A program made the position numbers and the translations under genes. Shown in pieces: positions 1 to 22,624 of a DNA stretch of 22,624 nt. The notes under the pieces are model-generated. The model made no database searches, was not told the DNA's origin, and saw only the letters and a program-made list of their open reading frames with translations. Origin of the DNA: Myxococcota bacterium (GTDB lineage Bacteria; Myxococcota_A; UBA9160; PR03). Positions within the stretch are counted from its first letter, which is position 1, and the number at the start of each line of letters is the position of its first letter. The stretch spans positions 1 through 22,624 of the forward strand of contig JBFIML010000054.1 in the NCBI GenBank assembly GCA_041611735.1, written 5' to 3'.

Positions 1-33
1 CTCTAGCCAGCAAAGCGATCCGTCTGGATCAGA

Positions 34-723
34 TCAGTAGAAGAAGTACCTCAGCCCTCCACCAAAGCCGTGGCCCCGATACTCCGACTCGAACTCCTGA
101 TCGGTTCCCTCGATCTTGAAGTCCGGGTCCACGGTACCGAAATATCGATAGTCCAGGCTCAACACCAACCACGGCGTCACTCGAAAGCCGAGACCCGCAC
201 CAAAATGGTACGCAAACACGGTGTCGTCGTCGTCCACGCCGACCCCGAGCACCTGTCCTGGATTTTCGACCTCATGCCACTCCACGTTGGCGACTCCCAA
301 GCCGCCTCCAAAGTACGGAGTGAGCCGCGTTCGGGTGTCGATGTCCAGCCACAAATTGAACATCCCATTCAGCGAGCTTACTTCTCCCCGAACAGGGTCA
401 ACACTCTCCAAGGCATCGAAATCATTCTCGCGGTAGGTGATCTCGACTTCCCATCGGGTGTACAGCGGTCCGAAGCGACCGTTCGCCAGGACGCTCGGAG
501 CCGCGTAACCCAACACACCGCCGACCACGAAACCCGCATCGAATTCACTATCCTCGGAAGGGTCTGCGAATCCGACCAGCTCGATCTCGTTCCTCGCATC
601 AGTGAGAAGACCGGCCGCCCCGTGAAAACCGACGTAAGGCCCTTCCGGACGGTCCGCGCTGCCGGTAACGGGCGTAACAAGGACGGCGCACATCGCTAGC
701 AGCATCGTGATTCGACGATCCAT
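34..723 (-). CDS. Outer-membrane beta-barrel protein (OmpW/OmpA-like, 8-stranded type)
   Basis: N-terminal signal peptide (MDRRITMLLAMCAVLVTPVTG), amphipathic strands (LTPYFGGGLG, FAYHFGAGLGF, LSLDYRYF), C-terminal GLRYFFY aromatic BAM signal; AGGAG SD upstream. Confidence 0.88.
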   Translation of the reverse strand: MDRRITMLLAMCAVLVTPVTGSADRPEGPYVGFHGAAGLLTDARNEIELVGFADPSEDSEFDAGFVVGGVLGYAAPSVLANGRFGPLYTRWEVEITYRENDFDALESVDPVRGEVSSLNGMFNLWLDIDTRTRLTPYFGGGLGVANVEWHEVENPGQVLGVGVDDDDTVFAYHFGAGLGFRVTPWLVLSLDYRYFGTVDPDFKIEGTDQEFESEYRGHGFGGGLRYFFY

Positions 724-771
724 GGTCTGATCAGCTCCTGCTTCTCGGGTACAACTTCGTCCCGAAGCCGG

Positions 772-801
772 ATTCTCATTCGGCTTGCTCTACCAAGTCA
801 A
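772..801 (-). promoter_or_regulatory. Putative sigma70 promoter of the beta-barrel gene
   Basis: Minus strand TTGACT (801-796), 18-nt spacer, GAGAAT (777-772); the -10 lies inside an AAGCCG-N10-CGGCTT inverted repeat (765-786). Confidence 0.4.
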
Positions 802-956
802 GGCTGCCCAGCGTGGGCAGGCCGGCCCTGTTTCTCGGTCCAACCGGGCTCCCGCCTCACTTCCCCGCAACTTGCAGGCAAGTGCAGGTGGAACCTTCGC
901 CGTCTCCTTGTTCTTTGCTGCCCGCCCTCCCGCAGTCAGTCCCGTACCGTAAGACT

Positions 957-1193
957 CTAGGGGTTTCCCCCGGCGTTGACCGACTCCACCGGAGCCAGGT
1001 GGGGGACGCGATCAAGACTACCGGATTGAGCAGGCGAAAGAAGCTCACGTCCACGTTCTGTCGCTTGAGGGTCAGGGTCTGGGCCCAGCACGTGCCGTGC
1101 GTTCGTGGCCAGCTCCACGGGCGACGTGCGCAGTACCACGGCACCGGCCGTCGGGGCGAAGCTCAGCGCAACCGCGCGTACTCGTCGTCGCAT
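957..1193 (-). CDS. Small hypothetical protein or degraded gene remnant (78 aa)
   Basis: Strong SD GAGGAGG about 6 nt before ATG at 1193; signal-peptide-like start MRRRVRAVALSFAPTAGAVVL; no recognisable domain. Confidence 0.3.
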   Translation of the reverse strand: MRRRVRAVALSFAPTAGAVVLRTSPVELATNARHVLGPDPDPQATERGRELLSPAQSGSLDRVPHLAPVESVNAGGNP

Positions 1194-1337
1194 GGCGATC
1201 CTCCTCATGGACCGCAGGCGAGGCCACGGCCGTCGGGAATGGACTACGCCGCGAGCCAGGGAGAAGGGAAGACCCGGAAAGGTCGAACCGGGGGTGGCGA
1301 CCCCCCTGAACGGGGGATCTCCCCGCCGGGAACCTCC

Positions 1338-1354
1338 TGGCACGATCGATGCCA
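1338..1354. promoter_or_regulatory. Sigma54 (-24/-12)-like site, readable on both strands
   Basis: TGGCACGATCGATGC (+) and TGGCATCGATCGTGC (-) both have GG-N10-GC spacing. Confidence 0.5.
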
Positions 1355-1429
1355 CGACAAGGGTGCTCCTTCCCCGGTGTATGCTCTCGCCGTCCGTGCG
1401 GTGGTCTAGCGGGGACCTGGAGTTCGCGC

Positions 1430-2103
1430 TTGCTGCCCGACGCTGGCATCGTGAACCTGATCGGCGCTCTCTACAGCGTCGCGCTCTCTCCGACGCTGTG
1501 GCCCGGCTGGGCGATGCCCTGCCAGCCGACGCGGCACTCCTGGTTCCGCGCTTCCCGTCCAGCGCTGCGGACCCGCGAATCATCTCCGTCGGTCTGCAGG
1601 ACGCCCGCAACGGCGTATCGCGGACGCGCTCGCGGCCGGCGCCCGCGGGGTTCCTCGCCTGCCTGGCCGAGGACTCGCGACTCCTCGCCAGGACCCTGGC
1701 CCTCGCGCCGGGCGAGCCGCTCGTCCTATCGCAGATCCTGTCCGACGACGAGTTCACGGCCACACGGCTGTACCGGAAATGGTTGCGGCCGCACGGGCTC
1801 CGTCATCTGATGGTCCTGGTCGTGCGCCGGAAGGCGACGCAGCGGAGCGTGCTCGCGCTCCTGCGTCGGCCTGGGTCCACGGGCTTCCATGCAGGGGAGC
1901 TCGATCGGCTCCGAGCGCTCTCCCCTCAGCTGCAACGGGTCCTCCAGCTCCAGGACAGGATGGAGGAGATGGACAAGGAACGAGAGGTCGCGAATCGCGT
2001 GCTCGAATCCCTGGGCTGCGGGTCTCTGCTGCTCGACGAGGCGGGGCGTGTGTGTCGTGCCAACCGGCGCGCGCTGGCTCTCTGCGGAGCAGTCCCGCCC
2101 TGA
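1430..2103 (+). pseudogene. LuxR-family (GAF/PAS-type) regulator remnant, frameshifted and lacking the C-terminal HTH
   Basis: GGAG then TTG at 1430 gives LPDAGIVNLIGALYSVALSPTLWP in one frame; the family-typical continuation (ARLGDALPADAALL...LYRKWLRPHGLRH...LLLDEAGRVCRANRRA) is in another frame from about 1500; stop at 2103 before any HTH. Confidence 0.7.
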
Positions 2104-2246
2104 ACCGCCTGGTCGACCGCATCAGCCAAACGGTGGATGCGATCCGGCGCCCTCCCGGAGTCCAATGGAGGCTGCGAAGGGCCGTCGGGGCCGGCCGGCC
2201 ATGCCAAGGGTTGGCCCCGCAAGCGAAGCTGCAAGGAGGGACTGCC

Positions 2247-3074
2247 GTGCAGAGACTCGGCTCGTTGGCGCTCGTTCTCGCCGTCGTCAGCCTGGCCCCG
2301 CTCGGTCAGGCTGCCATCCTGGGTTTCGAGGGAACGCTGAGCCTCAAGCTCTCGGACGCGCAGCCCGTGCTGGTGCCGGCCAGCGGTTTGGCCTCGGTCA
2401 CGACCGACCGCCGCGTCCACCTGTTGTCGCTCGCGCTGGCCCGTGGCGTCTTCGGCCCGGCGACGGGGACGATTGCCATCGGCGGGACGACCGTGGGCTC
2501 GCTGCGCTTCTCGGGCGTCTCCAACTCGAGCGGTGCTTTCGGGAACTTGTCGGGCAGTGGAGCGGGCGGAGGCCCCATGGGGGTCTCCGGGGTGTTGCGG
2601 GTCTGTGTGATCCTTTCGGACTGCAGCATCAACGTACGCTTGCCGCTCGCCGGGTTCCGCGTCGGCGGGATGCGAACCGTCCCGGGGAGCATCGCCCTCA
2701 CCCTCGCTCACAGTCCCTGGACGGTCGGCCGCGCTGCCGTGACGCTGCACGCTCCGAACAGCGAAGTGTCGGTCGCCTCCGTGGCGGGCTTCGCCCACGG
2801 GCCGGCGTCGGGAACCAGCAGCACGGCCCAGGCCGGGGGCGAGCTGCAGCTCACCCCGACGCGCGTGTTCAGCAGTCTGGGCGCGTTTCCCGAGACCAGC
2901 TTGTTCGGGATCCTGCGCCTCCGCCTCCGAAAACCGACGCCTCCCTCCGCGCCCCCGCCCGGGCAGGATCGCATCACGATCTGTCACCGCGGCAAGACCA
3001 CGATGTCGGTGTCGCTGATCGCGCTCCCGCCTCACCTTCGGCACGGAGACCGGCGCGGCGCTTGCGGCCCGTGA
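2247..3074 (+). CDS. Secreted Gly/Ser/Thr-rich protein with Pro linker and C-terminal ICH...H-x-x-HGD-x-x-GAC module
   Basis: AAGGAGG SD before GTG 2247; signal peptide (QRLGSLALVLAVVSLAPLGQA); beta-rich body; PTPPSAPPP linker; Cys/His tail. Confidence 0.8.
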   Translation: MQRLGSLALVLAVVSLAPLGQAAILGFEGTLSLKLSDAQPVLVPASGLASVTTDRRVHLLSLALARGVFGPATGTIAIGGTTVGSLRFSGVSNSSGAFGNLSGSGAGGGPMGVSGVLRVCVILSDCSINVRLPLAGFRVGGMRTVPGSIALTLAHSPWTVGRAAVTLHAPNSEVSVASVAGFAHGPASGTSSTAQAGGELQLTPTRVFSSLGAFPETSLFGILRLRLRKPTPPSAPPPGQDRITICHRGKTTMSVSLIALPPHLRHGDRRGACGP

Positions 3075-3084
3075 GGCCCGCGGG

Positions 3085-3157
3085 TGGCGGTGGGTAGATT
3101 CGAACTACCGACACGCGGCTTATGAAACCGCTGCTCTAACCCCTGAGCTACACCGCC
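3085..3157 (-). tRNA. tRNA-Met (CAT), probably elongator; CCA not encoded
   Basis: GGCGGTG acceptor stem pairs with CACCGCC-A; D arm TAGCTCAGGGGTTAGAGC; anticodon arm GCGGT-TTCATAA-GCCGC; T loop GTTCGAATC. G1-C72 pair argues against initiator; Ile2 not excluded. Confidence 0.95.
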
Positions 3158-3202
3158 GGCGGAGCGCACGGGAGCGCGAACGCCCCCGGGAAACGCGCGC
3201 GG

Positions 3203-3233
3203 AGTCTAGCCCGCGGGACCGCCCTCGGGCTAG
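3203..3233 (-). promoter_or_regulatory. 12-bp hairpin over the upstream gene's stop codon, adjoining the putative tRNA -10 box
   Basis: CTAGCCCGCGGG (3206-3217) / CCCTCGGGCTAG (3222-3233), 11 of 12 paired; TAGACT on minus strand at 3208-3203. Confidence 0.4.
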
Positions 3234-3865
3234 CGCGGGACCCCGTCGCCGGAATCGGAGCCGGCGCCGTCCGGAGCCGGCTCCGACGTCCCGGCCTGCG
3301 CCGCCCGCAGGGCGCCCTCCAGGGCGTCCACCCGCCTGCGCAGCGCATCGAGCTCCGCGCGGGTGGGGGCGCCGGGCGACGCGGCGGGCGGCTCGGCGCC
3401 CGGACCGTTCAGGACGTGGCGCACCAGCTTCTCGGCCAGGGGATCGAGCTTCGGGATGATCTCGCCCAAGTCGCCCGCCTCGGCGAACACGTGGCGCGAC
3501 GCATCGCCCGTCTCCGCCACCCGCACGCACTGGAGATCCAGGCTGGCTCCCTTGCCGAAGTGGGTGAAGGAGCCGAACACGACCCAGGCGGCGCCCTGGG
3601 CGCGGGCCGTGGCCCGGGCCGCCTGCGGGTCGCGGGTGGCCGCGGCGGGCTCGGTCACGCGGATCACGGCGAGGCGCGGGTCGCGCCCGAGTCGCGAGGC
3701 CAGCATGTCGACCAGGCCCGCCCGCAGGTGGTCCGCTCCGTCCAGGCTGTTCACCACCATCGGGAGGATCGCTACCGGGACGCGCGCGTCGGCCGCCGGC
3801 GCCCTCGGCGCGGCGAGGACGCACGCCAGGCTGACCGCGCCCGCCGCAACGGCTCGCTTCCACAC
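3230..3865 (-). CDS. Exported protein with TolB-N/CsgG-like alpha/beta domain and short C-terminal coiled coil
   Basis: Signal peptide after GTG 3865; VAILPMVVNS...LRAGLVDMLASRL...WVVFGSFTHFGKGASLDLQCV pattern; ELDALRRRVDALE. Confidence 0.7.
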   Translation of the reverse strand: MWKRAVAAGAVSLACVLAAPRAPAADARVPVAILPMVVNSLDGADHLRAGLVDMLASRLGRDPRLAVIRVTEPAAATRDPQAARATARAQGAAWVVFGSFTHFGKGASLDLQCVRVAETGDASRHVFAEAGDLGEIIPKLDPLAEKLVRHVLNGPGAEPPAASPGAPTRAELDALRRRVDALEGALRAAQAGTSEPAPDGAGSDSGDGVPR

Positions 3866-3888
3866 CCCGAAGCTCCCCCCCACGCTGC

Positions 3889-4893
3889 TCAAGACTCCAG
3901 GCTGAGCCGCCGCACCTTGACCCCGGCCTCCCGCAACAGCGCCAGGGCGGTTTCGTCGAGCACGTACTCCGCGTTGTACACCACCTCGGCGAGGCCCGCG
4001 TTGATGATCATCTTGGTGCAGATCAGGCACGGGCAGAAGGTGCTGTAGAGGATCCCGCCGCGGACCGAGACCCCGTGGTAGGCCGCCTGGGTGATGGCGT
4101 TCTCCTCGCCGTGGCAGCAGAGACAGGTGTCGAGCCCGGTCCCGGCCTCGGCGAAGCGGTTGCAGCGCGGGCAGCCGCCCTCGTTGCAGTTGCGCACGCC
4201 GCGCGGCGTGCCGTTGTAGCCGGTCGAGACGATGCGCCGGTCCCGGGTGATGACCGCCGCCACCTTGCGCTTCACGCAGTTGCTGCGCGAGGCCACGACC
4301 CGGGCGATGCCCATGAAGTATTCGTCCCAGCCGGGCCGCTCGAAGTGGAGGCAGCGCTCGAGGATGCGCTGGAGGGCATCGTGGAGCTTCTCCCGGGAGC
4401 CCTCGTTGCGCAGCGGGAAGTCGGCCAGCTCGCGCACGGCCAGCAGCTGCTGGGCAGCGGGGTCGTCGCTGCCGCGCTCGCGCTGCTCGGCGTCCTCGAG
4501 CTCCGCCAGGGAGCGCGGATCGCCGGGGCGCCCCCGGGCCCGCAACCGCTCGAGACGCAGCGCCGGATCCGCATCCACCCAGAGCAGGCGGAAGCGGGGC
4601 CCGGCGCGCCGCAGCGCCTCCACCTCCGCCGGGTGGCGCACCGAATCGATCACGTAGTTGCGGTCCGGGAGCAGCTGCTCCAGCAGGCGCTCGGCCAGCA
4701 CCGCCGGGCCGTGGGCGGCACGCAGGGCGCGGCCGGTCTCGATCATGCGGTCGCGGGTCTCGGCCTCGCCGCGTGCGGCGAGCTCCTGGCGGATCGCGTC
4801 GGAGAGCGAGAGCGGGTAGAAGCTCCGGTCGCGCAGGAAGGCCACCACCTCGCCCTTCCCGGCTCCGTTGGGCCCCGCCACCCCGAGGATCAT
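3889..4893 (-). CDS. P-loop nucleotide kinase-like domain fused to dCMP deaminase
   Basis: Walker A GPNGAGKG, SLSDAIR, IDSVRHPAE; then WDEYFM, RSNCVKRKV, TGYNG, HGEENA, PCLIC Zn-deaminase motifs; GGAGG SD. Confidence 0.92.
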   Translation of the reverse strand: MILGVAGPNGAGKGEVVAFLRDRSFYPLSLSDAIRQELAARGEAETRDRMIETGRALRAAHGPAVLAERLLEQLLPDRNYVIDSVRHPAEVEALRRAGPRFRLLWVDADPALRLERLRARGRPGDPRSLAELEDAEQRERGSDDPAAQQLLAVRELADFPLRNEGSREKLHDALQRILERCLHFERPGWDEYFMGIARVVASRSNCVKRKVAAVITRDRRIVSTGYNGTPRGVRNCNEGGCPRCNRFAEAGTGLDTCLCCHGEENAITQAAYHGVSVRGGILYSTFCPCLICTKMIINAGLAEVVYNAEYVLDETALALLREAGVKVRRLSLES

Positions 4894-4970
4894 GCCTCCC
4901 TCCTAGCCCTCGCCGCCGGGGCGGTCAAGGCGGCTGGCCCGCCGCAGCGCTCTCTGGCAGCCTGCGGGAC

Positions 4971-5870
4971 GTGCGCGTGCTGATGACCGGTGCCGAGGGC
5001 TTCGTGGGGCGACACCTGCAAGCCCGCCTCGCCCGGGAAGGCGTCGCCGTGGTGGCCACGGACCGCGAGGTGGACGTCACCGACGTCGGGCGCGTGGCGG
5101 CGTCGGTGCGCGGGGCGGTGCCGGATGCCGTGGTGCACCTGGCGGCGCGCACCTCGGTGCCCGAGGCCGAGCGGGACCCGGAAGGCGTGCGCCGGGTGAA
5201 CGTGGAGGGAACCCGCTCGGTGCTCGAGGCCGTGGCCCGCCACGCGCCCGACGCGCGCATCCTGATCGTGACGTCCGGACAGATCTACGGCCCGGCGTCG
5301 CCCGACGCGCCGCCCTGGCGCGAGCAGGCGCGGCTGCGCCCGGCCTCCATCTACGCGCGCAGCAAGGCCGAGGCGGACGTGCTGGGAGAGCAGTGGGCGA
5401 ACCGCGGACTCGCGGTGCTGCGCGCCCGACCCTTCAACCACACGGGGCCCGGCCAGTCGGACCTCTTCGTGGCGTCCTCCTTCGCCCGCCAGCTGGCGGA
5501 GATCGAGGCGGGGCGCCGGGCGCCCCTGCTGGTGGTCGGGAACCTGGACTCCGTGCGCGACTTCCTGGACGTGGACGACGTGGCGGAGGCCTACTGGCGG
5601 CTGCTCGACCCGGCCGTCCCCGACGGCCCCTACAACGTGGCCAGCGGGCGCGGCGTGCGCATCGGGACGCTCCTCGAGCGGCTGATCGAGCGGACCTCGG
5701 TGCGTCCGGACGTGCGGGTGGACCCGAGCCTGCTGCGCCCCACGGATGCGAGCGTGGGCGACGCCGCGCGCCTGCGCGAGACGACCGGCTGGCGCCCGCA
5801 GCGCACGCTCGACGAGACCCTGGCGCGGCTGCTGGACGACTGGCGCCAGCGCCTCAGGACGACGCCGTGA
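4971..5870 (+). CDS. Extended SDR, GDP-4-keto-6-deoxy-mannose reductase (Rmd)/GDP-mannose dehydratase family
   Basis: GAEGFVG, HLAA, YARSK (YxxxK), RPFNHTGPGQS, GNLDSVRDFLDVDDV; start GTG 4971 inferred. Confidence 0.88.
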   Translation: MRVLMTGAEGFVGRHLQARLAREGVAVVATDREVDVTDVGRVAASVRGAVPDAVVHLAARTSVPEAERDPEGVRRVNVEGTRSVLEAVARHAPDARILIVTSGQIYGPASPDAPPWREQARLRPASIYARSKAEADVLGEQWANRGLAVLRARPFNHTGPGQSDLFVASSFARQLAEIEAGRRAPLLVVGNLDSVRDFLDVDDVAEAYWRLLDPAVPDGPYNVASGRGVRIGTLLERLIERTSVRPDVRVDPSLLRPTDASVGDAARLRETTGWRPQRTLDETLARLLDDWRQRLRTTP

Positions 5871-6720
5871 GGGCGAGCCAGTGGTCGCCGCGGGCGTCTT
5901 CGCGAGTGCGCTCGGCCACGATGCGCAACGCGTGCCCTTCGAGCGCCTCCGCCACGGGTGCGCGCTCCGCCACCAGGAGGCCGGAGAGCACGATGCGGCC
6001 GCCCGGCGCGGTGCGGGCGGCCAGCGCCGGGAGGAGCGGGAGGAGCTCGCTCCGCAGCAGGTTCGCCAGCAGCAGCTCGAAGCGCCGCGGAGCCAGCGCG
6101 TCCAGGGAGCCGGTCAGGAGGAGCAGCCGCTCCGCGAGTCCGTTGGCCCGCGCGTTGGCGCGCGCCTCGGCGACGGCCGCCGGGTCCAGGTCGCAGCCCA
6201 GGGCGCGGGCGGCGCCCAGGCGCAGGGCCGCCAGGGCCAGGACGCCGCTGCCGGTGCCCACGTCGAGCACCCGGCTCGGCGGGTTCGTGTGCGCGCAGGC
6301 GGCGTCCACAAGCTCCAGGGCCAGGGCCGTGGAGGCGTGGGCGCCGGTTCCGAAGGCGCGGCCCGGCTCGATCACCACCTCCTGCTGGCCCGGCGCGAGC
6401 CGATGCGCCAGGAAGGGCGGACGCACCAGCAGGCGCGGCGAGACCACGAGGGCCTCGAGACCCTGCTTCCAGGCCTCCGCCCAGTCCCGCTCCGGCACCG
6501 GCTCCGGGGCGCCGATGCGGGCGTCGGGGCCCGCCGTCTCGCGCACGGCGGCCTGCACCGCCGCGGCCCGGGCGGCCGGCGCGTAGAGGAGGAGCAGCGT
6601 GGCATCGGGACCCACCTCCCGTTCCTCGAGCCCCGCGATGCCCGCAGCCCAGGCCTCGGCCACCACCCGCTCGGCCAGCCCGTGCGGGACGCGCACCCGC
6701 AGGCAATCGAAGCGCTGCAT
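5854..6720 (-). CDS. prmA: Ribosomal protein L11 methyltransferase
   Basis: DWAEAWK, IEPGRAFGTGAHAST, VLDVGTGSGVL, LLANL, LSGLL; AGGAG SD 7 nt before ATG 6720. Confidence 0.93.
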   Translation of the reverse strand: MQRFDCLRVRVPHGLAERVVAEAWAAGIAGLEEREVGPDATLLLLYAPAARAAAVQAAVRETAGPDARIGAPEPVPERDWAEAWKQGLEALVVSPRLLVRPPFLAHRLAPGQQEVVIEPGRAFGTGAHASTALALELVDAACAHTNPPSRVLDVGTGSGVLALAALRLGAARALGCDLDPAAVAEARANARANGLAERLLLLTGSLDALAPRRFELLLANLLRSELLPLLPALAARTAPGGRIVLSGLLVAERAPVAEALEGHALRIVAERTREDARGDHWLALTASS

Positions 6721-7753
6721 GCTCGGGCTCCTGCTCGCCGGCCTGGCCACCCTGCCCGGCTGCTACCTGACCCACCTCGCCGCGGGGCAGTGGCGCCTGC
6801 TGCGCGCCCGCCGCCCGGTGGTGGAGCTGCTGGCCAACCCGGCCACCCCGGAGGCCCTGCGCGAGCAGCTCCAGCTGGTGGAGGAGGCGCGCACCTTCGC
6901 CGCGGACCTCGGCCTCCGGGTCGGCGGCCAATATACGAGCTATGCGGAATGGCCGGGCGACCGCCTCGTCACGGCGGTGGTGGCGACCCGACCCGGCCAG
7001 GTGGAGCCGGCCGGCTTCTTCTTCCCGCTGGTGGGGCGGGTGCCCTACAAGGGCTTCTTCGAGCGCGCCGCCGCCCGGTCCGAGGCGGAGGGTCTGGCGC
7101 AGCGGGGGCTCGACACCTGCCTGGTGGCGGTGCCCGCCTACTCCACGCTCGGCTGGATCGACGACCCCGTGACCGGCCCCCTGCTGCGGCGCGGCGCCGG
7201 GGCCCTGGTGGAGACGATCCTGCACGAGCTGGTGCACGCCACGGTCTTCGTGCGCAGCGCCGCCGACTTCAACGAGGGGATCGCGACCTTCGTGGGCCAG
7301 GAAGGGGCGGTGCGCTTCTTCGCCGCCCGCGACGGGCCGGACGCCGAGACCACGCGCCGCCAGCGCGAGCGCGTGCGGGAGGAGCGCGTCGTGGCGCGCG
7401 CACGATGGAACCTCCGGGAGGAGGTGGCCGCCCTCTATGCGGACGAGCCGCCGGGCCCGCAGCGCGACGGCGCCCGGGCGGCCCTGGAGGAGGCGGCTCG
7501 GACGCGCCTGGCGGCGCTGCCGCTCGCCACCCGCGACGCCGACGCCCTGGCCCGCGAGGCGCGGCTGAACGACGCGTGTCTGGCCCTGGAGGGGACCTAC
7601 GAGCGCGACCTCGAGGCCTATGCGGCGGTGCTGGCGGGGCTGGACGGCGATCTCCCGGCCTTCGTGGCCGCGGTGCGCGCTGCCGCCGAGCGTGACGACC
7701 CGCGCGCCGCCGTGCTGGCGCTCCCCGCGGCCCGGGCCGCAAGCGCGCCGTGA
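6719..7753 (+). CDS. Putative zinc aminopeptidase, lipoprotein
   Basis: Lipobox LPGC; FPLVGRVPYKGFF, AYSTLGWIDDP, HELVH (HExxH), FNEGIA; start uncertain (6599, 6638 or 6719). Confidence 0.88.
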   Translation: MLGLLLAGLATLPGCYLTHLAAGQWRLLRARRPVVELLANPATPEALREQLQLVEEARTFAADLGLRVGGQYTSYAEWPGDRLVTAVVATRPGQVEPAGFFFPLVGRVPYKGFFERAAARSEAEGLAQRGLDTCLVAVPAYSTLGWIDDPVTGPLLRRGAGALVETILHELVHATVFVRSAADFNEGIATFVGQEGAVRFFAARDGPDAETTRRQRERVREERVVARARWNLREEVAALYADEPPGPQRDGARAALEEAARTRLAALPLATRDADALAREARLNDACLALEGTYERDLEAYAAVLAGLDGDLPAFVAAVRAAAERDDPRAAVLALPAARAASAP

Positions 7754-8274
7754 GCCGCTTCGTCTTCCTGGATCGGGACGGCACGCTGGTGCGCGACGTC
7801 GGCTACCCGCACCGGCCCGAGGACTACGCGCTCCTGCCCGGCGTAGTGGCCGGCCTGGGCCGGCTCGCCGCGGCCGGCTTCCGCTTCGCCATCGTCACCA
7901 ACCAGAGCGGGATCGGGCGCGGCTACTTCGCGACCGAGCAGTTCGAGCGCTTCCACCGTCTCCTGCTGGACGACCTGGCGGCGGCGGGACTGCGCATCGA
8001 GGCCAGCTACCTGTGTCCCCACCGACCCGACGAGGGCTGCTCCTGCCGCAAGCCTGCCCCCGGCCTCGTGGAGCGCGCGCGCGCGGAGCTCGGCGCGGAC
8101 CTCTCCCGGAGCTGGGTGGTGGGTGACTCGGACGCGGACGAGGAGCTGGCCCGGCGCGCCGGCTGCCGGGGCTGTGTGCGCGTGGGCAGCGCGGCGATCC
8201 CGGATCTCGCGGCGGCCGCGGAGGAGCTGCTGCGTCGCGACGCGGTGCGGGAGGCGCGTCAGGGCGCCCCGTAG
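7750..8274 (+). CDS. gmhB: D-glycero-D-manno-heptose-1,7-bisphosphate phosphatase (HAD IIIA)
   Basis: FLDRDGT, TNQSGIGRG, CPH...CSCRKP, VVGD; GTGA overlap with upstream stop. Confidence 0.9.
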   Translation: MSRFVFLDRDGTLVRDVGYPHRPEDYALLPGVVAGLGRLAAAGFRFAIVTNQSGIGRGYFATEQFERFHRLLLDDLAAAGLRIEASYLCPHRPDEGCSCRKPAPGLVERARAELGADLSRSWVVGDSDADEELARRAGCRGCVRVGSAAIPDLAAAAEELLRRDAVREARQGAP

Positions 8275-9038
8275 AGCGGGTGCGTCTGGGGGATCAGGCG
8301 CACGTCGGGCAGCCGCTCGGCGGCGCGTGCCTGGAGGGTCAGCAGGCGCTCGGCCCGCGGCCGCTCGCGCACCGGACCGAAGGGCGTCACCGGCTGAAGC
8401 ACCAGGGGCGTCTGCGGCGCCACGCGGGCGATGCGCGTGGCGGTCTCCAGCACCTCCTCGTCGCGGGTGCTGGCCGTCACGACGATCTTCACCACCACCT
8501 CGGGCGCGCGGCGCGCCACGCGCAGGAAGCGCTCGTGCTCCTCGTGGAACGGTACCAGCGGCGCGCCCACGGGGTCCCGGGCGCGGCGCACGTCGCTGGC
8601 GAGCTTCCAGTCCATGGAGACCACGTCCACCTGCTCCACCACCTGCTCGAGGGCGGAGGACGCCAGGCCGTGGGTCTCCAGCAGGATGCGGGGCCCCTCC
8701 GGCCGCAGGCGCGCTGCGAGCTCGGCCACCGCGGCGGGCTGGAGCAGCGGCTCGCCGCCGGTCAGGGCCACGAAGCGATGCGCCTTGGCCTCGAGGGCCC
8801 GGGCCGCCGCCACCAGCGCCTCCAGGGCCACCGGGTTCGCCACCCCGCGGCTGCGGCCCGTGCCGCGCTCGATCTCGAGCCGGCAGGTGGGCGCCGGCTG
8901 CCAGGTGTGGGGCGAGTCGCACCAGCGGCAGCGCAGGTCACAGCCGCCGAAGCGCATGAACAGGGTCGAGGTCCCGACGTGCGGGCCCTCGCCCTGCACG
9001 GACGAGAACACCTCGACCATCTGGGCCGCCCGCGCCAC
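8259..9038 (-). CDS. queE: 7-carboxy-7-deazaguanine synthase (radical SAM)
   Basis: EVFSSVQGEG, CDLRCRWCD (CxxxCxxC), TGGEPL, LETHG, LQPVT, RLIPQTH; start GTG 9038 or ATG 9020. Confidence 0.92.
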   Translation of the reverse strand: MARAAQMVEVFSSVQGEGPHVGTSTLFMRFGGCDLRCRWCDSPHTWQPAPTCRLEIERGTGRSRGVANPVALEALVAAARALEAKAHRFVALTGGEPLLQPAAVAELAARLRPEGPRILLETHGLASSALEQVVEQVDVVSMDWKLASDVRRARDPVGAPLVPFHEEHERFLRVARRAPEVVVKIVVTASTRDEEVLETATRIARVAPQTPLVLQPVTPFGPVRERPRAERLLTLQARAAERLPDVRLIPQTHPLYGAP

Positions 9039-9040
9039 GC

Positions 9041-11731
9041 CTATCCCTCGAGGATCGAGCGCCCCATGGCGATCTCGCCCACCACCTCGTCCAGGCGCTC
9101 CGGGTGCTGCTCCAGGCCCTCGAGACGGATGCGCGCCACGTGGTCCGTGTCCGGGAGCGCTTCCACCCAGGTGAACTTCGCCGCCAGGTGCTCCACCATG
9201 GCGCCGAGTTCGAGCGAGACCCCTCCCGAGGCCTCTTCGCCGCACAGGATCACGCGCTCGCTCCCCTCGGTCCAGGCCACGGCCAGCTCCGCTTCGTAGC
9301 GTTCGCGCGCGATGCGTGCCGCGAGCGGCGCGTGGAGCTCGGGGGGCACCGGGACGCGCACCAGCGAGTAGCCGCCGAAGTGCGCCAGCCGGAAGTCCCG
9401 GCTCGCCACCCAGGCGACCTCGGCGGGAGCCGGCGGCGGCGCGACGCGCGCCGCCTCGCGCGCCAGGTCCGAAGGCCGGCCCGCCAGCAGCGCATCGAGA
9501 CGGGCGCGCTGCTCGCCGGAACGGCGCGCGATCTCTCCGAGCCGATCCCACCACAGGCGTCCCCAGCGCTCGAAGTCGTGGCGCGTGAAGCGGCCTGCCA
9601 GCAGGTCCACCAGCTTGTCGGTGAAACGACTGCGCCGCGTGGTGTCCCGGAGCACCAGCGGGAGCGCGCTTCCGAGCCCGGGCTGCACGTGGACCGCCTC
9701 GGCCCCCACCGCCCGGCGCAGCGCCTCCAGGTCCTCGGGAGGCCAGTCGTGATGGTCGTACCAGATCAGGCGCTCGCCGTAGAGCGCCGCCGCCTGGATC
9801 ACGTCCCGGGCCGGCGAGGCGGTGAAACCGAGCACGGCGATCAGGGTCTCCTCGCGCAGGTCCGTGGCGACGCTCCGGAAGAAGGTCATCAGCTCGCTCT
9901 GGGGGTAGACCCAGATCCCCTCGATCAGGCGCAGGTCGCGTGCCAGCACGACCGCGGCGCCCAGGGAGTCGCGGTCGGCGTGCACCAGCAGGGCGGCCCG
10001 CCTGCGCACCCTGCGCGGCGGCTCGGGCGCCGCCACCGGCTCCGGCTCGGTCTTGGCGAGACGCGCGCGGCGCCGGGCCTCGCGCTCCTCGCGCATGCGC
10101 TCCTCCTCGCTCTCCGGCTCGATCTCCTCCTCGTCGTCGTAGACCGGCTGCGAGAGGTCCACCTCGGGCTCGGTGTCCGGCTCCGTGGCGGCGGCGAGGC
10201 CTTCCTCCAGGTCCTCGGCGTCGGCGGCGACCAGCGGGCCCCGGGGCTGCTCGTCCCGGTCGGAGGCAGGCTCGCCGTCGTCGGCCTCCTCCCGCTCCTC
10301 GCCTTCCCGCGAGCCCCTGCCCGGCTCGCTGCTCCCGGCACGGCGACCGCGTCCCCGGCCGCGGCGGCGCCGACGGCGGCGAGCCGCGGCCGGCTCCGCG
10401 TCGGAGCGTTCGTCGCCGGCGAGGTCGAAGATGGAGAGCTCCTCGAAGCGGCGCGGGCCCGCGGGCGCTTCGACCGCCTCCGCCTTCTCCGGCCCGGGGG
10501 GCGCGGGAAGTACCGGCGGCAGCGGGGCGGGCGGACGCTCGCGGCGGGGCTCCGGGGCGGGCCGCGCCGCGGGCAGGGGCCGAGCCTCCGGGGTGCGAAG
10601 GGCGATACGCAGCTCGCGGCCGGCGCGCTCCACGTCGTGCAGGACGCTCTCGACCCGCAGGCACCCGAGCACGCGGGCCACCGCCGGCTCGACCCGCTCG
10701 GCGGCCAGGAACAGGCGCGGCGGCGCCGGGACGCCCTCCACCAGATCGGGAAGCCGCCCGGCCAGGGCCGTCACGGCATCCAGGATGGCCCCGAGCTCGG
10801 CCAGGCCGAGCTCGCTGCGGGCGGCGCCCACCACCGGGCGGCGGGCGGGGTCCGCCGCCACGAAGTCGAGGGGGTCGGGATCGAGCCCGGCCGACGGCCA
10901 GCGCAGGACGCGGTCTGCCCCCGAGGCCGTGGCCAGGAGCGGCACGAGACGTGCGCGCACCGCGCCCTCCCCTTCTCGAACCTTTCGATCGTTCAAGTAC
11001 TTGCGCAGGGATCCCTCGAGTCGATCGAGAGCATCGGAGAGGGTCGCGGCGTCGAGCCGCAGGGAGGAGCGGCTGGGCAGCTCCACCTCGATGGAGAGCT
11101 GGGACGCGGCGGCGCGCAGGGTCGCCACGCGCCGCGCCAGCAGCACGAGCTCGAGGCCGCGCGCCCCGGTGCGGACCGAGCCCCCGTGCTTCGCCGCCAG
11201 CCCGGCCAGGCCCGCGGCGGCACGCAGGAAGAGCTCCCGGGCGGTCGCGGCGCGCAGCGCCGCCGCCGCCTGCTCCAGCGTGGCCGGGGCCGGGAGCTCG
11301 AGCTCCTCGGGCATGACCGCCCGGTCCGGACCCGTGGGCAGCGGCTCCTGCACGGCCACGACGCGGAACGAGGTTGCGCCGAGCAGGCCCAGGCGGCGTC
11401 GCGCCGCGGCGGGCCAGCGCGGAGAGCTCACCCACACGTCGCCGGCGAAGCCCTCCTGCTGGGCGAGCCGCGTGGCCAGGGCCAGCCCGGCCAGCCAGGC
11501 GTCACCCCCGTCATGGGGCGAGCTCGCCACCGCCAGGCGACGCCCGTCGCCGCCGGTTCCCAGACCGAGGGCGGCGAAGGCCGCGCTCACCCCGTCCTCA
11601 CTCGCCGGCTCCAGGGTCTCCGCCGGCACGAGCCCGGCCTCGCGAAGGCGCGCCAGCTCGCGCGTTGCATCCAGGGCTGCGCGCCCGTTTCCGTCGCCGC
11701 CGCGTCGCCGGCGGCCGAAGCGTCCTCGCAC
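9041..11731 (-). CDS. Large multidomain protein: nuclease-fold-like N-terminus, Arg/acidic disordered linker, C-terminal DHH/DHHA1-like domain
   Basis: Abuts neighbouring genes in operon; LLVHADRDS and WYDHH motifs; RRRRRRRGRGRGRR and Glu/Asp tracts; domain calls by eye. Confidence 0.72.
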   Translation of the reverse strand: MRGRFGRRRRGGDGNGRAALDATRELARLREAGLVPAETLEPASEDGVSAAFAALGLGTGGDGRRLAVASSPHDGGDAWLAGLALATRLAQQEGFAGDVWVSSPRWPAAARRRLGLLGATSFRVVAVQEPLPTGPDRAVMPEELELPAPATLEQAAAALRAATARELFLRAAAGLAGLAAKHGGSVRTGARGLELVLLARRVATLRAAASQLSIEVELPSRSSLRLDAATLSDALDRLEGSLRKYLNDRKVREGEGAVRARLVPLLATASGADRVLRWPSAGLDPDPLDFVAADPARRPVVGAARSELGLAELGAILDAVTALAGRLPDLVEGVPAPPRLFLAAERVEPAVARVLGCLRVESVLHDVERAGRELRIALRTPEARPLPAARPAPEPRRERPPAPLPPVLPAPPGPEKAEAVEAPAGPRRFEELSIFDLAGDERSDAEPAAARRRRRRRGRGRGRRAGSSEPGRGSREGEEREEADDGEPASDRDEQPRGPLVAADAEDLEEGLAAATEPDTEPEVDLSQPVYDDEEEIEPESEEERMREEREARRRARLAKTEPEPVAAPEPPRRVRRRAALLVHADRDSLGAAVVLARDLRLIEGIWVYPQSELMTFFRSVATDLREETLIAVLGFTASPARDVIQAAALYGERLIWYDHHDWPPEDLEALRRAVGAEAVHVQPGLGSALPLVLRDTTRRSRFTDKLVDLLAGRFTRHDFERWGRLWWDRLGEIARRSGEQRARLDALLAGRPSDLAREAARVAPPPAPAEVAWVASRDFRLAHFGGYSLVRVPVPPELHAPLAARIARERYEAELAVAWTEGSERVILCGEEASGGVSLELGAMVEHLAAKFTWVEALPDTDHVARIRLEGLEQHPERLDEVVGEIAMGRSILEG

Positions 11732-12082
11732 CTACTCCTCCTCCGTCGACGGGGGCGCCAGCACCAGCAGCTCCGCCTCGACGAGCGCGACGGTGGCGTC
11801 GCGCAGCATGCGTTGCAGCTCGGCCAGGAGCCGGTCGCTTCCGACCACCCGGGCCACCTGCTCCTTGGGCGTGGCGTCGTCCAGCAGAATCCCGCCGAGC
11901 AGCTTGCGATCCGCCTCGGCGTGCTTCACCAGCGCGTTCCAGCGCGCCAGGGAGACCTGCATGCGCAGGTCTCGGGCTTCGGCCAGCTCCTCCGGGAGCT
12001 GGTCGCGGAGCAGCGTCAGCAGGACCGCATCGCGGCCTCGGCCGAGCTGCAGCCGCCAGTAGCGGCCCTGGGCGAGCACCAT
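11732..12082 (-). CDS. Hypothetical protein (116 aa)
   Basis: GAGG SD, protein-like composition, stop directly adjacent to next GTG start. Confidence 0.8.
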   Translation of the reverse strand: MVLAQGRYWRLQLGRGRDAVLLTLLRDQLPEELAEARDLRMQVSLARWNALVKHAEADRKLLGGILLDDATPKEQVARVVGSDRLLAELQRMLRDATVALVEAELLVLAPPSTEEE

Positions 12083-12094
12083 GCTGTGGTTTCC

Positions 12095-13261
12095 TCACGG
12101 CTTCACCAGGAGCGAGGCCTTCTCCTCCTCCCGGAGGGCGTCGAGCACCGGACGCAAGGCACGTTCGAGGAGCGCCCGGGCCACCGGGTTCTGTCGTGCA
12201 GGGAGCTCGCGGAAGGACCGGGCTGCCGCCAGACACACCCGCGCCACCTCCTCCTCCCCACGCCGCCACCGAACGTAGCCGGTTTCCTCCCAGCGCGTGG
12301 CGGCGCGCTCGCCCGCCTCGCCGCCGAAGCGCTCCTCGAGCAGTTCTCCGAGCAGCGCGTCGATGCGCTCCCGGCGCTGGGTGTCGGTCACCACGATCTC
12401 GCTGCGTGCGGCCCCGTGCAGGCGCTCGGCGAAGGCGCGCAGGCGCTCTCCCGCCGGGGGCCACGGTCCCACCTCGCCCTGCTCCACCAGCTCCACCGCC
12501 TGCCGCAGCCGCCCCGGCTCGGCCTCGGTGGGAAGCGCCTCGCGCACCCGCTCACCGGGGGTCTGGGTGCCCGGCGGCGCCTGGGCGACGCGCCCCCGCC
12601 ACTCGACGAAGGCGCGCGGCAGGACCCGATCCGGCGGCTGCAGCGCGGCCACCCGGGCGAGGCGCGCCCGCACCGCCTCCACCGGGGCCGCCACCACGCC
12701 GAAGCGTCCGCGTGCCTCGAGCTCGCGCAGCACACGCCGCGCTTCGGAGCGGTTGGCGGAGAAGGCCTGGAACTCGAGCACGCCCCGCTCGTCGTCCAGC
12801 ACGCCCTCGAACACCCTCGCCCCGCCGGCAGGATTCGCCTCCACGAGGACCACGAGCTGGGCGCCGCTGCCGTCGGTGGGCGAGAGGCGCGCACCCTCCA
12901 GGGCGTCCTCCATGTGGGGCAGGGTCGCCACCACCGGGGCCGCGGCGGAACGCTCCAGGACGAGACCGCGGGAGCGCAGCCGATGCAGGATGCGCCGCCA
13001 GGCCTTGCGCCCCTCCTTGCCGAGGCGGGCCTCGTCCAGTTGGCGCAGGGGCACGTGGCCCCCGGGCAGGTCCGCCCAGGCGGCGGCGAGCTCCTCACCG
13101 GCGTCCGGCTCCTCGCCGAGCAGCCAGCCGAGTACCCGAGCGGCCGCGGACGGGTCGAGGGCCTCGAGCAGGCGCGCCGGGTCTCCGTTGGCCGGCCGGA
13201 TGGCGTCGCCCGCGTCCGGCAGCGCCGAGGCGGCGCGTTCCAGGGCGTCCGCCAGGCTCAC
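12095..13261 (-). CDS. Hypothetical protein (388 aa), helical N-terminus
   Basis: GTGA overlap with cutA stop; KEGRKAWRRILHRLRSRG helix, DGSGAQLV; ends LLVKP. Confidence 0.8.
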   Translation of the reverse strand: MSLADALERAASALPDAGDAIRPANGDPARLLEALDPSAAARVLGWLLGEEPDAGEELAAAWADLPGGHVPLRQLDEARLGKEGRKAWRRILHRLRSRGLVLERSAAAPVVATLPHMEDALEGARLSPTDGSGAQLVVLVEANPAGGARVFEGVLDDERGVLEFQAFSANRSEARRVLRELEARGRFGVVAAPVEAVRARLARVAALQPPDRVLPRAFVEWRGRVAQAPPGTQTPGERVREALPTEAEPGRLRQAVELVEQGEVGPWPPAGERLRAFAERLHGAARSEIVVTDTQRRERIDALLGELLEERFGGEAGERAATRWEETGYVRWRRGEEEVARVCLAAARSFRELPARQNPVARALLERALRPVLDALREEEKASLLVKP

Positions 13262-13590
13262 GGCGTCGTCTCCTGGTGCACCCAGTCGAGGTACGGCTGC
13301 AGGCCATCCGCCACCGGCACGGCCACCAGCTCCGGGAGCTCGTAGGGATGCACGGCGCGCAGCCGCTCGGCGAGGGCCGCCACGCGGTCCGCCCGCGTCT
13401 TCACCACCAGCAGCACCTCGGCGTCCTCCTGGAGCTGGCCCTGCCAGCGGTACACGGAGCGCACGCCCGGCACCAGGTTCACGCACGCCGCCAGGTGCTC
13501 CTCCACCAGAGTCCGCGCGATGCGCGCGGCCACCTCCGCATCCGGAGCCGTGATCAGCGCCACGCGCAGGCCGGGCTCAGACGGGGGCAT
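13258..13590 (-). CDS. cutA: Divalent-cation tolerance protein CutA
   Basis: LVEEHLAACVN, SVYRWQG, E-x-LLVVKT, HPYELPE, YLDWV. Confidence 0.95.
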   Translation of the reverse strand: MPPSEPGLRVALITAPDAEVAARIARTLVEEHLAACVNLVPGVRSVYRWQGQLQEDAEVLLVVKTRADRVAALAERLRAVHPYELPELVAVPVADGLQPYLDWVHQETTP

Positions 13591-14734
13591 GGGGGTCCAG
13601 CAGCTTGCGGTGCTCCGCCATGGCGAAGCGGTCGGTCATGCCGGCCACGTAGTCGGCGATGGCGCGCGACTCGCCGTCCACGGCGAAGCGCGCCACCACG
13701 TGGCGCGGAAGCTGGGTGGGCTCGCCCCGGTAGAGCCGGTAGAGGTCGGCCAGGATGCGCTCGGCCTTGCGGCTCATGCGCAGCACCCGGGGGTGGTTGT
13801 AGAGATGCTCGGCCAGGAACTCCTTCAAGGCGTGCACGCGCGGGGCGAGCGCCTCCGAGAAGGACACCAGGGGCTCGGGGTGCGAGCGCACCGCATCGAC
13901 GCTCTGCACGCGCGCTTCGGTCACGCGGCCGGCGGTGGTCTCCGCCAGGTCGGTCACCAGCCGGTTGATGAGGGCCACGATGGTCTGCGCCCGCAGCACG
14001 CGCTCGCTCGCGCCCGGCATGCGCTTCTCCACGCCGGCGCGCGTCTCGCTCCAGAGCTCGGCCTCGTCCAGCAGCTCGAGGGTGAGCAGTCGCGAGCGCA
14101 GGCCGTCGTCTAGATCGTGGTTCGTGTAGGCGATCTCGTCGGACTGGTCCGCCACCTGCGCCTCCAGCGAGGGCTGGGCGGTCGGGGGCGGCACCGGCAG
14201 CGGGTGCTCCCAGGTGCAGCCGTGCTTCAGGATGCCCTCGCGGGTCTCGTCGGTCAGGTTGAGGCCCCGGAAGCCCGGGTAGCGCTCCTCCAGCAGGTCC
14301 ACCACGCGCAGGCTCTGGCGATTGTGGTCGAAGCCGCCGTCGGCGGCGAGCAGTGCATCGAGGGCGCGCTCGCCGGCATGGCCGAAGGGCGTGTGGCCCA
14401 GGTCGTGGGCTAGCACCACCGCCTCGGCCAGGTCCTCGTTCAGGCGCAGTGCCCGGGCGACGGTGCGGGCGATCTGGGCGCCCTCCAGGGTGTGGGTGAG
14501 CCGGTTCCGGTAGTGATCGCCCTCGTGGTAGACGAAGACCTGGGTCTTGTACTCCAGGCGCCGGAAGGCGCGCGAGTGGACGATGCGGTCGCGGTCGCGC
14601 TGGTACGCGGTGCGGTAGGGGTGGGCCGGCTCCTCCACCACGCGGCCGCGCGAGGCGCCGCTCCTCACCGCCCAGGGCGCCAAGCGCTCCGCCTCCTCCT
14701 TCTCGTACGCCTCGCGCGTGCGCAGCGCGCTCAT
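13577..14734 (-). CDS. dgt: Deoxyguanosinetriphosphate triphosphohydrolase (short HD type)
   Basis: QRDRDRIVHSRAFRRLEYKTQVF, RNRLTHTLE, HDLGHTPFGHAGE, DEIAYTNHDLDDG, DYVAGMTDRFA; ATGA overlap with upstream gene. Confidence 0.95.
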   Translation of the reverse strand: MSALRTREAYEKEEAERLAPWAVRSGASRGRVVEEPAHPYRTAYQRDRDRIVHSRAFRRLEYKTQVFVYHEGDHYRNRLTHTLEGAQIARTVARALRLNEDLAEAVVLAHDLGHTPFGHAGERALDALLAADGGFDHNRQSLRVVDLLEERYPGFRGLNLTDETREGILKHGCTWEHPLPVPPPTAQPSLEAQVADQSDEIAYTNHDLDDGLRSRLLTLELLDEAELWSETRAGVEKRMPGASERVLRAQTIVALINRLVTDLAETTAGRVTEARVQSVDAVRSHPEPLVSFSEALAPRVHALKEFLAEHLYNHPRVLRMSRKAERILADLYRLYRGEPTQLPRHVVARFAVDGESRAIADYVAGMTDRFAMAEHRKLLDPHAPV

Positions 14735-14892
14735 GGCGCGTCCTCCGTCGCTTCCCGCAGCAGGCGCTCCAGGCGCGCACGGGACGCGGCGTCGATCTCC
14801 TCCTCGGGCGGCGCGGGGCCGCGGGTCGCCAGGACGTAGAGCGCCGCGACCACGATCCCGAGACCGAGCGATAGCACGAGCCAGCGCCTCAC
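14731..14892 (-). CDS. Small single-pass membrane protein (53 aa)
   Basis: RRWLVLSLGLGIVVAALYVL TM helix followed by EEIDAASRARLERLLRE; purine-rich SD; stop overlaps dgt ATG. Confidence 0.72.
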   Translation of the reverse strand: MRRWLVLSLGLGIVVAALYVLATRGPAPPEEEIDAASRARLERLLREATEDAP

Positions 14893-15053
14893 GGCTCTCC
14901 GTTCTGCCTCCTCCGCGTGGCGCGGCAGGCGGGGAGGGGATTCTGGCGGATGGGCAGGGGACGGGGCTCCCCGGGGGAGCGGATGCAGAGTACGGAGCGC
15001 CCATCGGCGTGTCAACGGCGCGCCGCCGGCGCGAGCCGTTACCCTCCCGAAGC

Positions 15054-16166
15054 GTGTCGCCCGCCGCCCTTCCCCGCCGCCTGCTGCTCGGGCCCGGCCC
15101 CAGCAACGTGCCGGCGCGCGTCCTCCAGGCCCAGGCGACTCCGCTCCTGGGACATCTGGATCCCGCCTTCCTGGCCGTCCTCGACGAGGTGCAGGAGCGC
15201 CTGCGTCGCCTGTTCGGCACGGCCAACCGCCTGACCCTGCCCCTCTCCGCCACCGGGAGCGGCGGCATGCAGGCCTGCTTCAGCAATCTGCTGGAGTGCG
15301 GCGACGACGCGGTGATCGGCGTGGCGGGTGTGTTCGGTGAGCGCATGGCGGACGTGGCGAGCCGCCTCGGGGCCCGGGTGACCCGCGTCGAGACCGAGCC
15401 GGGCACGATCCTCGACCCGGACGCCATGGCGGACGCCATCCGTCGCGAGCGCCCGGCCGTGGTCGGCTTCGTGCACGCGGAGACCTCGACGGGCGTCCAT
15501 CAGCCCGTGGAGGCCATCGCCGGGGCGGCGCGCGAGGCCGGAGCGCTGGTGGTGCTGGACTGCGTCACCTCGCTGGCGGGGCTCGCGGTCGAGCTCGACG
15601 CGTGGGGCATCGACGCGGCCTACAGCGGCACCCAGAAGTGCCTGTCCTGCCCGCCCGGCCTCTCGCCGGCGAGCTTCTCCGCGCGCGCCCTCGCGCGCGT
15701 GCGCAGCCGGCGCGCGCCGGTCCCGAGCTGGTACTTCGACCTCACGCTGCTGGCGGGCTACTACGGTGCGGAGCGCGTCTACCACCACACGGCCCCGGTC
15801 TCGGCGATCCTGGGCCTGGCCGAGGCGCTGCGCATGGTGGAGGAGGAAGGGCTCGAGGCGCGCTTCGCGCGCCACCGCCGCGCCGCCCAGCTCCTGGTGG
15901 AAGGGCTGGCGCCGCTCGGCTTCGAGCCGCTGGTGGCCGCAGCCCAGCGGCTGCCGATGCTCACGGCGGTGCGCCTTCCCGAGCGGGTGGCCCGGGCCGG
16001 CGAGGCGGCGCTGCGCCGGCGGCTGCTGGACGGCCACGGCATCGAAGTGGGCGGCGGCCTCGGCAAGCTGGCGGGGCGCATCTGGCGCATCGGACTGATG
16101 GGCGAGAACGCCCGCCCGGAGGCGGTCGAGCGGCTGCTGGCGGCGCTGCGCAGCGAGCGGGTCTGA
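15054..16166 (+). CDS. Alanine-glyoxylate/serine-pyruvate aminotransferase (class V PLP)
   Basis: LLLGPGPS, HAETSTG, LDCVTSL, SGTQKCL (PLP Lys), YHHTAP, WRIGLMG. Confidence 0.93.
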   Translation: MSPAALPRRLLLGPGPSNVPARVLQAQATPLLGHLDPAFLAVLDEVQERLRRLFGTANRLTLPLSATGSGGMQACFSNLLECGDDAVIGVAGVFGERMADVASRLGARVTRVETEPGTILDPDAMADAIRRERPAVVGFVHAETSTGVHQPVEAIAGAAREAGALVVLDCVTSLAGLAVELDAWGIDAAYSGTQKCLSCPPGLSPASFSARALARVRSRRAPVPSWYFDLTLLAGYYGAERVYHHTAPVSAILGLAEALRMVEEEGLEARFARHRRAAQLLVEGLAPLGFEPLVAAAQRLPMLTAVRLPERVARAGEAALRRRLLDGHGIEVGGGLGKLAGRIWRIGLMGENARPEAVERLLAALRSERV

Positions 16167-16172
16167 TCTGCG

Positions 16173-16595
16173 TCAGGCGGGATCCACCGCCTTGCGCACG
16201 GCCTCGCTCAGGTCCCCGAGCTGGCCCGCCAGCAGGACCAGCAGGTCGTCCAGGGAGACGAGCCCACGCAGGCGCCCCTCCGCGTCCACGATGGGGACGC
16301 GACGCACCGCGCCGTCGCGCATGGCTGCGATCACCTGGTCGAGTCCGCGGGCGCCGGAGACGAAGATCGGGTCCCCGGACATGATCTCGCTCAGGCGCAC
16401 GCGCTGCGGATCCCTGCCCGCGGCCACCACGCGCACGACCAGGTCGCGGTCCGTGACCACGCCGAGCGGCCGCCCGTCCTCCTCGACCACCACGGCGCCG
16501 ATGTTCTCGTCCCGCATCAGCAGGGCCGCCTCCTTGCAGCTGGCGTTCGGACCCAGCGTCTTCACGGGTCGGCGGATCAGGTGCTCGATGGCCAA
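16173..16595 (-). CDS. CBS-pair domain protein
   Basis: GGAGGA SD then TTG 16595; MRDENIGAVVV, GVVTDRDL, VRRVPIVD, GLVSLDDLL. Confidence 0.92.
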   Translation of the reverse strand: MAIEHLIRRPVKTLGPNASCKEAALLMRDENIGAVVVEEDGRPLGVVTDRDLVVRVVAAGRDPQRVRLSEIMSGDPIFVSGARGLDQVIAAMRDGAVRRVPIVDAEGRLRGLVSLDDLLVLLAGQLGDLSEAVRKAVDPA

Positions 16596-17485
16596 GGGCT
16601 TCCTCCGTCCTGGGCGATGCGGGCCAGCGGCTCGCTCCGCACGCGTTCGAGATGTTGCAGGATGGCCCGGGTCCAGGCCTCCGGATTCTCGAGCTGGGGC
16701 TGATGCGCGGCGTCCGGCACGTCCACGCGCCGTGCCCCGGGGATGCCCGCCTCGAGCTCGTCCGCGGGGCGCCGGAATCCCGCGTCCTCGGCTCCCACCA
16801 GGACCAGGGTAGGACACCGCAGCTCCGGGAGCCGGGGGAGGAGCGGCGCCTGCTCCAGGATGGCCTGCCCCAGGGCCGCGTAGGCCAGGGGATCCATGGC
16901 CACGAGATTCGTGCGGCGCCAGCGCCAGTAGCCGTCGCCCCACTCACGCTCCAGGCGCCGGTCGGGGGCCGAGCGGTCGGGATCCGCCACGAGGAAGGCC
17001 CGGAACGCTTGGAAGAGCGCCTCCATGCCCGCCTCGCGAGCGAGCGCCCAGGCGCGCCCCAGGGCCTCCCGCGGGATTCCGTCCGGAACGCGCGCGGCGG
17101 TGTCCATGAGCACCAGGCTCGCGAAGCGGTCCGGCTGCGCCAGCGCAGCGCGCAGCGCCACCATCCCGCCCATGGAGTGCCCGAGCAGATCGCAGGCCGG
17201 CAGGTCCAGGGCCTCCAGGAAGCCGAGCAGGTCCTGCGCCAGGGCTTCCAGGGAGTAGCCGGACGCGTCCCGGCCGCGGCCCGACGCGCCATGGCCGCGC
17301 AGGTCGGGGACGAGCACGCGCCCGCAGGCCGCGAGCTCCCGCACGCGCCCCGCGAAGTCCAGGCGCGAGCCCGTGTAGCCGTGCACCAGGACCAGCGGGC
17401 GGGGGCCGCGGCCGGCCTGCTGGTAGGCCAGCTCGCAGTCCGCGAGCGCCACGCGCGCGACGGCGGGCGTGGCGGCGCCCCTCAA
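16577..17485 (-). CDS. Alpha/beta hydrolase
   Basis: LVLVHGY, PDLRGHG, GHSMGG nucleophile elbow, VGAED, AAHQP; TTG start overlapping miaE stop inferred (alternative GTG 17452). Confidence 0.9.
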   Translation of the reverse strand: MRGAATPAVARVALADCELAYQQAGRGPRPLVLVHGYTGSRLDFAGRVRELAACGRVLVPDLRGHGASGRGRDASGYSLEALAQDLLGFLEALDLPACDLLGHSMGGMVALRAALAQPDRFASLVLMDTAARVPDGIPREALGRAWALAREAGMEALFQAFRAFLVADPDRSAPDRRLEREWGDGYWRWRRTNLVAMDPLAYAALGQAILEQAPLLPRLPELRCPTLVLVGAEDAGFRRPADELEAGIPGARRVDVPDAAHQPQLENPEAWTRAILQHLERVRSEPLARIAQDGGSPWPSST

Positions 17486-18063
17486 TGGTGCAGTCCTGGC
17501 GCCGGCGGGAGCGCGGCGAGAACGCGGGCCTCGTGGTCCACGATCTCGGCCAGGCGGGCGCGCACGGCAGCCTCGGAGGCGATACCGTCCGCCAGACGCA
17601 CGTAGGTGCCGTGATGACGCGCCTCGGCGGCGTGCAGGGCGCGATACCAGGCGGCCAGCTCGCGGTCGCGCTCGGCCAGGGCGTCGGCCAGCAGAGCGAA
17701 GCGCTCGCAGCTGCGCGCCTCGATCACCGCGGCGCAGAGCAGACGGTCCACCAGCCGCTCCGGCTCGCTCCCCCGCACCAGCTGGTGCAGCCGTCCCGCG
17801 TAGGGGCTTGCGCGCCGACGCCGGAACGCGAGGCCGCGCGCCGCCAGCACGCGCAGCACCTCCTCGAAGTGCGCCAGCTCCTCGCGCGCCAGGCGCGCCA
17901 GGGGCTCGAGCAGGGCGGTCTGCTCCGGGTACTGGAAGAGCAGCGTCACGGCCGTGCCCGCCGCCTTCTTCTCCGCGTGGGCGTGGTCGAGCAGCACGTC
18001 TTCCAGGTGCGCCAGGGCGCGCCCGACCCAGGCGGGGTCCGAGGCCGAAACCAGCCGCAGCAT
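17482..18063 (-). CDS. miaE: tRNA 2-methylthio-N6-isopentenyl-A37 hydroxylase (di-iron)
   Basis: LLDHAHAEKKAA, LAREELAHF, IEARSCERF, EARHH. Confidence 0.93.
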   Translation of the reverse strand: MLRLVSASDPAWVGRALAHLEDVLLDHAHAEKKAAGTAVTLLFQYPEQTALLEPLARLAREELAHFEEVLRVLAARGLAFRRRRASPYAGRLHQLVRGSEPERLVDRLLCAAVIEARSCERFALLADALAERDRELAAWYRALHAAEARHHGTYVRLADGIASEAAVRARLAEIVDHEARVLAALPPAPGLHH

Positions 18064-18098
18064 GGCGACGGAGTGTAGAGGATGGGCAGCGCCCGCAA

Positions 18099-18193
18099 GC
18101 GAAGCGCGCAGCGAGGCGCAGCCGAGCGAAGTCCTGCGGGCGCAAGCGGGCGCCCCCGGCGTTGCGCGCAGCCAGGCGCAGCCGAGCCAGGTC
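18099..18193. repeat. Two 35-bp direct repeats at 60-bp period in a divergent intergenic region
   Basis: GCGAAGCGCGCAGCGAGGCGCAGCCGAGCGAAGTC (18099-18133) vs GCGTTGCGCGCAGCCAGGCGCAGCCGAGCCAGGTC (18159-18193), 30 of 35 identical. Confidence 0.85.
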
Positions 18194-18198
18194 TCGGG

Positions 18199-18204
18199 TA
18201 GAAT
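18199..18204 (+). promoter_or_regulatory. -10 box, probable leaderless transcript
   Basis: TAGAAT 6 nt before ATG 18211, no SD. Confidence 0.6.
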
Positions 18205-18210
18205 CGCGCC

Positions 18211-19665
18211 ATGTTGATGAACGCCGACGCCTACCTCGATTCGATCCGAAAACGCGAGATCCGGGTCTTCTTCCGGGGCGAGCTCCTGCCCAACGCCGTC
18301 GACCACCCGGTGCTGCACCCGGCCGCGAACTGCCTGGCGGAGACCTACCGGCTGGCGCTGGCACCCGAGACCCGCGAGCTCATGACCGCCCCCTCCCCCT
18401 TCACCGGCGAGCCTGCCAACGTGTCGAGCCTCCTATGGCGCTCCCGCGAGGACCTGATCGCACGCATCGAGTGGGAGCGCCTCGTGGGCCGCCGCACCGG
18501 CCGCGGCGCCCTGCGCTCTCCCGGTCTCGACGCCCTCAACACCCTCGCCATCGTGACCCGGCGCGTCGATCGGGAGCGTGGCACGGAGTACCGGGCGCGC
18601 CTCGATGCCTTCCTGCGCGAGGTGCACGAGCACGACTGGGCGGTGTCGGGCGCCATGACCGACCCCCGCGGCGACCGCAGCCGCAGGCCCGGCCAGCAGC
18701 TCGACCCGGACCTCTACCTGCGCGTGGTGGAGCGACGGCGCAACGGCGTCGTGCTGCGGGGCGCCAAGATGCATCAGACCTCCGCCTGCCACGCCCACTG
18801 GCACCTGGTACTCCCGCTCGGTTGCCGGGATGGCGAGGAGGACTGGGCCATCGCCGCGGCCGTCCCCTCCGACGCCCCGGGCCTCTACCACGTCCTCTCG
18901 CGCCAGCCCGGCGACGGACGACGCCTGGAGCCCGGCGACCTGGACGTGGGCATCAAGGACTTCGGCGGCTGCGAGTCGCTCATGGTGTTCGACGACGTCT
19001 TCGTGCCCGAGGAGCGCATCCTGCTGAACGGCGAAACCCCGTATACCCGTGACCTGGTGCACTACTTCGGCTCCTTCCACCGCCATTGCTACGGCGGCTG
19101 CAAGGTGGGCATCGGCGACGTGGCGATCGGTGCTGCCGCGGCGCTGGCGGAGATGCACGGCGTTCGCGAGCGGCCCATCGTGCAGGACAAGCTCACGGAG
19201 ATGGTGCACCTGAACGAGACCATGTACGCCTGCGCGGTGGCGGCCGGGGCGCTCGGCGAGGCGGTGGAGGACGTCTGGATCCCGAACCTGGCGCTGGCCA
19301 ACGTGACCAAGCTCAACGTGACGCGGCTGCCCTGGGAGATCGCGCGGCTCGCCACGGACCTGGCCGGCGGGTCGCTCACCACGCTGCCCGCCGAGGCGGA
19401 CCTGCGCCACCCGGAGCTCGGTCCGGTAGTTCGCAAGTACATGGCCACCCGGGCGGGCGTCGACCCGGAGGAGCGCATGCGCCTGCTCCGGCTGCTCGAG
19501 TTCCTGACCCACGGCATGGGCAGCACCTACTTCCTGCACGAGTCGCTGCATGGCGCCGGCGCGCCCGAGGCCATGAAGATCACCCTCCGCAAGGAGGTGG
19601 ACCTCGAGCCCCTGGTGGCCCAGGCCCGGCGCCTGGCCGGCTGCCAGGGGGGCGTGCTCGACTGA
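18211..19665 (+). CDS. 4-hydroxybutyryl-CoA dehydratase/HpaB-family flavoprotein, atypical
   Basis: GAMTDPRGDRS, GAKMHQT, GGCESLMVFDDVFVP, HRHCYGGCKVG, ESLHGAG; lacks the CFQRC-type motif. Confidence 0.88.
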   Translation: MLMNADAYLDSIRKREIRVFFRGELLPNAVDHPVLHPAANCLAETYRLALAPETRELMTAPSPFTGEPANVSSLLWRSREDLIARIEWERLVGRRTGRGALRSPGLDALNTLAIVTRRVDRERGTEYRARLDAFLREVHEHDWAVSGAMTDPRGDRSRRPGQQLDPDLYLRVVERRRNGVVLRGAKMHQTSACHAHWHLVLPLGCRDGEEDWAIAAAVPSDAPGLYHVLSRQPGDGRRLEPGDLDVGIKDFGGCESLMVFDDVFVPEERILLNGETPYTRDLVHYFGSFHRHCYGGCKVGIGDVAIGAAAALAEMHGVRERPIVQDKLTEMVHLNETMYACAVAAGALGEAVEDVWIPNLALANVTKLNVTRLPWEIARLATDLAGGSLTTLPAEADLRHPELGPVVRKYMATRAGVDPEERMRLLRLLEFLTHGMGSTYFLHESLHGAGAPEAMKITLRKEVDLEPLVAQARRLAGCQGGVLD

Positions 19666-19728
19666 TCGACTTGCTCCTCGGGCAGCCGGCCGGCGCCCGC
19701 GAGCAGGTCAAACTGTCAAGAACGCCCC
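19649..19728. repeat. Inverted-repeat element copy A (REPIN/MITE-like, degenerate)
   Basis: 28-bp arms 19649-19676 and 19701-19728, 22 of 28 complementary, 24-nt spacer. Confidence 0.8.
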
Positions 19729-19742
19729 GCAACGGAGGGCTC

Positions 19743-20702
19743 ATGCAGTACCGACGGCTCGGCGCCAGTGGCCTGCGGGTGAGCGAGGTCTCGCTCGGCT
19801 CCTGGCTCACGCTCGGGTCGAGCGTCGACCGCTCCGGAACCCGTCGCGTGGTGCGGCGCGCCCTGGATCTCGGCATCAATCTCCTGGACACCGCCGACGC
19901 CTACGCCCGGGGCGGGGCCGAGGAGGTGCTGGGCGAGGCGCTTCGGGACGCGCCCCGTCACCACCTGGTGCTGGCCACCAAGGCGTTCTTCCCCATGTCC
20001 GAGGACCCGAACGACCGCGGGCTCTCGCGCAAGCACCTGTTCGAGAGCGTGGAGGGCTCCCTGCGCCGGCTGGGGACCGACTACCTGGACCTGCACCAGT
20101 GCCATCGCCCGGACCCCGAGACGTCGATCGAGGAGACTGTGGCGGCCTACGAGGATCTGGTGCGCCAGGGCAAGCTGCTCTACTGGGGGGTCTCCGAGTG
20201 GCGCGCCGCGCAGCTCGTGGACGCCTGCCGCAGCGCCGACGCGCGTCGCGGCTTCCGGCCCATCTCGAACCAGCCCCAGTACTCGATCCTGCGCCGCCGC
20301 ATCGAGCGGGAGGTGATCCCGGTGTGCGAGCGGGAGGGCGTCGGACAGATCGTCTGGAGCCCGCTGGCCCAGGGGGTCCTCACCGGCAAGTACGCCGCCG
20401 GCGCCCGGCCGGCGCACTCCCGGGCGGTCGATCCGGAGCGCAACCGCTTCATGGACGCCTTCCTGCGCCCGGAGGTCCTGGAACGAGTGGGGAAGCTCGC
20501 GCCGCTGGCCGCGGAGCTGGGCCTCACGCTGGCGCAGCTCGCCCTGGCCTGGTGCCTGCGCCAGCCCAACGTGGCGAGCGTGATCGTGGGGGCGACCCGG
20601 CCCGAGCAGCTCGAGGAGAACGCGGGCGCGGCGGGCGTCGCGCTACCCGCCGACGTCGTCCGCCGGATCGACGAGCTGTTTCCCGGGGACGTTCCTGACT
20701 GA
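19743..20702 (+). CDS. Aldo/keto reductase (Kv-beta/Tas-like)
   Basis: MQYRRLGASGLRVSEVSLGSW, DTADAY, ATK, DLHQCHR, WSPLAQG, IVGAT; GGAGG SD. Confidence 0.95.
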   Translation: MQYRRLGASGLRVSEVSLGSWLTLGSSVDRSGTRRVVRRALDLGINLLDTADAYARGGAEEVLGEALRDAPRHHLVLATKAFFPMSEDPNDRGLSRKHLFESVEGSLRRLGTDYLDLHQCHRPDPETSIEETVAAYEDLVRQGKLLYWGVSEWRAAQLVDACRSADARRGFRPISNQPQYSILRRRIEREVIPVCEREGVGQIVWSPLAQGVLTGKYAAGARPAHSRAVDPERNRFMDAFLRPEVLERVGKLAPLAAELGLTLAQLALAWCLRQPNVASVIVGATRPEQLEENAGAAGVALPADVVRRIDELFPGDVPD

Positions 20703-20768
20703 TTGACTTCCTGGCTTGCTCCGGCCGCTTCCCCGGGGAGGAAGTCAATCCCTCAAGAACGTCCCCGG
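20683..20768. repeat. Inverted-repeat element copy B (REPIN/MITE-like; may double as a bidirectional terminator)
   Basis: 30-bp arms 20683-20712 and 20739-20768, 27 of 30 complementary, 26-nt spacer. Confidence 0.88.
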
Positions 20769-22165
20769 CTGACGTTCACGACCTGGATCTCGGTGAAGCC
20801 GAGCAGGCCCCAGGGGCCGTTCTCGACGCCGATTCCCGACCACTTGGCGCCGCCGAACGGGAGGTTCGGCAGGATCGTGATGTGGCTGTTCACCCAGGCG
20901 GTGCCGCACTCGAGCCGGCCCGCCACCTCCGCGGCGCGCTCCGGGTCGCTGGACCACACGGAGCCCGACAGGCCGTAGCGGGTGGCGTTGGCGCGCTCCA
21001 CCGCCTCGTCCACCTCCCGGTAGGCCAGCACGGGGAGGGCCGGGCCGAACTGCTCCTCGCCCACTAGGCGCGTCTCCTCGTCCACCCCGGTCATCAGCGT
21101 GGGCGGGTAGAAGTAGCCGGCGCTCTCCAGGGGCTGGCCGCCCGCCACGACGCGCGCCCCGTCCCGCTTGGCGTCCTCCACCAGCTCGATCACGCGCTCG
21201 AACTGCGGCCGGTTGTTCAAGGGGCCGAGCTGGTTGGCCGGGTCGAGGCCGTCGCCCACCTTGATGCCGCGCGCGAGCTGGGAGAGCTCCTGGAGCAGCG
21301 GCTCGTAGATCGACTCGTGCACGTAGAGCCGCTTGATGGCGCTGCACACCTGGCCGCTGTTCTCGAAGGCGCCCCAGAAGATCTTCTCTGCCACGCGCTT
21401 GGGATCCGCGTCGGGAAGCACGATGGCCGGGTCGTTGCCCCCGAGCTCGAGGGTCACGCGCTTCAGGTCCGGCGCCGCCGCCTGGGCCACCTTCTTGCCG
21501 GTGGCCACGGAGCCCGTGAACGAGATCTTGCGCACCGCCGGGTGCTCGGTGATCCAGGCCCCGAGCTGGTCGCCGCCGGAGATCACGTTGAAGACCCCAG
21601 CCGGCACCACGTCCCGCAGCAGCTCGCCGAGCTTGAGCGTGGAGAGCGGGGTGAAGGGCGACGGCTTGAGCACCACCGTGTTCCCGGCCAGCAGGGCCGG
21701 CGCCAGCTTCCAGACCGCCAGCAGCACGGGAAAGTTCCAGGGCGTGATGGCGCCCACCACGCCGAGCGGACGACGACGCACCTCCACGCGCCCCTTCTCG
21801 TCGTCCTGCACCACCTCGACGGGGATCTCCAGGCCGGCGGTGTACGAGAACCAGACCGCCGCACCGAGCAGCTCTTCGGTGGCCTTCTGGAGCGGCTTGC
21901 CCTGCTCCTGGGTCAGCAGGCGGGCCAGGTCCTGGAGGTTCGCCTTGACCGCCTCGGCGCAGTCGTTCAGGACGCGCCGACGCCGGGCCACGTCGCCCGA
22001 CCAGGCCGCAAAGGCGCGGCTGGCGGCGTCCATGGCGTCGTCGAGCTGGGTGCGGCTGCAGTCCGGCGCCTCGGCGAAGACGCTTCCCGTGGCCGGGTTC
22101 ACCACGCCGAAGCTGGACTCGCCCGCCACGGCCTTGCCGTCGATGGTCATCGCGAAGGAGCTCAT
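20753..22165 (-). CDS. NAD(P)-dependent aldehyde dehydrogenase
   Basis: ITPWNFP, FTGSVATG, LELGGND, GQVC, EQFGP, PFGGAKWSG; AAGGAGG SD before ATG 22165. Confidence 0.95.
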   Translation of the reverse strand: MSSFAMTIDGKAVAGESSFGVVNPATGSVFAEAPDCSRTQLDDAMDAASRAFAAWSGDVARRRRVLNDCAEAVKANLQDLARLLTQEQGKPLQKATEELLGAAVWFSYTAGLEIPVEVVQDDEKGRVEVRRRPLGVVGAITPWNFPVLLAVWKLAPALLAGNTVVLKPSPFTPLSTLKLGELLRDVVPAGVFNVISGGDQLGAWITEHPAVRKISFTGSVATGKKVAQAAAPDLKRVTLELGGNDPAIVLPDADPKRVAEKIFWGAFENSGQVCSAIKRLYVHESIYEPLLQELSQLARGIKVGDGLDPANQLGPLNNRPQFERVIELVEDAKRDGARVVAGGQPLESAGYFYPPTLMTGVDEETRLVGEEQFGPALPVLAYREVDEAVERANATRYGLSGSVWSSDPERAAEVAGRLECGTAWVNSHITILPNLPFGGAKWSGIGVENGPWGLLGFTEIQVVNVSRGRS

Positions 22166-22265
22166 GCGGACCTCCTTGGTCTGGGACGTGAGGAAAGGTA
22201 TCACCAGCCCCGGGGGCCACGCTACGCTCGCCGCGACACGCGTCCGATCCGGCCCCGGAGGTTGC

Positions 22266-22624
22266 ATGCGCCGCTGCTCCGCTCGCCCGCTCGCACTCGG
22301 CTACGGCGGGGCCTTGCTCCTGGCGGCGCTTGCGCTCGGGGCGGCCACGGAGCCGGCCGGCGCCGCGGACCGGGGGGCCGACGGCCGCTTCGACACGCGC
22401 CGCTCCTCCCATTTCGTGCTGCATCAGGACGTGGCGATCGACCGCCGCTCGGGCTGGCGGGGCTCGCTGCGCTTCGAGCGCGAGGTACTGGCAGCGCTCG
22501 AGGCGGCCTACGAGCGCCTGGACCGCCACCTCGGCCTGCGTCCGCGTCGTCCCGTGGTGGTGGTGCTGTACGACCCCGAGGTCTTCGAGCGCAGCTTCGC
22601 GGGTCTCTTCCGCTTCCCCGCGGC
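22266..22624 (+). CDS. Secreted protein, probably peptidase MA family (runs off window)
   Basis: GGAGG SD; open frame MRRCSARPLALGYGGALLLAALALG...SSHFVLHQD...LEAAYERLDRHLGLRPRRPVVVVLYD; HExxH not within window. Confidence 0.65.
   Translation, partial: MRRCSARPLALGYGGALLLAALALGAATEPAGAADRGADGRFDTRRSSHFVLHQDVAIDRRSGWRGSLRFEREVLAALEAAYERLDRHLGLRPRRPVVVVLYDPEVFERSFAGLFRFPA

Follow-up and report, generated by a model that had tools for sequence, protein, structure and literature searches.

Two related inverted repeats stand on either side of an aldo/keto reductase (AKR) gene in the Myxococcota DNA analysed here, a window of 22,624 nucleotides, and they raise the question of what such repeats are, how they arose and whether they mark the gene between them as a cassette. 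The initial annotation had taken them for members of a little-described family of non-autonomous elements with REPIN-like architecture, and had placed the AKR gene in a possible cassette between two copies. Both inverted repeats lie where it reported them, and the four arm sequences that it quoted match the DNA and are all alike. The locus comprises the following features:

18211..19665, + strand: HpaB-family gene (HpaB_N + HpaB), the 'dehydratase' of the initial annotation
19648..19676: copy A left arm, decayed (A5 changed to G and one nucleotide inserted close to the inner end; nhmmer 17.1 bits, E 0.016)
19677..19700: copy A centre, a copy-specific, GC-rich stretch of 24 nt at the hairpin top
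19701..19728: copy A right arm, lacking A5, aligned by eye to the arm consensus
19743..20702, + strand: AKR gene
20683..20712: copy B left arm (nhmmer 33.6 bits)
20713..20738: copy B centre, a copy-specific stretch of 26 nt
20739..20768: copy B right arm (nhmmer 30.7 bits)
20753..22267, − strand: aldehyde dehydrogenase (ALDH) gene, convergent with AKR

The arms of copy B are 30 nt long and 90% complementary around a 26-nt spacer, and those of copy A are 28 nt long and 79% complementary around 24 nt (19649–19676 and 19701–19728); between the copies, the left arms are 79% and the right arms 76% identical. Copy B is well kept and copy A decayed, and the right arm of the latter was missed by nhmmer because its A5 is deleted. 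As RNA, each copy folds into a single long hairpin (−52.6 kcal/mol, z −5.55 for A; −55.0 kcal/mol, z −7.51 for B), the minus-strand folds are similar (z −5.2 to −7.6 over all four folds), and 0 of 200 shuffles matched the stability of any of the four. An Rfam search of the whole window (E ≤ 1) returned only a tRNA at 3085–3157 and nothing at the hairpins, no U-tract or terminator-like site was found in 19300–21100, where the flank after the stem is GC-rich, and no sigma-70-like promoter was found at either copy. Both copies are present in the contigs of a second study, with 0–1 differences. Separately, a low-depth joint in X6 that skips 20649–20780 (<95% likeness) gives a faint signal that may represent a relative without copy B.

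Both copies reach into the neighbouring genes. The stop codon of the HpaB-like gene (TGA, 19663–19665) lies inside the left arm of copy A, at arm position 16, and the Shine–Dalgarno sequence of AKR (GGAGG) is found 5 nt past the right arm, ahead of the ATG at 19743. At copy B, the left arm provides the C-terminal GDVPD of AKR and its stop TGA at 20700–20702 (arm position 16), and the right arm, read on the minus strand, encodes the ALDH tail RGRS and its TGA at 20755–20753 (arm position 12). The last five codons and stop of AKR and the last four codons and stop of ALDH derive from copy B. A protein-atlas search with ALDH returned aldehyde dehydrogenases, mostly of Pseudomonadota, and gave no guide to taxonomy.

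Across the genome, an nhmmer search with the arm profile gave 108 matches at E ≤ 10, 87 at E ≤ 0.1 and 67 at E ≤ 1e-3, and these form 43 convergent pairs, that is, hairpins of 70–123 bp (median 89). The family comprises about 45–50 non-autonomous hairpin elements, with A and B as two members, and it is not due to chance: a 24-position arm pattern allowing up to two mismatches has 59 matches in the genome and its reversed control none. The proposal of a dispersed, little-described non-autonomous family is thereby upheld. The 28-nt arm consensus is GGGGACGTTCTTGACTGATTGACTTCTC, and the profile has sharp edges at positions 0/1 and 28. Copies are spread over about 30 contigs, beside syntenic housekeeping genes; besides the 43 inverted dimers there are two mini-palindromes, a nested pair (C49 8698/8732) and at least seven solo arms that match strongly. 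At least one gene reads into 35 of the 43 elements, and most copies lie at gene 3′ ends, with 8 of 43 between divergent genes; the adjacent genes are unrelated in function. Matches between the flanks of the 43 elements equal those of shuffled left/right pairings, and there is therefore no target-site duplication, as expected for HUH enzymes.

What is conserved in this family is the arm. Arms of different copies are only about 74% identical, and some positions are kept in 62–70 of 71 arms; the best-kept columns are GAC triplets at positions 4–6, 13–15 and 21–23, and two TTGAC(T) words occur in the arm at a distance of 8 nt. Centres show no relationship from copy to copy, with only one pair of the 43 alike. 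Several details read from A and B alone do not carry over to the family. The CCGGCCG word is indeed in both spacers, but occurs in only three of the 43 centres. Covariation of the inner stems holds for A and B, whereas family-wide the changes fall mostly on one arm, with little compensatory change; because most arm differences break pairs, conservation acts on sequence rather than on pairing. The consensus is not self-complementary and, as had been noted, has no GTAG; CGTC, said to be missing too, is there in subterminal form, since GACG (CGTC on the other strand) occupies positions 4–7 and the tip of copy B reads GGGGACG.

The gene-end arrangement seen at copy B recurs throughout the genome. 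A coding-like ORF enters 51 of 88 arms. The elements replaced native stop codons of genes, so that 41 of these 51 ORFs now end at a TGA or TAA within the arm, the stop falling at position 12 in 15 cases, at position 16 in 17 and at position 20 in 9; of the others, 9 stop 0–9 nt short of the arm and 1 stops 286 nt short. The consensus carries TGA in all three frames (TGAcTGAtTGA), the arms supply the stop and the last 3–6 residues of the 41 ORFs, and the elements fill the entire intergenic space. Arms that hold an ORF end are slightly better kept than the rest (4.60 versus 5.45 mismatches). Where no element is present, 22% of 387 convergent pairs overlap and the gap is ≤10 nt in 32%, figures that are rough, as they come from a crude GC-frame gene caller (2192 genes, 71% coding) whose stricter first setting missed AKR and which was used in a loosened version. 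In a sister genus (G003), 8 of 23 arms directly follow TA or TGA, only 5–6 of these abutting the stop of a coding-like ORF, which is suggestive of the stop codon as an insertion target. A literature search for REP sequences with stop codons in all three reading frames returned nothing relevant.

Comparison with relatives bears on whether AKR travelled with the repeats. Sites were empty at all six reconstructed loci (copy B, C8:73371, C8:77353, C8:81146, C3:129369 and C3:130720), with 0–44 nt in place of the element and no likeness to the element centres. AKR faces ALDH in 7 of the relatives' 11 loci; at 4 of these 7, where the element is absent, the two stop codons either overlap or are separated by 3–9 nt. 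Judged by this synteny, the AKR–ALDH pair is ancestral at the locus, and the proposed cassette is not supported. Variation affects instead the HpaB-like gene upstream, present at this place here and in G003 only; the G003 contig ends inside it, about 50 nt before site A.

Where the arm comes from is suggested by other genomes. Its exact pattern matches four MAG contigs and five metagenome contigs, all of 34–55% GC. On one of them (G041), a 330-aa ORF lies between arms at 12431(+) and 13492(−) and has a Y1_Tnp match of 45.2 bits, along with Bac_DnaA_C (24.5 bits) and REP_Tyr_transpos (62.8 bits) matches that are both below cut-off; a second (L149) has the same layout and a protein 99.7% identical. 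The terminal inverted repeat (TIR) of this type matches the arm consensus of the present genome (G000) at 25 of 28 positions. In such a locus the TTGACT of the left TIR, a 17-nt spacer and TAAGAT lie ahead of the ATG, and the right TIR overlaps the TAA of the transposase gene. By these sequence matches, the arm equals the terminal inverted repeat that flanks, in other phyla, a Y1/HUH transposase gene with a DnaA_C-like C-terminus.

Closer relatives have genes and arms of their own. Of 60 relatives from the same order, 19 have Y1_Tnp, and at five of seven inspected Y1 loci inverted repeats tipped GGGGAC or GGGAC flank the gene. In G003, 25 arms carry a variant particular to it, GGGGACGTTCCTTGCCTTGGTTGCC, with TTGCC for TTGAC; two flank the TIRYT gene of that genome and the other 23 are dispersed, including hairpins and nested doubles. 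These arms are near-identical and their centres still differ. Two further relatives (G001 and G010) carry a TTGCG variant. The arm of the present genome is carried by none of 40 relatives, its exact matches lying only in distant, lower-GC lineages, and it may have been acquired horizontally or vertically. In this assembly (95% complete, 118 contigs), searches with PF01797 and P0001 found no Y1_Tnp or TIRYT-like gene, and tblastn with two TIRYT proteins gave no match better than E 0.17, although at that completeness a gene could have been missed. The suspected tie to Y1/RAYT-type transposases is thus confirmed, in that Y1_Tnp genes elsewhere are bordered by this arm and that of G003 by a variant of it; copies beside a transposase, which the initial annotation proposed to look for, were found in those genomes and not in this one.

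Transposons with TIRYT genes (TIRtrons), and families of their TIR repeats as singles, dimers and groups, have been described (Di Nocera 2013, PMC3733652), as have TnpA_REP proteins of subclass 2.1 with Bac_DnaA_C/HTH tails, with which TIRtrons have been equated (Quentin et al. 2018, PMC6006769). A literature search on the term TIRYT found no experiment on any of these enzymes. By sequence, the present family appears to be a new one within the TIRYT/TIRtron class of Di Nocera, a kind known but barely described. It shares with TIRtrons, as the accessible text of that paper presents them, a RAYT-like Y1/HUH gene (here in other genomes) with an HTH/DnaA_C-like tail, long inverted repeats starting GGGG, no typical REP hairpin beside the gene, and TIR repeats dispersed in moderate numbers as singles, inverted dimers and groups. 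It differs in its tip, GGGGACGT, which fits six of the eight positions of the GGGGWSAS published for many, not all, TIRs (the tip of the TIRYT of a relative, G011, is GGGGACAG, a full fit); in its host, an uncultured high-GC bacterium in whose genome no TIRYT gene was found; and, against that same description, in the TGA in three frames, the per-genus variants TTGAC, TTGCC and TTGCG, and the replaced native gene ends.

Other systems resemble the family less closely. Unlike integron attC sites in a cassette array, its copies are scattered over many contigs and AKR–ALDH is ancestral; unlike an intrinsic (Rho-independent) terminator, the stem has no U-tract. REPINs keep their spacers, whereas those here are unrelated between copies. 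IS200/IS605 elements use a fixed target of 4–5 nt. With REPIN–RAYT systems (Bertels and Rainey 2011, PMC3116915), the family shares two inverted units that form a long hairpin with a spacer, a non-autonomous, Y1-tied nature and intergenic location, but its single arms are not palindromic and do not end in GTAG, and no single-copy RAYT flanks it in this genome. The likeness to REPINs seen in the initial annotation accordingly stands for the hairpin fold and the Y1 link, whereas the class is TIRYT/TIR and not the classic GTAG REPIN. GTAG REPs, too, are described as abutting or overlapping coding regions and giving stops to flanking ORFs through their termini (Di Nocera 2013, PMC3733652, in the portion available); here, in contrast, the stop is reached 12–22 nt into the arm, whichever of three frames is read, with 3–6 arm-encoded residues added and the native stop and last codons gone. 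IS200/IS605 elements (IS608, ISDra2) likewise have Y1/HUH enzymes and no target duplication, but, as far as the review covers them (PMC6006769), have subterminal hairpins at each end, no long TIRs and no DnaA_C-like domain.

Taken together, we consider it likely that copies A and B are members of a TIRtron-derived family of TIR hairpins. Each element would consist of two inverted TIR copies of a TIRYT-type transposon around a short copy-specific centre, the parent TIRtron having one RAYT-like Y1/HUH gene with a DnaA_C-like helix-turn-helix tail and long TIRs starting GGGGAC. The hairpins would have spread in trans through their cognate TIRYT acting on single-stranded hairpin DNA, its Y1 domain using the constant GGGGACGTTC tip and its HTH domain reading the two TTGAC repeats. 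The cognate gene may since have been lost, or may be unassembled, and the family may now be an old, decaying relic whose arms persist partly as gene ends and as stable hairpins at transcript 3′ ends.

Against this explanation stand the failure to find a Y1 gene here, the lack of the arm in 40 relatives and the imperfect fit of the tip to GGGGWSAS, and two further observations sit uneasily with it: a self-copying unit should share centres, yet these are unrelated even in G003, and the in-place conservation of arm positions is not predicted for a dead selfish relic. Regarding the centres, the idea that they are native intergenic DNA between two independently inserted arms was dropped, as empty sites hold 0–44 nt unlike them, and divergence through age alone is weakened by the near-identical arms and different centres of G003. 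A bolder and doubtful reading, which we offer tentatively, is that TIRYT hairpins are gene-end seekers that land at or just inside the stops of packed genes and replace the native terminus. The arm consensus would then be a universal three-frame gene-end module with a hairpin, needed by the host at about 1% of its genes; a two-part code, for the Y1 and DnaA_C-like HTH domains, would consist of the constant GGGGACGTTC tip plus TTGNC repeats particular to each genus, and would co-evolve with each TIRYT; and the hypervariable centre would result from transposition chemistry, not age.

Alternatively, the hairpins could be mainly host devices, transcribed gene-end stem-loops that stop or stabilize transcripts or tune translation of the upstream gene and are selected whatever their origin. 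Their stability on both strands, the genes reading into most of them, the key arm positions kept despite unrelated centres and the slightly better-kept arms at ORF ends would all fit, and a role in post-transcriptional control has been ascribed to REP hairpins (Di Nocera 2013, PMC3733652). We nevertheless regard this as improbable, given that there is no U-tract or terminator-like site, that eight elements lie between divergent genes, that arm differences mostly break pairs with little compensation, and that the same sequence is a transposon end elsewhere and absent from all relatives searched. Less probable still is a regulon, in which the arms are operators for a host helix-turn-helix regulator or nucleoid protein reading the TTGAC repeats. 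The conserved GAC triplets, the two spaced TTGAC(T) words and the eight elements between divergent starts are what such a reading would draw on, but most copies are at the 3′ ends of functionally unrelated genes, neither A nor B has a sigma-70-like promoter, sites are empty in all relatives examined, and the transposon-end identity counts against it as well.

Among mobile elements, MITEs of a conventional DDE insertion sequence would likewise be dispersed between genes and have a short core enclosed by terminal inverted repeats; this origin is very unlikely, as there is no target-site duplication beyond chance, no arm pair 0.3–4 kb apart around a gene in this genome, and a match of the arms to the ends of Y1 rather than DDE genes. 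Least credible of all is that A and B bound an AKR cassette, integron attC-like or composite-transposon-like. Two related hairpins do flank one gene, and at C3:142648–143172 two copies with near-identical centres bracket a gene of ~110 aa; however, A and B resemble each other no more than they resemble other copies and differ in their centres, copies lie scattered beside syntenic housekeeping genes, and AKR adjoins ALDH without elements in most of the relatives' loci. Look-alike hairpins on both sides of a gene need not make a cassette, a warning for the reading of synteny elsewhere.

Among HUH/Y1 transposases, TIRYTs make up a large branch, one whose name is scarcely used in the literature searched. 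The TIRtron-derived hairpins of this genome and its relatives form a natural series with a constant tip and changing inner repeats (TTGAC, TTGCC and TTGCG), the family of G003 young and with its gene present, that of this genome old and with no gene found, and the series could show both how these enzymes recognize their ends and what becomes of repeats after the enzyme is lost. For the organism itself, at least 41 ORFs finish in an arm, with tails such as RGRS, GDVLD and GTF..., which matters for annotation and protein expression and shows clearly that mobile DNA has rewritten the ends of genes.

The inverted repeats that the initial annotation had described on either side of the aldo/keto reductase gene (AKR) were borne out for both hairpins, copy A and copy B, which between them hold the stops of three genes of the window (contig C54 of the assembly).

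Features of the window
3085–3157 (−): tRNA gene, 67.7 bits
18211–19665: HpaB-family gene, upstream of AKR
19649–19676 and 19701–19728: copy A, arms of 28 nt each, 24-nt gap, 79% complementary
19663–19665: stop of the HpaB-like gene, inside a copy A arm
20683–20712 and 20739–20768: copy B, arms of 30 nt each, 26-nt gap, 90% complementary
20700–20702: stop of AKR, inside a copy B arm
20755–20753: stop of the convergent ALDH gene, inside a copy B arm

RNA folding gave a single long hairpin per copy on both strands (−52.6 to −58.5 kcal/mol, z −5.2 to −7.6), and 0 of 200 shuffles folded as well. The copies resemble each other at 79% in the left arms and 76% in the right, and both occur unchanged (0–1 differences) in contigs of a second study. 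Rfam returned no match at the hairpins, and a consensus scan of 19300–21100 found neither a sigma-70-type promoter nor a terminator with a stem plus U-tract.

The hairpins recur across the genome of study (G000; 4.09 Mb in 118 contigs, 72.3% GC, 95% completeness). An nhmmer search with a profile of the arm, the 28-nt repeat unit, gave 108 matches at E ≤ 10, 87 at E ≤ 0.1 and 67 at E ≤ 1e-3, which form 43 convergent doublets of 70–123 bp (median 89); later counts leave out the alternative pairings C49 8698–8820 and C3 129369–129458 and include copy A and C3 129369–129533. The consensus of 71 arms in register is GGGGACGTTCTTGACTGATTGACTTCTC, with sharp boundaries and a preceding C in 46 of them; GGGGACG and the GAC at positions 13–15 and 21–23 are best conserved, and positions 12, 16, 17, 20, 25, 26 and 28 vary. 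A 24-position arm pattern allowing two mismatches matches 59 times in G000, against 0 for its reversed control, and in none of 40 relatives (16 from other genera of the family, 24 from the order). Solo arms also occur, at gene ends, and two mini-palindromes (C44:6170–6199 and C9:52582–52613), in which nothing is left except the outer 14–15 nt of both arms head to head, resemble full elements that have lost their interior.

Element centres, 14–67 nt long, show no likeness between copies, the neighbours C3 142648 and 143082 being the sole exception, and arm positions are conserved in place despite this. Across 36 elements, the two arms of a copy agree at 21.7 of 28 positions, against 20.7 for arms taken from different copies, a likeness reached by 0 of 5,000 permutations; the excess comes almost wholly from positions 10 and 12, and changes elsewhere are mostly on one arm only. 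Thus, it is sequence and not pairing that is conserved, and the inner-stem covariation noted in the initial annotation does not hold family-wide. The family looks old.

The 43 elements sit in 14 convergent, 19 tandem and 8 divergent settings, with 2 unclear. A coding-like ORF reads into 51 of 88 arms (the 87 plus the right arm of copy A), and for 41 of these ORFs the stop lies inside the arm, at position 12 (15 cases), 16 (17) or 20 (9), the three frames of TGAcTGAtTGA; nine others stop 0–9 nt before the arm and one 286 nt before it. The arm-coded protein tails read RGRS, GDV(L/P)D and GTF..., each up to the stop. Stops in all three frames persist in only 12 of the 88 arms, so the three-frame stop is a trait of the consensus and not of each copy. 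A passage of Di Nocera et al. 2013 (PMC3733652) already describes repeat termini that donate stops, for GTAG REPs.

Comparison with relatives indicates what the elements displaced. AKR faces ALDH in 7 of the 11 relatives' loci and is ancestral here, which argues against its having been carried in as a cassette between the copies, as had been proposed. In four of the seven loci the two stops overlap or lie 3–9 nt apart (after …LFPA and …NIAKA), and the other three junctions hold unrelated inserts of 88–298 nt (loci L084, L086 and L089). G000 has …LFP then GDVPD and a stop for AKR, and …NVS then RGRS and a stop for ALDH; set against the relatives' ends, copy B therefore takes the place of ~17 native nt, the two stops among them. 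The L084 insert consists of three tandem ~100-nt units and shares the motif …CGTAGCGAGCC…AGGCGA… with L160, another tight junction with a different insert. Five further sites, reconstructed from relatives G001, G002, G003, G006 and G011, are empty in aligning relatives.

State of five element sites in aligning relatives
C8:73371: empty in 3 of 4; the fourth holds an unrelated insert
C8:77353: empty in 5 of 5
C8:81146: empty in 3 of 3
C3:129369: empty in 2 of 2
C3:130720: empty in 2 of 2

Native DNA replaced amounts to 10–44 nt per reconstructed site. Where a gene runs into the element (four sites), the native stop and the last 1–5 codons are missing, and the divergent site has lost one native start codon, the other gene's ATG adjoining the arm; outgoing genes retain GGAG directly after the arm. 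This trimming could reflect deletion upon insertion, a subsequent disappearance of remnants that had been displaced, or a stop-codon target. No target-site duplication was found at G000 elements, and in the sister genus (G003) TA or TGA directly precedes 8 of 23 arms that are stop-free in at least two frames, 5–6 of the eight adjoining the stop of a coding-like ORF. The elements at C8:73371 and C3:130720 occupy nearly the same junction of paralogous two-gene operons (a …GLGLP… end, then an MDF… start); their centres are unrelated, and in the relatives neither operon has an element there.

The variable gene at the AKR locus is the HpaB-family gene, an insertion/deletion difference within the family. 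Only G000 and G003 have it in the interval that separates AKR from the conserved upstream genes, and it is better conserved between the two (89% amino acid and 86% nucleotide identity) than its flanks (75–77% nucleotide identity). Queries with the G000 protein found no gene of that identity level in 13 further genomes of the family and, in two more, homologues only ~31% identical; AKR directly adjoins the upstream gene in G006 and G002. The G003 contig ends ~50 nt before the position matching copy A. The spacer before the HpaB-like gene (18085–18200) carries a second dispersed repeat, two similar GC-rich units (…GCGCGCAGCsAGGCGCAGCCGAGC…) with 16 other matches in G000 and matches in G003 as well. 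The only cassette-like case seen in G000 lies at C3:142648–143172 (L154:17149–17673), where two copies with near-identical centres enclose a ~110-aa gene whose tail, AGDVLD and a stop, is arm-coded; a DNA-level match to this gene came from G002 alone, where it lies on another contig than the flanking genes.

Elsewhere, the arms are transposon ends. The exact arm pattern occurs in four metagenome-assembled contigs (Desulfurivibrionaceae, Thermodesulfobacteriota, 'Deltaproteobacteria' and Omnitrophota) and five metagenome contigs, all of 34–55% GC, and in two of the former (L068 and L071) an ORF matching Y1_Tnp closely follows the arm. In a distant genome, G041, two inverted arms 1,062 bp apart enclose one 330-aa gene, which scores 45.2 bits with Y1_Tnp, 24.5 bits with Bac_DnaA_C (below the 31.5 cut-off) and 62.8 bits with NCBIfam REP_Tyr_transpos (below the 80 cut-off); its protein reads as having an HFH motif and an RYIHLNP tyrosine motif. 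The left repeat supplies a TTGACT, after which come a 17-nt spacer, TAAGAT and the ATG, the right repeat overlaps the TAA stop, and the repeat is identical to the G000 consensus at 25 of 28 positions. One metagenome contig repeats this arrangement of gene (99.7% identity) and flanks, and another has 89-bp hairpin doublets of the arm. This layout matches what a section of Di Nocera et al. 2013 (PMC3733652) calls TIRtron/TIRYT, a RAYT-like Y1 transposase gene between terminal inverted repeats (TIRs), many of which, the same section states, start GGGGWSAS, some being dispersed as families of single, dimeric and grouped units. TIRYT is equated with TnpA_REP subclass 2.1, with Bac_DnaA_C or HTH tails, in a portion of Quentin et al. 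2018 (PMC6006769); in the literature searched, only these two papers use the term.

Such genes also occur closer to G000. Of 60 relatives from the order, 19 have Y1_Tnp genes, and inverted repeats tipped GGGGAC or GGGAC flank the gene at 5 of 7 loci inspected. G003, syntenic with the window at 75–86% nucleotide identity, has a 336-aa TIRYT, 38% identical over 313 aa to P0001, a TIRYT-type query protein, and flanked by GGGGACGTTCgTTGCCTTgGTTGCCTTTTCGGGGACC. Its genome holds 25 arms of its own variant (16 forward, 9 reverse; mostly 0–1 mismatches), including hairpins and one nested double hairpin, with centres that are hypervariable too, though the family is young. Copy number there is probably undercounted, because contigs C160, C178, C195, C199, C224, C289, C300 and C51 end at or within ~50 nt of TIR copies. 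With a third variant, TTGCG, in G001 and G010, the comparison shows a constant tip, GGGGACGTTC, and a twice-repeated TTGNC word that varies by lineage; the Y1 domain would use the tip and the HTH domain would read the TTGNC repeats. The G000 arm is closer to the Desulfobacterota-type TIR than to that of the sister genus, making its horizontal arrival possible on sequence grounds.

G000 itself yielded no Y1_Tnp gene with the Pfam model (at 95% completeness, 118 contigs), no TIRYT-like gene with P0001 or in tblastn with two TIRYT proteins (best E 0.17), and no arm pairs around a gene-sized stretch. The initial reading thus holds in that the family is non-autonomous and linked to a Y1 transposase, the arms flanking Y1_Tnp genes elsewhere, and fails for its AKR cassette. 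We consider it likely that the G000 hairpins form an old, possibly orphaned family of TIR hairpins of the TIRYT type, whose arms have been turned into the ends of many genes.
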